The position numbers and the translations under genes were made by a program. This document shows positions 1 through 64,000 of a stretch of DNA of 64,000 nucleotides, in pieces. Below the pieces are notes generated by a model. The model was not told the DNA's origin, ran no database searches, and saw only the letters and a list, made by a program, of their open reading frames with translations. Numbering within the stretch: position 1 is the first letter of the stretch; each line of letters opens with the position of its first letter. Origin of the DNA: an uncultured Candidatus Saccharibacteria bacterium (GTDB taxonomy: Bacteria > Patescibacteriota > Saccharimonadia > Saccharimonadales > JACDBH01); contig OZ246417.1 in assembly GCA_965231105.1 (NCBI GenBank), positions 832,908 through 896,907 on the forward strand, written 5' to 3'.

Positions 1-441
1 CTTATTGTAGTCGCCATTCAAAAGCCAATCGGGCAGCCATTTTTCCTCCCCCCATACAAAATGATGTGCCTGCATAGGCATATTGTGTGTTCTCGCAAAC
101 CCCACAACTTTATCCATTTGGGAAAAATCATACGTCGTTGGGCTTGGTCGTAAATCATGATCGGTAAAGTGCCAGTTAGGAATATTATCAAGTGTGGCTA
201 CCGTAAATTGATCGGTCAAAATATCTCGATAGGGCGCTTCATCAAGTAGCTTTAGGATCGCGAAGTTGCCAACCTCAACATTGTGTTTAGTGGCAAGCTC
301 TTTGAGCGAGGGTGATGGCAGCTTAGGAGTCTCAGGAGTCCGATGCCAAAAAGATACAAAGGCACTTGCTACCACCGCCACAAATATAGCGAGCATCACA
401 ATAGCACCTTTGTCTCGCGCAAAACCTGATAGTTTAGGCAT
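1..441 (-). CDS. Glycoside hydrolase family 10-like protein, 5' part only (runs off window)
   Basis: Open-ended ORF absent from the supplied track. My minus-strand translation from the ATG at comp(439..441) reads MPKLSGFARDKGAIVMLAIFVAVVASAF (N-terminal anchor), then ...DNIPNWHFT..TYDFSQMDKVVGFARTHNMPMQAHHFVWGEEKWLPDWL. This fits the GH10 pattern (N..KW, yDF, GH.LVW....P.W). 147 codons, in frame to base 1. Confidence 0.55.
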   Translation of the reverse strand, partial: MPKLSGFARDKGAIVMLAIFVAVVASAFVSFWHRTPETPKLPSPSLKELATKHNVEVGNFAILKLLDEAPYRDILTDQFTVATLDNIPNWHFTDHDLRPSPTTYDFSQMDKVVGFARTHNMPMQAHHFVWGEEKWLPDWLLNGDYNK

Positions 442-542
442 ATCATTTACACTACTCGAGTTGAAAATAGAATTGCTGTGAGAATTTGTACAAAGGCACA
501 ATGGTGGCGGTAGAATGATGACGCCTGTACAATTTATGTAAC

Positions 543-1301
543 ATGTCAAAAATTCGACTTGTTGATAACAGCCGTTTTTATATACTGATGAGCTCAATCC
601 TTTTAAGTGTGCTTGTCGTATGCGGGCTGCGTCTTACGATAGTGGGGGATAAATTATTCTATATAAGAAGCGAGCAGATTTTTGGTTTTTTGAGCCTGTT
701 TTATTGGTATGCCGCGCTGATTATTTCGCCTCTTAATAAAGTAGCTAAAGGACAAAAATGGCTACCACATGTCATTTTTGCTCGTCGGGCTATTGGTGTA
801 TCGGCAGCCTACTTCGCTTTATTGCACGTAAGCATTTCTTTATGGGGCCAGCTTGGTGGAGTAGGCGGACTAAATCTTTTACCGGGGCGTTTTATTTGGG
901 CGCTAGGTTTTGGATTTGTGGCTCTGATCGTGCTTCTTATCATGGCATCGACTTCGCTTGATAAGGTCATTTCTTTTATGACCTTCCGTCGCTGGAAATG
1001 GCTGCATCGCACAGGCTATGCTGCCGGTATTTTAGTCTTACTCCATATTTGGATTATCGGTACGCATATGGGATATTCGATCTTTAAGATCATTTTCTTT
1101 GTTATGCTCAGTGTGCTTTTTGGGTTAGAAGCACTGCGTGTCGCCCGGAGTTTGGCATCGCGCTTTCCGAAGCTTACATTTAATCCCTTCATATTAGCGG
1201 TGTGCGTATGGATCTTATTAAGTGGGGCATTGTTAGTAGTTCCACGTTCAATAGAGACGTTTCACTCTCGGCACGCAGCGGGGGGCGCCCATGATCATTA
1301 A
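543..1301 (+). CDS. Ferric-reductase-like / MsrQ-like transmembrane domain protein
   Basis: 252 aa polytopic membrane protein. Paired His-containing helices (RRAIGVSAAYFALLHVSISL; WKWLHRTGYAAGILVLLHIWIIG) resemble the heme-binding ferric reductase TM domain. Confidence 0.5.
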   Translation: MSKIRLVDNSRFYILMSSILLSVLVVCGLRLTIVGDKLFYIRSEQIFGFLSLFYWYAALIISPLNKVAKGQKWLPHVIFARRAIGVSAAYFALLHVSISLWGQLGGVGGLNLLPGRFIWALGFGFVALIVLLIMASTSLDKVISFMTFRRWKWLHRTGYAAGILVLLHIWIIGTHMGYSIFKIIFFVMLSVLFGLEALRVARSLASRFPKLTFNPFILAVCVWILLSGALLVVPRSIETFHSRHAAGGAHDH

Positions 1302-1830
1302 AAGATTAGTAGCGCTTCTAAGCAGTCTCTTTATTTTGCTGTACGCCGTGCCAGTACAGGCTCACGTCATTATTTCTGATAAAGATAGAACACTCGGTGC
1401 GATATTGCATGTTACACCCGATGACGATCCTATTGCCGGACAGGTGACCAGTCTTTTCCTTGATCTTCAGGACAAATCCATCACGCCACAGACTCATGTT
1501 TTTGGACTGACGGTAACTAATGAGGCAGGCGAGAAGTCTAGTGTACTTGCATATCCCGAAGGATCAACCGTATCGGCTCGCTATACATTCCCAACCCAAG
1601 GACTTTATACGCTCGAGTTTTGGGTTCGGCCGTTTGACGTGCTGGCAAAAACCACCACACTTACCTATAGCCAGCGCGTGTCGCGTGGCACTGCTCAATC
1701 TTCAGAGACGCAAGACTATCTATGGGCTGAGACGGGAATCATTATTGCGGGTGCACTCATGATATATTTAGGTGTATTGTTCGTAGGCAGACGACACGTA
1801 ATAGCAAAACAGAGTAAACAGGAGTTTTAA
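1291..1830 (+). CDS. Secreted, C-terminally anchored protein with His at the predicted mature N-terminus (possible metal-binding partner of YcnI)
   Basis: Signal peptide ...AVPVQA|HVIISD and a C-terminal TM helix. Overlaps the upstream gene by 11 nt and is 3 nt from the YcnI gene. Function is inferred from context only. Confidence 0.4.
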   Translation: MIIKRLVALLSSLFILLYAVPVQAHVIISDKDRTLGAILHVTPDDDPIAGQVTSLFLDLQDKSITPQTHVFGLTVTNEAGEKSSVLAYPEGSTVSARYTFPTQGLYTLEFWVRPFDVLAKTTTLTYSQRVSRGTAQSSETQDYLWAETGIIIAGALMIYLGVLFVGRRHVIAKQSKQEF

Positions 1831-1833
1831 GTC

Positions 1834-2466
1834 ATGACATTCAGAAAAATTATAGGATTGGCTATAGGAGCGATTGTTCCAGCACTCACATTTGCACAGG
1901 TTGCTTCAGCGCATGTGGTCGTTCGTCCAGCAGAAGTAAAGACAGCTGCTCGTGAGACATTTTTAGTATCAGTACCGAATGAGCACGACACTTCTGTAGT
2001 GGGTGTGCGTTTAGTTATCCCTGAAGGCTTAGAATCAGTACGTCCTTTTGCAAAAGCAGGGTGGAGCGTAAGCCTTACCAAGTCTGGTGAAGGTGAAGCA
2101 GCGAAGGTTACAGAAATTGTGTGGACGGGCGGTGCAATCCCCGTAGATCTTAAGGATGATTTCTATTTTGGCGCTAAGGCTCCGGCGGGTGAGGCTGAAC
2201 TTCAGTGGAAGGCATATGAAACCTATGCAGACGGCACCATTGTGTCTTGGGATCAGGCAACTGAAAGTGAAACAGAAGGCGGTACCAGTGGCCCATACTC
2301 AAAGACAAAAGTTGTTTCGAAGAGCGCGAATGAAAGCGCAATCGAAGCAGCAAGCGACAAGGCTCGTGCAGCAGAAAGCCGGGCCAAAGTTGCATACATA
2401 CTGGGTGCCGCAGGGTTAGTATTAGGTGGCTTAGCCTTCTTGAGTGTTGCTCGACCTAAAAAGTAG
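1834..2466 (+). CDS. YcnI-family (DUF1775) copper-binding protein
   Basis: Signal peptide ending ...QVASA|HVVVRPAEV (N-terminal His). VSVPNEHD and WTGG motifs typical of DUF1775. C-terminal TM anchor. Confidence 0.65.
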   Translation: MTFRKIIGLAIGAIVPALTFAQVASAHVVVRPAEVKTAARETFLVSVPNEHDTSVVGVRLVIPEGLESVRPFAKAGWSVSLTKSGEGEAAKVTEIVWTGGAIPVDLKDDFYFGAKAPAGEAELQWKAYETYADGTIVSWDQATESETEGGTSGPYSKTKVVSKSANESAIEAASDKARAAESRAKVAYILGAAGLVLGGLAFLSVARPKK

Positions 2467-2594
2467 ATACAGCACGCAGTAAGTGTGATAATTGTCACAA
2501 ACAGGGGTCAATTGCTTGCAATAGGCCCTTTTTTCTTGTACTGTAGGCTTAGAACTCGAAAACAATGCATCGGTGGGATAAAGGGAGGTCTGTT

Positions 2595-4130
2595 ATGTCA
2601 CAGCCAGGAACTTCACCAAATGTAATGCGGGATTCACCTACATCCGAAGTTTTTGACTCGCCCCAGGCTCCTCGACATCCTAGCCGCTTACGACATTACC
2701 TTCTCGGTGCCTCTGCACTGAGCATGGGAATAATGGGGGCTACGGCTATAGAAGTGTCGTATGCGGAAAGAGCAAGTGCTGCGCCAGATTTCGGTGCCTG
2801 TCCAAATGGGGGTGTCCCTTTGCCTGCTACATGGCATGATAAAAACTCAAATGGTGGCATGGATTATGGTGAAGTAGCGTGCTGGGATGAAGAAGCAGGG
2901 AGAGTGGTGCCTTATATACCCCCCGAAGAGGATTCTTACGGTACAAATTTTCAGATAAACCGTGAACCTTCGAGCTTGCATATTATTGAGCCACAACGCT
3001 TAGTAGATACGCGGCAAGTGAATAGCCCGCATAAAAAACTTGGTAGTGGTAAATACCTGGATGTCGCGGTAGTAGGAGGCGAAGTCCCCACGGATGCCTC
3101 GAGTGTGTACTTAACGGTCACGATTGCAGGCGCAACTAACCCAGGCTATGTTACGGCTTATCCAACTGGTACTGCTCGGCCTGAAACCTCTAGCCTAAAT
3201 GCAAATGCTGCTGGCGAAGATATTGCTAACCTCGTAAATGTGCCAGTGGGACAGGATGGCAAAGTAAGGTTGTATTCAAGTAACGGTGCTCATCTTATTG
3301 TTGACGTGGTGGGTTACTTTAAACCAGCCACTAACCCTGAAAAAACAGCTTCAGCTGGTCGTTATGAACCACGAGTTGTTAAAAGACTAGAGGATACGCG
3401 ACAGCCCGGAGAGTTACCGCTTTTTGACGGTGAGGAGAGGGAAGTCTACGTTGGTGATTTTTGTGATCCGAATAAATTCGGCGCGATTTTGCTTAATGCA
3501 ACTGTAACGCGCCACAACGGAAACGGGTATCTAGTAGTTTTTGCTGGAGATGAACAAAAGCCTAAAACCTCGAACGTTAATTTTAGAACTGGGCAAGATG
3601 CGGCGAACGGAGTCATTGTTGCGATGAGCCCAGAAGGAACAATAAAGCTTGAGATGAATGTCTCCGATCCAGATCCAAAAAATGCAGGGAGTGGAGATGT
3701 ACTCCTGGATGGTGCGGGTTGTATAACTAACGACACCGCCCCTCAATCACAAAACGGAATGTTTAGAAGTGTACTGCCAGTGCGATTACTTGATACTCGA
3801 TCTGGTGCAAAAATGAAATCAGGTGATTCTCGATATATACAAGTTGAAGGTCGACCAGGTTTTGATTTCCCAATCTCTGCGGTGGTAGGAAATGTCACGG
3901 GAACGCAAACTGAACGCTTTGGTTATGTAACCGTAGACTCACAGGGGAATGTTGATACTTCTGCTCTTAACCTAACACCTGGTCTAACGAAGGCAAATGG
4001 AGTAGCAGTTCCAAATTCGCAGAATGGGGATAAAGACGGGGTATTTGTACAGGTTACAGGGATAGATGCACATGTTATTTTCGATGCAACGGGTGGATTC
4101 ATTGCTGCGCCCGAACAAACTGGCGAGTAG
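2595..4130 (+). CDS. Secreted protein with three ~115 aa 'LxDTR' repeat modules
   Basis: Start chosen at the ATG preceded by AAGGGAGG; the track ORF starts at 2565. Hydrophobic N-terminal segment. Three repeats begin RLVDTRQ, RLEDTRQ and RLLDTRSG, each ending in a GYF/GGF-like strand. Confidence 0.7.
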   Translation: MSQPGTSPNVMRDSPTSEVFDSPQAPRHPSRLRHYLLGASALSMGIMGATAIEVSYAERASAAPDFGACPNGGVPLPATWHDKNSNGGMDYGEVACWDEEAGRVVPYIPPEEDSYGTNFQINREPSSLHIIEPQRLVDTRQVNSPHKKLGSGKYLDVAVVGGEVPTDASSVYLTVTIAGATNPGYVTAYPTGTARPETSSLNANAAGEDIANLVNVPVGQDGKVRLYSSNGAHLIVDVVGYFKPATNPEKTASAGRYEPRVVKRLEDTRQPGELPLFDGEEREVYVGDFCDPNKFGAILLNATVTRHNGNGYLVVFAGDEQKPKTSNVNFRTGQDAANGVIVAMSPEGTIKLEMNVSDPDPKNAGSGDVLLDGAGCITNDTAPQSQNGMFRSVLPVRLLDTRSGAKMKSGDSRYIQVEGRPGFDFPISAVVGNVTGTQTERFGYVTVDSQGNVDTSALNLTPGLTKANGVAVPNSQNGDKDGVFVQVTGIDAHVIFDATGGFIAAPEQTGE

Positions 4131-4192
4131 TACTTTTCTCTGCAGATTCTGCTGATTTACGTTTCTAGGCGTAAGCGGTATACTTGGATCAA

Positions 4193-4735
4193 ATGAAGGT
4201 GCTTACGGTAAGCAGGAAGAAACTAGTAGTATTGTTGGCTATAGTTTTTGTTGCTGTTATTGGGGGAGGGATTTATCTTCTTGTGATAAAGAAAGACTCG
4301 GCACCCTCTCAAAATGAAGACGCCAATACTCAAGGGTTCGGTGATGAAGAGTTTACTGCGGTTGAAAAGGCCAACGATGAATATGTTAGAAACAAAGAAG
4401 AACGTATTAATAATTTAGCTGCAGAAACGCAAAGTGTAGATGATTTACTAAAACAGCCTGAAGCAGACCAAGGGCCTATAGGACTGCAAATTATCAAAAA
4501 TAAAATAGAAGCCAATGATAAAGCTGGCGCTAAGCAGTTTATAGATTATTTGATGCAGCGTACTGATTCTACGGGAATTGAGGCGTCCGTACTGTGCTAC
4601 CAAATTGCAGATTCCGATAGCGCAAAGCGATCCTGTAGGGATCGTCTTGATGAGCAGGCACGAGCTTCTGGCATGATCGGCCCCAATGAAACAATGCCGG
4701 AGAGTTACTTGCAGCAAAAGGATGGGGAAGGTTAA
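4193..4735 (+). CDS. N-terminally anchored hypothetical protein
   Basis: MKVLTVSRKKLVVLLAIVFVAVIGGGIYLLVI TM helix followed by an acidic soluble domain. Stop lies 2 nt before the next start. Confidence 0.55.
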   Translation: MKVLTVSRKKLVVLLAIVFVAVIGGGIYLLVIKKDSAPSQNEDANTQGFGDEEFTAVEKANDEYVRNKEERINNLAAETQSVDDLLKQPEADQGPIGLQIIKNKIEANDKAGAKQFIDYLMQRTDSTGIEASVLCYQIADSDSAKRSCRDRLDEQARASGMIGPNETMPESYLQQKDGEG

Positions 4736-4737
4736 GC

Positions 4738-7380
4738 ATGCCAAGCTTCCTTACAAAGCCAAAGCTTCTTATCTTCGCAGGGTTCTTATTTGGTGTTATG
4801 CTCTTACTTTCTGGCGGTCACGCCCTTGCGGCAGATGGCTGGCTGGATAATCAGGTACCCTCTACTAGTTGGGGCCAACATCCATGGATGGTGGTAACTC
4901 GTCCTGGTAGCAATGGAATGGACGCAGGTAGCCAGCGTGCGCATGTGTATGTGCCTGTTGCCGGACCGGGCGATGCCGCTACGTTTACCATGACAGTTAA
5001 TGACGGCTGTGAGACTGGGAATGATGACAATCCAGCCAATAACAATACCTTATTTAGTATTTGGCCGGCTTTTGGCTTCAGTGTTTCCGGTGGTACGAAT
5101 GAGCCGATATTTGCTGATCATCAAGCGACACAATGTACCAGTGGCTCTGATGTTACATTCACTACCACACTACCCGCATCTGGCTATACTAACCTTGTCC
5201 AGATCCAGGCAGCAGGAGGGGTGACGCGGTACTATCGCTCGGCAGTGGTAACGGCGAATGTAACCTCAGGATCAAGCGCCTATTATGTTAACCGCTTTCG
5301 ATTTTCTACTGGTCATCCAGGGGCGCTATTTGCGTTTGCTGAAACAGGGGTTGATCCCGCTGGTAACCAGGGCTTATATACCGGTATTGCGCACAACGTA
5401 AATCCGCCGAATGGTTGGGGTTGGACCACTTCCATTATGTTTGCCCAATACTGTAACGCGGGAGTTCAAACGAGAGATGTCTATTTTTATGACACTGACG
5501 ATTCAAATGCGGCGGGCTCCTCTTCGCCGTACTGGCAAAATAACAACCAGCCGATGACGTGGCATATTCACGCGTTCGATCGTGTAACTGGTGCATATAT
5601 TGGACCGGTACCAGGAAGTGGAGGAGCGCTCAAAGGAGGTAATAACCAGGCGGATAGAATTCCAGGAGTTTCCTTTGACTCACGATATATTTATCGTTTA
5701 GATATTTCAAATGTTAACTATGTAAACAGTATTCAGGTGGCGCTGCCTTACCCTCAAATTAATGCGATTGATACATGTCAGCCAGGCAACCAACTTCCTG
5801 GTGGTGCAATTTCGGCTAGTTGCGATGTCTATGGAACGTTGTCCGTATCGGTAAACGCTTGGGATCCAGACGGGGGAAATGTAGGGGTAAATATTGCCAT
5901 TCCTACTTATGGTAATGCGTCCGGTGTTGGCAGTGGCAATATACCTTTGAGCCCATCAAGCCCCTATCCTGGACGACCTCGTGATGGGGTAACTTATACG
6001 ATTACAGGAAATGTGAGCGATGCGCAGACAGGGCAAGTGGTTGGTCTTGCATCCGGTACGTTTAATTGTCCGGTACCGCCCCCTACAAGCATGGCGTGCC
6101 CGACGGCACCGAATGGTGGACAGATAACATTCCCCCCGGATGAATACGGTGTCGTTGATACGCTTGGAGTCTGGGCTGTTAATAATACCAGTGGAGCAGG
6201 GGCTACACAGCCGACAATAACTTCGATACAAGTGAGTAGCGCACCCGGTGCCACAGGCTTGCCGGCTAATGCGGCAATCGTTACGCCTGCACCTCCAGGA
6301 GGAAATAGCAGAGTTGGTAATGTTGCAAATGTGAGCTTCCCAGCCCCTAACAGATACGCCATCTCATACACTGTAAACTGGAGTGGTTTACCCAATGGCG
6401 CTATTACGTGCGTAATAAATGAAGATATTTATGCCAAGCCTTATATAAAAGCCTATGGAGCAGATATCTGGGCGGGCGGAGGCTTCACTAGTGGGGGATC
6501 GTGTGTATCTAATACAAACGCGGCTATCAATGCGTTTGCTTCAGCGAATGGTGGAACTTATAGAGGTTCCTCGGCACAATTCGGTATTACCGCGCTGATG
6601 GGTGTGAACGAATTTTACTCTGCGGGACAGCGAACAGGGGCAAACCGTCCCCCACGCGGCCTAACATTTAGCAATACGTTGGGCTCTACATATGGAGGAA
6701 ACTTTGGGGGGAGTGGACTATGCATTACAGATTACTTTAATGCTACCCGCGACCCGAGTGTGCCAGAGGCTGCATGGCCTGGAACCTTATCTGCAAATCA
6801 GGGAAAGCGGCGGTATACAGCGTCTAATGTTGCCATCGGCGCAGGGGTGCTGAATGCACAAAGAGGTACGCAGGCAGCACTATATGTTACGGGCAGCGCA
6901 ATGATAAATAATGACATTCGCTATGTGGGAGGGGCAACCAGTGCAAATGACTTGCCGTTCTTCGCGCTGATTGTCTGTGGGGATATCTACATAAATTCAA
7001 ATGTCCAGCGTATTGATGGACTCTATGTTGCTCAGCCAGGTTGTGGGGGCAACGGTCGAATCTATACCTGCGCGCCTTCTGCGGGTAGCCTCTATTCAAC
7101 TCAAGCTCTTTACGACTCATGTAACGATAACCAACTGAGCGTGAACGGAGCGCTTATTGGACAGCAAGTCCGTTTCTTCCGTACTCGTCAGACGCTTAAT
7201 CTGTCGCCCATTGGCGCGTCCGAGACTCCCAATCTAGGCACCGGAGCAGGAACTAACGCGGCAGAGGTCGTGAACTATACGCCCGAACTATGGATGGCGC
7301 CATCGCCATTGCTTGATCCTGCCAGCAGTTCTGCAGCGGGTGAATACGATGCGATTATTGGACTGCCACCAGTCTTCTAG
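4738..7380 (+). CDS. Large (880 aa) secreted protein, no recognisable domain
   Basis: Signal peptide ...GGHALA|ADG. Gly/Asn/Thr-rich, beta-rich-looking sequence. Uninterrupted 2.6 kb ORF immediately upstream of pilM. Confidence 0.75.
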   Translation: MPSFLTKPKLLIFAGFLFGVMLLLSGGHALAADGWLDNQVPSTSWGQHPWMVVTRPGSNGMDAGSQRAHVYVPVAGPGDAATFTMTVNDGCETGNDDNPANNNTLFSIWPAFGFSVSGGTNEPIFADHQATQCTSGSDVTFTTTLPASGYTNLVQIQAAGGVTRYYRSAVVTANVTSGSSAYYVNRFRFSTGHPGALFAFAETGVDPAGNQGLYTGIAHNVNPPNGWGWTTSIMFAQYCNAGVQTRDVYFYDTDDSNAAGSSSPYWQNNNQPMTWHIHAFDRVTGAYIGPVPGSGGALKGGNNQADRIPGVSFDSRYIYRLDISNVNYVNSIQVALPYPQINAIDTCQPGNQLPGGAISASCDVYGTLSVSVNAWDPDGGNVGVNIAIPTYGNASGVGSGNIPLSPSSPYPGRPRDGVTYTITGNVSDAQTGQVVGLASGTFNCPVPPPTSMACPTAPNGGQITFPPDEYGVVDTLGVWAVNNTSGAGATQPTITSIQVSSAPGATGLPANAAIVTPAPPGGNSRVGNVANVSFPAPNRYAISYTVNWSGLPNGAITCVINEDIYAKPYIKAYGADIWAGGGFTSGGSCVSNTNAAINAFASANGGTYRGSSAQFGITALMGVNEFYSAGQRTGANRPPRGLTFSNTLGSTYGGNFGGSGLCITDYFNATRDPSVPEAAWPGTLSANQGKRRYTASNVAIGAGVLNAQRGTQAALYVTGSAMINNDIRYVGGATSANDLPFFALIVCGDIYINSNVQRIDGLYVAQPGCGGNGRIYTCAPSAGSLYSTQALYDSCNDNQLSVNGALIGQQVRFFRTRQTLNLSPIGASETPNLGTGAGTNAAEVVNYTPELWMAPSPLLDPASSSAAGEYDAIIGLPPVF

Positions 7381-7435
7381 TTTTCCACTCGTTAGCCTAA
7401 ACAATACGAAACTATGCCATTGTCTGTTATGCTTA

Positions 7436-7444
7436 TGCTATAAT
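7436..7444 (+). promoter_or_regulatory. Candidate extended -10 (TGcTATAAT) for the pilM operon; implies a near-leaderless mRNA
   Basis: TGCTATAAT ends 11 nt before the pilM ATG. No Shine-Dalgarno sequence lies between them. Confidence 0.3.
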
Positions 7445-7455
7445 CGGAACTAATT

Positions 7456-8496
7456 ATGAGCATACTGAGTGGGGTATCAGACTTCTTCGGACTTGATCTC
7501 GGTACCACCGCCATACGAGTCGTACAGCTGCGGGGCAGTGGCCCTAATAAAGCCTTAGTAAAGTATGGTTATGTACCTGTTGATCCTAAGCTATCTTTAA
7601 GCGATGCCAAGGCTGATCAGCAAAAGCTAGTACAGATTGTGCGTGAACTTCTAACCCAGGCACGTGTAACGGTGAAGGATGTAGCGGTTGGATTACCGTC
7701 CAATCGTGTCTTTACGACCGTTGTTGATATTGATCGTTTAAGTCCAGCAGAACTTGCCAAGACTATTACGTATCAAGCTGATTCGTTAATCCCAACCCCT
7801 GTGGCAGAAAGCAAAATAGACTGGGCGCTTCTCGGTGATTCACCTAAGGATCAGTCTAAAGTAGAGATCTTACTTTCAAGTGCTACAAACGAGTTTATTG
7901 AATCGCGCTTAGACATGCTGGAATCAATCGGCCTCAATGTAATTGCGTTTGAGCCAGATAGTCTTGCGTTAGCGCGAGCTCTCACATCACCTGAAACAAT
8001 GTTACCGACGATGGTACTCGATATTGGTAGCAAGACTACCGACATTATCATCACGATGAACGGTGCGCCACGCTTAACACGTGCTATCCCAACCGGTGCA
8101 GATGCTATTGTCCGCGCTGCTATGCAGAATCTGAGTATTGACGAGAAGCAGGCTCAGCAGTTTGTGTTTAAGTTCGGCCTTGGCAAGGATAAGCTTGAAG
8201 GACAGATCTATAACTCCATCTTAGGAACTGTAGAACTCTTAATGAGCGATATAGATAAGTCTATTAAGTTCTTCCAGACTCGATATGCGAATGCTCGTAT
8301 TGATCGCATTATTGTCACAGGGGCAGCTTCAGCGCTTGCCGAATTCCCACTGTATCTTGCTAATAAGTTTGGAATCAACGTGGAGATCGGTAACGCATGG
8401 CGCAATGTTGCATTCCCGGCCGATAGGCAGAACGAATTATTGGCAGTATCGAATCATTTTGGTGTGGCAGCCGGATTAGCGGAGCGAACAGAATGA
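7456..8496 (+). CDS. pilM: Type IV pilus assembly protein PilM (actin-like ATPase fold)
   Basis: FGLDLGTTAIRVVQL N-terminus, 346 aa. ATGA overlap with the next gene. Confidence 0.85.
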   Translation: MSILSGVSDFFGLDLGTTAIRVVQLRGSGPNKALVKYGYVPVDPKLSLSDAKADQQKLVQIVRELLTQARVTVKDVAVGLPSNRVFTTVVDIDRLSPAELAKTITYQADSLIPTPVAESKIDWALLGDSPKDQSKVEILLSSATNEFIESRLDMLESIGLNVIAFEPDSLALARALTSPETMLPTMVLDIGSKTTDIIITMNGAPRLTRAIPTGADAIVRAAMQNLSIDEKQAQQFVFKFGLGKDKLEGQIYNSILGTVELLMSDIDKSIKFFQTRYANARIDRIIVTGAASALAEFPLYLANKFGINVEIGNAWRNVAFPADRQNELLAVSNHFGVAAGLAERTE

Positions 8497-9179
8497 TTCA
8501 GCTAAACCTTCTTCCAACAGTCAAACTTGAGTTTATAAAGGCCAAGCGTGCTAAGCGCATGGTGCTGGTTATCTCGTTCCTCGCCGTTGCAGTATCTGTT
8601 ACGTTAGTTATCGTTATGTTCTCGCTTACCATGTTCCAAAAGCGACACATAAGTGATCTTGATAAGGATATTAAGACAGCTGAAACAAAGATGTTAGCAA
8701 CACCTGATCTGGCTAAGATTCTGACCATTCAAAGCCAGCTTAATAGTTTGCCAACACTATACAGCGATCGTCCGGTGGTGAGCCGTCTTTTCCCATATCT
8801 CCAGCAAACAACACCATCCGGTATTGGCATCACTGATATGACCATTGATTTTACTGAAAGCACACTTTCTATTGAAGGCAAATCCGCAGTGCTCGAACTT
8901 GTTAACCGCTATGCTGATACTTTGAAGTTTACAGACTATACAGTGAAGCCGGCCGAAAATGAGCAGCAAGCTCCGCCTGCCCGAGCATTTTCCGAAGTGG
9001 TATTAGCCGAGTTTGCACGCGACGATAAGGGTACAACCTTCACGCTTAAATTAAAGTTTGATCCGATTATCTTTGATAGCACAAAGGAAGTAACATTGGC
9101 AGTACCTGCAACAATTACCACTCGGTCTGAAACAGAGCTGCCGGATACAGGTGTATTCCAGCAAGGAACAGAGGAATAA
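8493..9179 (+). CDS. pilN: PilN-like pilus assembly protein
   Basis: MIQLNLLP N-terminus, a single TM helix, and a position after pilM. Confidence 0.7.
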   Translation: MIQLNLLPTVKLEFIKAKRAKRMVLVISFLAVAVSVTLVIVMFSLTMFQKRHISDLDKDIKTAETKMLATPDLAKILTIQSQLNSLPTLYSDRPVVSRLFPYLQQTTPSGIGITDMTIDFTESTLSIEGKSAVLELVNRYADTLKFTDYTVKPAENEQQAPPARAFSEVVLAEFARDDKGTTFTLKLKFDPIIFDSTKEVTLAVPATITTRSETELPDTGVFQQGTEE

Positions 9180-9181
9180 AT

Positions 9182-9847
9182 ATGGCAAAAAAAGTAGCAG
9201 CATCAACAAAAAGGGTACAGGTCGATAAGGCCAAGACCACACTACTCCTAATTGTTGCCGGTGCAGCATTCGTGGTGGTCTTTGCGCTTATTGCGAGTAA
9301 GTCATATTTTAGCCAGGCCAATTATCTGAGTCGTGTGGCGGGCGAAAAAGAAGATGCCCTTAACCAACTTAAGGATAATGAAAAAGCCGTCACTCAGCTT
9401 GTTGCCGCTTATGAAGAATTTGCAAGCAAAGATCCAAACATTCTTAATGGAAGAAAAGAAGGTGAAGGGGAGCTGGATGGCGATAACGCTCGTCTTATTC
9501 TCGATGCACTTCCTAGCAAGTATGATTTCCCGGCTCTAACGAGCAGTGTTGAAAATCTAATTGGCGGTCGCAAGATTAAAGCAATTACCGGTACCGATGA
9601 TATTTTGACACAAGAACAAAGTGCTACCAGCGGAACACCGATTGAGATTCCGTTTACTGCCGATGTAGAGGCAAGTTATCAGAGTATCCAGGAACTAGTT
9701 AACTCTTTTGAGCGTTCTATCAGGCCATTCCACTTCTTATCTATGCAGTTTAAAGGCGTAGAGAATGGGGTAGAAGGTATCTTTAAGATTAAAACGTATT
9801 ATCAGCCGGAGAAAGATCTAACGATACAAAAGAAGGTAGTGCAATGA
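9182..9847 (+). CDS. PilO-like pilus assembly protein
   Basis: N-terminal TM helix plus a coiled-coil segment, positioned after pilN. ATGA overlap with the next ORF. The call rests on position and architecture. Confidence 0.5.
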   Translation: MAKKVAASTKRVQVDKAKTTLLLIVAGAAFVVVFALIASKSYFSQANYLSRVAGEKEDALNQLKDNEKAVTQLVAAYEEFASKDPNILNGRKEGEGELDGDNARLILDALPSKYDFPALTSSVENLIGGRKIKAITGTDDILTQEQSATSGTPIEIPFTADVEASYQSIQELVNSFERSIRPFHFLSMQFKGVENGVEGIFKIKTYYQPEKDLTIQKKVVQ

Positions 9848-10089
9848 AGCAAAAGGATATAGCGATTATCATTGCCGTGGTAGGGTTTGCTGCCATCTTT
9901 TCGTACCTTGTGGTCAGCAAGTTCGTCGTGCCTGCTAAAAACTTCCAACAAGAAGTTGAAGTTGTTGAAAAGATCTCACCTGACTTTAATGTACCCGATT
10001 CTAAGAATTTTAATGAGCAATCTAAGAATCCGACAAAACTGATTAGGATTGCACCGAACAGCAATGACCAGCCGTTCGTAGCGCCATAA
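9844..10089 (+). CDS. Small single-pass membrane protein in the pilus operon
   Basis: 81 aa with TM helix IAIIIAVVGFAAIFSYLVV. Translationally coupled to the PilO-like gene. Confidence 0.5.
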   Translation: MKQKDIAIIIAVVGFAAIFSYLVVSKFVVPAKNFQQEVEVVEKISPDFNVPDSKNFNEQSKNPTKLIRIAPNSNDQPFVAP

Positions 10090-10111
10090 TGCACGTGAGG
10101 GGATACTTCGC

Positions 10112-11926
10112 ATGAGTTTACTCTCAGCAACAACACAGAAGCAGGTTGAAGAACAACTGATTCGTGAGAAATTGCTCACAGCCGAGCAACTGAGTGCGGC
10201 GAAGAAAAAGGCCACCGAAGGTTCGGTGCCATTTTTTGCACAGCTTGTTAACGAGGGCCTGGTTGATAACGAGAAACTCACTAAGACAATTGCTAGTATC
10301 AATAAGGTTGCATACGTAAACCTGCTTAATGCTAAGGTAGATGAAAAGACCTTAGAACTTTTGCCGCGCGATATCGCTGAACGTTATATGGCGGTACCGT
10401 TAGGTGAGATGCAGCACCGGTTAGTTGTTGCCATGATTGATGCAGACAATGTCCAGGCGGTGGACTTCTTAAGTAATAAGATTGGGCGCCCCCTTAAAGT
10501 CTATGCAGCCAGTGAGGAAGGGGTGCGCAATGTCCTCATGCAGTATCCTTCCAGCCTTTCGCAAGGCATGGAAAGTGTATTGAAGAGTACCACTACAGAA
10601 GCAGCTGCAGAGAATGAGGCAGAAGCTGCAAAGGGAACTACTGGTAAGGATAAGACCGATAAAGCCAAAAGTATTCGCACTATTGTTCAGGACTCACCGA
10701 TCTCTAAGGCTCTTTCAACGATTCTCGAGTATGCTGCGAAGAACCGGGCTTCAGATATCCATATAGAGCCACTCGAAAAAGAATTGAAGATCCGCGTACG
10801 TATAGACGGTGTCTTGCGGGAAATTATGAAGCTTCCTAAGAGTACTGAGCCACCGCTGGTGTCTCGAATTAAGATCTTAAGTAACCTCAAGATCGATGAG
10901 CACCGTATCCCGCAGGACGGTCAGTTTACGGTTAAAGTCGAGGATAAAGAAATTGACCTTCGTATCGCTATTAGTCCCGTTGTATGGGGCGAGCAAGTAG
11001 TTATTCGTCTGCTTGATAAGAGCGGTACGAGCCTGAAGCTCGAGGATATGGGTTATACGGGTCGCGCTCTGCGTACCATACGCCAAGGTATCGCTAGCCC
11101 GAATGGCATGATCCTTACTTCCGGTCCTACGGGTTCTGGTAAGTCTACGAGCTTGTACGCCCTTATCCAAGAGATTAAGAACGATACGATTAACATCGTT
11201 ACGCTTGAAGACCCGGTTGAATATAAGATGAGTGGCATTAATCAGATCCAAGTTAATGCTGACGTAGGCCTTACGTTTGCAGCAGGGCTACGATCTATTT
11301 TGCGCCAGGACCCGAACGTTGTGATGGTGGGAGAAATTCGCGACCCAGAAACTGCCAATCTGGCTGTACAAGCAGCTCTAACGGGACACTTAGTGTTCTC
11401 GACACTTCACACCAATTCGGCTGCCGGTATCTTGCCTCGTTTATTGGATATGGGGATTGAGCCGTTCCTTATTGCAAGTACAGTGCGTACAGTTATTGGG
11501 CAACGTTTGGTTCGTCGGGTTGAAGGCGGTGAGCCGTACCAATCAGCCGCTCCTGAAACAGCAGCAATCAAACAATATCTCGGGACGCTGTTGCCTGAAA
11601 AAGAGGCAGATATGAAAAAGGTCGCTGAGGACCTTGGGTATCCATCCTTGCCACTGCGTAACCAAAACGCTTATACTTTATTCAAGGGCAAAGACGCACC
11701 TGATGCGCCAGGCGGATATAAGGGGCGCATGGGTCTCTATGAAGTATTTGGCGTATCTGAGAAGATCCAGGATCTTATCATGAAACGAGCATCAAGTGCG
11801 GAAATCCAAAAAGCTGCCCAAGCAGAAGGCATGATAACCATGCAGCAAGATGGATATCTTAAAGCCTTGGCGGGTAAGACAACATTATCAGAAGTCAATC
11901 GTGTCGCAGCGGACGATACCGCATAA
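10112..11926 (+). CDS. pilB: Type IV pilus extension ATPase PilB (GspE family)
   Basis: 604 aa with an N-terminal T2SSE_N-like region, Walker A GPTGSGKST, and VGEIRD / TGHLVFSTLHTN motifs. Confidence 0.9.
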   Translation: MSLLSATTQKQVEEQLIREKLLTAEQLSAAKKKATEGSVPFFAQLVNEGLVDNEKLTKTIASINKVAYVNLLNAKVDEKTLELLPRDIAERYMAVPLGEMQHRLVVAMIDADNVQAVDFLSNKIGRPLKVYAASEEGVRNVLMQYPSSLSQGMESVLKSTTTEAAAENEAEAAKGTTGKDKTDKAKSIRTIVQDSPISKALSTILEYAAKNRASDIHIEPLEKELKIRVRIDGVLREIMKLPKSTEPPLVSRIKILSNLKIDEHRIPQDGQFTVKVEDKEIDLRIAISPVVWGEQVVIRLLDKSGTSLKLEDMGYTGRALRTIRQGIASPNGMILTSGPTGSGKSTSLYALIQEIKNDTINIVTLEDPVEYKMSGINQIQVNADVGLTFAAGLRSILRQDPNVVMVGEIRDPETANLAVQAALTGHLVFSTLHTNSAAGILPRLLDMGIEPFLIASTVRTVIGQRLVRRVEGGEPYQSAAPETAAIKQYLGTLLPEKEADMKKVAEDLGYPSLPLRNQNAYTLFKGKDAPDAPGGYKGRMGLYEVFGVSEKIQDLIMKRASSAEIQKAAQAEGMITMQQDGYLKALAGKTTLSEVNRVAADDTA

Positions 11927-11944
11927 GAGAAGGGGGAACAAAAG

Positions 11945-13018
11945 GTGGCAGCACAAGGACAACCGCGAATCGAGATCTTGTTAGAGGAAGTGATCAAGAA
12001 GAAAGCTTCTGATCTTCACTTGCAGATTGGTTTACCACCCATGCTGCGTGTCGATGGCGCCTTAACACCAGTAACTGGTGCAGAACCCCTTACAGAAGAG
12101 ACCGTTGAAGCGCTGATTTTTGCCATTCTTGACGAAGATCAAAAACAGATTCTCTTAAAAGATAAGGAATTCGACTTTAGTTTTGCCTTTGGTGACCTAG
12201 GCCGATTCCGCGTAAACGCTTTCCATGAGCGAGGTAACTTGGCGGCTGCTCTACGTCTTATCCCAAATGAGATTTTGACTATCGAGCAGCTTGGTTTGCC
12301 TCCGGTTATTACTAAATTTACGGAGTACCCACGTGGTCTCGTATTAGTGACCGGCCCAACTGGTTCTGGTAAGTCTACAACGCTTGCCGCTATGCTTCAT
12401 AAGATTAATGCGGAACGTGCGGCACACATTATTACTATTGAAGACCCAATCGAATTTACGCACAAGAGTAAGAAATCTGTAATTGTACAGCGTGAAGTGC
12501 ACTACGATACCTATTCATTTAGCGCGGCACTAAGAAGTGCATTGCGCCAAGATCCGGATGTAGTACTGATCGGAGAAATGCGTGATCTTGAAACCATTGC
12601 AGCAGCCATTACGATTGCTGAGACTGGCCACTTAGTATTCGCGACACTTCACACTAACTCTGCTGCTCAGAGTATCGACCGTATGATCGACGTATTCCCA
12701 CCGCACCAGCAACCTCAGATTCGGGCACAGCTCGCAAACATCTTGATGGCAATCTGTTCACAACGCCTCATCCCAGCGATTGGCGGTGGCCGTATCGCAG
12801 CCGCTGAAGTGCTCGTAGCGACACCAGCTGTCCGTAACATTATTCGTGAAGGGAAGAGCCATCAGCTTGATGCGGTCATTCAAACAGGCGCTGAGTTTGG
12901 TATGCAGAGCATGGATAAGACATTAATCAACCTTATCCATAACGGTACTATCACTTATGATGAAGCGCGTAACTATGCGATAGATATCGAGGAACTCGAT
13001 AGATTGATGAGGGGTTAA
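11945..13018 (+). CDS. pilT: Twitching motility retraction ATPase PilT
   Basis: 357 aa with a GTG start, GPTGSGKSTT, IGEMRD and TGHLVFATLHTNSA motifs. Confidence 0.9.
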   Translation: MAAQGQPRIEILLEEVIKKKASDLHLQIGLPPMLRVDGALTPVTGAEPLTEETVEALIFAILDEDQKQILLKDKEFDFSFAFGDLGRFRVNAFHERGNLAAALRLIPNEILTIEQLGLPPVITKFTEYPRGLVLVTGPTGSGKSTTLAAMLHKINAERAAHIITIEDPIEFTHKSKKSVIVQREVHYDTYSFSAALRSALRQDPDVVLIGEMRDLETIAAAITIAETGHLVFATLHTNSAAQSIDRMIDVFPPHQQPQIRAQLANILMAICSQRLIPAIGGGRIAAAEVLVATPAVRNIIREGKSHQLDAVIQTGAEFGMQSMDKTLINLIHNGTITYDEARNYAIDIEELDRLMRG

Positions 13019-13025
13019 AAGAGCA

Positions 13026-14252
13026 ATGCTAACGTTTCGTTACGAAGCGCGTGATGCACGCACAGGGGAGCTTGTTAAGGCTGAAGTTGAAGCCGAGAGT
13101 GAACAGGCTGCTGCTAAGCTGATTCGTGGCGAGGGTTTATCGCCACTTTCAATCGTTCTCAAGGATGCCGTAAGTACGAATCCGATATCCAAGTTTAAGA
13201 GTCGCATTAAGTCTAAAGATCGTATCCTTTTTGCTCGACAGCTCTCTACACTTATTAATGCGGGCTTACCACTTGTCCAGTCTTTGCGCAGTGTCGGTGA
13301 CCAAACAGAGAGTAAGCCGCTTAAACTCGTTATTAACAAAGTTATTGCTGACGTAGAAGCTGGTAGCAGTTTTGCGGTGGCGCTCGGACGCCATCCACGT
13401 GTGTTTAATACGATTTTTGTAAGTCTCGTAGCGGCTGGTGAAGCGTCTGGTACGCTTGATAAAGCCTTAGAGCGTATAGCTTTCCAACAGGAGAAAGACG
13501 CCGAGATCATTAGTAAAGTGCGCGGCGCGTTATCATATCCATTCGTTGTCTTGTTTGTCATGGTTGGTGTAGTCGGCTTTATGATCGTTAAGGTTTTACC
13601 GCAAGTCGAAGGTATATATAAAGATCTGCCGGGCGCAAAATTACCGTTTATCACCAAAGCTCTCTTAGCGGTGTCTCATTTTGTTATTAGCTACTGGTGG
13701 ATCGTCATTATCCTTATTGGAGTTATAGCATTCCTTACTACCAAATGGGCGCGTACTGGTCCTGGTAAGCAGGTCATTGATAAGGCAAAAATGAAAATGT
13801 GGCCAGTTGGTCCACTGTTTATGAAGATGTATATGGCCCGTTTTGCGCGAACCGCAACCACCCTGGTTGCTAGCGGGGTGCCACTGCTTCAGGTCCTCGA
13901 GATTACAGGAGATGCCGTTAATAACGTTCATATTAAAGCCTCACTCATGAAGGCTTCGGAAAAAGTACGTGGTGGCAAGGCTCTCTCTACGGCGCTAGAG
14001 AAGGACCCTTACTTCCTCTCTTTAGTGCCAAACATGCTTCGTATCGGTGAACAGTCCGGACAAATCGAGCAGATGACTGCCAAAATTGCAGAGTACTATG
14101 AAAAGGAAGTAGATAATCAGATCAAGGCCATCTCCACGATCATCGAGCCGGTTATGATGGTACTTTTAGGCGTCGTGGCCTTTATAATCGTTGCTGCAAT
14201 TCTGTTACCTATTTACGGTCTTGCAGGGCAGACTCAGAACATCGGTCGTTAG
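13026..14252 (+). CDS. pilC: Type IV pilus platform protein PilC (GspF family)
   Basis: 408 aa with duplicated T2SSF-like halves and three TM segments. Confidence 0.9.
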   Translation: MLTFRYEARDARTGELVKAEVEAESEQAAAKLIRGEGLSPLSIVLKDAVSTNPISKFKSRIKSKDRILFARQLSTLINAGLPLVQSLRSVGDQTESKPLKLVINKVIADVEAGSSFAVALGRHPRVFNTIFVSLVAAGEASGTLDKALERIAFQQEKDAEIISKVRGALSYPFVVLFVMVGVVGFMIVKVLPQVEGIYKDLPGAKLPFITKALLAVSHFVISYWWIVIILIGVIAFLTTKWARTGPGKQVIDKAKMKMWPVGPLFMKMYMARFARTATTLVASGVPLLQVLEITGDAVNNVHIKASLMKASEKVRGGKALSTALEKDPYFLSLVPNMLRIGEQSGQIEQMTAKIAEYYEKEVDNQIKAISTIIEPVMMVLLGVVAFIIVAAILLPIYGLAGQTQNIGR

Positions 14253-14297
14253 GTATATATAGACTGTGGAAAAAGTCCGCTTCACGGAGTAAAGTGC

Positions 14298-14326
14298 TTG
14301 TGTTTTAGTAAGAGTGAAGGTATTAT
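14298..14326 (+). promoter_or_regulatory. Candidate sigma70-type promoter for the major pilin gene
   Basis: TTGTGT, 17 nt spacer, TATTAT, about 50 nt upstream of the pilin start. Confidence 0.35.
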
Positions 14327-14374
14327 CACTTCATAAACCAAATTAACACTAGTCCGAGAGGGGGCATTTCGACT

Positions 14375-14815
14375 ATGTTCAGTAAACTTAAGAAGCAAGA
14401 GAGCGGCTTCACAATCATCGAAGTCTTGATCGTGCTAGCAATCGCTGGCTTAATCATGTTGATTGTGTTCCTCGCAGTACCAGCACTTCAGAGAAACTCA
14501 CGTAACAACCAACGTACGGCTGATGCTTCACGTATCTCAGCTGCTGTTAGTGAATGTTTGAACAATAACAACGGCGTTGTCGCTAACTGTAACAACTTCG
14601 GTGCTGCACAGCTAAGCAACTACATTACGCTTGCTAACAACCAGCAGCTTACTGCTGCTACTGGTGCAGGCTTAAACTCCTTTGCATTTGCCTTTAGCAC
14701 GGTTTGTAACACGGCTGGCTCTGCATCACAGGCTGGTGGTGGTTCACGCTCATTCACGATTGTCTATCAGATCGAAGCTGGTTCAGCTACACCTGGTAGG
14801 TGTATCGGAAGCTAG
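14375..14815 (+). CDS. Major type IV pilin (prepilin with N-terminal methylation motif)
   Basis: MFSKLKKQESG|FTIIEVLIVLAIAGLIMLIVF class III signal peptide. 146 aa, with its own promoter-like and terminator-like signals. Confidence 0.85.
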   Translation: MFSKLKKQESGFTIIEVLIVLAIAGLIMLIVFLAVPALQRNSRNNQRTADASRISAAVSECLNNNNGVVANCNNFGAAQLSNYITLANNQQLTAATGAGLNSFAFAFSTVCNTAGSASQAGGGSRSFTIVYQIEAGSATPGRCIGS

Positions 14816-14834
14816 TACTTCCTAGGCTTTCTCA

Positions 14835-14866
14835 AAATGACCTCTCATTAAGGGAGGTCATTTTTT
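14835..14866 (+). terminator. Rho-independent terminator after the pilin gene
   Basis: AAATGACCTC / GAGGTCATTT stem followed by TTTTTT. Confidence 0.6.
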
Positions 14867-14885
14867 ATGTGGTACTATACTGCAT

Positions 14886-15713
14886 ATGATTTACGCCGTC
14901 CTGGTGGTCTTGGGGTTATGTATAGGGAGTTTTATCAATGCGCTGGTATGGCGCATTCGTGAGCAGTCTCGCTCTAAAAGGAATGCTAAGAACAGGAAGC
15001 TTTCTATCACCAGGGGCCGATCCATTTGTCCGCATTGCAAGCATGCGCTAAGTCCCCTTGATCTTATTCCTGTAGTGAGTTGGGTGCTTCTGCGCGGTAA
15101 ATGTCGCTATTGTCATAAGGCAATTGGCTGGCAATATCCGCTCGTAGAGCTTCTCACGGCTTTTGCATTTATTACTTCGTATATCTGGTGGCCGCAAGAA
15201 TTTAATACAGCTGGGACGGCAAATTTTATTGTGTGGCTTGTGCTTCTTGCAGGATTGATAGCGCTGCTTGTTTACGATATCCGCTGGATGCTCCTGCCTA
15301 ATCGTATTGTCTATCCTTTGATTGTGCTGGCAGTTGCTATGGTTATTGTGAACGCTTTGTTCTTCGACGGAGGACCGGCGCTCGTTCGCGATACGGTTAT
15401 AAGTGTTGCTGTGGGTGGTGGTATCTTCTATGGTCTTTTTTCGCTTTCAGATGGTCGCTGGATAGGGGGAGGGGATGTAAAGCTAGGCATTCTACTGGGT
15501 TTGCTACTCGCTGACCCAATAGAGGCTTTTCTTATGCTCTTTGGGGCATCCTTGCTCGGGACGCTCCTCATTATCCCTGGTATGGCCCTTAAAAAGCTGT
15601 CTGCCAAAAGTAAAATTCCTTTTGGCCCCTTTTTGATAGTGGCGGCTATCTTGGTTCAGCTTTTTGGCGCTGGATTGATCGCGTGGTACAAACGCGCGCT
15701 TCTACTTGTATAA
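14886..15713 (+). CDS. pilD: Prepilin peptidase PilD (A24 family)
   Basis: CPHC...CRYC zinc-ribbon region, polytopic membrane domain, GGGDVKL motif. Confidence 0.85.
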   Translation: MIYAVLVVLGLCIGSFINALVWRIREQSRSKRNAKNRKLSITRGRSICPHCKHALSPLDLIPVVSWVLLRGKCRYCHKAIGWQYPLVELLTAFAFITSYIWWPQEFNTAGTANFIVWLVLLAGLIALLVYDIRWMLLPNRIVYPLIVLAVAMVIVNALFFDGGPALVRDTVISVAVGGGIFYGLFSLSDGRWIGGGDVKLGILLGLLLADPIEAFLMLFGASLLGTLLIIPGMALKKLSAKSKIPFGPFLIVAAILVQLFGAGLIAWYKRALLLV

Positions 15714-15753
15714 CTCTGCGATTACAGATAACGCTTATGCTATACTTTAAGGC

Positions 15754-16527
15754 ATGAAGCGCCGAGGTCAGGGCGGCTATACCATTATTGAAGTTATGAT
15801 AGTGCTCGTAGTGTCGGTAGCGCTGTTTATTAGTGTTGCTGCGTTACTATCGGGTAGTCAAAGTCGGACCGAAACAACCCAGGCAGTTCGTAATCTCGAA
15901 TCAAGAATACAGAACGTCATCTCTGACATTGGAGCAGGCTATTATCCAACAGGCGTGGGGTGTAGCGCAGGGGGCAGTGGACAGCCAACGATCATCGGGA
16001 GCGCGATAGGGGGAAGTAATGAGGGCTGTATATTCTTAGGAAAAGTTGTTCCATTCGAGACGGATCGAATTCAGATAGCCTCAGTACTAGGCCGACAATT
16101 TATAGGTGCTATAGGGACTCGAGACGTAGCCAGTCTTATTGAAGCACGCCCAATAGCAGCCCCAGCAAGTACCAATGACTCGTATAACTTTACGTATGGG
16201 TTACGTGCTATGACTGTTCGGCAGATGGACGGAGCCAATACTCGATTAAGCTCCCTTGCTTTTATGAGTGAGCTTGGTGGAGGAGTGAGTACGGGAAGCC
16301 CGGTAACAGGTAGCCGCTCGGTGCTGCTGTACGGCTTTACAGGTAACGTGGGGAGTGCGCCGGCTATTGATAATCCTAATCTCTATCGGCCATTACCTGA
16401 AGGTGCGCGTATTTGCTTGCTTGGTGCTAATGATCGCTGGGCAGAAATACAGGTAGGAAGTGGCGCGAATCAGACAAGTACGTTCGTTAATATAGATTTG
16501 GATGCGAGCCATGTTTGTAGGAATTAG
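15754..16527 (+). CDS. Minor pilin-like protein
   Basis: MKRRGQGG|YTIIEVMIVLVV prepilin-type N-terminus. Confidence 0.7.
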   Translation: MKRRGQGGYTIIEVMIVLVVSVALFISVAALLSGSQSRTETTQAVRNLESRIQNVISDIGAGYYPTGVGCSAGGSGQPTIIGSAIGGSNEGCIFLGKVVPFETDRIQIASVLGRQFIGAIGTRDVASLIEARPIAAPASTNDSYNFTYGLRAMTVRQMDGANTRLSSLAFMSELGGGVSTGSPVTGSRSVLLYGFTGNVGSAPAIDNPNLYRPLPEGARICLLGANDRWAEIQVGSGANQTSTFVNIDLDASHVCRN

Positions 16528-16909
16528 GAAACAGCAGCGCGGTGATACGCTCGTCGAGGTCCTGCTTGCTATTGCAGTAGCGGGTTCGGTGCTAGGAATT
16601 GCGTTCTCTACCATGAACCGCAATATTGTCAGTACGCGAGCTGCACAAGAGCGTACCGAGGCTGCCAAGTATGCACAAGGCCAGCTTGAATCGCTTAAAT
16701 TTGCAACAGATACGAGCGTGACATTGCCAGGCGGGAACTTCTGCTTCAACGGCTCAGGAACGCCCGTGAGCGGTTCCTGTACAAGTAACTCACTATATAA
16801 CGCCACCATAGTAAGCACAGGCACTCGACTGTACCGCATAACGGTCACCTGGGATAGGCTTACCGGTGGTCAAGACCAGATTCAGATGGTCTATAGGACG
16901 GCAAATTAA
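16502..16909 (+). CDS. Minor pilin-like protein
   Basis: QQRG|DTLVEVLLAIAVAG prepilin-like N-terminus. An alternative ATG lies at 16511. Confidence 0.6.
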   Translation: MRAMFVGIRKQQRGDTLVEVLLAIAVAGSVLGIAFSTMNRNIVSTRAAQERTEAAKYAQGQLESLKFATDTSVTLPGGNFCFNGSGTPVSGSCTSNSLYNATIVSTGTRLYRITVTWDRLTGGQDQIQMVYRTAN

Positions 16910-16910
16910 C

Positions 16911-17531
16911 ATGAAAAAACTCAAAGATGCTCGAGGGTTTACGATTGTTGAGCTGCTTATTTCGACCGTGGTATTTTCGGCGGTCCTTGTTCTTTGTGCT
17001 ACCGCTATCGTTCAGGTTGGGCGCATGTTTTATAAAGGAGTAACTATAAACCGAACTCAAGATGCAACCCGGCAGTTGGCGGATGATGTAGCCCAGGCCA
17101 TTCAATTCGGTGTCCGCTCGGGTAGCTTTTTCCAAACTGCAAGCTCAGGGGCAAACCGAGCATACTGTCTAGGGGAAGTGCGGTATACATATCGCACCGA
17201 TCTGTCGCTTGGTACTGCCGGTGGGCACCAGAGTAGACATATCCTTTGGAAGGATAAACTAGGTGTAACCGAGCCATGTACTGCTGCTATAAATCTCGAC
17301 AGTGTTGCCCCTACCGGCGATGGGCAAGAGATGCTTGGTACTAACATGCGACTTCCGCAGTTTGATATAACACCAAGCGGCAAGAACTACCTCGTCACAA
17401 TTCGTGTTGCATATGGTGAAACAACGGATCTCTTTATTGATAATACATTCACGAGTTGTATTGCTCGCGATCTCGGTGGACAATTCTGTGCACTTTCAAG
17501 AATAACAACAAACGTGGTAAAAAGGTTATGA
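16911..17531 (+). CDS. Minor pilin-like protein
   Basis: MKKLKDARG|FTIVELLISTVV. Start chosen at the internal ATG 2 nt after the upstream stop; the track ORF starts at 16866. Confidence 0.7.
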   Translation: MKKLKDARGFTIVELLISTVVFSAVLVLCATAIVQVGRMFYKGVTINRTQDATRQLADDVAQAIQFGVRSGSFFQTASSGANRAYCLGEVRYTYRTDLSLGTAGGHQSRHILWKDKLGVTEPCTAAINLDSVAPTGDGQEMLGTNMRLPQFDITPSGKNYLVTIRVAYGETTDLFIDNTFTSCIARDLGGQFCALSRITTNVVKRL

Positions 17532-18586
17532 TAAGAAGTATGAAGAATTTGAGGAAAGATCAGCACGCATTTGTCTCCATCTTTACGGTGCTTATTATTA
17601 TGTCTGTCCTCACTCTTATCACGATTGGCTTTTCTAACGTCACACGCAATGCCGAAAAGCGGGCACTGGATAATCAGCTTAACACTCAGGCCTTCTATGC
17701 TGCTGAGTCTGGTATTAATGATGCGCGTATTGCGCTAGCCGCCGATCCGACGCTCGTAAAGAATGACTGCCAAACAGGAGGTACTTTTACGGGATATAAC
17801 AACGGTCTGGATGCAGGACTTAACGTAGGGTACACCTGTTTACTTATTAACTCACAGCCGCCTGACCTTAGGTTCGATTCTGTACCCGTAGAGGGGAATG
17901 GCAATGCTAAGGTGGTGCCTTTTGAATCAAGCAACGGTGCTGTTATAACCGGTTTTAGAGTTACGTGGACAGGGGTAAACAGTACGCCCACGATACCAAA
18001 TTACAGTGGCTCCTATTCAGATATCCTGGGGAGTCGCGCACAGCACGGAGTAGGTCAGCTGGGTATGGTGCGTATTGACCTTGTGCCCACCAATAGCCTC
18101 GATCGAGGTACTATTATTCCTCGCGGGTATACCTTTTTCCTCTATCCTTCACAGGCTCTAAACGCACCCTCAGGGTTTGTAACCAACGGTACGGCTGATC
18201 AAGGCGGACTCTTGGTTGCTCAGTGCGCAGCAGCTCCATGTTCAAGTACTATTACACTCGGCAATACCATTGGTTCAAGCAACCGGTACATGATGCGCTT
18301 GCAGGCGCTCTATAACCCTGTGAGCGTTACTATAGATAATCTTGTCACGACAAGCGGTGGGACGAGTTTCCAGAATGCTCAGGCCGTGGTAGATGTAACG
18401 GGCAAGGCTAATGATGTTTATCGACGTGTGCAGGCACGCTTGCCATTTGCTCCTCGTGGATTATCGCCAGCCTTTGCCATTCAAACAGCTGATTCCTTGT
18501 GTAAGCGCGTTTTAGCTGCTCCAGCGCCTTTAGGTAGCCGTACCGACATCTCTGGTGACCCTGCCTGTAGTCTGATAAATAACTAA
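17528..18586 (+). CDS. PilX-like pilus-associated protein
   Basis: N-terminus ...DQHAFVSIFTVLIIMSVLTLI resembles the PilX N-terminal domain. ATGA overlap with the upstream gene; the track ORF starts at 17456. Confidence 0.5.
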   Translation: MIRSMKNLRKDQHAFVSIFTVLIIMSVLTLITIGFSNVTRNAEKRALDNQLNTQAFYAAESGINDARIALAADPTLVKNDCQTGGTFTGYNNGLDAGLNVGYTCLLINSQPPDLRFDSVPVEGNGNAKVVPFESSNGAVITGFRVTWTGVNSTPTIPNYSGSYSDILGSRAQHGVGQLGMVRIDLVPTNSLDRGTIIPRGYTFFLYPSQALNAPSGFVTNGTADQGGLLVAQCAAAPCSSTITLGNTIGSSNRYMMRLQALYNPVSVTIDNLVTTSGGTSFQNAQAVVDVTGKANDVYRRVQARLPFAPRGLSPAFAIQTADSLCKRVLAAPAPLGSRTDISGDPACSLINN

Positions 18587-18587
18587 C

Positions 18588-19505
18588 TTATTGTGTTTTG
18601 CCGTGAAACTTCTGATGCACTTCTTTGAGGTGCGGATCGGTAATGTGGGTATAGATCTGTGTAGTTGAAATATTGCTGTGACCAAGCATGGCCTGAACAG
18701 AGCGGATGTCCGCACCATTCATAAGAAGGTCGGTTGCGAAGGAGTGTCTGAGTGTGTGCGGGCTTACGTGCTTCGTTATGCCTGCAAGAAGGGCATAACG
18801 ACTTACTAAACGCTGTACGCTTCGTGCAGTAAGGCGATAGAAGTTTCCATCAAGGTTTACCTGCTTATTGCCGCTATAGCGCATGAATAAGGGTTTTGCG
18901 TTATCTGTGCGCATCTCGAGATACTTGCCGACCCAATGGGCGGCTTCATCTGAAATAAAAATGGGACGATCCTTCTGCCCCTTACCTCGTACCATAAACT
19001 CTTTTCGTTTAAGATTTATGTGATCGCGATCAAGTCCCACCAGCTCAGAAACGCGGAGACCGGAAGAGAAGAGTAGCTCGAGAATTGCACGGTCTCTGGT
19101 GCCCGGGAGGGTATCGGTTTTAGGTTGTCCGAATAGTCTCGTGAGTTCTTCGGGAGTAAGAAACGTAACTTGTTTGCGCACTACTTTTGCGAGCTCTACT
19201 TTATTCGGGGCGAGCGCCGGGATATCTCGTTTGGAGCAGTATTTAAGGAAACTTCTGAGCGCGATAAGGTGGTAATTCTGGGTATTCTTTTGTAGCTCAT
19301 CAGATACATTGGTGCCTAGACGGTTAAGCCAAAGACGCCATTTCCGTAATAGTTCAGTATCAATAGCTTCAACCTTTAAGTCGTCACCAGCAAAGTCCAG
19401 CAGGCGAGTAAGGTAATGGTCGTAGTTGAGGATAGTTTTTTGTGATCGGTTTTGTTCGATTTCAAGGTATTCTAAGAAATCGGTTTTAAGCTTTGAAACA
19501 AGCAT
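18588..19505 (-). CDS. Tyrosine recombinase, XerC/XerD-like
   Basis: 305 aa with an N-terminal SAM-like domain and C-terminal HTLRHSFATDLL...LGHSNISTTQIYTH (R-H-R-Y catalytic pattern). Confidence 0.8.
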   Translation of the reverse strand: MLVSKLKTDFLEYLEIEQNRSQKTILNYDHYLTRLLDFAGDDLKVEAIDTELLRKWRLWLNRLGTNVSDELQKNTQNYHLIALRSFLKYCSKRDIPALAPNKVELAKVVRKQVTFLTPEELTRLFGQPKTDTLPGTRDRAILELLFSSGLRVSELVGLDRDHINLKRKEFMVRGKGQKDRPIFISDEAAHWVGKYLEMRTDNAKPLFMRYSGNKQVNLDGNFYRLTARSVQRLVSRYALLAGITKHVSPHTLRHSFATDLLMNGADIRSVQAMLGHSNISTTQIYTHITDPHLKEVHQKFHGKTQ

Positions 19506-19687
19506 GTGCTTATTGTACCAACCCAGGCCCGTATAGTGGTAATAAGTTTTTAATTTTTGGTTGCTATTTATGATTTACAGAGGTAAAGCTGGGTAAAAAA
19601 TGTGCGCAATAAAGCCCGGATTACTTAGTGGCTGAAGTATGCAATTCCTGTTAGAATAGAGCGAAATAATCCTAAAGGGAGTCCTAC

Positions 19688-20200
19688 ATGGAGCGAACGC
19701 TCATTATTCTAAAACCAGATGCCGTTAAGCGAGGTATTGTTGGCGAAATCATGACACGTTTTGAGCGAGTAGGCTTAAAGATCGTTGGCGCTAAGATGTT
19801 GCAGCCGACCCAAGAGCAGTATTATCGTCACTACGAAGACATTGGCAAAATGGTTACCCGTAGAGGTAAGGAAATATTCGAAGTTACTTTAGAGATGATG
19901 CAGGAAGGTCCGGTTATTGCAGTCGTCTTAGAGGGTGTCGAGGCGGTGACACTCGTGCGTAAAATGGTCGGCACAACAGAGCCCAAGAGTGCGCAGCCCG
20001 GTACAATTCGTGGGGACTACGCGCATATTAGCTTTACCCATGCGAACAGCGAGAATATTGCGACCCCTAACATCATTCATGCGTCTGGCGATGAAGCAGA
20101 AGCTAAAGATGAAATTGCACACTGGTTCTCAGAAAGCGAGCTTTTTGATTACGAGACTGTCTACGAGTTCTACACCCAGGCCAAAAAGCGTAAAAAATAA
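19688..20200 (+). CDS. ndk: Nucleoside diphosphate kinase
   Basis: ERTLIILKPDAV...GTIRGDY...NIIHASG motifs. Confidence 0.9.
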   Translation: MERTLIILKPDAVKRGIVGEIMTRFERVGLKIVGAKMLQPTQEQYYRHYEDIGKMVTRRGKEIFEVTLEMMQEGPVIAVVLEGVEAVTLVRKMVGTTEPKSAQPGTIRGDYAHISFTHANSENIATPNIIHASGDEAEAKDEIAHWFSESELFDYETVYEFYTQAKKRKK

Positions 20201-20712
20201 TGCTCGCACGCAAAATATCGCTAGACGAAGCTAAGCCAGATAAGCTGTTCTATTTTGTAGCTAATGTGGTGGTCGTGCGCACTTCTGATATGCGTTGTCT
20301 AATCCTTAAAAGGCATGAACGAGAAAAGGTGCACCCAGGACTCTATGCCATGCCTGGTGGCAAATTAGAATGGAAGGATCTGGATATTAAACATCCAACA
20401 CGCATCAATGGCGATGTACTGGATTATGAGAATGCAATCGAAGCCTTGTTGCAGCGCGAAGTGCGTGAAGAGGCAGGAATAGAGATAAAACCACGCCTTC
20501 ACTACATTAACAGTGTGGCCTTTATCCGTCCGGACGGTATTCCCGTAGTGCTTGCTAAGTTTGCAGCTGAATATGAATCAGGTGAGGTTACTTTGGAGGA
20601 GGGTGCTTTTACCGACCATGTATGGGTAAACGCAGAAGAAATAAAAAACTACAGTTTTATTAAAGGAATTGATGAAGAAATAGTAGCTGCAATTGAGCTG
20701 CTGGCTAAATAA
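20200..20712 (+). CDS. NUDIX hydrolase
   Basis: Nudix box GGKLEW...REVREEAGIE. Confidence 0.75.
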   Translation: MLARKISLDEAKPDKLFYFVANVVVVRTSDMRCLILKRHEREKVHPGLYAMPGGKLEWKDLDIKHPTRINGDVLDYENAIEALLQREVREEAGIEIKPRLHYINSVAFIRPDGIPVVLAKFAAEYESGEVTLEEGAFTDHVWVNAEEIKNYSFIKGIDEEIVAAIELLAK

Positions 20713-20744
20713 CAGAGAAGCAGGTACAATCTTTTCTAGGTTAT

Positions 20745-20819
20745 GCCCCTGTAGTTCAATGGATAAAACAATTCCGTCCTAAGGAAAAGCTCTAGGTTCG
20801 AATCCTGGCGGGGGCACCA
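20745..20819 (+). tRNA. tRNA-Arg (anticodon CCT)
   Basis: Hand-folded cloverleaf. Acceptor GCCCCTG/CGGGGGC, anticodon loop GTCCTAA, GGTTCGAATCC T-arm, encoded CCA. Confidence 0.85.
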
Positions 20820-20826
20820 CTACTTT

Positions 20827-21465
20827 ATGAAAACCTACAAATATATTTTGCTTGATTGGGACGGTAACCTTGCGAGAACGCTGGATGTATGGCTAGAAGC
20901 TTGCCGGGCAGTTCTGGAAAAACGAAACATACACAAATCAGACGAAGAGATAGCAGCGAGCTTTGGCCAATGGCGTGCGCATCTCGAAAAGTGGGGGGTT
21001 AGCGATTTAGATGCGGCAGACGATGAAGCAGACCTTCTGGCGCAAGAAAAACTTTCAGGCGTTCAGCTTTATCCCGATGCATTATCCATTTTGACTGAGT
21101 TAAAGCAGAGAAACAAAAAGCTAGCTCTTATAACCACTTCTATAAGGGCAAATGTCCATCCGTTGCTCGTTACCCACAACATGCATCAGCTCTTTGATGT
21201 GGCTGTCTATGGAGATGATGTGACCCAGCACAAACCTCATCCCGAGCCGCTATTAAAAGCAATAGAAAAGCTGGGCGGTAGTCCTGAGCAGGCCATAATG
21301 ATCGGTGACTCAGATAAGGATTTAGGTGCCGCAAAGAATGCAAATGTAGATTCGATTCTTTTCTATCCAAGAGAGCATCGGAAATTTTATAAGCTTGAAA
21401 ATTTGCAGGAGCATCTACCTACTTACATTGTTGACGATTTTCGTAAAGTACTTGAAATTGTCTAG
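20827..21465 (+). CDS. HAD-superfamily phosphatase (phosphoglycolate phosphatase-like)
   Basis: LLDWDGNL motif I, ITTS motif II, GDSDKD motif IV. Confidence 0.7.
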   Translation: MKTYKYILLDWDGNLARTLDVWLEACRAVLEKRNIHKSDEEIAASFGQWRAHLEKWGVSDLDAADDEADLLAQEKLSGVQLYPDALSILTELKQRNKKLALITTSIRANVHPLLVTHNMHQLFDVAVYGDDVTQHKPHPEPLLKAIEKLGGSPEQAIMIGDSDKDLGAAKNANVDSILFYPREHRKFYKLENLQEHLPTYIVDDFRKVLEIV

Positions 21466-21513
21466 GCTATATTAGGGGTGGACCGAAGAGAGTAAAAGCC
21501 GTATGCTTATGGT

Positions 21514-22080
21514 ATGTCTGAAAAGCAGGCCGAAGCGCCGCAAACAGAAAAACTCTTCAAAGAACAATTTGACGACGAAGAAGTTCTATTAGTATTTCGC
21601 AAACATCCAATTGTTATGCGCAAAGGTCTGGTCCTCTCGAGTATAGCTATCTTATTTGGCACCGTTCCAGCACTGATTAAACCCGAGTATAGCTGGTTCT
21701 TTGGCGGCCTTGCTGCCGGTCTCTTGCTTTCTATTATTGTTTTTCTGCCTTTTTGGATTAGCTGGTTTTATAGTGTCTATATCGTGACAAATCAGCGCCT
21801 TATTCAAATTACCCAGAAAGGGATGTTTCATCGGAGTATGGTGGGCTTGGGTCTCAGTCAAATTCAGATGGTAAACTATGAGATCGCGGGCTTTCAGGAA
21901 ACATTACTCGGATATGGTACGATAGTGGTACAGACATATGTGGGTAGTCTGACAATTCACGAAGTTCATCATCCGGCTAAGATTCAAAAAGAACTTCTCA
22001 ATATTTTGAAAGAGTTAGGCATTGATGCCTCCTCGCTTCCAATAGATGAAGGCGGGTTAGGCGCTGAAGGGAATGAATGA
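21514..22080 (+). CDS. Membrane protein, bPH/YdbT-like topology
   Basis: 188 aa with two adjacent TM helices followed by a small soluble domain. ATGA overlap with the next gene. Confidence 0.5.
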   Translation: MSEKQAEAPQTEKLFKEQFDDEEVLLVFRKHPIVMRKGLVLSSIAILFGTVPALIKPEYSWFFGGLAAGLLLSIIVFLPFWISWFYSVYIVTNQRLIQITQKGMFHRSMVGLGLSQIQMVNYEIAGFQETLLGYGTIVVQTYVGSLTIHEVHHPAKIQKELLNILKELGIDASSLPIDEGGLGAEGNE

Positions 22081-23147
22081 AGAAGCATTTAAAGAAGCTT
22101 AAGCATCCAGTTAAGCATCTCAAAGAACGACGAGCCCGAAAGCAGGAGGTTACAACGACTGCAGTTGTGCCGCTTATTACTACCGAGACAATTGCTGAGC
22201 ACCGAGAAGAAGTGCTTGGGGGCGCTCGTAAGTATATTTACCCCTTACAGCACTCTAAACATCGTATCGTTCTTATCTCGAGTGCAATTTTTATTATCAC
22301 CGTCATTAGTCTCTTGGCGTATGGTTCAGTCGCTCTTTATAGACTGCAAAGTACCTCAACATTTGTCTATCGCATCTCTCAGGTCGTACCTTTCCCCATA
22401 GCACGGGCCCAGGGTCACTACGTGAGCTATGAGAGCTATTTATTTGAGCTTCGGCACTATATGCACTATTACGAAATTCAGCAGAAGCAGAGTTTTAAAA
22501 CCCAAGAGGGGCAAACTCAGCTTGCATCATATAAGCAGCGGGCACTTGATAGGGTAGTGAATGATGCGTATGTGAAGCAGCTCGCAAAACAGCATAATAT
22601 ATCTGTTACGAATCAAGAGGTGGATACGGAAATAGATATTGTACGGGAGCAAAACCGCCTCGGTAATAGTAACCAGGTATTTGAGGATGTGCTTAGGGAT
22701 TTCTGGGGCTGGTCTTTAAATGATTTCAAGCGTTCACTGAGGCAGCAGCTACTCACGCGTAAAGTGGTGAGCAAGCTCGATACTGACGCGCACAGCAGAG
22801 CACAAGCTGCGCTTGCAGAATTGCAGGCAGGGGCAAACTTTGCTGAGGTAGCGAAGAAATATTCCGACGATGCAGCCACGAAAGATATAGGGGGAGAGTA
22901 TCAGGGTCTTATTGATCGATCGAATCGTGATATAGCTGCAAAAACAACTTCAGCAATCTTTAGCACTAAAGCAGGAGAATATAGCAGCATTGTTGATACG
23001 GGCTACTCGCTAGAGATCGTCAAAGTAAATGCGTTTGAGGGTGATAAAGCACGTGCGGCTCACATCCAGTTCACCTTTAAGGATATATCAGAGTATATTA
23101 ACCCACTCAAAGAGCAACATAAGGCACGTATTTATATTAAGCTTTAA
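22077..23147 (+). CDS. Membrane-anchored parvulin-type peptidyl-prolyl isomerase (PrsA/SurA-like)
   Basis: TM anchor plus a C-terminal PpiC-like segment AELQAGANFAEVAKKYSDD...GGEYQG. Confidence 0.65.
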   Translation: MKKHLKKLKHPVKHLKERRARKQEVTTTAVVPLITTETIAEHREEVLGGARKYIYPLQHSKHRIVLISSAIFIITVISLLAYGSVALYRLQSTSTFVYRISQVVPFPIARAQGHYVSYESYLFELRHYMHYYEIQQKQSFKTQEGQTQLASYKQRALDRVVNDAYVKQLAKQHNISVTNQEVDTEIDIVREQNRLGNSNQVFEDVLRDFWGWSLNDFKRSLRQQLLTRKVVSKLDTDAHSRAQAALAELQAGANFAEVAKKYSDDAATKDIGGEYQGLIDRSNRDIAAKTTSAIFSTKAGEYSSIVDTGYSLEIVKVNAFEGDKARAAHIQFTFKDISEYINPLKEQHKARIYIKL

Positions 23148-23156
23148 TTTTTCATA

Positions 23157-24155
23157 ATGAAGCTTCCTACTCCCTTACGCTTTTTAGCTTTTAAGCCCCA
23201 ATACCTCCCGACTCGTCTGCTACTTATAGGTATAATGACCCTCTTCTTCATCGGGGTAGGTGTGCATATTGCCAATAAAGGCGAAGCAACTAAGCGAGCA
23301 TTAACGGCAATTGAAGGTCCTGGAGCCAATGGCGAGCCTGCAGATGATCCTGCAGCAAATAGTGAGACAAAGGAAGAAAACCCACCTCCTGCATGTCCAG
23401 AAGGACAGACGGGCACACCGCCCAACTGCATAACACCACAGCCTGTTGCGGCTACACCTAAACCAGCTACTGCTCCCGTTGTAAGCTCCGGGAGGTTTAA
23501 TACTCTTGGAGTAGGAGCTGCCTTACCCTCCGAGGCTTCATGCGCATCCCAGGTTAAATCTGCACCTGAAATACGGTCGGCTAATGTGGGCTTCAACACT
23601 GCGAAAGGTAACGGGGTTAACAGCACATATCCACGTGTTACGGGTAACTTTACTGGGACAACTGATGAAATTATTCAGTGGGCAGCATGCAAGTGGGGTA
23701 TTGATGAGGATATGGCGCGTGCTCAAGTCGCTAAGGAATCATGGTGGTTTCAACGTACAACCGGTGACTTCACTGCCGATGCAAACGCCTGTGCGCCTGG
23801 CCATCCGATTGGTGCAGACGGGCAGGCCGGTAAATGTCCAGAATCCATAGGACTGATGCAGGTACGATACCAATACCACTCGACAGCATTTCTTAATAAC
23901 AATGCCGGCAATTCAAGTGCCTATAACATAGATTATGCCTACGCTCTTTGGAGAGACTGCTTTGAAGGGAATTTAACCTGGCTTAATACTGTTGAGAAGG
24001 GTGCAACCTATGGGGCTGGTGATGCGTGGGGTTGCTTTGGTGTGTGGTTCTCGGGACGCTGGATGACCCAACCTGCTATTGATTATATTAACGCAGTGAA
24101 AGATCTGTATAATCAGAAAGTATGGCAGCAAGATTACTTTAAGAGTGCAGTCTAA
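23157..24155 (+). CDS. Secreted lytic-transglycosylase-like protein with Pro-rich linker
   Basis: TM/signal anchor and a PPPACPEGQTGTPPNCITPQP linker. AKESWW...ESIGLMQVRYQYH resembles the SLT catalytic region. Confidence 0.5.
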   Translation: MKLPTPLRFLAFKPQYLPTRLLLIGIMTLFFIGVGVHIANKGEATKRALTAIEGPGANGEPADDPAANSETKEENPPPACPEGQTGTPPNCITPQPVAATPKPATAPVVSSGRFNTLGVGAALPSEASCASQVKSAPEIRSANVGFNTAKGNGVNSTYPRVTGNFTGTTDEIIQWAACKWGIDEDMARAQVAKESWWFQRTTGDFTADANACAPGHPIGADGQAGKCPESIGLMQVRYQYHSTAFLNNNAGNSSAYNIDYAYALWRDCFEGNLTWLNTVEKGATYGAGDAWGCFGVWFSGRWMTQPAIDYINAVKDLYNQKVWQQDYFKSAV

Positions 24156-24174
24156 AACAAATAGATAGGTCCAT

Positions 24175-24627
24175 ATGCAAAATGATCAAACAAATCAGCC
24201 TGTGCAAGCGGTATCGCCCAGTCCTGTTGTAGTACCACCCCCTTCAGTGACTCAAAACCCACAGACGCCTGTAGCTGAGCCTGTTATTCCGCAGACTACC
24301 CCCTCAAAACTTTCTCCACGAGCACTTGCGGATAAAATATTGGCAGATAGATTCCTAGAACTATGTTTTCGCCTAGGCTTTGGTATGGTGTTCTTAATTA
24401 ATGCGGTCACTGCTTTTGTTGATCCGGAAGGATTTAAGAAACTGATTGAAGCTAACTTCATGTCTCGTGCATTAGGGCATACGCAACTCATGCTCTATGT
24501 AATCGCCATTAATGACCTTCTTCTGGGACTGTTCATAATGGTGGGTTTTAAAAAGAAATACGTCTATGCCTGGGCAGGGGTGTGGCTGTTCATTGTGACA
24601 TTCATGAAATTCACGAGTCTTATATAG
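24175..24627 (+). CDS. Membrane protein with Pro-rich N-terminus (DoxX-like topology)
   Basis: 150 aa with three predicted TM helices after a Pro/Gln-rich head. Confidence 0.45.
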   Translation: MQNDQTNQPVQAVSPSPVVVPPPSVTQNPQTPVAEPVIPQTTPSKLSPRALADKILADRFLELCFRLGFGMVFLINAVTAFVDPEGFKKLIEANFMSRALGHTQLMLYVIAINDLLLGLFIMVGFKKKYVYAWAGVWLFIVTFMKFTSLI

Positions 24628-24710
24628 ATTTTGACGCTTGCCTGAATTATTACATACATGACTCTTCTTCGGGTCTATGCTCTCTATATTAGTAGTAAGG
24701 AGGAGAGCAT

Positions 24711-25364
24711 ATGGAGCGAGGACGGAATACAATGATGATTCTAGCTATTATTGCGCTCATCGTTGGCGGTATTATCGGATATGCACTAAAAGGAAATAAA
24801 GGCGAAACAAACGACAAGACAGCAGTTATTACGAGTTCGGCAGCCAATTTACGCACAAAGCTGAGCGGAGTACTCAGGGAGCATGCTGCGCTTACAGTTC
24901 CGGCTTTAGAGGCCCAAGCAATGGCTGAACCGGATGTAAACGAAGCTTCTGCGGCTGTTGATATGAATAGCGAGCTTATTGCCGATGCAGTAGAAGAGTT
25001 ATATAACGGCAAGCGGGCTGAATTTTTAGACATGTGGCGTCAGCACATTACCTATTACAAGGATTACATGACAGCGGCTCAAACAAACAATGAAGAAGGT
25101 AAACAGACTGCTAAAGATAACCTTACAGACTTTGCCGAAGAACTAAGCAATTTCTTTGCAGATGCAAACCCACGTTTTAACAGGGACACACTTAAGGCTT
25201 CAATCGCACAACACGGAGACCAGGTTATAGCGCTTATAGATGCGCTAGTGGCCAATAACTTCGAAGATGTTTACAGCCTCTCACATGAGGCCTACGAGCA
25301 CATGGGAGAGGTAGCCGATACGCTAAGTCGTGGTATTGTCGAGCAAATGCCGGATAAGTTTTAG
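24711..25364 (+). CDS. N-terminally anchored hypothetical protein
   Basis: 217 aa with one TM helix and a helical soluble domain. GGAGGAG lies upstream. Confidence 0.55.
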   Translation: MERGRNTMMILAIIALIVGGIIGYALKGNKGETNDKTAVITSSAANLRTKLSGVLREHAALTVPALEAQAMAEPDVNEASAAVDMNSELIADAVEELYNGKRAEFLDMWRQHITYYKDYMTAAQTNNEEGKQTAKDNLTDFAEELSNFFADANPRFNRDTLKASIAQHGDQVIALIDALVANNFEDVYSLSHEAYEHMGEVADTLSRGIVEQMPDKF

Positions 25365-25365
25365 T

Positions 25366-25770
25366 CTACAGCTTTTCTAGCGAAGTAATGGTGAGAATGC
25401 CACTATCTTGGTAGATGCTATCTGAACGCTCTTTAAATGTACCGGTTACTTTTACGCGGTCGCCTGTTCCAGCTTTTGAGATCAGGGAGTAGTCGGAAGT
25501 ACTATCAGTCACGGCATAATAGGTATTTTCACTCTTAATACCAAACGCACATTCAAGGGTTTGGGGGCCAGATGTATCTTTATGAGGTAGACATACAAAT
25601 TCGCCCTCAACGGTCAGAACGGTATTACCTTGAGAATTAGTTTGGGTTGGGGAAGATGGAGCACTTGCTTTATTATTAGCAATCGCGATCGTAAGCAGAA
25701 TTATCAAGATGGCGGCAAATATAAGTACGGAGATAATTTGGTGTGCTAAAACCCATGCTTTTACCTTCAT
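25366..25770 (-). CDS. N-terminally anchored hypothetical protein
   Basis: Start placed at MKVKAWVLAHQIISVLIFAAILIILLTIAIA; the track ORF extends to 25815. Confidence 0.5.
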   Translation of the reverse strand: MKVKAWVLAHQIISVLIFAAILIILLTIAIANNKASAPSSPTQTNSQGNTVLTVEGEFVCLPHKDTSGPQTLECAFGIKSENTYYAVTDSTSDYSLISKAGTGDRVKVTGTFKERSDSIYQDSGILTITSLEKL

Positions 25771-25864
25771 ACCCTTATTGTACACCAGCAGCACAAGCAG
25801 CAGGCAACTTGACAAAGCAGATAGTATTATGCTAAAATATCTACTGAAGTCAATAAAATAAACA

Positions 25865-26620
25865 ATGACAGAGCCAACCCCACAATCTCCAAATAATGAT
25901 CCGCTATGGCAGCAGTTTCATGCAGCTGAAGCTCAGTCTGATGTGGCGCTTGAAGTGCGCTATCAAGAAATCGAAGGCTTCAATGCGCACATCCTAAACC
26001 TAGTCGCCGGTATTCAGGACAGTGAATTTAAACTACAGGGAGTGCTGGGCGATAAGCCAGAAGACCCTGATAACCCGATGCCCGAGACCCTTGTCCTTAA
26101 ACAGACTCATGAGAACTTCTTGTTTTTACAGCCTGATAGAAGGGACGAACTTCATCAGCAAGGTGAGGATGCGTTTTTGGGCGATCCTTATGTAATTAGA
26201 GGCGATGTGTCACCTCGTACCCAGAAGCTGATTGAGGACATGTTTACCAGTACAGAAGCTACCTTAGATAAGGAACATAGCACCCCGACAATTGAGATTT
26301 GGCGCGGGAACGTTGCGGGAACACCCATACATTTCGAAAAACGAAATCAAATGTACAGGCTACATGGTCTTGAGGGTGTCGCTAAAGATATGCCATCGCT
26401 GAGTATAGGAGTGTATAGAGGTAAGCCTAAATCGAGCGAAGGCATAGCTCAAGCAGCGGTAGAAGGCGCAATACAATCAGATACTTCTTTTAGCGACGAA
26501 CAGCTCGACTCTCTTCAGACCACCGTTCAACATGCCGCGGACGAAGCTCTACAATCTACAAAACGCCGGTTAGATAAGCCGGGTTGGCTCGGCCGTATTT
26601 TTGGCAAAAAATCTCGCTAA
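25865..26620 (+). CDS. Hypothetical cytosolic protein
   Basis: 251 aa ORF with no motif recognised. Confidence 0.55.
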   Translation: MTEPTPQSPNNDPLWQQFHAAEAQSDVALEVRYQEIEGFNAHILNLVAGIQDSEFKLQGVLGDKPEDPDNPMPETLVLKQTHENFLFLQPDRRDELHQQGEDAFLGDPYVIRGDVSPRTQKLIEDMFTSTEATLDKEHSTPTIEIWRGNVAGTPIHFEKRNQMYRLHGLEGVAKDMPSLSIGVYRGKPKSSEGIAQAAVEGAIQSDTSFSDEQLDSLQTTVQHAADEALQSTKRRLDKPGWLGRIFGKKSR

Positions 26621-27240
26621 GCCTTGCTGCCGTGACTTCGAATTTCTTTGCTTACAACAGTACCATCATCGGCAATCTCATAGACAATAACGCCCGCAGT
26701 ACCAATCTCAACTTCATGTACTTTATCATCGGGAACGCTATCGAGCTCTTTCATGAGCGCACGAATAGTATTGCCATGCCCGGTTACGATTATATTCTTG
26801 CCGGCTTTTAAGTCTTCAAGAATATGCTGTTCGTAGTAGGGAATAGCGCGGGCATGTACGTCTTTTAGAGTTTCACCCTTTGGTACCGGATGGTCCCAGG
26901 TACGACGAAGTTTGGTAAACTCTTCTTCGCCAATCTCTTTTTGGACATCCCACTTATTTTTGGCGGTGTAGTCGCCATAATCCCGTTCGTTAAGTGCTTC
27001 ATGTTCAACGGTTTCGAGATCTGTATACTGCAGTGCATCACGGATTTCTTTTAGGGTTTGTTGGGCGCGTGTTAGTTTTGAGGTGTGCGCTTTATGGATG
27101 GTGATATCTCGAAGGAATTCTGCTGCTTCACGAGCTTCTTTTTTGCCCTGCTCAGTGAGTGATACATCTCTCATGCCCGTCCAAAGACCGAGTGCATTCC
27201 ATTCGGATTGGCCGTGACGAACAAATACAAGGTATGCCAT
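26617..27240 (-). CDS. gpmA: 2,3-bisphosphoglycerate-dependent phosphoglycerate mutase
   Basis: LVFVRHGQSEWN histidine-phosphatase motif and a C-terminal VTGHGNTIRAL. Confidence 0.85.
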   Translation of the reverse strand: MAYLVFVRHGQSEWNALGLWTGMRDVSLTEQGKKEAREAAEFLRDITIHKAHTSKLTRAQQTLKEIRDALQYTDLETVEHEALNERDYGDYTAKNKWDVQKEIGEEEFTKLRRTWDHPVPKGETLKDVHARAIPYYEQHILEDLKAGKNIIVTGHGNTIRALMKELDSVPDDKVHEVEIGTAGVIVYEIADDGTVVSKEIRSHGSKA

Positions 27241-27242
27241 AG

Positions 27243-28538
<1,296 letters not shown>

Positions 28539-28815
28539 CTATAGTTACGACTTATTGTACCGCGATTTTTACATATGTTAATAGGGATTTAAGAGGTGGG
28601 GTGGGGCTTGTTCTTTTGGCGGTAACTATGAAATCGTTTATACATGCGATACGCAAAGAGGGCCATTTGGAATCCAAGGGTAATGCGCGCAATGTATCGT
28701 CTAAATTTCTTCATATAACTAGCGTACGGCAGTTTGAAGCGAAGGTATGTCAAAAAATTTACAGATCCCAAGAAAGATATACGGTATATTTTTCTTGGTA
28801 AACGGAGGGAGAGAT

Positions 28816-28926
28816 ATGGCACAGATGTCTGTTGGTAAGCAAGGTGCAATGATGCACAATTCAGGAAATGTGAGTGACAATAAGAAAAAGGGAGCTGAAG
28901 CAGGTCGCAAGGCGAGTCGTCACTAG
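28816..28926 (+). CDS. Small (36 aa) Lys/Gly-rich protein, KGG/YciG-repeat-like
   Basis: Not in the track (below its size cutoff). ACGGAGGGAGAGAT precedes the ATG. MAQMSVGKQGAMMHNSGNVSDNKKKGAEAGRKASRH; the GAEAGRK segment resembles the stress-protein KGG repeat. Confidence 0.35.
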   Translation: MAQMSVGKQGAMMHNSGNVSDNKKKGAEAGRKASRH

Positions 28927-29079
28927 GTTTAAAAAGACTTGTTGACAACCCCATAAAGTAAGCGTAACGTGAAGGTTATGGTTATGTATACAAACAACCC
29001 GGTCATGGTGCGCCTCGCGATTGCGTCATACGGGGAGTGTTTGTCTTTGTAGCCAACAATTAAATAACAAGCAACAAGC

Positions 29080-29115
29080 AACTCCCCGGACAAAAAACCG
29101 GGGAGTTTTCTTTTT
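29080..29115 (+). terminator. Rho-independent terminator
   Basis: AACTCCCCGG / CCGGGGAGTT 10 bp stem, 8 nt loop, then TTCTTTTT. Confidence 0.55.
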
Positions 29116-29136
29116 GCAGAGAAAGGAGTATGCAAA

Positions 29137-29322
29137 ATGGCATACGTTCCAGGGGTCTTTGAATCAGACCCCCAATCAACAACGAAGCCTCCATTAAATG
29201 TGAGGGAGCTATTATATCGGGCGGTTCATCTTTTTCCGGTAGAGGCACCACGTCATATGACGGAGCATCCCAAACTACTCGAGCATGTGGTGGCTATGGA
29301 GCAAGTTGACCAGGCGGCCTAG
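29137..29322 (+). CDS. Hypothetical 61 aa protein
   Basis: AAAGGAG lies 8 nt upstream of the ATG. Overlaps the convergent ORF 29294..29614 by 29 nt, so one of the two may be spurious. Confidence 0.25.
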   Translation: MAYVPGVFESDPQSTTKPPLNVRELLYRAVHLFPVEAPRHMTEHPKLLEHVVAMEQVDQAA

Positions 29323-29614
29323 GTTCCAGAGAGCCTCTTATATCGTGGGCCTCGGCATCAATTGCCGTAGCTCTGCCTCTCACAAATACACCAAGTGCTA
29401 ATTTTCCTTCATCAAGGAACAGTGAACCGATGACATTCTCATAGCCAAATCGTTTGCCGTAGTCGTCTACATCTTCACCAAACTGGATGATTCCTGCCGC
29501 ATCGGTTTCCCATCGAGGGTAGGTAATCGCAAGACGAAAGCCCGTACGCGTGGCTATAGCATGTGCATTAAACGAGAATCCTTGGTCTCCGGAGTTTTCA
29601 GCTCTTTCTATCAT
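29294..29614 (-). CDS. Hypothetical 106 aa protein
   Basis: Globular-looking sequence. The start abuts a hairpin downstream of tRNA-Asp. Confidence 0.4.
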   Translation of the reverse strand: MIERAENSGDQGFSFNAHAIATRTGFRLAITYPRWETDAAGIIQFGEDVDDYGKRFGYENVIGSLFLDEGKLALGVFVRGRATAIDAEAHDIRGSLEPRPPGQLAP

Positions 29615-29647
29615 AAAAAAATACTACTCCTGGAGTAGTATTTTACA
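29615..29647. terminator. Bidirectional hairpin (A-run / stem / T-run)
   Basis: AAAAAAATACTACTCC-T-GGAGTAGTATTTT. Lies downstream of tRNA-Asp on the minus strand. Confidence 0.45.
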
Positions 29648-29661
29648 AAGCATAGGCTTTT

Positions 29662-29738
29662 TGGCGGGCTCGACCGGATTCGAACCGGCGATCTCCTCCG
29701 TGACAGGGAGGCATGTTAGGCCTCTACACCACGAGCCC
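29662..29738 (-). tRNA. tRNA-Asp (anticodon GTC)
   Basis: Reverse complement GGGCTCG...CCTCC-CTGTCAC-GGAGG...GGTTCGAATCC...CGAGCCC-G-CCA. Confidence 0.85.
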
Positions 29739-29888
29739 GCATGAGTCGAAGAGGAAAGTAATATACTTCAACGACCGCGATATCGTATCAAAACAGGGGT
29801 AAAAAAGCAACCCGGCTTCTTGCCATAAGCAATTTACGTTTTCATATAACGAGCGTATTATGCGCTCTAATAAGGGAGTATAGACAAA

Positions 29889-30461
29889 ATGGTTAGGGCA
29901 ACAAGTCTAGAGGAGCAGTGTGTAATTTCGGGTGAGCTTGGTTGGAATATCGGTCATGCTGAGTTGTCGAGGCAACATGCTGTGCAAGTTGTTGGGGACT
30001 CCCTCACTAGACTCGGAGTGGTTAATCTAGAAGCTATAGAGGGGTGGAATGAGTTCGAGGTACGATATCAAGATTATGAGTATGCTCCTCATCTCGATTA
30101 TTTTTTTAACGGAGCTTTTGATATAGCGGCCCGAGGGATTTTACATCGGGAAAGATTTCCCTCTGAAGCACGTCCAGAAATTGGCACTGCCCAAAATCTT
30201 AATAGTTTAATGAGAGGAGCAGAGTCTCACGGCCATGCTCACCGTTCGATGAAGGGGCAGATTCGGAGGATTCTTACGGATCAGCTTATCATTGCCGAAA
30301 ATCATGATTCGCAAGGCGCGGTTGAATATCTCGAAGGTGTTATGGGCTATGGTGACTTTAATAACGTCCTCACTTCTGCCAGGGAATTGGTGCGTCATGC
30401 GCGGCTTGCACAACGAAAAGGTTTTGGTATCCCGAGCGAAAATCGTAGGCGATCGCACTAA
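29889..30461 (+). CDS. Hypothetical protein, paralog A of a two-member family in this window
   Basis: 190 aa. Shares the pattern D.FF...F.IAA.G...R...P......GTAQ.L..L..GA with 32413..32994. Confidence 0.6.
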   Translation: MVRATSLEEQCVISGELGWNIGHAELSRQHAVQVVGDSLTRLGVVNLEAIEGWNEFEVRYQDYEYAPHLDYFFNGAFDIAARGILHRERFPSEARPEIGTAQNLNSLMRGAESHGHAHRSMKGQIRRILTDQLIIAENHDSQGAVEYLEGVMGYGDFNNVLTSARELVRHARLAQRKGFGIPSENRRRSH

Positions 30462-30577
30462 CAGATCTAAAACGACTGCTGCAGTAGTTTAAATTACACT
30501 GTATTAATATTGCTTTTTTAGCAAAAATATGCTAGATTATATAGAGTAGTTTAAAGATAAAAAAATCAAAAATAAAC

Positions 30578-32356
30578 ATGCACACTACAAAGCATACCGC
30601 CCACCATCTACCTGATCTTTCGTCTCTCAAGCACGAGGTTATTCAGTGGTATCGTACACATGCTCATACGCTCGTACGTGTGCTTCGTACAAGCGGCGCT
30701 GTAACGGGGGTATTCACGCTATTAAACGTTGGGATAGCTGTAGCACAGCACGGTAAAGTTGGACTATTCACTACCATCAACGGCACATCGTATAGTTTGA
30801 TGTCGCTTGATGAGGCAGCACGAATTCTTGAAGAGCAGCATGCTCAAAACACACTTATTCTTAACCTGGAAGGCAAAAATATTACTCTTGAAGCCAAGGC
30901 GGCTGGAGTTTCACTAAAAACTGAAGACACTTTTAGTGCGGTTACCGAGAAAAAGGGTTTAGATCGCTTGCCGCTTTTTAGCGTAATAAGTAATCTTTTT
31001 ACCGATGCTAAGCCTGTTTATGCAGTCGATCAAGAGGCCTTAGCAGTACAGCTGGCGCCTTTCATTAAGGACGAGTTTGTGCCTGCACAGAACGCCAGTG
31101 TGGTTATCCCGGTTGATGTGAATCAGCCTATTGTTGTTACGCCTGAAGCTGAAGGCTATGAATTAAACGCAGCCGTTGCAGCACAGCAGGCAGCTCAAGC
31201 AGTTGGCCGTGATACGTTTACGGCAAAGGTTAACAAGCGTGCTTTGTATCCAGAATGGTCTGCTCGTGAAGTTGAAGCTTATATGCCTGCTATCGAGGCA
31301 GCTCGCCGTATGACCATTTCGATTGAATCTGGCGAGAAGAAACTAAGCCTCACTGGTGAAAAATTAGCAGCGATGCTTGAACTCGATACGACTGGCAGTA
31401 CACTTAAAACTACCCTTGATAATGCAAGCCTCCAGGCCTTTTTAAAGGCAGAGGCGAAGCTCTTTTACGAAGCCCCAGTTGCTACACGTGTCGTTCTCCA
31501 AGATGGGGTAGAGATTAGCCGCAAGGAAGGTATGCCTGGCAAACAACTCGACACAGAGGTTACCGCGGCTCTTGTAACGGGTGCCTTTGAACAAGGGCTT
31601 CAGAATCTGGAGCCTGTGCTCATTGCCATCCAACCCGACTCAGTCTTTAGCCGTACGTACACAAATAGTGACAAAGGACTTTATAAGTTAATTGAAGATT
31701 TTGCAGCTAGTCATGCCGGTAGCTACAGCGTAGCGGCTGTAGAGCTGAAGGGAAGCGGTAATCGTTCGGCTTTCTATGCGGCCGATAAACCCACCGTACC
31801 TGCCAGTACATTTAAAGTATTTGTAGCCTACGGTATTTTACAGAGAATAGAGGCAGGGACGCTCAGTAAAGAGAGTGCCACCTCTCGTGGCAGCGTTGAT
31901 TACTGCATGAACCGCATGATCATCGTGTCTGATAACGATTGTGCCATTGCATTCCAAGACATCCTGGGCTGGAAAGCCTTTGATACCAAGTTAGCAAGTG
32001 ATGGTTTTACCGCTACCCGTCTTAATAACTGGGGTGGAGGAAATAAATCAAGCACCGCCCGAGATGAGGCTAACTTGCTGAGCAAGCTGTACTTTAGCGA
32101 GCTTGTCACGGCTGATTCTTCTAGCTACCTCTTTGGACTTATGAAGCAGCAGATTTACCGTCAGGGTATTATGGCTGGTAGTGGTGGTGCTCCTGTCGCT
32201 GCTAAGGTTGGTTTCCTGGATGGCTGGTACCACGATATGGGAATTGTCTACGCCCCCAAGTCTACCTACGCACTCGTTATCTTTACGACCGGTGCTGGTG
32301 GTTTCTCGAATATCCGTGCGTTGTCTCAGCAGATCTACGATTTTTATAATCAATAA
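30578..32356 (+). CDS. Membrane-anchored serine hydrolase with C-terminal class A beta-lactamase-like domain
   Basis: 592 aa with an N-terminal TM helix and ~370 aa of unknown region. It then carries STFK (SxxK), SDN and KVG (KTG-like) motifs in the canonical order. Confidence 0.7.
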   Translation: MHTTKHTAHHLPDLSSLKHEVIQWYRTHAHTLVRVLRTSGAVTGVFTLLNVGIAVAQHGKVGLFTTINGTSYSLMSLDEAARILEEQHAQNTLILNLEGKNITLEAKAAGVSLKTEDTFSAVTEKKGLDRLPLFSVISNLFTDAKPVYAVDQEALAVQLAPFIKDEFVPAQNASVVIPVDVNQPIVVTPEAEGYELNAAVAAQQAAQAVGRDTFTAKVNKRALYPEWSAREVEAYMPAIEAARRMTISIESGEKKLSLTGEKLAAMLELDTTGSTLKTTLDNASLQAFLKAEAKLFYEAPVATRVVLQDGVEISRKEGMPGKQLDTEVTAALVTGAFEQGLQNLEPVLIAIQPDSVFSRTYTNSDKGLYKLIEDFAASHAGSYSVAAVELKGSGNRSAFYAADKPTVPASTFKVFVAYGILQRIEAGTLSKESATSRGSVDYCMNRMIIVSDNDCAIAFQDILGWKAFDTKLASDGFTATRLNNWGGGNKSSTARDEANLLSKLYFSELVTADSSSYLFGLMKQQIYRQGIMAGSGGAPVAAKVGFLDGWYHDMGIVYAPKSTYALVIFTTGAGGFSNIRALSQQIYDFYNQ

Positions 32357-32412
32357 TTTTCCTAAATAACCTCTCTTTAGGTATTATGGGTGGTACGTAA
32401 GAAGAGGCCTCT

Positions 32413-32994
32413 ATGCATACGTCACCTGAATTTAATGATCAGCTCAACCTAGCTTTTAATATCGGCGCTTCGATTTCATGCGGAGAATTTACGAGAGCAG
32501 AAGCGGTGGGATCGCTTGCCACAGGACTGGCTGCTTTGTGCAACGTAGATGATAGGGGAGGCGAATCACGGATAGCAGAATTGCGGCAGAAGTTTATTGT
32601 TAATGATAGCTTGGTAAGTCCTCGAGATAATTTCTTTAAAGCCACCTTTCAGATTGCCGCTGAGGGTGTTATCGATCGTAGTATTGTGCCTGATGATAGG
32701 CGCGCGACCGGTACCGCCCAGGCCCTTCAGAGATTGGCGGAAGGTGCAGTACAAAACGGGGCCAGCCAGATTGGTGCACGATGGTTAATCCGAAAAACTT
32801 TAATTGGGCGAATTGGGGGTGCCGACAGTTATGATAATGAAGGAGCAAAGCTCAAAGTTATTGAATTTGATGCCATTATGCGCTTAGGAGGATTTGCAAC
32901 GCCGCTTGATAAGTATATGGCTGCTTCGCGGTTTAAGTCATATAGAGAAGAGTTCGGCAGAGATATTGTAGAGGCAAGAGCAGAGCTGTACTAG
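32413..32994 (+). CDS. Hypothetical protein, paralog B
   Basis: 193 aa. Compare DNFFKATFQIAAEGVIDRSIVPDDRRATGTAQALQRLAEGA with paralog A DYFFNGAFDIAARGILHRERFPSEARPEIGTAQNLNSLMRGA. Confidence 0.6.
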   Translation: MHTSPEFNDQLNLAFNIGASISCGEFTRAEAVGSLATGLAALCNVDDRGGESRIAELRQKFIVNDSLVSPRDNFFKATFQIAAEGVIDRSIVPDDRRATGTAQALQRLAEGAVQNGASQIGARWLIRKTLIGRIGGADSYDNEGAKLKVIEFDAIMRLGGFATPLDKYMAASRFKSYREEFGRDIVEARAELY

Positions 32995-33119
32995 GTACAA
33001 GAACAGATGGTATATCTGATATAATCTCAGTTGCTGAGGAATGCCATCGTGTAAGTGAAAGGTCATTGTACAAGCACCTTTAAAATTGACAGCGGTTGAT
33101 AAATGCATATTATTGAATT

Positions 33120-33593
33120 ATGCCAATGCCTAAAAAGCCTCGGGTACCTTGTTTAAATTGCCAAAAAGAGACACCCCGCCCAGGCTACAAGTATTGCAAT
33201 AACCAATGCCAAGCTTACTATCAATATAAAAGCTTTATAGCTGAGTGGCTCGTGGGTAGACATACGGGTCTACAGGGGCATGGTGTCGTTTCTAGGCACA
33301 TAAAGAGATTTTTGCGAGAGAAATATGGAAATAAATGTTGCATATGTAATTGGGCCGAAGTTAATGTAAGAACGGGTGAAGTCCCCTTGGTTGCAGATCA
33401 TATCGATGGGAACTGGCGGAATAATACGGAGACCAACTTGCGTTTAATTTGCCCAAATTGTGATGCTATTTCAGATACCTACGCTGGTTTAAATCGAGGG
33501 AATGGAAGAAAACAAAGGGTTGTTAGCAAAAGGGCGCAAGAAGGCCGATTACTCAATCTTAGATATGCCGAAGTAACTCAGTTGGTAGAGTAG
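33120..33593 (+). CDS. HNH endonuclease
   Basis: N-terminal CxxC...CxxxC zinc ribbon and an HNH core LVADHIDGNWRNNTETNLRLICPNCD. The last 27 nt and the stop codon lie inside tRNA-Thr. Confidence 0.75.
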   Translation: MPMPKKPRVPCLNCQKETPRPGYKYCNNQCQAYYQYKSFIAEWLVGRHTGLQGHGVVSRHIKRFLREKYGNKCCICNWAEVNVRTGEVPLVADHIDGNWRNNTETNLRLICPNCDAISDTYAGLNRGNGRKQRVVSKRAQEGRLLNLRYAEVTQLVE

Positions 33594-33642
33594 CTGTTTC
33601 GTAAATAGCAAGTCGTGGGTTCGAGTCCCATCTTCGGCTCCA
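33567..33642 (+). tRNA. tRNA-Thr (anticodon CGT)
   Basis: Acceptor GCCGAAG/CTTCGGC, anticodon loop TTCGTAA, GGTTCGAGTCC T-arm, encoded CCA. Confidence 0.85.
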
Positions 33643-33647
33643 TACAA

Positions 33648-33722
33648 GCGGGTATCGTATAACGGCTATTATGTATCCTTCCCAAGGATGAAACGAGGGT
33701 TCGACTCCCTCTACCCGCACCA
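33648..33722 (+). tRNA. tRNA-Gly (anticodon CCC)
   Basis: Acceptor GCGGGTA/TACCCGC, anticodon loop TTCCCAA, GGTTCGACTCC T-arm, encoded CCA. Lies 5 nt after tRNA-Thr. Confidence 0.85.
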
Positions 33723-33784
33723 TTCAGTCTTTGAGGCCCGTGATCATATTTAATTAAAACGTGTATAATTAGTATTCAGTACTT

Positions 33785-34141
33785 ATGGCCATTCCTACGA
33801 AGTTTTTTCACGATCGTACTATTCTCATTTTGCTAATTATCAATAGCATCCTCTTGGTGGTAGGGAGTCTCTTGGTGCTGTTTCGCCTCGATGCGAGCAA
33901 AGCTAGCGGATACATTATTCAGTATCGTTCAGGGGTAGGTATCGGTGAATTTAAGACGGGCAGTGGGCTTGATATGGCAGGCTTTGTCTTTTTCCTGATG
34001 GTTGCGTTCGCGCTCTCGTTCATTATTAGTATCCGGAGCTACAACGAACGCCGGAACATCGCATTGACTGTACTCATCCTGACTTCATTACTAAGCCTCC
34101 TCACCATAATGGTGAGTGATGCATTACTCGTACTGAGGTAG
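33785..34141 (+). CDS. Small polytopic membrane protein
   Basis: 118 aa with about four TM helices. Lies 3 nt upstream of the GT2 gene. Confidence 0.55.
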   Translation: MAIPTKFFHDRTILILLIINSILLVVGSLLVLFRLDASKASGYIIQYRSGVGIGEFKTGSGLDMAGFVFFLMVAFALSFIISIRSYNERRNIALTVLILTSLLSLLTIMVSDALLVLR

Positions 34142-34144
34142 GGT

Positions 34145-35740
34145 ATGAGAGTAGCGGATATTGAGATACCCCAACCACAGGATCGCAGTTGGCGTTATCG
34201 CTTCTGGGAGATATTTCCAGGCATGGTGAGCTGGACCTTAATTCTTCTACCGGTTGTCTTAAGTCTTGTTAATCCCACTTTGTTTGCTGTCTTTATTATC
34301 GCCTTCTTGCTCATCTGGTTTGCTAAGGCAATTGGGCTAAACATTCGTTCATTCCAAGGTTTTCGTATGCTCCATAAACAGCAAAAGCTCGATTGGCAGC
34401 TACTGCTAGAGGATCTTGAAGGCGGTCGGCTGATGCACCCTGAAAGGACGATGCCCAAATGGCATAAACAGAATGTTGAGCGACTTGAGGAACGGCCCTT
34501 ATGCATGCCCCCAAGTGAGGTCCTGCATGCCATTATTATTGCTACCTATAACGAAAGCCGAGACACCCTCGAGCCAACAATTAAATCAGTGCTTGCCAGC
34601 AAGTACGACATGAAGAAAGTTATTCTTATCCTTGCGTATGAAGAGCGAGGTGGTCCTGAGGTAGAGGCCCAGGCAAACGCACTGATGCAGGAATATAAGG
34701 GTGATTTCATGTATGCAGCGGCTATCAAGCATCCGCATGATATTCCGGGAGAGGTCATCGGCAAAGGCGGCAACATTACCTACGCGGGACGAGAATTACA
34801 GAAGTACCTTGAACAAAAGAATATTGTGCCTGACAGGGTAATAGTTACGACGCTTGATGCCGATAACAGGCCGCATCCCTCATATCTGGCCGCACTTACG
34901 TACACCTTTTGCTCTACCGAAGATCCACGCTATGTGTCGTATCAGCCTATCCCGTTATTCTTGAATAACATCTGGGATGCTCCAAGCCCTATGCGCGTGA
35001 TTGCTACGGGTAACTCATTTTGGAACGTTATTATGAGTATGCGTCCGCATATGCTCAGGAACTTTAGCAGCCACGCCCAGAGCATGCGGGCTCTTATCGA
35101 TTGTGATTTCTGGAGTGTACGGACAATTGTAGAGGACGGACATCAGTTCTGGCGCACCTATTTCAGATATAACGGTAAGCATGAAGTCTTCCCAATCTTC
35201 ATTCCCATCTATCAGGATGCTGTCTTGAGCAGTACTTATCGTAAGACTCTCAAAGCCCAATTTATTCAGCTGAGGCGCTGGGCATGGGGAGCAAGTGATG
35301 TTGCCTATGTGGCAAGTAAAGGCTTTCGGCGAGATAGCAAGGTACCGCGCGTCGATATGTTCTTTAAATTTATGCGACTCATGGAAAGTCACGTAAGCTG
35401 GGCTACAGCCTCATTGCTCCTGGCGTTTGGTGCATTGGTGCCCGTATTAATTCGTCCAGAGAACTTTGTAGCTAATCAGCTCCCTCATATTGCCAGCATG
35501 ATCCAAAACATAGCCCTTACGGGCATCTTTTGTACCTTGTTCTTAAGTCTTAAGTCCTTGCCGCCAAAGCCAGAGCGCTATAAACGGCACCGTACCATAT
35601 TTATGGTACTCCAGTGGGTTCTATTGCCGGTTACGACTATTCTCTATAACACGATGGCAGCTATTAACTCTCAAACCCGTCTCATGTTTGGGTGGTATCT
35701 TGGTAAATTTGATGTAACCGAAAAAGCGGTAAAGAAGTAA
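34145..35740 (+). CDS. Membrane-integrated family 2 glycosyltransferase (processive, cellulose-synthase-like)
   Basis: IIATYNES, TLDADN and QLRRWAWG (QxxRW) motifs, with flanking TM helices. Confidence 0.8.
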   Translation: MRVADIEIPQPQDRSWRYRFWEIFPGMVSWTLILLPVVLSLVNPTLFAVFIIAFLLIWFAKAIGLNIRSFQGFRMLHKQQKLDWQLLLEDLEGGRLMHPERTMPKWHKQNVERLEERPLCMPPSEVLHAIIIATYNESRDTLEPTIKSVLASKYDMKKVILILAYEERGGPEVEAQANALMQEYKGDFMYAAAIKHPHDIPGEVIGKGGNITYAGRELQKYLEQKNIVPDRVIVTTLDADNRPHPSYLAALTYTFCSTEDPRYVSYQPIPLFLNNIWDAPSPMRVIATGNSFWNVIMSMRPHMLRNFSSHAQSMRALIDCDFWSVRTIVEDGHQFWRTYFRYNGKHEVFPIFIPIYQDAVLSSTYRKTLKAQFIQLRRWAWGASDVAYVASKGFRRDSKVPRVDMFFKFMRLMESHVSWATASLLLAFGALVPVLIRPENFVANQLPHIASMIQNIALTGIFCTLFLSLKSLPPKPERYKRHRTIFMVLQWVLLPVTTILYNTMAAINSQTRLMFGWYLGKFDVTEKAVKK

Positions 35741-36337
35741 ATGGCTAAAAAACGAGTTCTCACATTGAATCGAACGATAGGATATATCTTAACCATTGGT
35801 GGGGTTGTGGGTTTTCTGGCTGCCTCTGTTCTCACGCTTGAAAAGATTGAGCTCCTGAAGAACCCGGCATATCAGCCAACATGTGACCTCAGCCCTATTA
35901 TTAGCTGTGGTTCAGTTATGAAGACCTGGCAGGCAAGTGCCTTTGGCTTTCCGAACTCACTCATTGGCATCGCTGGTTTTGCTGCCGTTATCGCCTTAGG
36001 TGTTGCATTGCTGGCTGGGGCTACCTTCAAAAGGTGGTTCTGGCAAGTTATACAGCTGGGTGTGACATTCGGAATGGTATTCATCTTCTGGCTTCAGTAC
36101 CAAAGTATCTATAACATCGGTGCCCTATGTCCATACTGTATGGTGGTGTGGGTCGCTATGATCCCCATCTTCTGGTACACCACGCTCTACAATCTCCGAG
36201 AGGGGCATATAAAACTTTCTAAAAGAGTGAGCGCTTTTCTTCAGCGACACCACGGTGATGTCTTAATCGTGTGGTATCTGGCTATCATAGGGGTGATCCT
36301 TAATCGCTTCTGGTACTACTGGTCTACGCTTATCTAA
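35741..36337 (+). CDS. Vitamin K epoxide reductase (VKOR) family protein
   Basis: CDLSPIISC loop cysteines and a CPYC active-site motif within a 4-5 TM core. Starts directly after the GT2 stop. Confidence 0.75.
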   Translation: MAKKRVLTLNRTIGYILTIGGVVGFLAASVLTLEKIELLKNPAYQPTCDLSPIISCGSVMKTWQASAFGFPNSLIGIAGFAAVIALGVALLAGATFKRWFWQVIQLGVTFGMVFIFWLQYQSIYNIGALCPYCMVVWVAMIPIFWYTTLYNLREGHIKLSKRVSAFLQRHHGDVLIVWYLAIIGVILNRFWYYWSTLI

Positions 36338-36360
36338 AGGGCTGTGCTATATTGTGGTTC

Positions 36361-36774
36361 ATGTTGAGGCAAGGTAATGAGGCGCATCAAAAATTCATTG
36401 ATTTTGTAGAGAGAACTGCAAATCGTACGCCTGCTGCTAATCACGAGGATCCTGATCTTCAGAAGTACGGAAACTACGTTCTACTAGGAGAAGTCGGATT
36501 AATGCCTTGCGAAGAATTGCAGGTACGGCAGTATAGTAGCCCCGAGACTATTTATTCACGATATATTTCGCTGCTTCTGGCGGGCAACACCATCCTTACA
36601 ATTATTGGCGACGAAGAACGAATAACAGATGTGACAAATGATTATTTCTGGTATCACACTCAACAGGACAAGATAGATGCGATGGCTATATATGTTATTG
36701 ATCGACTCAATGGCATGGCCGATAACGGCCAACTACAGCCTGCCCGGGAAAATATTGGTCTACTTCCTCGATAA
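36361..36774 (+). CDS. Hypothetical protein
   Basis: About 137 aa from the first ATG; the track uses TTG at 36352. The 3' end overlaps nrdR convergently by 15 nt. Confidence 0.45.
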   Translation: MLRQGNEAHQKFIDFVERTANRTPAANHEDPDLQKYGNYVLLGEVGLMPCEELQVRQYSSPETIYSRYISLLLAGNTILTIIGDEERITDVTNDYFWYHTQQDKIDAMAIYVIDRLNGMADNGQLQPARENIGLLPR

Positions 36775-37188
36775 CGCAGCCTGGTGATAGGCCTTATAGC
36801 TGGCTGCCGCTGCCTTATCAAACCGTTTAAGGGCTTCGTATGTAAAGACGACAAGATCTAAGAGATGGACAACCCCTTCCTTTGCTTGCTTCTTAGTAAG
36901 TAAGCGGCCTATGACCGTTTCGGTAAGGGCAGTGGCGCTGGATAGAGCATCAGGACGATGCCCAAGCGACTGGTAAATACTAAGAAACAATTTATCGCGG
37001 TTAAAAGGGGAAAACTTCTTCTTTTCTCTGGTCTGCACAACCAGAGCAGTGGCGTAGTCTGGTAATTCAAGGGTAGTGAATTGTGCGACACATACTTTGC
37101 ATGCTCGACGGCGCCATACGGATGGGTTTCGGGCTCGCAATCGCGAGTTGGTAACTTCCGTCTCGGAACCGCAATATATACATACCAT
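36760..37188 (-). CDS. nrdR: Transcriptional repressor NrdR
   Basis: MVCIYCGSETEVTNSR...CKVCVAQFTTLE zinc ribbon plus an ATP-cone. Start placed at MVCIYCG; the track ORF extends to 37239. Confidence 0.85.
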   Translation of the reverse strand: MVCIYCGSETEVTNSRLRARNPSVWRRRACKVCVAQFTTLELPDYATALVVQTREKKKFSPFNRDKLFLSIYQSLGHRPDALSSATALTETVIGRLLTKKQAKEGVVHLLDLVVFTYEALKRFDKAAAASYKAYHQAALSRK

Positions 37189-37244
37189 GTCTACATATTG
37201 ACATAACGCTAATGTTTTTCCAAGTGGAAAAGTGTCCAAAAACC

Positions 37245-37283
37245 GGGGAAAAGAAAAACCGCTCAGGTTTTACGCTGAGCGGT
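37245..37283 (-). terminator. Rho-independent terminator (minus strand)
   Basis: Minus-strand reading ACCGCTCAG-CGTAAAAC-CTGAGCGGT followed by TTTTTCTTTT. Confidence 0.55.
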
Positions 37284-37303
37284 TCCACAGTCCACCTCTG
37301 TTG

Positions 37304-37423
37304 TTAACTGGCGCTTACTTGAGCACGAGGCCTGCGCAAACGCTGCTTAATGGGTTTGACCGAGGATAATTCCTCATAAAAAAGGGCAAAGCCATCAAGC
37401 GTATTTGGCCGAGATTTACTCAC
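37304..37423 (-). CDS. Candidate 39 aa small basic protein
   Basis: Not in the track. GGGAG lies 6 nt upstream of a GTG start. (M)SKSRPNTLDGFALFYEELSSVKPIKQRLRRPRAQVSAS. The terminator begins about 20 nt after the stop. Confidence 0.3.
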   Translation of the reverse strand: MSKSRPNTLDGFALFYEELSSVKPIKQRLRRPRAQVSAS

Positions 37424-37596
37424 CAAAAACTCCCGATTAACACGCTTATGTTAACATAAAGCGAACAAAAAAGCAATATCTTGGGCGCAAATAACACCTT
37501 AGACCTGTAGCGAATAATACATTTTTACGAACATAAGCGGTTTCAGTATGCTTATTTCCGTAACAGGGGTGGTATCTGGTACAATATCAGCTTATT

Positions 37597-38670
37597 ATGC
37601 AGGTTTTTGAAGAGATTAAAGGAAACGATGATGGATCGCGCCAAGGCGTACTTAAGACACGTCGTGGTGATGTTAAAACACCTACCTTTATGCCGGATGG
37701 TACAAGGGGAGTTGTTAAAAGCCTGACGGCTGAACAAGTCAAAAGCGCTGGTATCGATATAGTCCTTGCTAACACCTATCATCTACACCTTCAGCCAGGA
37801 GAAGAGGTGGTAAAGAAATTGGGTGGTCTTCATGAGTTTGGTAAATGGCAGGGGCCGATCTTAACTGATTCTGGGGGTTTTCAGGTGTTTTCTCTCAGTA
37901 AGTTGCGCAAGATTACGGAAGAAGGCGTTACGTTTAAACACCCTGTAACGGGTGAGATGCGACTTCTCACTCCAGAAACCTCCATGCAGATTCAGATCGC
38001 GCTTGGAAGTGACATGATCGTTGCCTTTGACCATCTGACCGGACTTGATGAGGAATCGATTAAAGACACCCGTGAGGCCTTTGATCGTACCCATCGCTGG
38101 TTGGAGCGCTGTATAACGGAATTCAAGCGCTTAACAAAAGATATGAAGCCAAAAGAACGGCCGCTCTTATTTGGGGTGGTACAGGGTGGATTAGACCTAG
38201 ATTTAAGAGAAAAGAGCTTAAAAATTATTCAGGATTCTGATGTGGATGGTATCGCGATTGGGGGACTTTCGGTTGGTGAATCAAGGGAAGATATGCAGCG
38301 GGTTTTAGCCCATTTAGCCCCGCTTTACGATCCAAATCGTCCCCATTTCTTACTCGGTGTAGGTGAGCCAACTGACCTTCGCTTCGCAGTTGAACACGGA
38401 ATTGATATGTTGGACTGCGTTTTGCCGACGCGCAACGCCCGACACGCCACCGTATGGGTGGAGGGTGATAAGAAGATTCACCTTACCAATGCTAAGTATT
38501 TCGATGATTCTACCCCTATTATGGACGGCTGTGACTGCTATACATGCACTAATAATTATTCAAAGGGATTTTTGCGCCATCAGTTTAAAGTAGGCGAGCC
38601 ATTAGCGGGCAGTTTAGCCTCCATTCATAATCTGAGATATCTGCAGAGAATCTGCGAGAGTTATAGATAA
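37597..38670 (+). CDS. tgt: tRNA-guanine transglycosylase (queuine tRNA-ribosyltransferase)
   Basis: TPTFMPDGT, TDSGGFQVFSL and a C-terminal CDCYTC zinc site. Confidence 0.9.
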   Translation: MQVFEEIKGNDDGSRQGVLKTRRGDVKTPTFMPDGTRGVVKSLTAEQVKSAGIDIVLANTYHLHLQPGEEVVKKLGGLHEFGKWQGPILTDSGGFQVFSLSKLRKITEEGVTFKHPVTGEMRLLTPETSMQIQIALGSDMIVAFDHLTGLDEESIKDTREAFDRTHRWLERCITEFKRLTKDMKPKERPLLFGVVQGGLDLDLREKSLKIIQDSDVDGIAIGGLSVGESREDMQRVLAHLAPLYDPNRPHFLLGVGEPTDLRFAVEHGIDMLDCVLPTRNARHATVWVEGDKKIHLTNAKYFDDSTPIMDGCDCYTCTNNYSKGFLRHQFKVGEPLAGSLASIHNLRYLQRICESYR

Positions 38671-38703
38671 TAAAAACTTCTCCTAAAAAAGAGAAGTCTC
38701 GTT

Positions 38704-38780
38704 TGGTGGGCCCTAGAGGATTCGAACCTCTCACCTCTTCCACGTCAAGGAAGCGCTCTAGCCAAATGAGCTAAGAGCCC
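38704..38780 (-). tRNA. tRNA-Val (anticodon GAC)
   Basis: Reverse complement GGGCTCT...CTTCC-TTGACGT-GGAAG...GGTTCGAATCC...AGGGCCC-A-CCA. Confidence 0.85.
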
Positions 38781-38827
38781 TAAAGAACAGGGGTAATGAT
38801 ACCGGATTTACTCTTTATAATCAATGA

Positions 38828-39055
38828 CTAATCGAGAACGACATGAGGTATAGGCAGGCGGCGCGCCATCGCAAGAGCGGCCAGGTCACGATGCAATTCC
38901 TGCAGCTGCTCTGGAGACATAATTCTTTCTGAGTCACATAAGCCTAGGCCAAATGCAGCGGGCGGTGTCTCAGGATGGGTTACGTGGAGGCGAGCATAAG
39001 CTGCTCGTGATTTTTCGGTAGCGGTGAGATTTTGTGGGGCTTCCGAGTTCTCCAT
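38828..39055 (-). CDS. Hypothetical 75 aa protein
   Basis: ORF only; no motif recognised. Confidence 0.35.
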   Translation of the reverse strand: MENSEAPQNLTATEKSRAAYARLHVTHPETPPAAFGLGLCDSERIMSPEQLQELHRDLAALAMARRLPIPHVVLD

Positions 39056-39269
39056 GACTTAAATATAACATAGTGAAAAGGCGAACAAAGTGTGGCAATT
39101 TCTAGACAGCACTCATGAACTACTCATTTTCTCGATTTACTCATTTATTATCATAAACGGTATATAAGTTACAGGAACGACTTTCCACACTATCCACAGG
39201 AAGTGGATTAAAAATAAGCATTTTCATGAAAAAAGTACTAGCATTTTAATACCAGCCTGCTTATAATAG

Positions 39270-39570
39270 CCTGCAGGTGAGTTTTGAAAGGTGTTTTGTG
39301 ATACAATACACCCCAGTGCAGTGAAGTGGCCTCACCAACCATGGAGCACCGTCCCCAGACTACAACGGACGTAAAACAGGGGTAGTACGAGCGAAACGTC
39401 CGGTGGAACCGCTCTTTACCTTTTTGTCATCTAACAATAGCGCTGAAAAATCAGCGTCGCACCTTATCAACGGATGACAAAGAGGTGGAGAGCCCGAGAC
39501 ATGCAGAGTCTGATTGAATATATTTGCGAGAATATTCAACCGGGCAAACGCATGTCTCTTTTTATTTATA
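39270..39570 (+). promoter_or_regulatory. Structured thrS leader with two T-box-core-like motifs, each followed by hairpin + U-run (candidate Thr T-box attenuator)
   Basis: AAACGTCCGGTGGAACCGCTC at 39394..39414 resembles the T-box consensus AAnnnGGGUGGUACCGCG. A second GGTGGAGAGCCCG lies at 39484..39496. The hairpin GAGACATGC(39496..39504)/GCATGTCTC(39550..39558) is followed by TTTTTATTT. An AGTGAAG box and ACC-A (Thr codon) lie at 39320..39341. Confidence 0.4.
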
Positions 39571-39591
39571 AAGGGCAAGGAGAACCCACCT

Positions 39592-41442
39592 ATGAGCGAT
39601 CAAGACAATAATCTACACGCAATGCGCCACTCTTTAGCGCATATTATGGCAACTGCAATTCAGAAACTTTGGCCAGAGGCTAAATTTGGTGTGGGCCCGG
39701 TGGTTGAGAATGGCTTTTATTACGATGTCGATTTGGGCCAACAAAGTATCTCAGAAGATGATTTTAAGAAGATAGAAGACGAGATGCGAGCTGTTATTAA
39801 GGCAGATGATACATTTGAGCGCTTCACAAAGCCCGTAGATGAAGCAATCGCATGGGCTCAAGAAAGCCAGCAGCCTTATAAAGAAGAGCTATTAAATGAC
39901 CTGAAGCGTGCTGGTACGACCGTTGCGAAAGATTTAAGTGCCGATGAGCTTGGTACGATCGCTGAAGGCGATGCTCAGGTAGAGGAGGTTTCTTTCTATA
40001 AGAATGGCAGCTTCACTGACCTCTGTCGGGGGCCTCATGTTGAATCAACGGGTAAGGTAGGGGCGTTTAAGCTTATGCGTGCTGCGGGCGCATACTGGCG
40101 CGGTAATGAAAAGAATGCGCAGATGCAACGTATTTATGGCGTTGCCTTTGAGAGTGAAGAAGAGCTTAAACAGTATCTTGAAATGCTTGAAGAAGCCAAA
40201 AGGCGTGATCACCGCAAGATAGGGCAGGAGATGGATCTGTTTGTCTTCTCTGATCTCGTTGGGCCTGGCTTACCTCTATGGACTCCTCGTGGAACTATCC
40301 TTAGAAAACAGCTCGATAACTTCGTACAGGAAATGCGCGATGAAGTAGGCTTTATGGAAGTATCTGTCCCGCATATTACCAAAAAGGATCTCTATATAAA
40401 GAGTGGACACTGGGATAAGTTTAGCGATGAACTCTTTAAGATCACCACCCGCGAAGGGCATGAGTTTGCTATGAAGCCCATGAACTGTCCGCACCATACT
40501 CAGATCTATGCGTCGTCTCAAAGGAGTTACCGAGATCTTCCTATTCGTTACCGCGAAACTACTACCTGTTACCGTGATGAGCAATCAGGGGAGCTTAATG
40601 GGCTAAGCCGAGTTCGTGCCTTTGCCCAGGATGATGCGCATATCTTCTGTCGACACAATCAGATTAAGCAGGAAATATTAAATCTGTGGGATATTGTTGA
40701 GCGCTTTTACGGCGTCTTTGGAATGGACTTATCCCTACGTGTATCTGTTAATGACCCGGATCAACAGGGCAAGTACTTAGGTGATCCTAAACTTTGGGAG
40801 AGCGCAGTAGCCGATCTTAAGACAATCGCTCAAGAAAAAGTGGGTGAGGACTATGAATTAGGTGTAGGTGAAGCCGCCTTTTACGGTCCAAAGCTTGATT
40901 TCATGAGTAAAGACGCGCTTGGCCGCACCTGGCAAGTAGCTACGATTCAGCTCGACTTCAACCAACCTGAAGGCTTTGACCTTACCTGCGTGAATGAAGA
41001 AGGGGAGAAAGAACGGATTGTTATGATCCACTGTGCCATCATGGGTTCAATTGAGCGCTTCCTTTCTATCATGATTGAGCATACGGCTGGCAAATTCCCA
41101 GTGTGGTTAGCCCCAGAACAGATTAGAATCGCCAGTGTAAACCAGGAAGAGGCAACGCTGCAATTTGTATCTGACCTTGCTGAAAAAGCTAAAGAGCTTG
41201 GCCTTAGGGCTGGGATCGATAACGATAACGAATCGGTCGGCAAGAAGATCCGTAATGCTGAAATGATAAAAGTCCCATACACGCTCATTATTGGCCAAAA
41301 GGAGATTGAGTCGGGCGAGGTTATTCCTCGAACTCGAAAAGACCTTGTTGTGCAGGAACTTAATCAAGCGATAGCAGCTCAAAACTTCTTAGAGTCAGTA
41401 GCTAATGAGGCGAAAACTCGCGTGAGCAAAAGCTCATTTTAG
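39592..41442 (+). CDS. thrS: Threonine--tRNA ligase (no N-terminal TGS domain)
   Basis: Start chosen at the ATG after AAGGAGAA; the track start 39514 lies inside the leader hairpin. HSLAHIMA editing-domain motif, class II core and anticodon-binding domain. Confidence 0.9.
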   Translation: MSDQDNNLHAMRHSLAHIMATAIQKLWPEAKFGVGPVVENGFYYDVDLGQQSISEDDFKKIEDEMRAVIKADDTFERFTKPVDEAIAWAQESQQPYKEELLNDLKRAGTTVAKDLSADELGTIAEGDAQVEEVSFYKNGSFTDLCRGPHVESTGKVGAFKLMRAAGAYWRGNEKNAQMQRIYGVAFESEEELKQYLEMLEEAKRRDHRKIGQEMDLFVFSDLVGPGLPLWTPRGTILRKQLDNFVQEMRDEVGFMEVSVPHITKKDLYIKSGHWDKFSDELFKITTREGHEFAMKPMNCPHHTQIYASSQRSYRDLPIRYRETTTCYRDEQSGELNGLSRVRAFAQDDAHIFCRHNQIKQEILNLWDIVERFYGVFGMDLSLRVSVNDPDQQGKYLGDPKLWESAVADLKTIAQEKVGEDYELGVGEAAFYGPKLDFMSKDALGRTWQVATIQLDFNQPEGFDLTCVNEEGEKERIVMIHCAIMGSIERFLSIMIEHTAGKFPVWLAPEQIRIASVNQEEATLQFVSDLAEKAKELGLRAGIDNDNESVGKKIRNAEMIKVPYTLIIGQKEIESGEVIPRTRKDLVVQELNQAIAAQNFLESVANEAKTRVSKSSF

Positions 41443-41445
41443 GAT

Positions 41446-41781
41446 ATGCGAGCGGATAAGCAATTTGCAGAACGCGTCTATGCACTGGTGGCTCAGATAC
41501 CAAAGGGCAGGGTTATGGCCTACGGTCAGATTGCTGCGCTTTGTGGTAACGCCAGGGCTGCCCGTATTGTTGGGGGTATTGCCCATTTCGGCCCTCCTGA
41601 TCTGCCGTGGCAACGGGTTGTTAACAAGAAGGGCGGTTTAGCTGCAGGCTACTATGGTGGACGCGAGGGGCAGAAACGAGATTTGGAAGCAGAAGGTGTG
41701 ACGGTACAGGGCGAAGACGGTAATTATTGGGTGGATATAGGGAGTTTGCTATGGGAGCCATACGCCAACAAACTCCTTTAA
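41446..41781 (+). CDS. Alkyltransferase-like (ATL) protein, MGMT DNA-binding domain without the catalytic Cys
   Basis: IPKGRVMAYGQIA...PWQRVV, where active MGMT has PCHRV. Confidence 0.7.
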   Translation: MRADKQFAERVYALVAQIPKGRVMAYGQIAALCGNARAARIVGGIAHFGPPDLPWQRVVNKKGGLAAGYYGGREGQKRDLEAEGVTVQGEDGNYWVDIGSLLWEPYANKLL

Positions 41782-42536
41782 TTGCTATTGTTGGCGAGAC
41801 TGCATCGGGCAAGAGTGCATTAGCACTCTCCTTAGCAGAGCGCTATAACGGTGAGATCATCTGTGCTGACTCTCGCACAGTCTATAAAGGTATGGATATT
41901 GGCACAGCTAAGCCATCGAAAGAAGAACAGGCTCGAATACCACACCATTTGCTTGATGTTGTGAAGCCTAATGAAAAGTTCAATGTTGCCGAATTTAAGC
42001 GCTTAGCCAATCAGGCAATTGAAGATATAACGAACAGAGGTAAGCTACCAATCTTGGTAGGTGGCACCGGTCTCTATATCGATGCAGTCTTGTTTGATTA
42101 TCAGTTTAGTTCCGTGGATTCAGAAAAAGATTCAGTGAATCCTCGGCACTTAAAAGAGCCACTTCCATCGAATGCAGAACTACGAGCTCAAAGCTTAATT
42201 CTCGGTTTATCTATATCGAAAGATGAGATTAATCTCCGTATTGAGAAGCGGGTAAGGGCAATGATTGAACATGGACTAGAGCAAGAAGTAAGGAATCTCA
42301 GTAATCAATATGGCTGGGATACAGAAGCTATGACGGGTGTTGGTTACCGTGAATGGCAGGCATACTTTGCGGGCAATCAAACTTTAGCAGAAACAGCACA
42401 GCTTATTACAATCCACACGAGGCAGTACGCAAAAAGACAACGCACCTGGTTTAGGCGCAACAAATATATACACTGGATTTCTACCTCTGAGGGAGCAATT
42501 CCTTTTGTTGAACAATTTTTAGAAAATCAAGCCTAA
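41751..42536 (+). CDS. miaA: tRNA dimethylallyltransferase
   Basis: IAIVGETASGKSALAL P-loop, DSRTVYKGMDIGTAKP, and RQYAKRQRTWFRR near the C-terminus. Confidence 0.85.
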   Translation: MGAIRQQTPLIAIVGETASGKSALALSLAERYNGEIICADSRTVYKGMDIGTAKPSKEEQARIPHHLLDVVKPNEKFNVAEFKRLANQAIEDITNRGKLPILVGGTGLYIDAVLFDYQFSSVDSEKDSVNPRHLKEPLPSNAELRAQSLILGLSISKDEINLRIEKRVRAMIEHGLEQEVRNLSNQYGWDTEAMTGVGYREWQAYFAGNQTLAETAQLITIHTRQYAKRQRTWFRRNKYIHWISTSEGAIPFVEQFLENQA

Positions 42537-42548
42537 TTCCCGAGCACA

Positions 42549-43184
42549 TTGTCTGCTACAATAGAGAGCATGATTGAACAGTTGTTTGGGAGTAAGACAC
42601 GGGTTAAATTGCTCCGATTATTTTATAGCAACCCGAACCGCTCATTCTATGTACGTGAAATTACTCGAAAAGTTGATGAGCAGATAAATTCTGTGCGCCG
42701 TGAGCTTGGCAACCTACTCAGCATCGGTATCATTGCATCCGATACTACAAACAACCGACTGTACTATGAAGTAAACCAAGAATATGAGTTCTTTAAACCA
42801 CTGCAAGAAATCTTTGGTGGCGGTGAAGTTGTTACTGAAGAGAATGAAAAAGAAGTCGTTGTACCGGCCAAACAGAAAGTAGATCCAATTGTGGCAGACT
42901 TGATGGCTGTTGGTAATATTGAACTCGCGCTGTTAACGGGCCAGTTTACTCGCGATGAAGCCAGCGGTATTGATATGTTGGTGGTGGGGGATGTAAACCA
43001 AACCAAGATGCAGAAGTTTGTGACCGCCCTGGAAGAGAAGGAGAAGAAGGAAATTCGTTATGTGGTTATGCCACATACCGAGTTTACCTATCGTCGACAG
43101 GTAAAAGACCGGTTTATTAGTAGCGTGATGGCGTCCAAACAACAGATATTAATTGATAAGCGGCCGGCAGCCGAAAAGGAGTAA
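42549..43184 (+). CDS. Winged-helix transcriptional regulator-like protein
   Basis: GSKTRVKLLRLFYSNPNRSFYVREITRKV...INSVRRELGNL wHTH-like N-terminus. TTG start in the track; an alternative ATG lies at 42570. Confidence 0.5.
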   Translation: MSATIESMIEQLFGSKTRVKLLRLFYSNPNRSFYVREITRKVDEQINSVRRELGNLLSIGIIASDTTNNRLYYEVNQEYEFFKPLQEIFGGGEVVTEENEKEVVVPAKQKVDPIVADLMAVGNIELALLTGQFTRDEASGIDMLVVGDVNQTKMQKFVTALEEKEKKEIRYVVMPHTEFTYRRQVKDRFISSVMASKQQILIDKRPAAEKE

Positions 43185-43191
43185 AACAAAC

Positions 43192-43815
43192 ATGGAATTC
43201 CAATTTTATGGTGGCAACTGCATTCGTATTAATACGAAGCAAGCTACATTTATTATCGATGATAATCTTAAAGAGTTTGGCGTGAAGAGTATTGTTAAGC
43301 CCGATGACATTGCCCTCTATACTCATGTGCCTGCACAACCAGCCGGGGCTCGTTTAGTTATTACCGATCCGGGAGAATATGAGGTTTCAGAGGTATCAAT
43401 CTTTGGTATTGCCGCCCGTGCTCATATGGATGAAGCAGGCCAGAAGACAGCTACTATCTATAAGCTCCAGTATGATGACACGCGCGTTGCCATTCTTGGC
43501 CATATATACCCAGATCTTACCGAAGATCAGCTCGAAGAGATCGGCAATGTTGATATCTTATTTATTCCTGTGGGGGGCAGTGGTTACACACTCGATGCGG
43601 TAGGAGCAGCGAAGCTTATTAAAAAGATCGAACCAAAGGTAGTTATTCCAACGCACTACGATGATAAGGCGTTAAAATACGAAGTTCCTCAGGCGCCTCT
43701 CGATGAGGCCTTGAAGGTGCTGGCAATGGAACCAAAGGACCGCATAGCAAAGTTTAAGCCAAAGCCAACAGATTATACTGAGACAACTCAACTTATTGTG
43801 CTTGAGAAGCAGTAA
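43192..43815 (+). CDS. MBL-fold (UPF0173-like) hydrolase
   Basis: MEFQFYGGNCIRI start and a ...VVIPTHYDD C-terminal motif. Start moved to the ATG at 43192. Confidence 0.45.
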   Translation: MEFQFYGGNCIRINTKQATFIIDDNLKEFGVKSIVKPDDIALYTHVPAQPAGARLVITDPGEYEVSEVSIFGIAARAHMDEAGQKTATIYKLQYDDTRVAILGHIYPDLTEDQLEEIGNVDILFIPVGGSGYTLDAVGAAKLIKKIEPKVVIPTHYDDKALKYEVPQAPLDEALKVLAMEPKDRIAKFKPKPTDYTETTQLIVLEKQ

Positions 43816-43839
43816 ACTCAGTCACTTAATCAGGTAATA

Positions 43840-43864
43840 AAAAACGGCCCCGAAGGGCCGTTTT
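43840..43864. terminator. Bidirectional rho-independent terminator
   Basis: AAAAACGGCCC-CGAA-GGGCCGTTTT between convergent genes. Confidence 0.7.
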
Positions 43865-43881
43865 AACTATTCAATCGAAGT

Positions 43882-44073
43882 TTAGGCTAACAGGCCTTTT
43901 TTCTTGAGTGTGCGGATAGCTTGGGTAGAAAGCTTCATAGTCACTTTCTTGCCATCAACAACTAAAGTCTTGGTCTGGAGGTTTGGTTTCCAAATTTTTT
44001 GGGTATGGCGCTGCGAGAAGCTCACATTGTGGCCGTATTGCTTGCCTTTACCAGTTAATTCACATCGTTGCAT
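43882..44073 (-). CDS. rpmB: 50S ribosomal protein L28
   Basis: MQRCELTGKGKQYGHNVSFSQRHTQKIWKPNLQ. Confidence 0.9.
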   Translation of the reverse strand: MQRCELTGKGKQYGHNVSFSQRHTQKIWKPNLQTKTLVVDGKKVTMKLSTQAIRTLKKKGLLA

Positions 44074-44093
44074 AGGGGTGTATTGTATCTGTT

Positions 44094-45005
44094 TTAAGTA
44101 ATTTGGTCAAGCCTATCATCGCTAGCATGAACAAAGATGCGATGAAGCCAGCGACGTTCACTGTTCCTAGTGTTGGGTCGAAAAGGGCTTCGGCTGTGCG
44201 GTGTAAGCTTATTCGGTATAATAAGCATCTCTCCTGGCTCAAGCCGTATGTCAGTGGCAATTCCGCCCAACGTTTGGCGAACATTTGTAAGAGCAGCTTT
44301 AGCCGCTTCATGATCGTCGGCGATACTCATATCAGTACCGAGTCGGATGATTGGCTGACCATCTTCTTCCTCTATAACGGGACTGACTCGCTTATCAAGA
44401 TCTTCTTCAACTCGACCGCGGTAAAAATTGTAGCGGGGTTCTCGCAATACTTCTATATCAGCCTCGCTCAAGAGACTAAGGAGTCGTGGAAAATGAGCGA
44501 CACGCGTTGAAGCAAGTTCATCATTCCTTATGCACGCCAACATAACTGTGTCAGGAACTTGGCTGAAGTTTGGGTTATATGCTTGATCGGTATGGAATTC
44601 GAAATTTTGAGTAGACCCATAGCTTGAGTTGGGACGCTCCAATGCATCATCTCGTGGGAAGATATCCTGAATAATAACCCCATCGCGCTGGTCTTTTAGC
44701 CCGAAAGCTTGGCCGTACGAAGAGGCAATCGTAAGGTGGAGTAATCCTAATCTACTCAGGCCCTGTTCACTGGCGGGGCCATATGACGCAGGAGTGGGCA
44801 GGGCATAACCCCGAGTAAAACGACTTCGTTGCTCTTCTGAAAGCTCAAAGATAGTTGCAGTTTCAGGCGTTGATTGTCGTAACGGAGCATTCTGTGCTAC
44901 CCATAATGCTGCTTGTTGCTGGTTTCCGGGCGCAAGTAATTCGGCGTCTGCAGATAATGCAAAGCCAATAAAAACATCATTAACGGGGAGCCGTTCTATA
45001 TTCAT
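44094..45005 (-). CDS. Fe(II)/2-oxoglutarate-dependent oxygenase, TauD / clavaminate-synthase-like
   Basis: 303 aa with FEFHTDQAY (HxD facial-triad motif) and a distal TPHSRSPFRP (His/Arg). Assigned by motif pattern only. Confidence 0.5.
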   Translation of the reverse strand: MNIERLPVNDVFIGFALSADAELLAPGNQQQAALWVAQNAPLRQSTPETATIFELSEEQRSRFTRGYALPTPASYGPASEQGLSRLGLLHLTIASSYGQAFGLKDQRDGVIIQDIFPRDDALERPNSSYGSTQNFEFHTDQAYNPNFSQVPDTVMLACIRNDELASTRVAHFPRLLSLLSEADIEVLREPRYNFYRGRVEEDLDKRVSPVIEEEDGQPIIRLGTDMSIADDHEAAKAALTNVRQTLGGIATDIRLEPGEMLIIPNKLTPHSRSPFRPNTRNSERRWLHRIFVHASDDRLDQIT

Positions 45006-45074
45006 TTATTTTATTATGACATAATTTTATTTCATTTTAAAGTCCTTCACGAAGACTGCTATACTTAAAGGACG

Positions 45075-45704
45075 ATGTTTAGTGATCTGAGTGGACTTCA
45101 AATTCTTTTTCTTATCATCTCACTGCTTGTTGCGATGAGTACGCATGAAGCGATGCATGCATTTGCAGGTCACGCCTTAGGTGATACAACCGCACATGAA
45201 CAGGGACGTTTAACCCTTAATCCTCTAAAGCATATAGACCTCTTCACGACTCTTTTACTCCCGGTGGTTTTGATCCTGATGGGGCTACCACCTATCTTTG
45301 CTGCCAAGCCCGTACCATTTAATCCGGACCGGGTACGACATGATGAATTTGGGGTGGCAATCGTGGGCGTTGCGGGGCCACTTACTAATCTCGCGCTCGC
45401 ATGCGTAAGCGCCCTTTTATTTAGGACGCTTCCTTCACTGACTAATACCACCTCTGATTTCTTAGTGATCTTTACGCTCGTGAACGTGTCTTTGTTTGTC
45501 TTTAATATGATTCCATTCCCACCATTAGATGGTTCTCGCGTGCTCTATGCATTTGCGCCAGAGCCTCTGCAGAAACTTATGCTCACTATTGAGCAGTTTG
45601 GCTTTGCCTCAATACTTATCTTTATATTCTTTATCTTCCAGTTTATTGGCCCAACAATTTTAAATCTCAATGAAAGCCTTTTGCGCGTGCTCCTGGGTGT
45701 ATAA
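45075..45704 (+). CDS. Site-2 protease family (M50) membrane metalloprotease
   Basis: HEAMHAFAGH (HExxH) in a TM helix, with a distal NMIPFPPLDG motif. Confidence 0.7.
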   Translation: MFSDLSGLQILFLIISLLVAMSTHEAMHAFAGHALGDTTAHEQGRLTLNPLKHIDLFTTLLLPVVLILMGLPPIFAAKPVPFNPDRVRHDEFGVAIVGVAGPLTNLALACVSALLFRTLPSLTNTTSDFLVIFTLVNVSLFVFNMIPFPPLDGSRVLYAFAPEPLQKLMLTIEQFGFASILIFIFFIFQFIGPTILNLNESLLRVLLGV

Positions 45705-45866
45705 TAGATTGTAGGCTGGGATGTTTCGGCCATATGATAATCTGAATACTTATCATACGGGAGCCTAAGATTTGGATTGACCGTGGTTGATCCGTGAGGG
45801 CACCCACCTGGGTACTACATTCCAGGTTGTCATGCCGAATCCCAGCTTTTTAATAGGAAAAATATC

Positions 45867-46271
45867 ATGCCGTCATTTGATTTTGGTGGGAAGCTCGTGA
45901 GACATAAGATACCCCAACGTATGCGGGAAAATGGTACAAGAGTAGACACTACTACGGTAAGGGGCGAGCGGCTTGAGCATGCACTCGACGAAAAGTTTGA
46001 TGAGGAAAGTGATGAGCTGCGAAAAGCGCGAACGAGAGAAAAGAAATTAGGCGAAATCGTGGACGTCATGCAAGCACTCTACGATATGGCGAAGGTACAA
46101 TGTGGGGTGGGCGAAGAAGAGCTGGATGAACTACGGCAGGCAAAGGAAAGGGAATTTGGTGGGTTTTCTGCGGGAGTCTGTGTTGAAGTGGTTACCATGA
46201 CAGACGAGGATCCGTATGTAGAGCATTGCCGAAACAATCCAGATAGATATCCAGAGGTAGGTCAGGTATAA
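45867..46271 (+). CDS. MazG-like / PRA-PH-like nucleotide pyrophosphohydrolase
   Basis: GKLVRHKIPQRM... and an EExxE-rich helix DEKFDEESDEL...EIVDVMQALYDMA. Confidence 0.45.
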   Translation: MPSFDFGGKLVRHKIPQRMRENGTRVDTTTVRGERLEHALDEKFDEESDELRKARTREKKLGEIVDVMQALYDMAKVQCGVGEEELDELRQAKEREFGGFSAGVCVEVVTMTDEDPYVEHCRNNPDRYPEVGQV

Positions 46272-46284
46272 TGCCTGTTCGTAA

Positions 46285-46361
46285 CAGGGTGTAGCTTAGT
46301 TGGCTAAAGCGCAGGGCTGGGGGTCCTGAGACCGGAGGTTCAAGTCCTCTCACCCTGACCA
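46285..46361 (+). tRNA. tRNA-Pro (anticodon GGG)
   Basis: C1:G72 acceptor CAGGGTG/CACCCTG, anticodon loop CTGGGGG, GGTTCAAGTCC T-arm, encoded CCA. Confidence 0.85.
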
Positions 46362-46376
46362 TGATAAGATATAGGT

Positions 46377-47057
46377 ATGTGGCAAAAACAAAACAACCAG
46401 TTATACAAAGAATTTACCTTTAAAGACTTTAAAGAAGCCTTCTCCTTTATGGAGCAGGTGGCTAAAGTGGCGGAGCGGTTAAACCATCATCCACGTTGGC
46501 TTAATGAGTGGAATAAAGTCCAGTTTTGGTTGTTCTCTCATAGTGCGGGAGAAATTACTGAAAAAGACGAGCAGTTAGCCAAGGAAATAGACCATCTCTT
46601 TGAGCATCTACATAGGCTTAAAGAAGAAGCACCATTGCCGCAACTTGATGAGATAAAAATCTTTGCCGATGGTGGCTCGAGAGGCAATCCTGGACCGTCT
46701 GCAGGTGGCTTTGTTATCTTGGATATGGAAGATAACGTTGTTAAAAAGTCTGGTAAATATTTAGGCTTCACCACCAACAATCAGGCTGAGTACCATTCTA
46801 TTAAGGGTGGTTTAGAGGCTGCTATAAAGATGAATGCACGCACGGTGCATGTGTATATGGACAGTATGTTGGTCGTAAATCAGATGAAGGGTATTTTTAA
46901 GGTTAAGAACCGGGATCTTTTGCCCATCCATGATGCCATCAAAGCCCTCACCACGCAGTTTCAATACGTAGAATTCACGCATGTTCCTCGGGAGCTCAAC
47001 AAACTTGCTGATGCGGTAGTCAACGAAACGCTCGACGCCGAAGCTAAAAAAGCATAA
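46377..47057 (+). CDS. Fusion protein: pterin-4a-carbinolamine dehydratase (PCD/DCoH)-like domain + RNase H domain
   Basis: N-terminal half: FKDFKEAFSFMEQVAKVAERLNHHPRW...V.F.L.SH (PCD signature). C-terminal half: FADGGSRGNPGPS...NNQAEY...MDS...NKLADA (DEDD RNase H pattern). Confidence 0.75.
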   Translation: MWQKQNNQLYKEFTFKDFKEAFSFMEQVAKVAERLNHHPRWLNEWNKVQFWLFSHSAGEITEKDEQLAKEIDHLFEHLHRLKEEAPLPQLDEIKIFADGGSRGNPGPSAGGFVILDMEDNVVKKSGKYLGFTTNNQAEYHSIKGGLEAAIKMNARTVHVYMDSMLVVNQMKGIFKVKNRDLLPIHDAIKALTTQFQYVEFTHVPRELNKLADAVVNETLDAEAKKA

Positions 47058-47060
47058 ACG

Positions 47061-47069
47061 TGGTATAAT
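47061..47069 (+). promoter_or_regulatory. Candidate extended -10 (TGgTATAAT) for rnpB
   Basis: Ends 6 nt before the inferred RNase P RNA 5' end. Confidence 0.4.
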
Positions 47070-47075
47070 AAGGCT

Positions 47076-47415
47076 GTCAGGTTACCGGCTGATCGCGCGA
47101 AGGTTTACCTTTGCGAGGAAAGTCCGGGCAGCGCAGGGTAGTGCTGTTGCTAACGGCAACCGAAGGAAACTTCAGGGAAAGTGCCACAGAAACGAAACCG
47201 CCTGTTTACAGGTAAGGATGAAACGAGTGGGGTAAGAGCCCACAGCATCTCATGGTGACATGAGACGAAGGTAAACCCAGTACGCTGCAAGGAGAACATG
47301 TTCCATTAAGGTTACCCGCCGGAGCATTTTCATAAAAACCGCTTGATATGTCGAGTAATCGGCACGCTAGATAGATGATCGGCTAAAACAGAACCCGGCT
47401 TACTAGTAACCTGAC
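47076..47415 (+). ncRNA. rnpB: RNase P RNA (bacterial type)
   Basis: GAGGAAAGTCCGGGC and ACAGAACCCGGCTTA universal motifs. The terminal P1 pairing is GTCAGGTTAC...GTAACCTGAC. Confidence 0.85.
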
Positions 47416-47420
47416 ATAAA

Positions 47421-47449
47421 AAATCCTCCTGCGTAAGGAGGATTTTTCT
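47421..47449. terminator. Bidirectional terminator between rnpB and rplT
   Basis: AAAAAATCCTCC-TGCGTAA-GGAGGATTTTTCTTT. Confidence 0.65.
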
Positions 47450-47464
47450 TTCTCTAGAATCTTC

Positions 47465-47809
47465 TTACTTCTGAGCGGCTTTTACTACGGCTTCAAAAGC
47501 CTTTGGCTCTGAAACGGCAAGGTCAGCAAGAACTTTACGGTCTAGGCTGATATTGGCAGCCTTAAGGCCAGCAATAAGCTTAGAGTAGGTTGTGCCATTA
47601 AGACGAGCAGCAGCATTGATACGTGCATTCCATAGGGTGCGGAAGGTGCGCTTCTTATTACGACGATCGCGGGTAGCGTGCTGAAGGCCCTTTACAACAG
47701 CCTGACGACCACGGCGGACACTTGAACGGTTACCGAGGGTCATACCCTTGGTGGCTTTACGAATCTTGTGGTGGCGTGCGTGAGCGGTAACGCCTCGTTT
47801 AACTCTCAT
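47465..47809 (-). CDS. rplT: 50S ribosomal protein L20
   Basis: [22 protein letters not shown]... Confidence 0.95.
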
Positions 47810-47813
47810 GGAT

Positions 47814-48008
47814 TTAAGCTCCTAATTTCAACTTAAGGTTTTTCGCAGACTTGCCGGTAACAGCCTGAAGTCCATCAAAGGTGCGCTTGCGTGAAGCGCG
47901 CTTCTTCTGAAGTAGGTGATTACCACTTGCATGACGAACGAGCACCTTGCCATTCTTGGTGATGCGAACACGGCGTTTTGTACCGCTATGAGTTTTTAGT
48001 TTGGGCAT
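47814..48008 (-). CDS. rpmI: 50S ribosomal protein L35
   Basis: [22 protein letters not shown]... Confidence 0.9.
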
Positions 48009-48516
48009 TCTGAGTGCTCCTTATCATGAATATTAATTGTTTGCCGTTGAGCTGCGGTTGAGAGTCAACTGCAACGGTGCCATTAAAGCTTTCAATAATA
48101 CGGTCTGCGAGCTTAAAGCCGAGTTCGCGGTGTGCGTTCTCGCGGCCGCGGTAGACAATAGCAATCTTCACTTTGTCTCCGTCATCGAGGAAGCTCTGGA
48201 CTTTGCGAAGTTTTACGCCCATATCATGGTCGCTAATCTTCAGCCCGAAGCGCATTTGCTTTACTTCCTGGACTTTGGCATTCCGTTTGTTCTTTTGAAG
48301 CTGCTTCGTACGCTGGTAATTATATTTGCCCCAGTCGACGATCTTGGCTACCGGTGGGTTAGCTTCTGGAGAGATTTCTATCAAGTCTAATTCAGCTTCG
48401 CGGGCTGCTTGCAATGCCTCAGCACGGGACATAATCCCTAAAGATTGGCCTTGCTCATCAATGACCCTTAATTCTGGTGCCCGAATCTGTTCATTCAGGC
48501 GCGTGAACTTACTGAT
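47986..48516 (-). CDS. infC: Translation initiation factor IF-3, probable non-AUG (AUC) start
   Basis: The track begins at an internal Met (48432). The frame stays open upstream to a TAG, encoding ISKFTRLNEQIRAPELRVIDEQGQSLG, the conserved IF3 N-terminus. AAAGGAG lies 9 nt before the ATC at 48516. Confidence 0.8.
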   Translation of the reverse strand: MSKFTRLNEQIRAPELRVIDEQGQSLGIMSRAEALQAAREAELDLIEISPEANPPVAKIVDWGKYNYQRTKQLQKNKRNAKVQEVKQMRFGLKISDHDMGVKLRKVQSFLDDGDKVKIAIVYRGRENAHRELGFKLADRIIESFNGTVAVDSQPQLNGKQLIFMIRSTQNAQTKNS

Positions 48517-48604
48517 AGACTATTTCTCCTTTAGCCGACCTAACGGTTTGTTAGACATTCTAACAGATGGAGCATAAGAGGTCAACAAGCTTACGCAGAA
48601 TACT

Positions 48605-48853
48605 TTACAAGCTAGGCTTATCGATAACTAAAGGGCCCACATGACCGGCGAGAATATCAGGTTCCGATGTATCGCAGAACACTATATGCCTCAGCCCAAA
48701 CGTTTCTTCCGGTGAACAGTAGGGATCTTTTGACGGCTCGCATAGTGCCAGGATTTGGACTGAGCCCACGCAAGAACGTCCCACCTGCCAGTAGAGCGGG
48801 CAGTATTTAGACATGCAGTCCGTAATGATGGGAAAGCTCTCCTGAGAATTCAT
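48605..48853 (-). CDS. Cys-rich hypothetical protein (82 aa)
   Basis: ORF with 7 Cys; no motif recognised. Confidence 0.35.
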   Translation of the reverse strand: MNSQESFPIITDCMSKYCPLYWQVGRSCVGSVQILALCEPSKDPYCSPEETFGLRHIVFCDTSEPDILAGHVGPLVIDKPSL

Positions 48854-48905
48854 ATGTGTAAAAGTATAGATTATGCCTTTGAGCTATGAAAGCTAACTCC
48901 AGGCA

Positions 48906-48942
48906 AAGAAAAAGCGCTGACTTTTTTGGTCAGCGCTTTTAT
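48906..48942. terminator. Bidirectional terminator hairpin
   Basis: AAGAAAAAGCGCTGAC-TTTTTTG-GTCAGCGCTTTTATTT. Confidence 0.6.
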
Positions 48943-49007
48943 TTCGTGGGTGATCTTGGTTTTGATTTTTCGTTTGCTTTTAAGGTTTTGGAGTTTTCGT
49001 TTTTGGT

Positions 49008-49040
49008 GGTGATAACAGCTTGCGAGAAACTGTTATCACC
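49008..49040. repeat. Perfect 11 bp inverted repeat with 11 nt spacer
   Basis: GGTGATAACAG-cttgcgagaaa-CTGTTATCACC, followed on the plus strand by a T-rich tract. Confidence 0.6.
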
Positions 49041-50167
49041 CTTGTTCTTTTTGTTTTTGAGCACTTTTTTTATTCAAGCGCTGAATGTATCTTAATGTAG
49101 CCATAAGCATGCTGTCAACATATTTTTTGAAGATTTTCTGTGTATAACTTGCTCCTGAAATAGGGCGCCAAACTCGAGACTTTATTAACAGGTAGGAACC
49201 AGCAAATTATGTACATAAGCCGAACGAAAATTGTTAAAAATACGCGCTAAAATATGCAAAGTTGTTATTAAAAAATAGCAAAAAGAAGCATACAAAAGTT
49301 AATAGGTTGCCTTATGCATAAACTCAATTCCGCTCGCTACGCCTGCCTACGGGTGAACCTGATAAGTAGCTCCGACTTCTAAATTGTTACTACATGCTCC
49401 AAAGGGATAGTAAAAGAAAATAATAAAATGTACCTTAAAAATCCTTGTAGCAAGCCATAGAAATGTTTGATCAAGAACGATATAAAAGTCTCGGTGCCTT
49501 AGAAATTTATATGATTTCCTTATAAAAAAGCGAACAAAATTATAATCAAATTTTAGCTCCAATAGCGCCCATTAAGACACGGGTGTTTGTTGCAAAAAAT
49601 GCCTCAACCGTAAGGCCTTAAAACACACCATATTCCATGCCTACACGTGAAGCTTGGGTGGATTATTTTAAGTCCGTTTTATAGCAAAATGGGGCAATGA
49701 GCAAGTAGGCATAACGGCATAAAACGAACATATGTTTAGTACGAACAAAGACCGAATTGTAAACATTAGTTCGTGCAAACAAAGACAGAACAGAAGAAAG
49801 ATTTAAATATTAGTTATTAATATTACAACAAACTTATGAACACAATTTAAACTGTAACGTTATTATTGATACAACAAAATCATTGACCATAAGCTTTTTT
49901 CGTAGTAACCTGGCACATGTAAGATTTCAGAAACAAAAACTTACAAACAAAGCCTGAGGGAGGCGGCAGGGGCACCAAAATCACTACGGCGCTCCGCACT
50001 CGCTAAACGTGTGCAGAGCGGTCAGTCACAGCCATGGACGGTAAGCGCTATATAATAATTTTTAATGAGCGGATTTACCGTCCCGGCTCCAAAATTTTAT
50101 TAACATAATATGGACCAAAGCTATGTCCAAAACATACAAAAATACGTGCTAAAAAGCGAACAAAAAA

Positions 50168-50527
50168 ATGTCTAAAATATATAAACAAAAGAAAGCCTGG
50201 ATCGTGCTCGGAAGCACGATATTTTTATCTCTCTTTGTACTAAACACGGATCCGAGGGAATTATCAGCACCTTACTTATTGGTGCCGCCTTTATTTATCT
50301 TCCTCATCCTTTATATGTTTACGTATATGATTTTGCAGGCTTATACGACGCTATCTCGACAGAAGCAGAAAGTCGTAAGCGGTATTGTCGCAAGTGGGCC
50401 AATGGTGCTTCTTCTCTTAGCATCCTTAGGGCAGTTAACGCCCCGAGATATGGTCTTGTCACTTTTGTTTATAGGAGGATTGGCGCTCTATTCTTCGCGA
50501 GCGGTACCTAATCTTCAACGGCAATAA
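50168..50527 (+). CDS. Small polytopic membrane protein
   Basis: 119 aa with about four TM helices. First gene after the AT-rich gap. Confidence 0.55.
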   Translation: MSKIYKQKKAWIVLGSTIFLSLFVLNTDPRELSAPYLLVPPLFIFLILYMFTYMILQAYTTLSRQKQKVVSGIVASGPMVLLLLASLGQLTPRDMVLSLLFIGGLALYSSRAVPNLQRQ

Positions 50528-50599
50528 TTGTTGTAGGGATTAAAAGAAAGTAGCTACACCTGTTTTAACGGGCGTGGCTTTGTTATACTTATAAGCAGT

Positions 50600-50989
50600 A
50601 TGGATCCCACTACACACTCGAGTCCTAGCTTTGAGACGTCTGTGCCGCAAACAGGTGGTGAGGCTGTGTCTGCGGCTCCTGAACAAGCACCGCAACCATC
50701 GGTCAGTATGCCACAACCCGCCGTTGCACCGGCTTCGCCACCTCCTATTCCAAGCACTCCGCCAGCAGCTTCTCCTACATTTACACCTCCGCCTATTGCA
50801 ACACCGGCGCTTACCACGCCCGCTGTTGCAGATGATCTTGATCTCATAGAAAAAGAATGGGTCGATAAAGCGAAATCAATCGTGGCTCGCACCAGAAGTG
50901 ATCCGTATTCTCAAAACAAAGAGATGAATCAGTTCAAGGCTGATTATATGAAAAAGCGTTACAACAAAGATATAAGAATGGAGCCGTAG
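50600..50989 (+). CDS. Protein with Pro/Ala-rich N-terminal half and conserved-looking basic C-terminal domain
   Basis: 129 aa. PQPSVSMPQPAVAPASPPPIPSTPPAASPTFTPPPIATP followed by DLIEKEWVDKAKSIV...DPYSQNKEMNQFKADYMKKRY. Confidence 0.55.
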   Translation: MDPTTHSSPSFETSVPQTGGEAVSAAPEQAPQPSVSMPQPAVAPASPPPIPSTPPAASPTFTPPPIATPALTTPAVADDLDLIEKEWVDKAKSIVARTRSDPYSQNKEMNQFKADYMKKRYNKDIRMEP

Positions 50990-50999
50990 GGGCTATAAC

Positions 51000-53900
51000 A
51001 TGGCAAGCTTTCTGATTATTCTCACAGTCCTGTTAGCCATTCTGGCTGTGACCGGTATTGGTCTCTACTTCCATGCACGCAAGACGTTAAGAGAGCAAAA
51101 GAACTACGAGCGTGGTCTTAAGATGGTCCCGATGCTCATTCACTTACCGCCACCCTCAGATGACACAGAAGTTGGCACGCGTGATGTGCGTGATGTAACA
51201 GATGAAAACATTTCTAAGGCACAGATTCTCTATAACATTATTGCAAGCACGGTCCAGAAGGGTTTTAAGAGTAAGTTCTACGGACAGCGGCACTTTAGCT
51301 TTGAGATTATCGCTGCCAAGGGCTTTGTTCATTACTATGCAGCCGTACCGGTTTCTATGATTGAAGTCGTAAAGCAAGCAGTAGTCAGTGCCTATCCTGC
51401 AGCTCGATTAGAAGAAGTTGCAGAGCATAATATTTTTAGCCCCGTGGGTAAAATAAGTGGCACCTTGGGTGGTGAGCTGACATTAAAAGAAGACTTTGCG
51501 TATCCAATTGCTACATACCAGGATTTAAAACGTGACGCGATGCAAACACTATTAAATGCTTTATCGACTCTCGATAAAGAGGATGGTGCTGGTATCCAGA
51601 TTCTGATGCGGCCTACTGACGGTTCCTGGCGTAAGCACTCAAAGTCTATTGCTGATAAGAAGCGTAAGGGTACTGACAAGAAAAAGAACATTGGTGGAGC
51701 AGCGGTTGGTATATCCGGTGATTTTGTGAAGGCCTTCTATAAACCGCCAGAAACAAAAGAAAAGTCTGAAGAGAAGGGTAAAGACCTTACGCCACTCGAA
51801 CAATCACTACTCGATGCAATCGAGGATAAGACACGTTATCCAGCCTTTGAGGTTCTCATTCGTGTTGTGGCAAGCAGTAATATCTCGCAGCGTGCACACG
51901 CCATTTTAAATAATGTTGTTGCGAGCTTCGCACTTTTTGATTCACCGAACAAGAATGGCTTTAAGTATACGCCCGCGAAAGATATCGAAAGCTTTGTAAC
52001 AGCCTATATCATGCGGTTCTTCCCGCAGGAAAATAATACAAACGTACTTAATGCGGTTGAGCTTGCAAGTATCTTCCACTTCCCAGACCAGAAGAATATC
52101 CCAACCTCACAGCTAGAGCGCCAGGCAAGTAAGCAAGTAGATGGTCCACGCAACATTTCTGAAAAGGGTATGATGCTTGGCTATAACCTTTTCCGCGGAG
52201 CCAAGAAGCGGATTAATCTTGATCCAGAAGATCGTCGTCGACATGTCTATACCGTGGGTCAGACGGGTACTGGTAAATCAACCCTACTCGAAAACATGGC
52301 CCTCCAAGATATGCTCTCAGGTGAAGGCTTTGCCTTTATTGACCCCCACGGTGACGTGGTAGAGCGTTTAATGGCCATGGTGCCCAAAGAGCGAACTGAG
52401 GACGTGATCTACTTCAGCCCGGCAGATATGGAATATCCATTAGGTCTCAACCTCTTTGAGTTTGATAACGAAGACCAAAAAGACTTCCTTATCCAGGAGA
52501 CGATCAACATGCTCTATAAGCTGTATGACCCTCAGCACCAGGGCATCATCGGTCCACGCTATGAGAGCTTGTTCCGCCATGCAGCACTTACCATCATGGC
52601 TGATCCGCAGGGTGGTACCTTCGTTGATATTCCAAAGCTCTTTAACGACAATCAGTTTGTACAGCAGAAGTTAAAGCACGTCACCGATCCAACCGTGCGT
52701 GACTTCTGGCTAAAGGAATATCCGCAGTCTCAGCGTTCTAATGAGTTCGGTGAGGTAAAGAGCTGGTTTGTGAGTAAGTTCGGTGCCTTCTTATCTAACA
52801 CTATGATGCGTAACATCATTGGCCAAACAAAGAGTGCCTTTGATATGCGCGACATTATGGACAATAAGAAAATCTTGCTGGTAAACCTTTCAAAGGGTCG
52901 CACGGGTGAACTCAACAGCAAGTTGCTCGGTATGATCTTCGTCATGAAGTTCCAGGCTGCGGCAATGAGTAGGGCAAACATACCAGAGGATCAACGCGTC
53001 GACTTTAGCCTCTATGTGGATGAGTTCCAGAACTTTAGTACTGACTCATTCGCAACCATTCTGTCTGAGGCACGAAAGTATCACTTAAGCCTCGTGGTTG
53101 CGAACCAGTTTACCACGCAGCTCACCGAAGAAATTCGTGATGCCGTCTTCGGTAACATTGGTACTATCATTAGCTTCCGTGTGGGTACAAACGATGCAGA
53201 GTTCCTAGCGAAATACTTTGCGCCAACTTTCGATATTAATGACCTCCAACGCGTACCAAACCACAATGCGATTGTCCGAATGCTTATTGGTGGTGTCCCA
53301 TCCCAATCCTTTAGCATGGCTACGGTTCCGCCTTTGGGTACGCCAAACCCACAGTTATTAGGAGCACTAAAGCAACTTTCCGCTGCAAAGCATGGTCGTC
53401 CTCGTGTGCAGGTAGAAGCAGAAATATTTGAGCGGCTGAAAACGAATGAGCCCCCAAAGCCAGCAGGTGGATTTGGTCAGACTCCTTATGGCGCACCAGC
53501 AGCGCCACCCGCTTCTGTGCCTGCTAAACCGGCCTCAATTCTTGATGATTACCTTGCTCGTCGCACGAATCCTGCGCCCGCTCGTCCGGTTGCTTCATCG
53601 AATCCGTTTGGGCCAGCTGCAGCAACGCCTCCGCTTACACCGAGTGCGCCACTTGTTCCATCAGCTCAACATGCAACTCCATCGATTCCTTCACATACAC
53701 CGTTCAATCCTATTAACCCAGCCTTCGCAAGTCCGGCCGCTCCTCCAGGGGCAGCCCACCAAGGACCGCCACCTGCATTGGTGCATGGTCGGTCAATGTT
53801 GCCACCCGCACCGCATCATGAGCCAGCTGATCAAGAAGATAAACCTTCACTTGAAGCTCATCCTCCAACACCCACCGCACCAACGACACCAGCTCCGCAT

Positions 53901-54272
53901 AACCCTGCCAATGATCCTGCGCTCTCATTAGGCAATCCAAAAGCGGGAGCATCAGTAAGCTATCCAACTGCTGAGAAGAAAGAGGAAGAAGAACCACAGA
54001 ATATCTCAAGTAATGAGATTGAGCGCGAAGAGGTGAGCAGCATTGCTAAAGAGATTAAGCAGAGCCTTAACTTCCATAAGAAAGCCCAAGGCCAAGCTGT
54101 TGAGCCTGACCCAGAACCCGAGCCAGAATTACCAAAGCCGAAACCGCAACTAGACGAAGGCCATTTAGAGTCCGGTGATACGATCTCTATTGATAAAGAC
54201 GGTAATCTCATTATCAAAGAGCCTTCGACGCCTCCTGCGGCCCCTAAAGAGCCCACAGAGCCTAAAACATAA
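51000..54272 (+). CDS. VirD4/TraG/TraD-like (type IV secretion coupling-protein-like) ATPase with N-terminal TM anchor and ~280 aa Pro-rich tail
   Basis: 1090 aa. Walker A GQTGTGKST (~52255..52281), Walker B-like FSLYVDEFQNF (~53000..53035), and ARKYHLSLVVANQ. The tail from ~53440 is P/A-rich low complexity. Confidence 0.7.
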   Translation: MASFLIILTVLLAILAVTGIGLYFHARKTLREQKNYERGLKMVPMLIHLPPPSDDTEVGTRDVRDVTDENISKAQILYNIIASTVQKGFKSKFYGQRHFSFEIIAAKGFVHYYAAVPVSMIEVVKQAVVSAYPAARLEEVAEHNIFSPVGKISGTLGGELTLKEDFAYPIATYQDLKRDAMQTLLNALSTLDKEDGAGIQILMRPTDGSWRKHSKSIADKKRKGTDKKKNIGGAAVGISGDFVKAFYKPPETKEKSEEKGKDLTPLEQSLLDAIEDKTRYPAFEVLIRVVASSNISQRAHAILNNVVASFALFDSPNKNGFKYTPAKDIESFVTAYIMRFFPQENNTNVLNAVELASIFHFPDQKNIPTSQLERQASKQVDGPRNISEKGMMLGYNLFRGAKKRINLDPEDRRRHVYTVGQTGTGKSTLLENMALQDMLSGEGFAFIDPHGDVVERLMAMVPKERTEDVIYFSPADMEYPLGLNLFEFDNEDQKDFLIQETINMLYKLYDPQHQGIIGPRYESLFRHAALTIMADPQGGTFVDIPKLFNDNQFVQQKLKHVTDPTVRDFWLKEYPQSQRSNEFGEVKSWFVSKFGAFLSNTMMRNIIGQTKSAFDMRDIMDNKKILLVNLSKGRTGELNSKLLGMIFVMKFQAAAMSRANIPEDQRVDFSLYVDEFQNFSTDSFATILSEARKYHLSLVVANQFTTQLTEEIRDAVFGNIGTIISFRVGTNDAEFLAKYFAPTFDINDLQRVPNHNAIVRMLIGGVPSQSFSMATVPPLGTPNPQLLGALKQLSAAKHGRPRVQVEAEIFERLKTNEPPKPAGGFGQTPYGAPAAPPASVPAKPASILDDYLARRTNPAPARPVASSNPFGPAAATPPLTPSAPLVPSAQHATPSIPSHTPFNPINPAFASPAAPPGAAHQGPPPALVHGRSMLPPAPHHEPADQEDKPSLEAHPPTPTAPTTPAPHNPANDPALSLGNPKAGASVSYPTAEKKEEEEPQNISSNEIEREEVSSIAKEIKQSLNFHKKAQGQAVEPDPEPEPELPKPKPQLDEGHLESGDTISIDKDGNLIIKEPSTPPAAPKEPTEPKT

Positions 54273-54275
54273 GCT

Positions 54276-55127
54276 ATGAGCGGTCAACCTCCCGAGCAAT
54301 TTCCCGAAGAGCCGCAAGATATAGACGCAGCCCTGCAAGCTCACCTTGCTGAAGGAGCAGAGCAATCACGTGAGTTCGAGACTGAAGATACAGCCTTTGA
54401 GATGGAGCAAACTCTCCATCTCAACCGTATTCTTGGAGTGCTTCGTGCGAACGGACTAGTCCCAGAAGAAATCCATCTGTCTGATGCCCCAGATGAAACA
54501 GAGATCCAACGCTTGGCTGAGGATATGCCCGAATCTGAAGAAGTGTATCTCTTTGCTGAGCGCACAATTATGCTCCTTGACGCTGTTGGCCAGATAGAGG
54601 TGGAAGAAGACTCGGTGTACAGGATGTCTGGCAATGAGCCTGATCAGGAATCGCGTGATAGGATCTTAGAACACTGGATTGGCGCTATTGCCTCCACGAC
54701 TACTGAGAAGCCAGATGAATGGGCTTGGCTTGGAGCGATGAAGAGTCTATTCGGTGATCTGCCCCTTCCAAAAGACCCGGGTGAACGAGCTGCAAAAGTG
54801 GATATGTTGGTTGATCTCTATATTGCACGTCGTGATCGTGAAGAAGGGACAAGGGATCTTGAGCAAGAAGTACGAGAAGACGTACGAGCTATTCTACAAG
54901 CTGGGCATGGTGAGCATGACGAGATAATTACCATGACTGATGCGATTCTTGGTCTAGCCAATGACAGACAACGGAAGAAGAGGACACCAACCATACAGCA
55001 ACAACTTGATAGAGAAACACTTGCTCGCTTGGAAACACTGAAGACACGCATAGGGGTAAGTCAAGAAGAAATCGATGAGCTTATTGCTCAAGCCCGCGAG
55101 CGATTATCTGAAGATAGGCCTCAATAA
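54276..55127 (+). CDS. Highly acidic hypothetical protein
   Basis: 283 aa, Glu/Asp-rich. Starts 3 nt after the ATPase stop. Confidence 0.6.
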   Translation: MSGQPPEQFPEEPQDIDAALQAHLAEGAEQSREFETEDTAFEMEQTLHLNRILGVLRANGLVPEEIHLSDAPDETEIQRLAEDMPESEEVYLFAERTIMLLDAVGQIEVEEDSVYRMSGNEPDQESRDRILEHWIGAIASTTTEKPDEWAWLGAMKSLFGDLPLPKDPGERAAKVDMLVDLYIARRDREEGTRDLEQEVREDVRAILQAGHGEHDEIITMTDAILGLANDRQRKKRTPTIQQQLDRETLARLETLKTRIGVSQEEIDELIAQARERLSEDRPQ

Positions 55128-55218
55128 GCAAGCCATTAGAGTGTTATATCCGTGAGTATAAAGTGCACAGTTCTACTAGGCAGAGACTGAACGGGCGAAA
55201 CAAGCGCGGGCTGAAGCT

Positions 55219-55785
55219 TTAGACCCGTCTGTGTCGCAAGATGCGCAAGAGTAGTTCGATCACAAGTCCTACGGCAAAGCCGCCAGCAAAGAACAGGGCA
55301 AACAGCAAGAAGTTATATTCGTAGCCATTGTGCTTTGCAATCCAAAGAAAGACGGTGCTGCCTAAGAAGGCAAAGATGCCTCCCGCCAACAAGCCTGAAG
55401 GTCTGGCTACTGTCTTGCTGGTGGCATTTGAGACGGCTTCTATAGTTGGATTGTGGACCACCTTACTAAATGTTCGTTCGGAAGTAGATAGGTCCTTGCG
55501 TACCCGCGTAAGGGTGCGCTGGTAGGCCATATCTTTCAGTTCACGATTAATACCTAAAGTATGTGTCTCTGGTTCCTGTTCTTGTTGCTCAATCAGTGCC
55601 TCATCTCGTGAGGTGGCCTTAGCGTTGATTTCTTGCCGTAGCTCATCTATTTTTTCAGCATGCTCATGGCGAACATCGCGCCTTTCCTGAACCAGCTCAT
55701 CGAGTTTTTCAGATTTATGATCATGAACCTCTTGGGTGCCTCGCGCGTGCTCAAGACTTTGGTGGTGGTATTTCTTCTCAGACAT
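55219..55785 (-). CDS. Hypothetical protein with charged His/Glu-rich N-terminus and two C-terminal TM helices
   Basis: 188 aa. Starts 2 nt after the upstream LPXTG gene stop, suggesting an operon. Confidence 0.6.
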   Translation of the reverse strand: MSEKKYHHQSLEHARGTQEVHDHKSEKLDELVQERRDVRHEHAEKIDELRQEINAKATSRDEALIEQQEQEPETHTLGINRELKDMAYQRTLTRVRKDLSTSERTFSKVVHNPTIEAVSNATSKTVARPSGLLAGGIFAFLGSTVFLWIAKHNGYEYNFLLFALFFAGGFAVGLVIELLLRILRHRRV

Positions 55786-55787
55786 GA

Positions 55788-57731
55788 TTAAAAGCCGCTC
55801 CCTGAGGCGTATTCTGCTCGCACTAATTCAAGTTCCTTGCCAAGCAGGCGAGCTCGCGCAAAGAAGTAGGCAACAAATGCTGTTAATACAAACCCGATAA
55901 GGAGGCTGCTGCCGGGACCAGTTTTAGGTAGGCTTGTAGTAAGGTACTCGGCACCCTTAACAACCGGACAGTTAATAGGGATAGTCGTTTCATTGCCGTA
56001 TTTGTTACTGATCACACAGTCAAAGCTGGTGGTCATAGTACCGGGTTGGTTGGTGGCAGGAATCGGATCCTTTACCGTCACGCGGAACTTCTTAACAAGA
56101 TCAGCATTCGCTTGGACTGTTTGGCCGGTCCAATTTACTGTCTTGGCTTCCTCGTCGAATGTGCCACCAGCTCCGGTAAGGTAGGTCTTATCAAGGTTTG
56201 CATAGTCGAGGATGTCACCAATATAGTCGCTGATAGTGTAATTAAGGCGATCATAGCTAAAGCTGTTGCGAGTCGTAAGGGTGTACTCAATCACATCACC
56301 CGCCTTGGCCTTCGTAGTGGCTGTCTGCTCGCTGGTAAGGTTCTGAGTTATGTTCTGGGCTAACTTGCTTGGGGCAAGCGGCTGATCAGGCTTTGTTTCG
56401 ACTTCTGCAACACACGTAATACTTTTGATGTCTCTGGTGTTGCTGCCAATGGTGTAACTTACCGTTACCGTGGCACTGTATTTACCATCTTTGTATACGT
56501 GGCTCACGGTATCGGTGAGTGCAGTTGAATTATTGGTCTTGCTGCTATTATCACCGAAGTTATAGCTATACCGAACAATTTTGGTAAGGCTTGGGTTGCT
56601 GGTGGTAACCGTGGTTTTGAGGGTGGCCTCTTTGGTTGAGCGGTTTAGGTCAGACACGGTCTGGGTACATACAAGCGTTGGCTTGGTACAACGCTCATCG
56701 GTAGCGGAAGGGATGGAGCTGTCTAAGGGGCAAGGATTTACGATGTTAATACATGCACTTGGTGAGCCACCGCCCCACGCCTCAGGCGCGTTATTGGAAG
56801 TAATACGGGCAGCATTGCACACTGTCTGGCCATTGGGTAGATCACTCTTTAGCTTTACCGTAATAACAGTAGCTGTCTTGAAATCTGGTGAGTACTGGAC
56901 ATCTCCTAAATGAAGATTCAGATCATCACCAGTTATAGGCAGGTTGGTTGGTGAGACAATGTCAAAGTGTGCCAGATCTAGTTCGTCGTTTAAAACTGCA
57001 TTCTGGACTGGCTGGGAGTCTGCAACAGGGTTACGGTACTCAAAGCGGAAAGAGAACTGATCACCTGGCTTTAAGGCGCGAGGGCCACCATCGATCGTTT
57101 TGCGGAGCTCTAGCAGAGGATTATTAAGCGGTGGTTTACCAACTTGCGTAAAGTTACCGCAGTCGACGAGAATCCAGAACTTCTGGCCGTTCTTAGTGCC
57201 CTCGAAAGCTTTGTAGTAATTAACAGAGTTTTTAATATCCCAGGCTTTGAGCTGTCGAAGATATACCGAGCCTGAGCCGTAGTTAACAGGGATCTCACTA
57301 TCTTTGTATTGCTGTTTGATCTGTCCAGCTTTGCTTACGGCTGAGAGTGACGTGCGGCCCGTGGTCCAGTAATCTGCTTGGTTTGAGGAGATAGTAACGT
57401 TGGGGTTCAGTGGGAGGGCTTCGATATCTGCACGGGTTAGGCCAAAGCGACCATAGATAGCCGCCACGTTTTGATCAGCAGTCTGTCCGTCCCAAGCGCG
57501 AAGAATATCATCGCGGGTTCGTAAGCCGTTAATGATGTAGTCATTTGAGGTCGCAAGTGACTTTTGAGGGGGAGCCATAACGGCAAACATCTGGACTACC
57601 ATTGCCAATGCCATAAAGCCAAAGCCGAGTCGACGAACGGACTCCTCTTGTTTTAAGCGTTTCGCGTAGAAACTAACCTGAGTCAAAAGACTAGGGTTAA
57701 AGGGCAGGTTAGTGAGTAACTTCTTAAACAT
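55788..57731 (-). CDS. LPXTG-anchored surface protein (sortase substrate)
   Basis: 647 aa with an N-terminal TM/signal segment and Thr/Asn-rich beta-repeat-like body. C-terminal LPKTG (comp 55917..55931) is followed by a hydrophobic helix and a charged tail. Confidence 0.75.
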   Translation of the reverse strand: MFKKLLTNLPFNPSLLTQVSFYAKRLKQEESVRRLGFGFMALAMVVQMFAVMAPPQKSLATSNDYIINGLRTRDDILRAWDGQTADQNVAAIYGRFGLTRADIEALPLNPNVTISSNQADYWTTGRTSLSAVSKAGQIKQQYKDSEIPVNYGSGSVYLRQLKAWDIKNSVNYYKAFEGTKNGQKFWILVDCGNFTQVGKPPLNNPLLELRKTIDGGPRALKPGDQFSFRFEYRNPVADSQPVQNAVLNDELDLAHFDIVSPTNLPITGDDLNLHLGDVQYSPDFKTATVITVKLKSDLPNGQTVCNAARITSNNAPEAWGGGSPSACINIVNPCPLDSSIPSATDERCTKPTLVCTQTVSDLNRSTKEATLKTTVTTSNPSLTKIVRYSYNFGDNSSKTNNSTALTDTVSHVYKDGKYSATVTVSYTIGSNTRDIKSITCVAEVETKPDQPLAPSKLAQNITQNLTSEQTATTKAKAGDVIEYTLTTRNSFSYDRLNYTISDYIGDILDYANLDKTYLTGAGGTFDEEAKTVNWTGQTVQANADLVKKFRVTVKDPIPATNQPGTMTTSFDCVISNKYGNETTIPINCPVVKGAEYLTTSLPKTGPGSSLLIGFVLTAFVAYFFARARLLGKELELVRAEYASGSGF

Positions 57732-57850
57732 GGCTATTTTTGAGATGTTTATTTGTAAATAAAGTGTTCATGGTTATTAAACCACGGTTACCGGTGTTCA
57801 GACAAGTGATATTACTCACAATTTAAACTATTTTAAAGTGATGCCGAGCA

Positions 57851-57879
57851 TTGCTGTAAACACGTTTTCGGGTTATACT
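57851..57879 (+). promoter_or_regulatory. Candidate sigma70-type promoter for gyrBA
   Basis: TTGCTG, 17 nt spacer, TATACT, about 40 nt upstream of the gyrB GTG. Confidence 0.35.
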
Positions 57880-57891
57880 ATATACATCTGA

Positions 57892-59880
<1,989 letters not shown>

Positions 59881-59881
59881 A

Positions 59882-62416
59882 ATGGCAAACGCAGAAGACC
59901 GATTTAAACTTATTGATCCTACCAATCACTCTAAAGTGATGCTCAACCGTTCTGTCGAAGAAGAAATGGAGACGAGTTATCTCCAGTACTCCATGTCTGT
60001 TATCGTGGCTCGCGCACTCCCCGATGTACGCGATGGTTTGAAGCCTGTACACCGCCGTATCTTATACGTAATGGACAAGAACGGTATGCGTTCCGGTGGC
60101 AAGCATACCAAGAGTGCTCAGATCGTTGGTGAAGTGATGGGTAAATACCACCCGCACGGTGACACCGCCATTTATGACTCTATGGTACGTCTGGCCCAAC
60201 CGTTTAACACCCGCTATCTGCTTGTAGATGGGCAGGGTAACTTCGGTTCAATGGATGGAGATCCGCCCGCTGCCTACCGTTATACGGAAGCTCGCATGAC
60301 TCGTGCCTCTGAGGCGTTAGTTGAAGACATTGATAAAGACACTGTTCCTTTCCGTGATAACTTCGATGGCTCTTTGCAGGAACCTGAGGTCTTGCCAGCA
60401 AAGCTTCCAAACCTTCTCCTTAACGGCCAGGTTGGTATTGCGGTTGGTATGGCAACAAATATTCCACCCCATAACTTAGGGGAGTTAGTGGACGCAACAA
60501 TAGCTCAGATAGATAACCCTGAGATTACACTCGATGACCTTATGCAATACATTAAGGGGCCAGATTTCCCAACCGGCGGTATTATCTATGGTAAAGAATC
60601 AATCCGTACGGCCTTTGCTACTGGTAGGGGAGGTGTGGTGGTGCGGGGTGTCGCAGGTATCGAGGATACCGCTAAGGGACGTCAGCGCATCGTTATTTCA
60701 GAAGTGCCGTATCAGGTAAACAAGGCTGGTTTGGTAGAAAAGATTGCTGAACTTGTTAACACTAAGAAGATCGTTGGCATCTCGGATATTCGCGATGAAA
60801 CTGCCCGCGGCGAAGTGCGCGTGGTCATTGACCTCAAGAAGGATGCGTATCCTAAAAAGCTTTTGAACCAGTTGTATAAGCTGACGCCACTTCAAACGGC
60901 CTTCCATTACAACATGCTTGCTCTTGTAGATGGGATTCAGCCTCGTGTCATGGGTCTTCAAGATATCTTGACCGAATATATTAAGCACCGTCAGGTAGTG
61001 GTGCGCCGTCGTACCGAGTTTGAGCTTAGGAAAGCGAAAGACCGAGCCCACATCTTAGAAGGTCTAAAGATTGCCCTTGATCATATCGATGAAGTTATTA
61101 AGACGATTCGTGCCTCTCAAACAACTGAGGAGGCTCAAGCTAACTTAATTAAGCAGTTTAATCTTACCGAGATTCAGGCAAAAGCTATCTTAGCCATGCA
61201 GCTTCGTGCTCTTGCCGGACTAGAGCGCCAGAAGATTGAGGACGAACTCGCAGAGCTATTAAAGCTTATTGCCAAGCTCGAGGGTATTTTGGGTGATGAA
61301 AAAGAGATCCTTAAGATCATCAAGACTGAACTCCTGGAAATGAAGAAACAGTTTGGTGATGAGCGACGAACTAAAGTTATTGCCAGTGAACTAGGTAAGA
61401 TGAGCGATGAAGACCTGGTACCAGATGAACAAGTTGTTGTGACACTTACAGCGAATAACTATATTAAGCGTTCTTCCATCCAGGACTATAAGAAGCAGGG
61501 TCGCGGCGGTAAGGGTCGTCGTGGTATGACCACCCGCGAAGAAGATGTTATTGAGCACGTCGTCAACGCTTCAACCCATGACTTCCTCTTGTTCTTCACC
61601 AATAAGGGGCGGGTCTTCCGATTAAAGACCTATGAAGTGCCTGCTGTTGGCCTGAATGCTAAGGGCGTAGCCATTGTGAACCTTTTGCAGCTACAGCCTG
61701 AAGAAGCGGTGAGCTCAGTCATTAACGTCAGCAAGCAGACAGGCAGTGAAGGCAACCTCATGATGTGTACGGTTCGCGGCGTCGTCAAGAAAACGCCGTT
61801 TGAGCAGTATCAGAATGTTCGCAACTCAGGCATGATTACCATTAATCTTGATGCAGGTGATGAACTCCGCTGGGTTCGTATGACCACCGGAGATAACGAA
61901 GTAGTTATTTCGACTTCTCAGGGTCAGGCTATTCGCTTCCATGAGCGTGATGTCCGTCCAATGGGCCGCGTGTCACGAGGTGTACGAGGTATCCGCTTGC
62001 GTAGTGGAGACCAGGTGATTGGCATGGATATCGTCGAGGAAGATACGAGTATCTTTGTTATCTCCGAGTTTGGTTACGGCAAGCGCACGAAGATTGCCCA
62101 ATTTACCGCTCACGCTCGTGGTGGAGTGGGTATTCGTTCGGCAGTTGTGAATAAGAAGACCGGTAACCTCATGGGTGTGAAAGCCCTGACTGACACAGCA
62201 AATGAGGTGATCATCATCTCAACGCAAGGTCAGACCATCCGATTAGGACTTAAGGATATCCCAAGTCTCGGTCGAGCGACACAAGGTGTACGCATTATGC
62301 GGCTGAATGACGGTGACACTGTGGCCTCTTTGGCTCTTGTTGATAAGACTATTGAACCTGAAGAAGACGCCGAGAATGCAGCCCTCGAACTTGAGGGTGG
62401 AACTGAAGAAAAGTAG
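59882..62416 (+). CDS. gyrA: DNA gyrase subunit A
   Basis: 844 aa. [26 protein letters not shown] (catalytic Tyr region), and C-terminal beta-pinwheel repeats. Confidence 0.95.
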
Positions 62417-62477
62417 TCACCGATAAGCATAAGAGAGTATTGCTTTTATGTCATTAATGTGGTATTGTTTTTGATAT

Positions 62478-63377
62478 ATGACAGAAAGAAACAATTTTGC
62501 TGATAAAGTTCAGGGGCTCCGTGCTGAATATCCAGAAAGGTATGCAGGTGATGCTCTTGCAGCCCTTGATCAGGCAGAAGCTCAGCGGAGGGAACGAGTG
62601 GCGGCAGCACTAAAAAGAAAGCACGAGCGAGATCGAGACTTCGAAGGAACTTTACCTGAAGAATTGTGGGGTGAAGAAGGGGCGCAGTTGTGTGCGGATT
62701 TTTTGAATTTGATGGCTGAACATGATTATCCCGACAGTGAAACACTTGCCCATCGAGTACCATTCAATCCGCATTTTCATGACCATCGTGCAGTATGGTG
62801 GAACCGTTGGTTTTTGAAAAGAGGTGAAGAGCACAAGGAATCAAAAGAATATCATAATACGCCTTGGCGAAAAGTTCGCGGCTACCCAATCGGCGTAGTA
62901 GGGAAACGTAGTCCGGACGTAGATCATCGCCCAACAGTACGAGTTCCTGAAGATGAATCCGCACGCTACCCATGGCAAAGAATACAATTAGCCAGCGTTG
63001 ACGCGCAGGGAGACCTTCGCAATGTGTACTTGTGTGAAGACGGTATGATTCGCGTACAAACCATCCATGAAGGAGAGGGTGTTGCGTATCCTATCTCTAT
63101 CCCAGATCCAAAAAAGAATGGTGAAATACCTAAACGTTCAAATGCGCTGCGCATGGATGATGCGCGTACACTTACCACTTTACCTGTTGACAATAACGGA
63201 GAAACCGTTATGCCATATATTGGTGTTGAACTAAAGGTTCCCAAGGAAAGACAACGTTTTCAATTTCCGGGAGCAGTACAGTTACAAATTGCTCCACTTG
63301 AAGAAATGTTGGCGCACATTGCTGCAGAAGCTCTCAACGCAAAAGCCGAGAGAGAAGCCAGAGAAGCAAGTTCCTAG
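62478..63377 (+). CDS. Hypothetical protein
   Basis: 299 aa ORF with no motif recognised. Confidence 0.55.
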   Translation: MTERNNFADKVQGLRAEYPERYAGDALAALDQAEAQRRERVAAALKRKHERDRDFEGTLPEELWGEEGAQLCADFLNLMAEHDYPDSETLAHRVPFNPHFHDHRAVWWNRWFLKRGEEHKESKEYHNTPWRKVRGYPIGVVGKRSPDVDHRPTVRVPEDESARYPWQRIQLASVDAQGDLRNVYLCEDGMIRVQTIHEGEGVAYPISIPDPKKNGEIPKRSNALRMDDARTLTTLPVDNNGETVMPYIGVELKVPKERQRFQFPGAVQLQIAPLEEMLAHIAAEALNAKAEREAREASS

Positions 63378-63411
63378 TCTTTCTCACAACAATTATTGTC
63401 CGTTTTACTCT

Positions 63412-63440
63412 TGACGGGTACGCCTTAAACAGGTAAGATG
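63412..63440 (+). promoter_or_regulatory. Candidate rRNA operon promoter
   Basis: TTGACG, 17 nt spacer, TAAGAT, about 140 nt upstream of the 16S 5' end. Confidence 0.4.
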
Positions 63441-63581
63441 ATATGAGCTTTTTGGAGTTTCTATGTAGTTGTCTCTAAAAAAGCCCCTTAAAAACTTAGA
63501 TAGTGCAAATCAACGTCAGTTTTTAAAATCCACTGATTTATCAGTGGTACATTATGTTTTGAATGAACAGTTCAAAACTCT

Positions 63582-64000
<419 letters not shown>

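Follow-up and report, generated by a model that had tools for sequence, protein, structure and literature searches.

Saccharibacteria are ultra-small episymbionts with minimal genomes, so each domain that they retain is informative. Within the 64,000-nucleotide stretch of Saccharibacteria DNA analyzed here (hereafter, the window), a single open reading frame (ORF) joins a pterin-4a-carbinolamine dehydratase (PCD) domain to a ribonuclease H (RNase H) domain, in a lineage for which we know of no pterin-dependent hydroxylase. The locus raises the question of what role a canonical-looking PCD plays where such hydroxylases are thought to be absent, and it makes for an easily testable case.

The fusion ORF and its genomic setting

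The fusion ORF (46377..47057, on the forward strand, as are all features located below) opens with an ATG and encodes 226 aa followed by a stop codon. As the initial annotation had proposed, this one ORF holds a PCD-like domain, a linker and a complete DEDD RNase H, which the Pfam matches and a check of the tetrad codons bore out. The short-form PCD/DCoH domain (aa 1-75, 46377..46601) was delimited by Pfam PF01329, alignments, the secondary structure of an AF2 model and residue conservation, and the type 1 RNase H domain (aa 93-226, 46653..47054) by Pfam RVT_3 and RNase_H, a match to 3hst and Foldseek; between them lies a linker of ~17 aa and low conservation (aa 76-92, 46602..46652). Among relatives this linker is hypervariable, with a mean top-residue frequency of 0.31 vs. 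0.68 for the PCD and 0.77 for the RNase H domain. In the AF2 model, the C-terminal helix of the PCD extends to ~aa 84 and is followed by a loop, and the lowest pLDDT block (77) falls in the linker region, at aa 81-90. The model as a whole scored a pLDDT of 92.7 with a pTM of only 0.67, as would be expected of two well-folded domains whose mutual orientation is not confidently fixed.

Could such an ORF be an artefact, i.e., the product of a sequencing or assembly frameshift that merged a PCD gene with an adjacent rnhA, or an ORF that arose by chance? We find this hardly credible. A protein identical to that of the window (P0001) is present in independent public data, and our collection of full-length fusions numbers 314 distinct sequences, drawn from many samples and assemblers, with relatives in at least 175 species-level genomes, nearly all of them labelled Saccharibacteria. 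Moreover, the ORF has no in-frame Met from aa 25 to aa 117, leaving no ATG just 5' of the RNase H domain from which it could be started separately. The initial annotation had allowed for two separate genes in related genomes; instead, the single-ORF architecture is kept in all 314 distinct relatives, ruling out a frameshift or two-gene artefact. It had also allowed for the architecture being already common and characterized, and here the answer was divided: the fusion is common and already annotated by automated pipelines, yet a search of the literature on PCD/RNase H fusions, Saccharibacteria and CPR, including a 2022 RNase H review, yielded no paper on it. Present annotations name only one half of the protein, as either 4a-hydroxytetrahydrobiopterin dehydratase or ribonuclease HI.

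The position of the ORF directly upstream of rnpB, also part of the initial annotation, was confirmed: the full-length gene for the bacterial class A RNase P RNA (47077..47418; Rfam RF00010, 245.3 bits) begins 19 nt past the stop codon and is followed immediately 3' by an intrinsic-terminator-like hairpin with a 12-bp stem and a T run (47419..47447). On the other side, 15 nt before the ATG, lies a tRNA-Pro(GGG) gene (46285..46361; ARAGORN; Rfam RF00005, 62.5 bits); of 49 related loci, 39 also have a tRNA-Pro(GGG) upstream, at varying distance and in varying orientation. Upstream of the tRNA, a promoter-like site (TAGATA-17-TATAAT, 46244..46272, 10 of 12 matches in a consensus scan) is a possible start of a tRNA-Pro/PCD-RNase H transcript, though it counts as weak evidence, since promoter-like sites in this region do not exceed shuffle expectation. 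The RNase H gene adjoins rnpB in 87 of 89 related loci, and this adjacency is part of a conserved block made up of an M50 peptidase gene, tRNA-Pro, the X-RNase H gene, rnpB and then, on the opposite strand, rplT-rpmI-infC.

A functional link to rnpB via co-transcription was considered and found unsupported. Just past the stop codon of the ORF and 7 nt before the 5' end of rnpB, we read an extended -10 element, TGGTATAAT (47061..47069), as a putative promoter of rnpB's own. Whichever way rnpB points, 67 of the 87 related loci have a -10-like element within 25 nt of its 5' end and 50 have an extended -10 near that end, and in 16 of these loci rnpB is inverted relative to the RNase H gene. A role as a defense-system component was likewise rejected: no PADLOC-DB family matched the window protein at E ≤ 0.001, and sibling proteins gave generic domain-level matches only.

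RNase HI removes R-loops and RNA primers, and its activity is reported to be essential for mycobacterial growth. In the window protein, the RNase H half matched Pfam RVT_3 (aa 98-217, E 1.1e-22, 80.6 bits against a cut-off of 21.6) and RNase_H (aa 93-203, E 2.8e-10, 41 bits against 25.8). Its DEDD tetrad, verified codon by codon, consists of D98 (46668-46670, motif DGG), E138 (46788-46790, NNxAEY), D162 (46860-46862, MDS) and D212 (47010-47012, LAD); these motifs align to 3hst, and the tetrad is intact in 313 of the 314 fusions, the sole exception being an alignment gap at the last position. The best match by sequence was to 3hst (E 1.4e-28, ~42% identity), to which the domain also superposed closely in Foldseek (TM 0.93, rmsd 1.3 Å); taken with 4e19 the values were TM 0.93-0.95 and rmsd 1.1-1.3 Å, and with 4h8k added TM 0.89-0.95, vs. 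a TM of ~0.65 to E. coli RNase HI. The domain is thus a type 1 RNase H of the Rv2228c/Halobacterium (Halo-RNase HI)/LC11 subtype, with a catalytic domain of ~130 aa, and the fusion offers a way to ask if an accessory domain is required by RNases H of this subtype. The subtype has been reported to lack the basic protrusion (PMC9719913), and it is via the subtype that we assign a protrusion-free fold to the window protein.

Conservation of the PCD active site

In the PCD domain, aa 2-74 matched Pfam Pterin_4a (PF01329) at 89.9 bits (cut-off 26; E 1.1e-25), covering positions 18-91 of the 91-position profile, and the domain aligned without gaps to human PCD2 (4c45, E 4e-21). In and beyond the motif ERLNHHPRW (aa 33-41) we located seven catalytic-type residues, E33, H37 (codon 46485-46487), H38 (46488-46490), P39, W45, H55 (46539-46541) and D64, all of which match conserved positions of human PCD2 and rat DCoH and align, again without gaps, to 4c45, 1ru0, 3hxa and 1uso. 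In mammalian numbering we take the His triad to be His61, His62 and His79, along with Glu57 and Asp88. The PCD signature, reportedly given by Naponelli et al. in 2008 as [EDKH]-x3-H-[HN]-[PCS]-x5,6-[YWF]-x9-[HW]-x8,15-D, is intact in the window protein in the form E-x3-HHP-x5-W-x9-H-x8-D.

A truncated, and hence dead, PCD was rejected, because the 80-aa chain of 1uso, a solved short form, spans aa 2-75 of the fusion and only the optional N-terminal helix is absent. This missing helix fits as a candidate cause of the domain's shortfall against the NCBIfam equivalog cut-offs (83.3 vs. 108 bits for NF002018, 68.6 vs. 80 for NF002017 and 75.6 vs. 146 for NF002020). The AF2 model gives the domain a beta-beta-alpha-beta-beta-alpha fold (strands at aa 3-5, 8-14, 40-44 and 47-52, helices at aa 18-35 and 62-84) with a pLDDT of 85-94; the Foldseek ranking of the fusion model comprised RNase H chains only, and the PCD fold is taken from the AF2 model.

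Across the family, the His triad, whose conservation the initial annotation had left open, proved intact, with its acidic partners, both here and in 296 of the 314 unique fusions (94%). H37, H38, P39, H55 and D64 are among the invariant columns in 58 close relatives, conservation within the domain peaks at the active-site residues, and the family alignment revealed no conserved patch beyond the residues common to solved canonical PCDs. Thus a domain repurposed away from PCD chemistry finds little support: we saw no sign that this chemistry has been lost. Given the intact pocket, binding and dehydration of a 4a-hydroxy-tetrahydropterin-type ligand have most likely been retained.

In ~6% of the fusions, representing ~8 independent lineages, one or more catalytic His residues have been lost and the PCD domain kept. 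Examples are the HHYP and ST[DEG]E subclades and the deeply divergent P0124, P0142, P0146 and P0249; the N-terminal domain of P0146 is no longer recognized by Pfam, yet its locus is orthologous. P0123 was rejected as a further His-less clade, as it is an isolated divergent sequence that is closest (58% identity) to ordinary fusions of PCD and RNase H. It sits on a 2-kb contig, beside an integrase fragment.

The His-less lineages suggest a non-catalytic reason for retaining the domain, at least in their own case, and they bring up an alternative in which the PCD is kept mainly as a structural module, its catalysis incidental. Through di- or tetramerization or partner docking, it would turn the RNase H into an oligomer or anchor it to another machine. 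Parallels are at hand in DCoH, which binds HNF1, and in plant and cyanobacterial PCD-like proteins that serve as Rubisco assembly factors. PCD-like proteins that act by protein binding and have no PCD activity are documented (PMC5972614), and the window protein gave a weak match to one such factor, acRAF (4low), in a search of PDB sequences. Yet a pure scaffold would not need the active-site residues that are the best conserved in 94% of the fusions, nor do the conserved positions extend beyond those of canonical PCDs. On balance, we consider this alternative unlikely but worth keeping in view.

The initial annotation had itself favored a repurposed domain, a nucleic-acid or partner-binding module likened to the hybrid-binding domains of other RNases H. 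As a binder of RNA:DNA hybrids, the PCD would offset the missing basic protrusion, in parallel with the HBD of eukaryotic and Bacillus halodurans RNase H1 and the TBP-like N-domain of RNase HIII; a PCD dimer does form a TBP-like beta-sheet saddle. In favor of this idea, the solved structures closest to the RNase H domain are of the protrusion-free subtype, and other RNases H are known to use substrate-binding domains at the N-terminus (PMC9719913). However, PCD domains throughout the family are acidic (mean net charge -4.1 and mean pI 5.5 over 314 sequences; net charge -2 in the window protein), and thus ill-suited as a hybrid-binding clamp, whereas the hybrid-binding domains are basic. Its conserved residues form the pterin pocket rather than a basic surface, and a Pfam search of the window protein gave no HBD- or dsRBD-type match, placing it outside the RNases H with a basic N-terminal hybrid- or dsRNA-binding fold. 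In addition, LC11, Sto-RNase HI and the N-domain of Rv2228c work, to our knowledge, without an extra binding domain.

Exchange of N-terminal modules

On orthologous RNase H genes of Saccharibacteria we found at least 13 unrelated Pfam families as the N-terminal module (NUDIX, ASCH, PCD, GNAT, PNPOx, P-loop, CutA1, NDT-like, HD, SET, PCC, cyclase and WYL), in addition to modules with no Pfam match. The 118 representative clusters comprised 54 with NUDIX, 16 with ASCH-like and 14 with PCD modules, alongside many small groups that include CutA1, NDT-like, HD, SET, PCC, cyclase and WYL. That these fusions occupy the same locus, with rnpB downstream, was confirmed for six classes besides PCD, namely ASCH, GNAT, NUDIX, P-loop, PNPOx and an ASCH-like module without a Pfam match of its own. 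Compared by its RNase H domain, the window protein shares 68-70% identity with forms fused to GNAT or PNPOx, and as a whole protein it is 42% to 57% identical to other PCD-fused representatives; on a poorly resolved NJ tree of the 130-aa RNase H domain, the module classes intermix. Almost every member of this RNase H clade bears an N-terminal module (50-230 aa in close relatives), stand-alone forms appearing only among the most distant matches.

Since the orthologous RNase H carries so many other modules, the PCD is not its dedicated partner, and it resembles an interchangeable passenger more than a clamp built to hold nucleic acids. Some of the alternative modules are indeed nucleic-acid-related (ASCH, WYL, PCC and SET), as a hybrid binder might lead one to expect, but sister lineages swap the module for the plainly enzymatic NUDIX, GNAT, HD and cyclase. 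This interchangeability, together with the acidic character of the domain and the widely intact triad, leaves the hybrid-binding function of the initial annotation very improbable. The structural alternative fares better here, in that nearly all close RNase H relatives bear a module and that CutA1, PCC, PNPOx, GNAT, NUDIX and NDT are typically oligomeric.

The list of modules also invites the thought that both halves are coupled in one pathway. A pterin-type ligand might regulate the RNase H allosterically, or the modules might perform nucleotide or cofactor salvage or house-cleaning on RNase H products in a host without de novo nucleotide synthesis. Several modules (NUDIX, HD, NDT-like, P-loop kinase-like and ASCH) are by family annotation nucleotide or nucleoside enzymes; PCD, CutA1, SET, PCC, cyclase and PNPOx, on the other hand, lie outside a single nucleotide-salvage theme. 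The identities of the two domains among fusions (mean pairwise 60% for PCD and 69% for RNase H) do co-vary, with r = 0.75, but this indicates co-inheritance of both domains and is expected from it without any coupling. With a hypervariable linker and no confident inter-domain packing in the AF2 model also weighing against it, we deem coupling improbable, and caution that such fusions should not be read as proof that their halves share a pathway.

The near-universal module could mean that a partner domain is a requirement of this RNase H and not just something that it tolerates. Taken further, the housekeeping RNase HI of Saccharibacteria may tentatively be seen as an obligate chimera, its N-terminal module swapped repeatedly at a fixed site beside rnpB under a selected function, such as oligomerization, tethering or hybrid removal coupled to metabolite or nucleotide house-cleaning, and not by neutral drift. 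We hold this to be a possibility, short of an expectation; if true, the PCD-RNase H of the window would be one allele of a modular "RNase H hub". The wider pattern, in which one orthologous RNase H gene is almost always fused and has many different small enzymes as partners, amounts to a natural experiment on the assembly and exchange of multidomain proteins in streamlined genomes.

Proposed role and related systems

The reading we favor, with moderate confidence, is that of a bifunctional enzyme whose passenger module is exchangeable, in analogy with the mycobacterial RNase H-CobC. In this proposal, the C-terminal 130 residues would serve as the housekeeping type 1 RNase H of the window's Saccharibacterium, and the N-terminal 75 residues would constitute a full short-form PCD whose active-site pocket is intact, so that the polypeptide presumably has both enzymatic activities. 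The PCD half probably dimerizes, as PCDs do, and, joined by a flexible, fast-evolving linker, the two domains most likely act independently. Within a large clade, the PCD passenger would have been inherited vertically with the RNase H, its catalysis occasionally lost. As the RNase H part would lack a separate start site, a newly acquired module would persist only if it were fused in frame.

Several known systems resemble the fusion in part. Members of the PCD/DCoH family (PF01329, COG2154; human PCD2/DCoH-alpha 4c45, rat DCoH 1dch and 1uso) have the same signature and fold, and 1uso provides a solved precedent for the short form without the N-terminal helix; known PCD/DCoH proteins stand alone, whereas the PCD of the window is fused to an RNase H. 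In plant type 2 PCD/RAF2 and cyanobacterial acRAF, the PCD fold is kept for protein binding and PCD activity is lost (PMC5972614). The degenerate fusions P0124, P0142, P0146 and P0249 resemble these inactive PCD-like proteins; unlike them, the window protein and 94% of its family retain the catalytic residues. The HBD of eukaryotic and B. halodurans RNase H1, the Thermotoga dsRHbd and the TBP-like domain of RNase HIII share the layout of an N-terminal accessory domain, a linker and a catalytic domain, but in the window protein the accessory position is taken by an acidic enzyme fold whose catalytic pocket is conserved and which is interchangeable with many unrelated enzymes.

The nearest parallel is the mycobacterial RNase HI-CobC (acid phosphatase) protein Rv2228c/MSMEG_4305 (RnhC), which holds the closest solved RNase H domain (3hst) and is likewise an RNase HI fused to an unrelated small-molecule enzyme. 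The window protein does not belong to the corresponding NCBIfam family of bifunctional RNase H/acid phosphatases (NF005567), aligning to positions 4-136 of 378 with 134.5 vs. 326 bits. For MSMEG_4305/Rv2228c, a variable linker and differing domain rates were described, and its authors concluded that the domains are functionally dissociated in vivo (PMC7466739). There the partner is C-terminal, has a histidine-phosphatase fold (CobC) and is confined to Actinomycetales, whereas in the window the partner is an N-terminal PCD and the host a Saccharibacterium.

The fusion gene and its distribution

The fusion gene is a single forward-strand ORF (46377..47057, ATG start) encoding a 226-aa protein. 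Pfam recognized a pterin-4a-carbinolamine dehydratase (PCD) domain, Pterin_4a, at aa 2-74 (E 1.1e-25; 89.9 bits vs. a gathering score of 26), followed by RVT_3 at aa 98-217 (E 1.1e-22) and RNase_H at aa 93-203 (E 2.8e-10). NCBIfam recognized the same two halves, each below the model cut-off: the top match was the RNase H part of the bifunctional RNase H/acid phosphatase NF005567 (134.5 vs. 326 bits) and the top PCD equivalog was NF002018 (83.3 vs. 108 bits). No curated NCBIfam model matched the protein at its cut-off, and the PCD-RNase H architecture has no curated model there. When the whole protein was compared with PDB sequences, its N-terminal half was nearest to human PCD2 (4c45, E 8e-20), and its C-terminal half to the RNase H domain of M. 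tuberculosis Rv2228c (3hst, E 1.4e-28), then to metagenomic LC11-RNase H1 (3u3g/4h8k) and Halobacterium RNase HI (4e19). Together with the RNA gene calls, these searches bear out, in every checkable detail, the initial annotation of one ORF joining a PCD-like domain, a linker and a DEDD RNase H beside rnpB. No PADLOC defence model matched the protein.

We searched 5.8 billion proteins and examined the best 120 matches, down to 63% identity; all carried PF01329 plus PF13456/PF00075, and several bore the JGI label "pterin-4a-carbinolamine dehydratase/ribonuclease HI". On GTDB contigs (one genome per species), 175 stretches encode a relative; the 80 that were kept align nearly end-to-end (query residues 1 or 2 to 220-226) at 56-77% identity. 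Almost all have Saccharibacteria, Saccharimonadales or Saccharimonadia in their titles, the two others being MAG records titled Candidatus Dormiibacterota (L020) and Burkholderiaceae (L071). Since the L071 sequence closely resembles that of a Candidatus Saccharimonas locus (L077), its label is probably due to mis-binning or mislabelling. Pooling all sequences, a sample biased toward relatives of the two queries used, yielded 314 distinct full-length fusions. These rule out two separate genes, i.e., a frameshift or stop between the domains in relatives, which the initial annotation had held open. The fusion is real, conserved and lineage-specific, and we give virtually no credence to its being an artefact. 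The possibility that the architecture is already common and characterised was half borne out: it is common in Saccharibacteria and labelled by automated pipelines, but we found no account of it in the literature searched, a 2022 RNase H review included.

Other architectures surfaced among the relatives. P0139 (554 aa) carries four tandem complete PCD domains, all HHP, with a signal-peptide-like N-terminus and a C-terminal hydrophobic segment; it is possibly secreted or membrane-anchored, and is unrelated to the RNase H fusion. Seven proteins of 480-930 aa (P0136, P0149, P0153, P0217, P0228, P0232 and P0246) contain two or three tandem RVT_3-type RNase H domains, in P0136 together with an N-terminal SAP domain, and represent a separate multi-RNase-H architecture of the same domain family.

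Active sites and fold of the two domains

With aa 1-84 alone as the query, the alignments with human PCD2 (E 4e-21), mouse DCoHm and rat DCoH contained no gaps. Residues E33, H37, H38, P39, W45, H55 and D64 stand opposite identical or similar residues in solved PCDs (PCD2, DCoHm, DCoH and 1uso), with W45 facing a Tyr in PCD2. The pocket positions, which we take to be Glu57, His61, His62, Tyr69, His79 and Asp88 in mammalian numbering, satisfy the signature that Naponelli et al. 2008 reportedly gave for COG2154, and the PCD half looks catalytically complete. Seventeen N-terminal profile positions are absent; because 1uso, an 80-residue solved short-form chain, covers aa 2-75, a truncated PCD fold is ruled out and the missing positions are, by this alignment, an optional N-terminal helix.

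Modelling with AlphaFold2 from 58 family members (mean pLDDT 92.7, pTM 0.67) gave a beta-beta-alpha-beta-beta-alpha fold at aa 3-84, followed through a loop (aa 85-91) by a canonical RNase H fold. As pTM is only 0.67, we read the model as two well-defined domains whose mutual orientation is not confidently fixed. In Foldseek comparisons, the RNase H part of the model matched 3hst, 4e19 and 4h8k closely (TM 0.89-0.95, rmsd 0.9-1.6 A) and E. coli RNase HI at a TM of about 0.65, and no solved entry spanned both domains. The former three belong to a subtype that has neither the basic protrusion nor the active-site His of E. coli RNase HI (PMC9719913).

Pairwise identity among 200 fusions averages 60% for the PCD domain and 69% for the RNase H domain; the linker (aa 76-92) is hypervariable. 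The identities of the two domains correlate (r = 0.75), as expected under joint inheritance; functional coupling of the domains strikes us as improbable. In 58 close relatives, the invariant positions comprise H37, H38, P39, H55 and D64 together with core fold residues, and the top-conserved PCD columns include pocket residues. The His triad (H37, H38 and H55), whose conservation the initial annotation had proposed as a check, is present in the window protein and intact in 296/314 fusions (94%). The DEDD tetrad (D98, E138, D162 and D212) is intact in 313/314, the sole exception being an alignment gap at the last position, and a substitution in it was never seen. The 18 fusions without an intact triad reflect about eight independent events, a count resting on short domains and NJ trees. 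Given this prevalence and these losses, purifying selection appears to maintain PCD catalysis in most lineages, the window's included, and yet this activity is dispensable.

The losses take several forms. In one small subclade His38 became Tyr (HHYP), and in another His55 became Asp, Gly or Glu; five deeply divergent proteins (P0123, P0124, P0142, P0146 and P0249), with N-domains 18-35% identical to that of the window protein, have the His residues missing. The N-domain of P0146 is unrecognised by Pfam, and its gene sits at the orthologous locus of a 770-kb Saccharibacteria contig. P0123, the most degenerate close PCD variant (HHP to YYP, third His to Asn), has nearest relatives only 58% identical and lies directly 3' of an rve_3 integrase fragment on a 2.1-kb contig (L090, 358-654 and 997-1707).

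Gene order around the fusion

A tRNA-Pro(GGG) gene (46285-46361, +), preceded by a promoter-like site (46244-46272, +), ends 15 nt 5' of the ATG. Full-length rnpB, a class A RNase P RNA (47077-47418, +), lies 19 nt 3' of the stop codon, with a perfect extended -10, TGGTATAAT (47061-47069, +), 7 nt 5' of its 5' end and a strong terminator-like hairpin (47419-47447, +) behind it. The whole span (46244-47447) may be read through into one transcript, with the fusion mRNA flanked by two structured RNAs, besides transcription from rnpB's own promoter. Across loci, rnpB is 3' of the RNase H gene in 87/89 (median gap 34 nt), on the same strand in 71 and the opposite one in 16. In either orientation, a -10-like element lies <=25 nt from its 5' end in 67/87 loci, and an extended -10 is found near this end in 50/87. 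Having its own -10 elements whichever way it points, rnpB appears to be independently transcribed; we set aside a functional link to the RNase H gene, and their adjacency is best read as conserved synteny.

Throughout, rnpB has the RNase H gene on one side and the convergent rplT-rpmI-infC operon on the other. The 16 inverted copies (L001, L004, L005, L007-L009, L011, L018, L021, L033, L041, L049, L062, L071, L075 and L082) each keep their own -10 or extended -10 element, a pattern that suggests repeated small inversions of one RNA gene. Upstream, rpmB (L28) and the M50 peptidase gene are separated in the window by a gene for a 303-aa TauD/TfdA-family Fe(II)/2-oxoglutarate dioxygenase (44094-45005, -; Pfam E 1.2e-11); as it is missing from the corresponding position in four loci (L083, L085, L089 and L091), it is probably a lineage-specific insertion. 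What lies between the M50 peptidase gene and tRNA-Pro varies; in the window it is a 134-aa ORF without a Pfam match (45867-46271, +), for which an independent assembly (L093) also has a gene call. One locus encoding an HHYP variant, L076, has a second tRNA-Pro (CGG) just 5' of the fusion gene, besides the usual tRNA-Pro(GGG) (2181-2256 and 3662-3738).

An exchangeable N-terminal module

When 1.84 billion representatives at 50% identity were searched exhaustively, only 136 proteins matched at E <= 1e-30, and 118 listed representatives have a single RNase H domain behind an N-terminal extension of >45 aa. Clustering sorted these extensions into 54 NUDIX, 16 ASCH-like, only 14 PCD and many small groups. 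Pfam further identified GNAT, PNPOx, AAA_33-like P-loop, CutA1, nucleoside 2-deoxyribosyltransferase-like, HD, SET, PCC/DUF296, cyclase and WYL modules, and several extensions had no Pfam match. In the non-PCD representatives, a different module precedes an RNase H domain that shares up to 70% identity with the window's; stand-alone RNase H proteins occur only among the most distant matches.

As far as contigs reach, the ASCH, GNAT, NUDIX, P-loop, PNPOx and Pfam-unassigned (ASCH-like by clustering) variants have the same neighbours as in the window. The composite order is L28 (-), M50 peptidase (+), tRNA-Pro(GGG), RNase H with its module (+), rnpB, rplT-rpmI-infC (-) and a ComM-like Mg-chelatase (-), with rnpB 8-84 nt 3' of the RNase H gene in the variant contigs. 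Judged by these shared neighbours, the RNase H genes are orthologues that differ in their N-terminal module. In its RNase H domain, the window protein shares 68-70% identity with GNAT- and PNPOx-fused forms, whereas over its full length it is 42% to 57% identical to other PCD-fused representatives, and in an NJ tree built from RNase H domains, though poorly resolved, module classes intermix; together, these identities and the tree suggest repeated module replacement. We consider this exchange at a fixed locus a more interesting result than the PCD fusion itself.

The best-supported explanation, which we hold to be somewhat likelier right than wrong, is that PCD-RNase H is a bifunctional polypeptide with two independent activities. 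The PCD domain would keep its pterin pocket and the RNase H would be synthesised only as the C-terminal portion of a fusion protein, such that a replaced upstream module would survive only in frame, giving rise to the architecture. The existence of His-less lineages and the near-universal presence of some N-terminal module would also suit a PCD fold serving as a scaffold or partner-binding module, which we deem rather unlikely. The initial annotation had likened the PCD domain to hybrid-binding domains, a reading that loses ground against an acidic domain (mean net charge -4.1, pI 5.5), a conserved catalytic pocket and the plainly enzymatic modules that take its place in sister lineages, leaving it highly improbable. 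A bifunctional PCD-RNase H has a characterised precedent, and we rate it as a further case of RNase HI fused to an unrelated enzyme: in the mycobacterial RNase H-CobC, the domains were reported by its authors to be uncoupled in function in vivo, to differ in evolutionary rate and to have a variable linker between them (PMC7466739).

Follow-up and report, generated by a model that had tools for sequence, protein, structure and literature searches.

The longest uncovered stretch in a 64 kb window of Saccharibacteria DNA (the window being the whole piece analysed, 64,000 nt) raises the question of whether it is empty spacer or holds elements with a function of their own. Once RNA genes and all ORFs of 80 aa or more are masked, this gap spans 48854-50167 (1314 nt) and the runner-up only 733 nt, which bears out its description in the original prediction as the longest non-coding stretch. 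Its AT-richness, which had been judged by eye, is also real in computed windowed GC: the value for 48860-50167 was 0.362, the lowest of all 1308-nt intervals in the 64 kb, against a window mean of 0.464. The adjoining 82-aa ORF at 48605-48853 is an orphan with no relatives among 5.8 billion proteins, and the gap in effect takes in 48521-50167. The two short ORFs reported for the gap (69 and 71 aa) were both found, without Pfam matches, and they lie antisense to one of the RNAs described below, RNA-A, or inside unconserved spacer.

We favour, with a probability of roughly 0.7, the reading that the gap is not uniform but is a divergent promoter region of the Saccharibacteria chromosome, from which two unannotated structured RNAs, conserved class-wide in Saccharibacteria, would be transcribed on opposite strands, with a fast-evolving spacer between them. 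RNA-A, on the minus strand, would be a stand-alone small RNA, and RNA-B, on the plus strand, the leader of an operon. The earlier suggestion that the gap could hold sRNAs is thus supported and refined to two conserved structured RNAs, one per strand. Conservation, covariation, strand, synteny and the promoter and terminator motifs form the established part of this reading; transcription, cis-regulation, DnaA binding and any ligand or protein partner are what we infer.

The region was compared with ~200 Saccharibacteria loci, of which 80 related ones were collected via the ATPase encoded downstream and 120 further ones via the RNA-B motif alone. As both sets were gathered through conserved features (the ATPase or the exact RNA-B motif), divergent or relocated copies would be missed. 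Conservation was limited to 48950-49100 and 50000-50100, and 48600-48900 and 49200-49850 had no matches in the related loci. Alignment to related genomes, proposed with the original prediction, thus revealed two sharply conserved blocks split by a variable spacer. The end blocks showed 75-97% nucleotide identity, whereas the neighbouring proteins were only 27-75% identical.

The spacer between the divergent promoters matched none of the ~200 related loci. Its equivalents in relatives ranged from 25 to 1400 nt and were not alignable with one another in an all-against-all BLAST comparison. No ORF in the spacer matched a Pfam protein family, and on neither strand was the fold of 49153-49915 better than that of shuffles (z = +0.44 and +0.64). 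The spacer is probably functionless, fast-evolving filler. The picture of a gap packed with hairpins therefore holds for both ends (z = -7.34 for RNA-A and -3.27 for 49916-50167) and fails for the bulk in between, and the G+C-richer structured end that had been noticed is real, with a core GC of 0.51.

The features on the RNA-A side, together with the spacer, are the following.

49139-49147, minus strand: DnaA-box consensus TTATACACA, ~20 nt upstream of the RNA-A -35 hexamer
49118-49113 and 49094-49089, minus strand: predicted RNA-A promoter, -35 TTGACA, 18-nt spacer and -10 TAAGAT (promoter scan and conservation)
48906-49083, minus strand: RNA-A, predicted stand-alone small RNA of ~175 nt (conserved block, covariation, fold)
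49082-49060, minus strand: RNA-A 5' hairpin
49059-49048, minus strand: invariant CAAAAACAAAAA of RNA-A
49040-49008, minus strand: RNA-A hairpin 2, with loop UUCUCGCAAG
between hairpin 2 and terminator, minus strand: G-poor, A/C-rich tail of RNA-A
48906-48942, minus strand: predicted intrinsic terminator of RNA-A, a perfect 12-bp inverted repeat (48910-48921/48929-48940) followed by a T run
49153-49882, no strand assigned: AT-rich spacer of ~730 nt between the divergent promoters, GC 0.34

The RNA-A block was kept in nearly all related loci and forms two covarying hairpins. In alignment A2 (65 sequences), 98.1% of the cells were paired, compared with 28-49% when the partners were slid, and 10 of the 16 pairs showed compensatory changes on both sides. 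Frequent G-U pairs fit the minus strand only and thereby indicate the strand of RNA-A. The perfect 11 bp inverted repeat noted earlier at 49008-49040 is indeed a hairpin, namely hairpin 2, although its arms measured 14 nt and were 93% complementary. Upstream, the predicted near-consensus, sigma-70-type promoter has a -35 element of the form TTGAC[A/G/T] at the equivalent place in 145/146 loci, and TAAGAT is the commonest -10 hexamer. At the other end, a terminator-like hairpin occupied the equivalent position in 111 of 130 relatives versus 10 of 130 shuffles, and the predicted RNA-A length in relatives had a median of ~159 nt. The element at 48906-48942 had been described as a strong bidirectional terminator; the hairpin is real, with A and T runs flanking its repeat, but it is best read simply as the terminator of RNA-A. 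The tail that precedes it consists of 53% A, 24% C, 17% U and 6% G.

With its own promoter and intrinsic terminator, both predicted from the sequence, RNA-A has the make-up of a stand-alone small RNA, whose transcription and 5' and 3' ends are predictions of the same kind. It would be expressed from a sigma-70-type promoter as two hairpins, an (A-R-N)-type CAAAAACAAAAA tract and an unstructured G-poor tail, closed by its own terminator. The usual gene after RNA-A is comM, which in most relatives lies between RNA-A and infC and which the window genome has lost. RNA-A was kept in the window and in other loci without comM, and its conservation thus does not hinge on the neighbouring coding gene; for infC, a separate conserved promoter lies at 48585-48557. 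CrcZ and CrcY are A-rich, protein-titrating small RNAs that bind Hfq via A-R-N repeats. RNA-A resembles them in that it stands alone, with a promoter and a terminator of its own, contains the invariant tract AAAAACAAAAA and has a long A-rich tail that is poor in G and unstructured, but it shares no sequence homology with them, and its conserved loop UUCUCGCAAG has no counterpart there. Like the L20 leader (RF00558) of infC-rpmI-rplT, RNA-A lies upstream of infC on the same strand and ends in a terminator; unlike such a leader, it is usually separated from infC by comM, and infC is served by a promoter of its own. The L20 leader was rejected as an identity: the only match reached 14.7 bits against a gathering threshold of 58.7, fell on the plus (wrong) strand and covered the terminator alone.

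The site upstream of RNA-A is a putative DnaA-binding site on the grounds of its sequence and position. TTATNCACA stands at a fixed distance from the RNA-A promoter in 130/146 loci, with its variable base exactly on the N position (A in 86, G in 41 and C in 3), and the inverted form TGTGGATAA occurs in three loci. The gap is intergenic and rich in AT, carries a perfectly conserved DnaA-box consensus and has gyrB and gyrA 8 kb downstream, so that it might be taken for the chromosomal replication origin or another DnaA-titrating locus. We regard this as highly improbable. Only one copy of TTATNCACA lies in the gap and two in the whole window (2.5 expected), with no cluster of DnaA boxes; the GC skew is positive throughout the window without a change of sign, and the cumulative skew keeps rising. 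The lack of a skew change and the single box in the gap speak against oriC. Furthermore, in two complete MAG chromosomes the locus is ~100-125 kb from coordinate 1, and some relatives have a spacer of just 25-100 nt, too short to accommodate an origin.

The features on the RNA-B side are the following.

49883-49888 and 49906-49911, plus strand: predicted RNA-B promoter, -35 TTGACC, 17-nt spacer and -10 TAACCT (conserved pattern)
49918-50167, plus strand: RNA-B, predicted structured 5' leader (fold z = -3.27, covariation, synteny)
49918-49945, plus strand: RNA-B 5' hairpin, with CAGAAACAAAAA in the loop
49950-49989, plus strand: GC-rich, lineage-specific segment of RNA-B
49990-50087, plus strand: conserved core of RNA-B (covariance model R1)
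49990-49994/50016-50020, plus strand: helix P1, enclosing a variable hairpin
50016-50027, plus strand: invariant GAGCGGUCAGUC
50031-50033/50085-50087, plus strand: helix P2
50036-50044/50075-50083, plus strand: helix P3
50046-50049/50068-50071, plus strand: helix P4, with an AU-rich loop
50151-50165, plus strand: the word AAAAAGCGAACAAAA, directly 5' of the ATG (50168) of a 119-aa membrane-protein gene (direct-repeat search)

RNA-B has six helices in all and the invariant junction nucleotides GAGCGGUCAGUC, UAAGCGCU and GAGCGGAUUU. Covariance model R1 placed its plus-strand match in the window at 49977-50099, with 110.5 bits; the minus strand reached 16 bits, and there was no second copy in the window. 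Across the loci it gave one match per locus, scoring 62-115 bits on the plus strand, and minus-strand scores did not exceed 25 bits. In the core, 96.8% of the cells were paired versus 28-46% after sliding, 19 of 26 pairs showed compensatory changes and none of 500 shuffles reached the observed values, in an alignment that was fitted to the model and so favours the structure. An independent MAFFT/RNAalifold run recovered P1, P3 and P4 and did not recover P2. Individual pairs varied, for example, as AU in 43 and GC in 26 sequences, or as GC in 49, AU in 15 and GU in 9. The 5' hairpin likewise covaries in relatives (GUAAG/CUUAC, AUGAG/CUCAU and UUCAG/CUGAA), and three loci carry an optional inserted hairpin. 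RNA-B thus shows an aptamer-like structure with covariation, as a riboswitch would.

Of 171 distinct loci, 163 had the pattern TTGAC-N16-18-TAnnnT upstream of their RNA-B core. A consensus promoter was found upstream of RNA-B in 153 of 168 loci and within 200 nt downstream of the core motif in none of them (0/168). Among the motif-only loci with more than 1.5 kb of downstream sequence, all 70 had the same operon after RNA-B, encoding a small membrane protein (119 aa in the window), a Pro-rich protein and an orphan VirD4/TraD-like ATPase. By these motifs and this synteny, RNA-B occupies a 5'-UTR position with a constant gene association. Because of the 70/70 synteny and the lack of another consensus promoter before the operon, RNA-B is interpreted as the 5' leader of the membrane protein/Pro-rich protein/VirD4-like ATPase operon, which it may regulate in cis; judging from the promoter motifs, the RNA-B promoter is most likely the sole source of operon transcripts. 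The idea of a regulatory hub for the downstream ATPase operon therefore gains support in a narrower form, with the plus-strand RNA as the operon leader.

A terminator-like hairpin followed RNA-B in 140 of 188 loci (~74%), compared with 22 of 188 shuffles. Among the 76 strictly called terminators, the T run lay 3-60 nt from the start codon in 34, and one stood at 114 nt. In most relatives, the operon would then be expressed only as far as transcription continues past an intrinsic terminator situated 3-60 nt ahead of the first start codon, which would amount to an attenuator or riboswitch-like arrangement. The window has no terminator between RNA-B and the first ORF, nor do its closest relatives. 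Since the terminator is missing there, RNA-B in this clade would be a long structured 5' UTR. In a search for antiterminators, the signal was marginal: the 5' arm of the terminator paired with upstream RNA-B only 0.7 kcal/mol better than shuffled arms did, at scattered positions of which none was consistent.

Neither RNA corresponds to a family in Rfam 15. The search against all of Rfam that had been proposed gave no match at gathering thresholds in 48433-50167, and in E-value mode the window and its sub-regions gave sub-threshold matches only, on terminator or AT-rich sequence. On seven relatives, the same database matched rRNA, RNase P and tRNA only, and neither RNA-A nor RNA-B. Literature searches on Saccharibacteria/Patescibacteria ncRNAs, and the ncRNA-discovery papers checked for these taxa, gave no description of either RNA. 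6S RNA was rejected as an identity for lack of an Rfam match, and neither RNA-A nor RNA-B pairs its 5' with its 3' end in consensus or minimum-free-energy folds.

Against this background, we considered whether the gap could be explained without functional RNAs. The proposal that the whole gap is neutral spacer or DNA in decay (for instance a pseudogene or the remains of a mobile element), whose hairpins arose by chance, fits its central 730 nt, which are AT-rich, unconserved, variable in length and no more structured than shuffles, as well as the loss of comM beside the gap. For both ends, however, it is refuted by a nucleotide identity above that of the neighbouring proteins together with compensatory changes, and as an account of the whole it is very improbable. 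The conservation of both end blocks is not what a neutral spacer would show, and the remnant of comM or of any Pfam family that a disrupted known gene would leave was not found: neither tblastn with the ComM of a relative nor a ComM profile HMM run against six-frame translations detected a remnant, and the gap ORFs had no Pfam family, which speaks against a pseudogene. A mobile or viral origin was likewise rejected. Pattern matches in IMG/VR were due to chance, with the RNA-A word lying in unrelated sequence, and none fit the covariance model. With no protein-family match, no trace of comM, no true viral-contig match and a spacer unlike any related locus, the decayed mobile element of the original prediction is not supported. 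Small proteins encoded by the conserved blocks, either a 41-aa Lys-rich peptide or the 69-aa and 71-aa ORFs, are less probable still. The ORFs are present, and the 41-aa minus-strand ORF pointed out earlier does exist (48939-49064) and ends at the terminator, but it falls within RNA-A and relatives do not preserve its frame; their counterparts measure 23 to 41 aa. Single-base and non-triplet indels separate invariant nucleotide blocks and the stop positions differ; as a result of these indels, the frame in which the shared UUCUCGCAAG is read changes from one genome to another. The conservation tracks base pairing and not codons, no family match was obtained, and the placement of the two longer ORFs, antisense to RNA-A or in unconserved spacer, also speaks against them.

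The more closely balanced question concerns what RNA-B does. It could be a true riboswitch, in which a metabolite or ion aptamer sets terminator read-through into the VirD4-like ATPase operon; the deeply conserved multi-helix core with its invariant junctions, the 5'-leader position with strict gene association, the terminator directly 5' of the first ORF in most relatives and the optional inserted hairpin, which is typical of aptamers, are all consistent with this. We nevertheless regard it as rather unlikely, as neither a conserved antiterminator nor an alternative pairing was detected, no ligand is apparent from the regulated genes (membrane protein, Pro-rich protein and coupling-protein-like ATPase), the clade of the window has no terminator at all, and the same data fit a protein-binding or antitermination leader. 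To a similar degree we doubt that RNA-B serves chiefly as an abundant small RNA that acts in trans or binds a protein and ends at its own terminator, its linkage to the operon being a syntenic accident or reflecting low-level read-through, of which 6S RNA upstream of ygfA is an example. In favour of this view, the promoter is strong, as is the terminator in most relatives, and the two would yield a discrete RNA of ~200 nt; moreover, the CAAAAACAAAAA tract is common to RNA-A and RNA-B just downstream of both predicted start sites, which suggests a common binding partner. Yet the linkage to the operon holds in every testable locus while the spacer side varies freely, the operon has no consensus promoter of its own, and the window's clade lost the terminator and kept the RNA, which makes RNA-B a 5' UTR there. 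A bolder combination, in which the two RNAs form a Saccharibacteria-specific divergent module, with RNA-B as a new riboswitch or antitermination leader class gating the orphan VirD4-like translocase operon, RNA-A controlled by the DnaA box and CAAAAACAAAAA serving a shared factor, we hold to be a speculative step further and somewhat less probable than either. If true, the module would couple replication or DNA status to DNA transfer and uptake (comM and the coupling-protein-like ATPase) in ultrasmall epibiotic bacteria.

The preferred reading of RNA-B as an operon leader has parallels in known systems. Structured leaders occur upstream of pilus and secretion genes, c-di-GMP-I being an example. 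Like orphan riboswitch candidates and terminator-type leaders, RNA-B is a multi-helix element with invariant junction bases, placed between a promoter and the first ORF of one operon and followed by a terminator in most genomes; it differs from them in having no Rfam match, no detected antiterminator, no ligand implied by its genes and no terminator in the window. Processive-antitermination leaders, such as the EAR RNA with LoaP and ops with RfaH, serve long surface, secretion or conjugation operons. RNA-B is similar in that the operon it precedes encodes an ATPase resembling conjugation coupling proteins and lies behind a terminator that transcription has to pass, and by analogy the CAAAAACAAAAA tract near both start sites could be a factor-loading site. 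However, no EAR match was found in Rfam, and the CAAAAACAAAAA tract does not resemble ops.

To our knowledge, gene regulation in Patescibacteria (CPR), whose reduced genomes hold few regulators, is almost wholly uncharted. Both RNAs are strongly conserved, supported by covariation and absent from Rfam 15, and they account for a conspicuous 'empty' region that recurs in Saccharibacteria genomes. RNA-B is in addition strictly tied to a widespread 'orphan' VirD4-like coupling protein. The gene for this protein lies at a distance from virB4; epibiotic growth was not found to require the protein, which may have been turned to other uses (PMC12102498). For genetically tractable saccharibacteria, the locus offers as testable handles a candidate leader or riboswitch, a site through which DnaA might act as a transcription factor, and an RNA tract shared by two RNAs.

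Some smaller observations concern the window as a whole. The promoter scan gave a window-wide tally of promoter-like sites that was not above chance; the promoters of RNA-A and RNA-B are credited because they are conserved in relatives and not because of the scan. Complements of the RNA-B GUCAGUCA tract, sought as targets within the window, were uninformative. For the complement of the RNA-A loop (CTTGCGAGAA, one mismatch allowed), 11 window matches were found where 4.8 were expected, with no clear placement in 5' UTRs. The CGAAC-type words that had drawn attention are indeed enriched in the gap, AARCGAACA having three copies there against 1.14 expected across the whole window, although CGAACA counts in relatives showed them to be lineage-specific and not a conserved feature of the spacer. 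The word AAAAAGCGAACAAAA has a second exact copy at 49525-49539, and its copy before the start codon occurs only in the closest relatives, which like the window have no terminator after RNA-B.

Once ORFs of 80 aa or more and RNA genes were masked, the longest interval left uncovered in the window was 48854-50167 (1314 nt, against 733 nt for the runner-up), hereafter the gap. Its GC content of 0.362 (window mean, 0.464) was the lowest among all 1308-nt intervals of the 64 kb. The original prediction of a long AT-rich non-coding stretch, with the AT-richness judged by eye, was thus borne out by windowed GC, and the 69-aa and 71-aa ORFs, the perfect inverted repeat (12 bp, 48910-48940) and the hairpin at 49008-49040 were all present. 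Its description of the gap as packed with hairpins held for both ends, which were strongly structured (z = -7.34 for the fold of 49084-48900 on the minus strand and -3.27 for 49916-50167 on the plus strand), but not for the middle, since 49153-49915 gave no folding advantage over dinucleotide shuffles (z = +0.44 and +0.64 for the two strands). The gap contains two class-wide conserved, previously undescribed structured RNAs with promoters and terminators, which we call RNA-A (minus strand, ~49083-48906) and RNA-B (plus strand, ~49918-50167, core 49990-50087), plus a variable spacer (49153-49882) between their divergent promoters.

Sites and neighbours of the gap
47077-47418, RNase P RNA, left of the gap
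Left of the gap, minus strand, rplT-rpmI-infC
~48519, minus strand, apparent infC start codon, non-AUG (ATC), preceded by the Shine-Dalgarno sequence GGAG
48585-48557, minus strand, conserved infC promoter TTGACC-N17-TAGAAT with extended -10 (TTGACC-N17-TGnTAGAAT)
49118-49089, minus strand, RNA-A promoter from a promoter scan (TTGACA, spacer, TAAGAT)
49139-49147, minus strand, perfect DnaA-box consensus TTATACACA, single copy in the gap
49883-49888 and 49906-49911, plus strand, RNA-B promoter (TTGACC and TAACCT)
49525-49539, 49722-49730 and 50151-50165 (gap) and 37459-37467, the four AA(A/G)CGAACA sites of the window
Right of the gap, operon for a 119-aa four-helix membrane protein, a 129-aa Pro-rich protein and a 1090-aa ATPase
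Beyond the ATPase operon, right side, gyrB, gyrA and the 16S rRNA gene

The ATPase showed weak matches to HerA/DUF87, TraG-D_C, TraD/VirD4 and CedD. In a published survey, homologues of VirD4-like coupling proteins are reported to be very common among Patescibacteria and mostly encoded at a distance from virB4; the gene of S. epibionticum did not emerge as essential for growth as an epibiont and may therefore have acquired other uses (PMC12102498). On the left side, an ATG-based ORF call truncates the N-terminal domain of infC.

We compared 48400-50300 by BLASTN with 80 genome loci and then with 120 metagenome loci, the latter collected by the RNA-B motif alone. Only the infC start with its promoter, ~48950-49100 and ~50000-50100 were conserved, and 48600-48900 and 49200-49850 had zero matches in either set. 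The two blocks within the gap showed 80-97% nucleotide identity, whereas the neighbouring proteins of those genomes were only 27-75% identical. Alignment to related genomes, which had been proposed as a check, set two conserved blocks apart from a length-variable, unalignable spacer. The window belongs to a member of Candidatus Saccharibacteria (Saccharimonadales), and all 80 of the genome loci, which were found through the downstream ATPase, are from that group too. Among the metagenome loci, all 70 whose sequence extended more than 1.5 kb downstream had an ATPase homologue there on the same strand, and 51 of the 59 that extended more than 1.7 kb upstream had the RNA-A motif there on the opposite strand. 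The comparison thus shows the conservation and synteny of both RNAs. The suggestion that the gap holds sRNAs or a regulatory hub was thus right in outline: two conserved structured RNAs were found, whose transcription we infer, together with cis-regulation of the VirD4-like operon.

Neither RNA reached any Rfam 15 threshold in searches of the window at gathering thresholds, of the gap and parts of it under permissive filters, or of seven relatives. The L20 leader model gave only a sub-threshold, wrong-strand match on the RNA-A terminator, the 6S RNA architecture was absent from both RNAs, and pattern matches in viral contigs, which would have pointed to a viral origin, were due to chance. Literature searches on Saccharibacteria or Patescibacteria ncRNAs, and ncRNA-discovery papers checked for these taxa, yielded no description of RNA-A or RNA-B, which bear on both CPR biology and RNA discovery.

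When relatives were aligned in the minus-strand sense, the elements of RNA-A occurred in an identical order in every one.

Elements of RNA-A and its promoter region, 5' to 3' (minus strand)
1, AAGTTATACACAG
2, promoter, TTGACA, spacer, TAAGAT
3, 5' hairpin, AGCAC...GUGCU
4, invariant CAAAAACAAAAA
5, hairpin of 10-13 bp with conserved loop UUCUCGCAAG, the originally noted repeat at 49008-49040
6, A/C-rich tail
7, hairpin followed by a T run, the originally noted terminator

The -35 hexamer was present in 145/146 distinct loci and the terminator in 111/130, compared with 10/130 shuffles. In an alignment of 65 sequences, 98.1% of cells were paired (28-49% with partners slid), and 10 of 16 pairs showed both-sided changes, a covariation reached by 0/500 shuffles. 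One pair was U-G in 47 of the 65 sequences, a pairing compatible with the minus strand alone. The median length was ~159 nt, and the tail consisted of 53% A, 24% C, 17% U and 6% G. In kind, RNA-A resembles stand-alone A-rich sRNAs, and would represent a new family rather than a new kind of element. The 41-aa Lys-rich minus-strand peptide put forward earlier has an ORF, which sits within RNA-A; however, single-base indels between the invariant blocks of relatives place UUCUCGCAAG in different frames and end the ORF at varying places, and we rejected it as a gene.

The alignment of RNA-B showed the helices P1 to P4 and an invariant segment.

Elements of RNA-B (plus strand)
P1, CGCUC/GAGCG, enclosing a free-sequence hairpin with a CUAAAG-type loop
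Invariant GAGCGGUCAGUC
P2, GCC/GGC
P3, GGACGGUAA/UUACCGUCC, with many compensatory variants such as GGGCAACAA/UUGUUGCCC and GGAUGGUAA/UUACCAUCC
P4, CGCU/AGCG, closing an AU-rich loop

RNAalifold on a MAFFT alignment recovered P1, P3 and P4 and showed covariation in 14 of 21 pairs. An alignment fitted to the RNA-B covariance model, and hence biased towards its structure, gave 96.8% pairing cells (28-46% slid) and both-sided changes in 19/26 pairs, matched by 0/500 shuffles. The model found exactly one plus-strand copy per locus at 62-115 bits, against at most 25 bits on the minus strand; the window scored 110.5 bits at 49977-50099 and had no second copy. These data establish strand and covariation for RNA-B as well. 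TTGAC-N16-18-TAnnnT lay upstream in 163/171 distinct loci, and only a few bases after it came a covarying hairpin with a CAAAAACAAAAA-like loop (49918-45 in the window, loop CAGAAACAAAAA). Three loci (L035:6908-7050, L038:4196-4355 and L045:2047-2207) carried an extra hairpin directly after the invariant GUCAGUCA, a variable-insertion site typical of structured RNAs. By analogy, RNA-B resembles orphan riboswitch or attenuator leaders, again as a new family and not a new kind of element.

A terminator-like hairpin followed the RNA-B core in 140/188 distinct loci (22/188 shuffles), and in 34 of 76 strictly called cases its T run lay 3-60 nt from the membrane-protein start codon, with one at 114 nt. 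The promoter pattern lay upstream in 153/168 loci, whereas the 200 nt that follow the core motif contained it in 0/168. Most simply, these patterns would mean that transcription of the operon begins at the RNA-B promoter and runs on through the leader with its terminator. Neither the window nor its nearest relatives (L002, L003, L005, L023 and L079) have the terminator; they carry AAAAAGCGAACA immediately before the start codon instead, and in this clade RNA-B would act as a long structured 5' UTR. No consistent antiterminator was found, the pairing of the terminator 5' arm with upstream RNA-B being 0.7 kcal/mol better than shuffled arms and at scattered positions. Switching could depend on a ligand or a protein, on processive antitermination or on constitutive partial read-through.

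The same A-rich tract lies just past both predicted starts (CAAAAACAAAAA at 49048-49059, minus strand, in RNA-A; CAGAAACAAAAA at 49928-49939, plus strand, in RNA-B), single-stranded in the former and in a hairpin loop in the latter. In the window it occurred only in both RNAs, as a second copy in the RNA-A tail and as one coding match. Its conservation in both RNAs across relatives suggests a binding site for a shared factor.

In 130/146 loci the RNA-A promoter was preceded, at constant spacing, by TTATNCACA, which varied only at its consensus N (A 86, G 41, C 3); the inverted TGTGGATAA took its place in three loci. Such a DnaA box would also be expected if the gap were a replication origin. 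However, the box is single, the GC skew keeps its sign across the window, two complete MAG chromosomes place the locus ~100-125 kb away from coordinate 1, and the spacer shrinks to 25-100 nt in some relatives. On these observations we read it as a probable transcription-factor site, for DnaA or a protein of similar specificity, rather than an origin, and RNA-A may be a case of an sRNA with DnaA as its transcription factor.

In most relatives, comM/yifB (~510 aa, Mg-chelatase-like AAA ATPase) lies between the RNA-A terminator and infC (e.g. L002:4389-5936). It was absent from the whole 64-kb window, with no remnant detected in the gap, and was also lost in L009, L027, L036, L071, L080 and many metagenome loci. 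RNA-A was retained in most comM-less loci. Because infC has its own promoter, RNA-A behaves like a separate gene and not like a leader belonging to one ORF. An 82-aa Cys-rich ORF of ordinary GC (48605-48853, minus strand) takes up some of the place where comM formerly lay; its sole match among 5.8 billion proteins was itself; it had no Pfam or NCBIfam family, and its DNA was unmatched in ~200 related loci. In L073, a 23S rRNA intervening-sequence protein gene (PF05635; 5944-6330, minus strand) is inserted between comM and RNA-A, indicating that the neighbourhood tolerates insertions.

The spacer (GC 0.34) resembled none of the related loci, was not unusually structured, and had ORFs that matched no family. 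Its equivalents measured 25-1400 nt and were unalignable even between fairly close genomes, yet it persists at several hundred bases despite such compact genomes. We regard it as filler that turns over rapidly and separates the two divergent promoters. The CGAAC-type words noted originally were enriched in this gap (three AARCGAACA copies, with 1.14 expected window-wide) but not in the spacers of other genomes. One copy directly precedes the membrane-protein start codon, as in the closest relatives with GCGAACATG, and the copy at 49722 precedes an ATG and an ORF of 24 codons.

The second-longest ORF-free stretch (38781-39513, 733 nt), flanked by tRNA-Val (minus strand) and thrS (39514-41442), had no Rfam match and thus no recognisable T-box; it could harbour another unannotated leader or RNA. 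At 46377-47057 (plus strand), a single 226-aa ORF, conserved in relatives, fuses pterin-4a-carbinolamine dehydratase and RNase H (RVT_3/RNase_H) domains.
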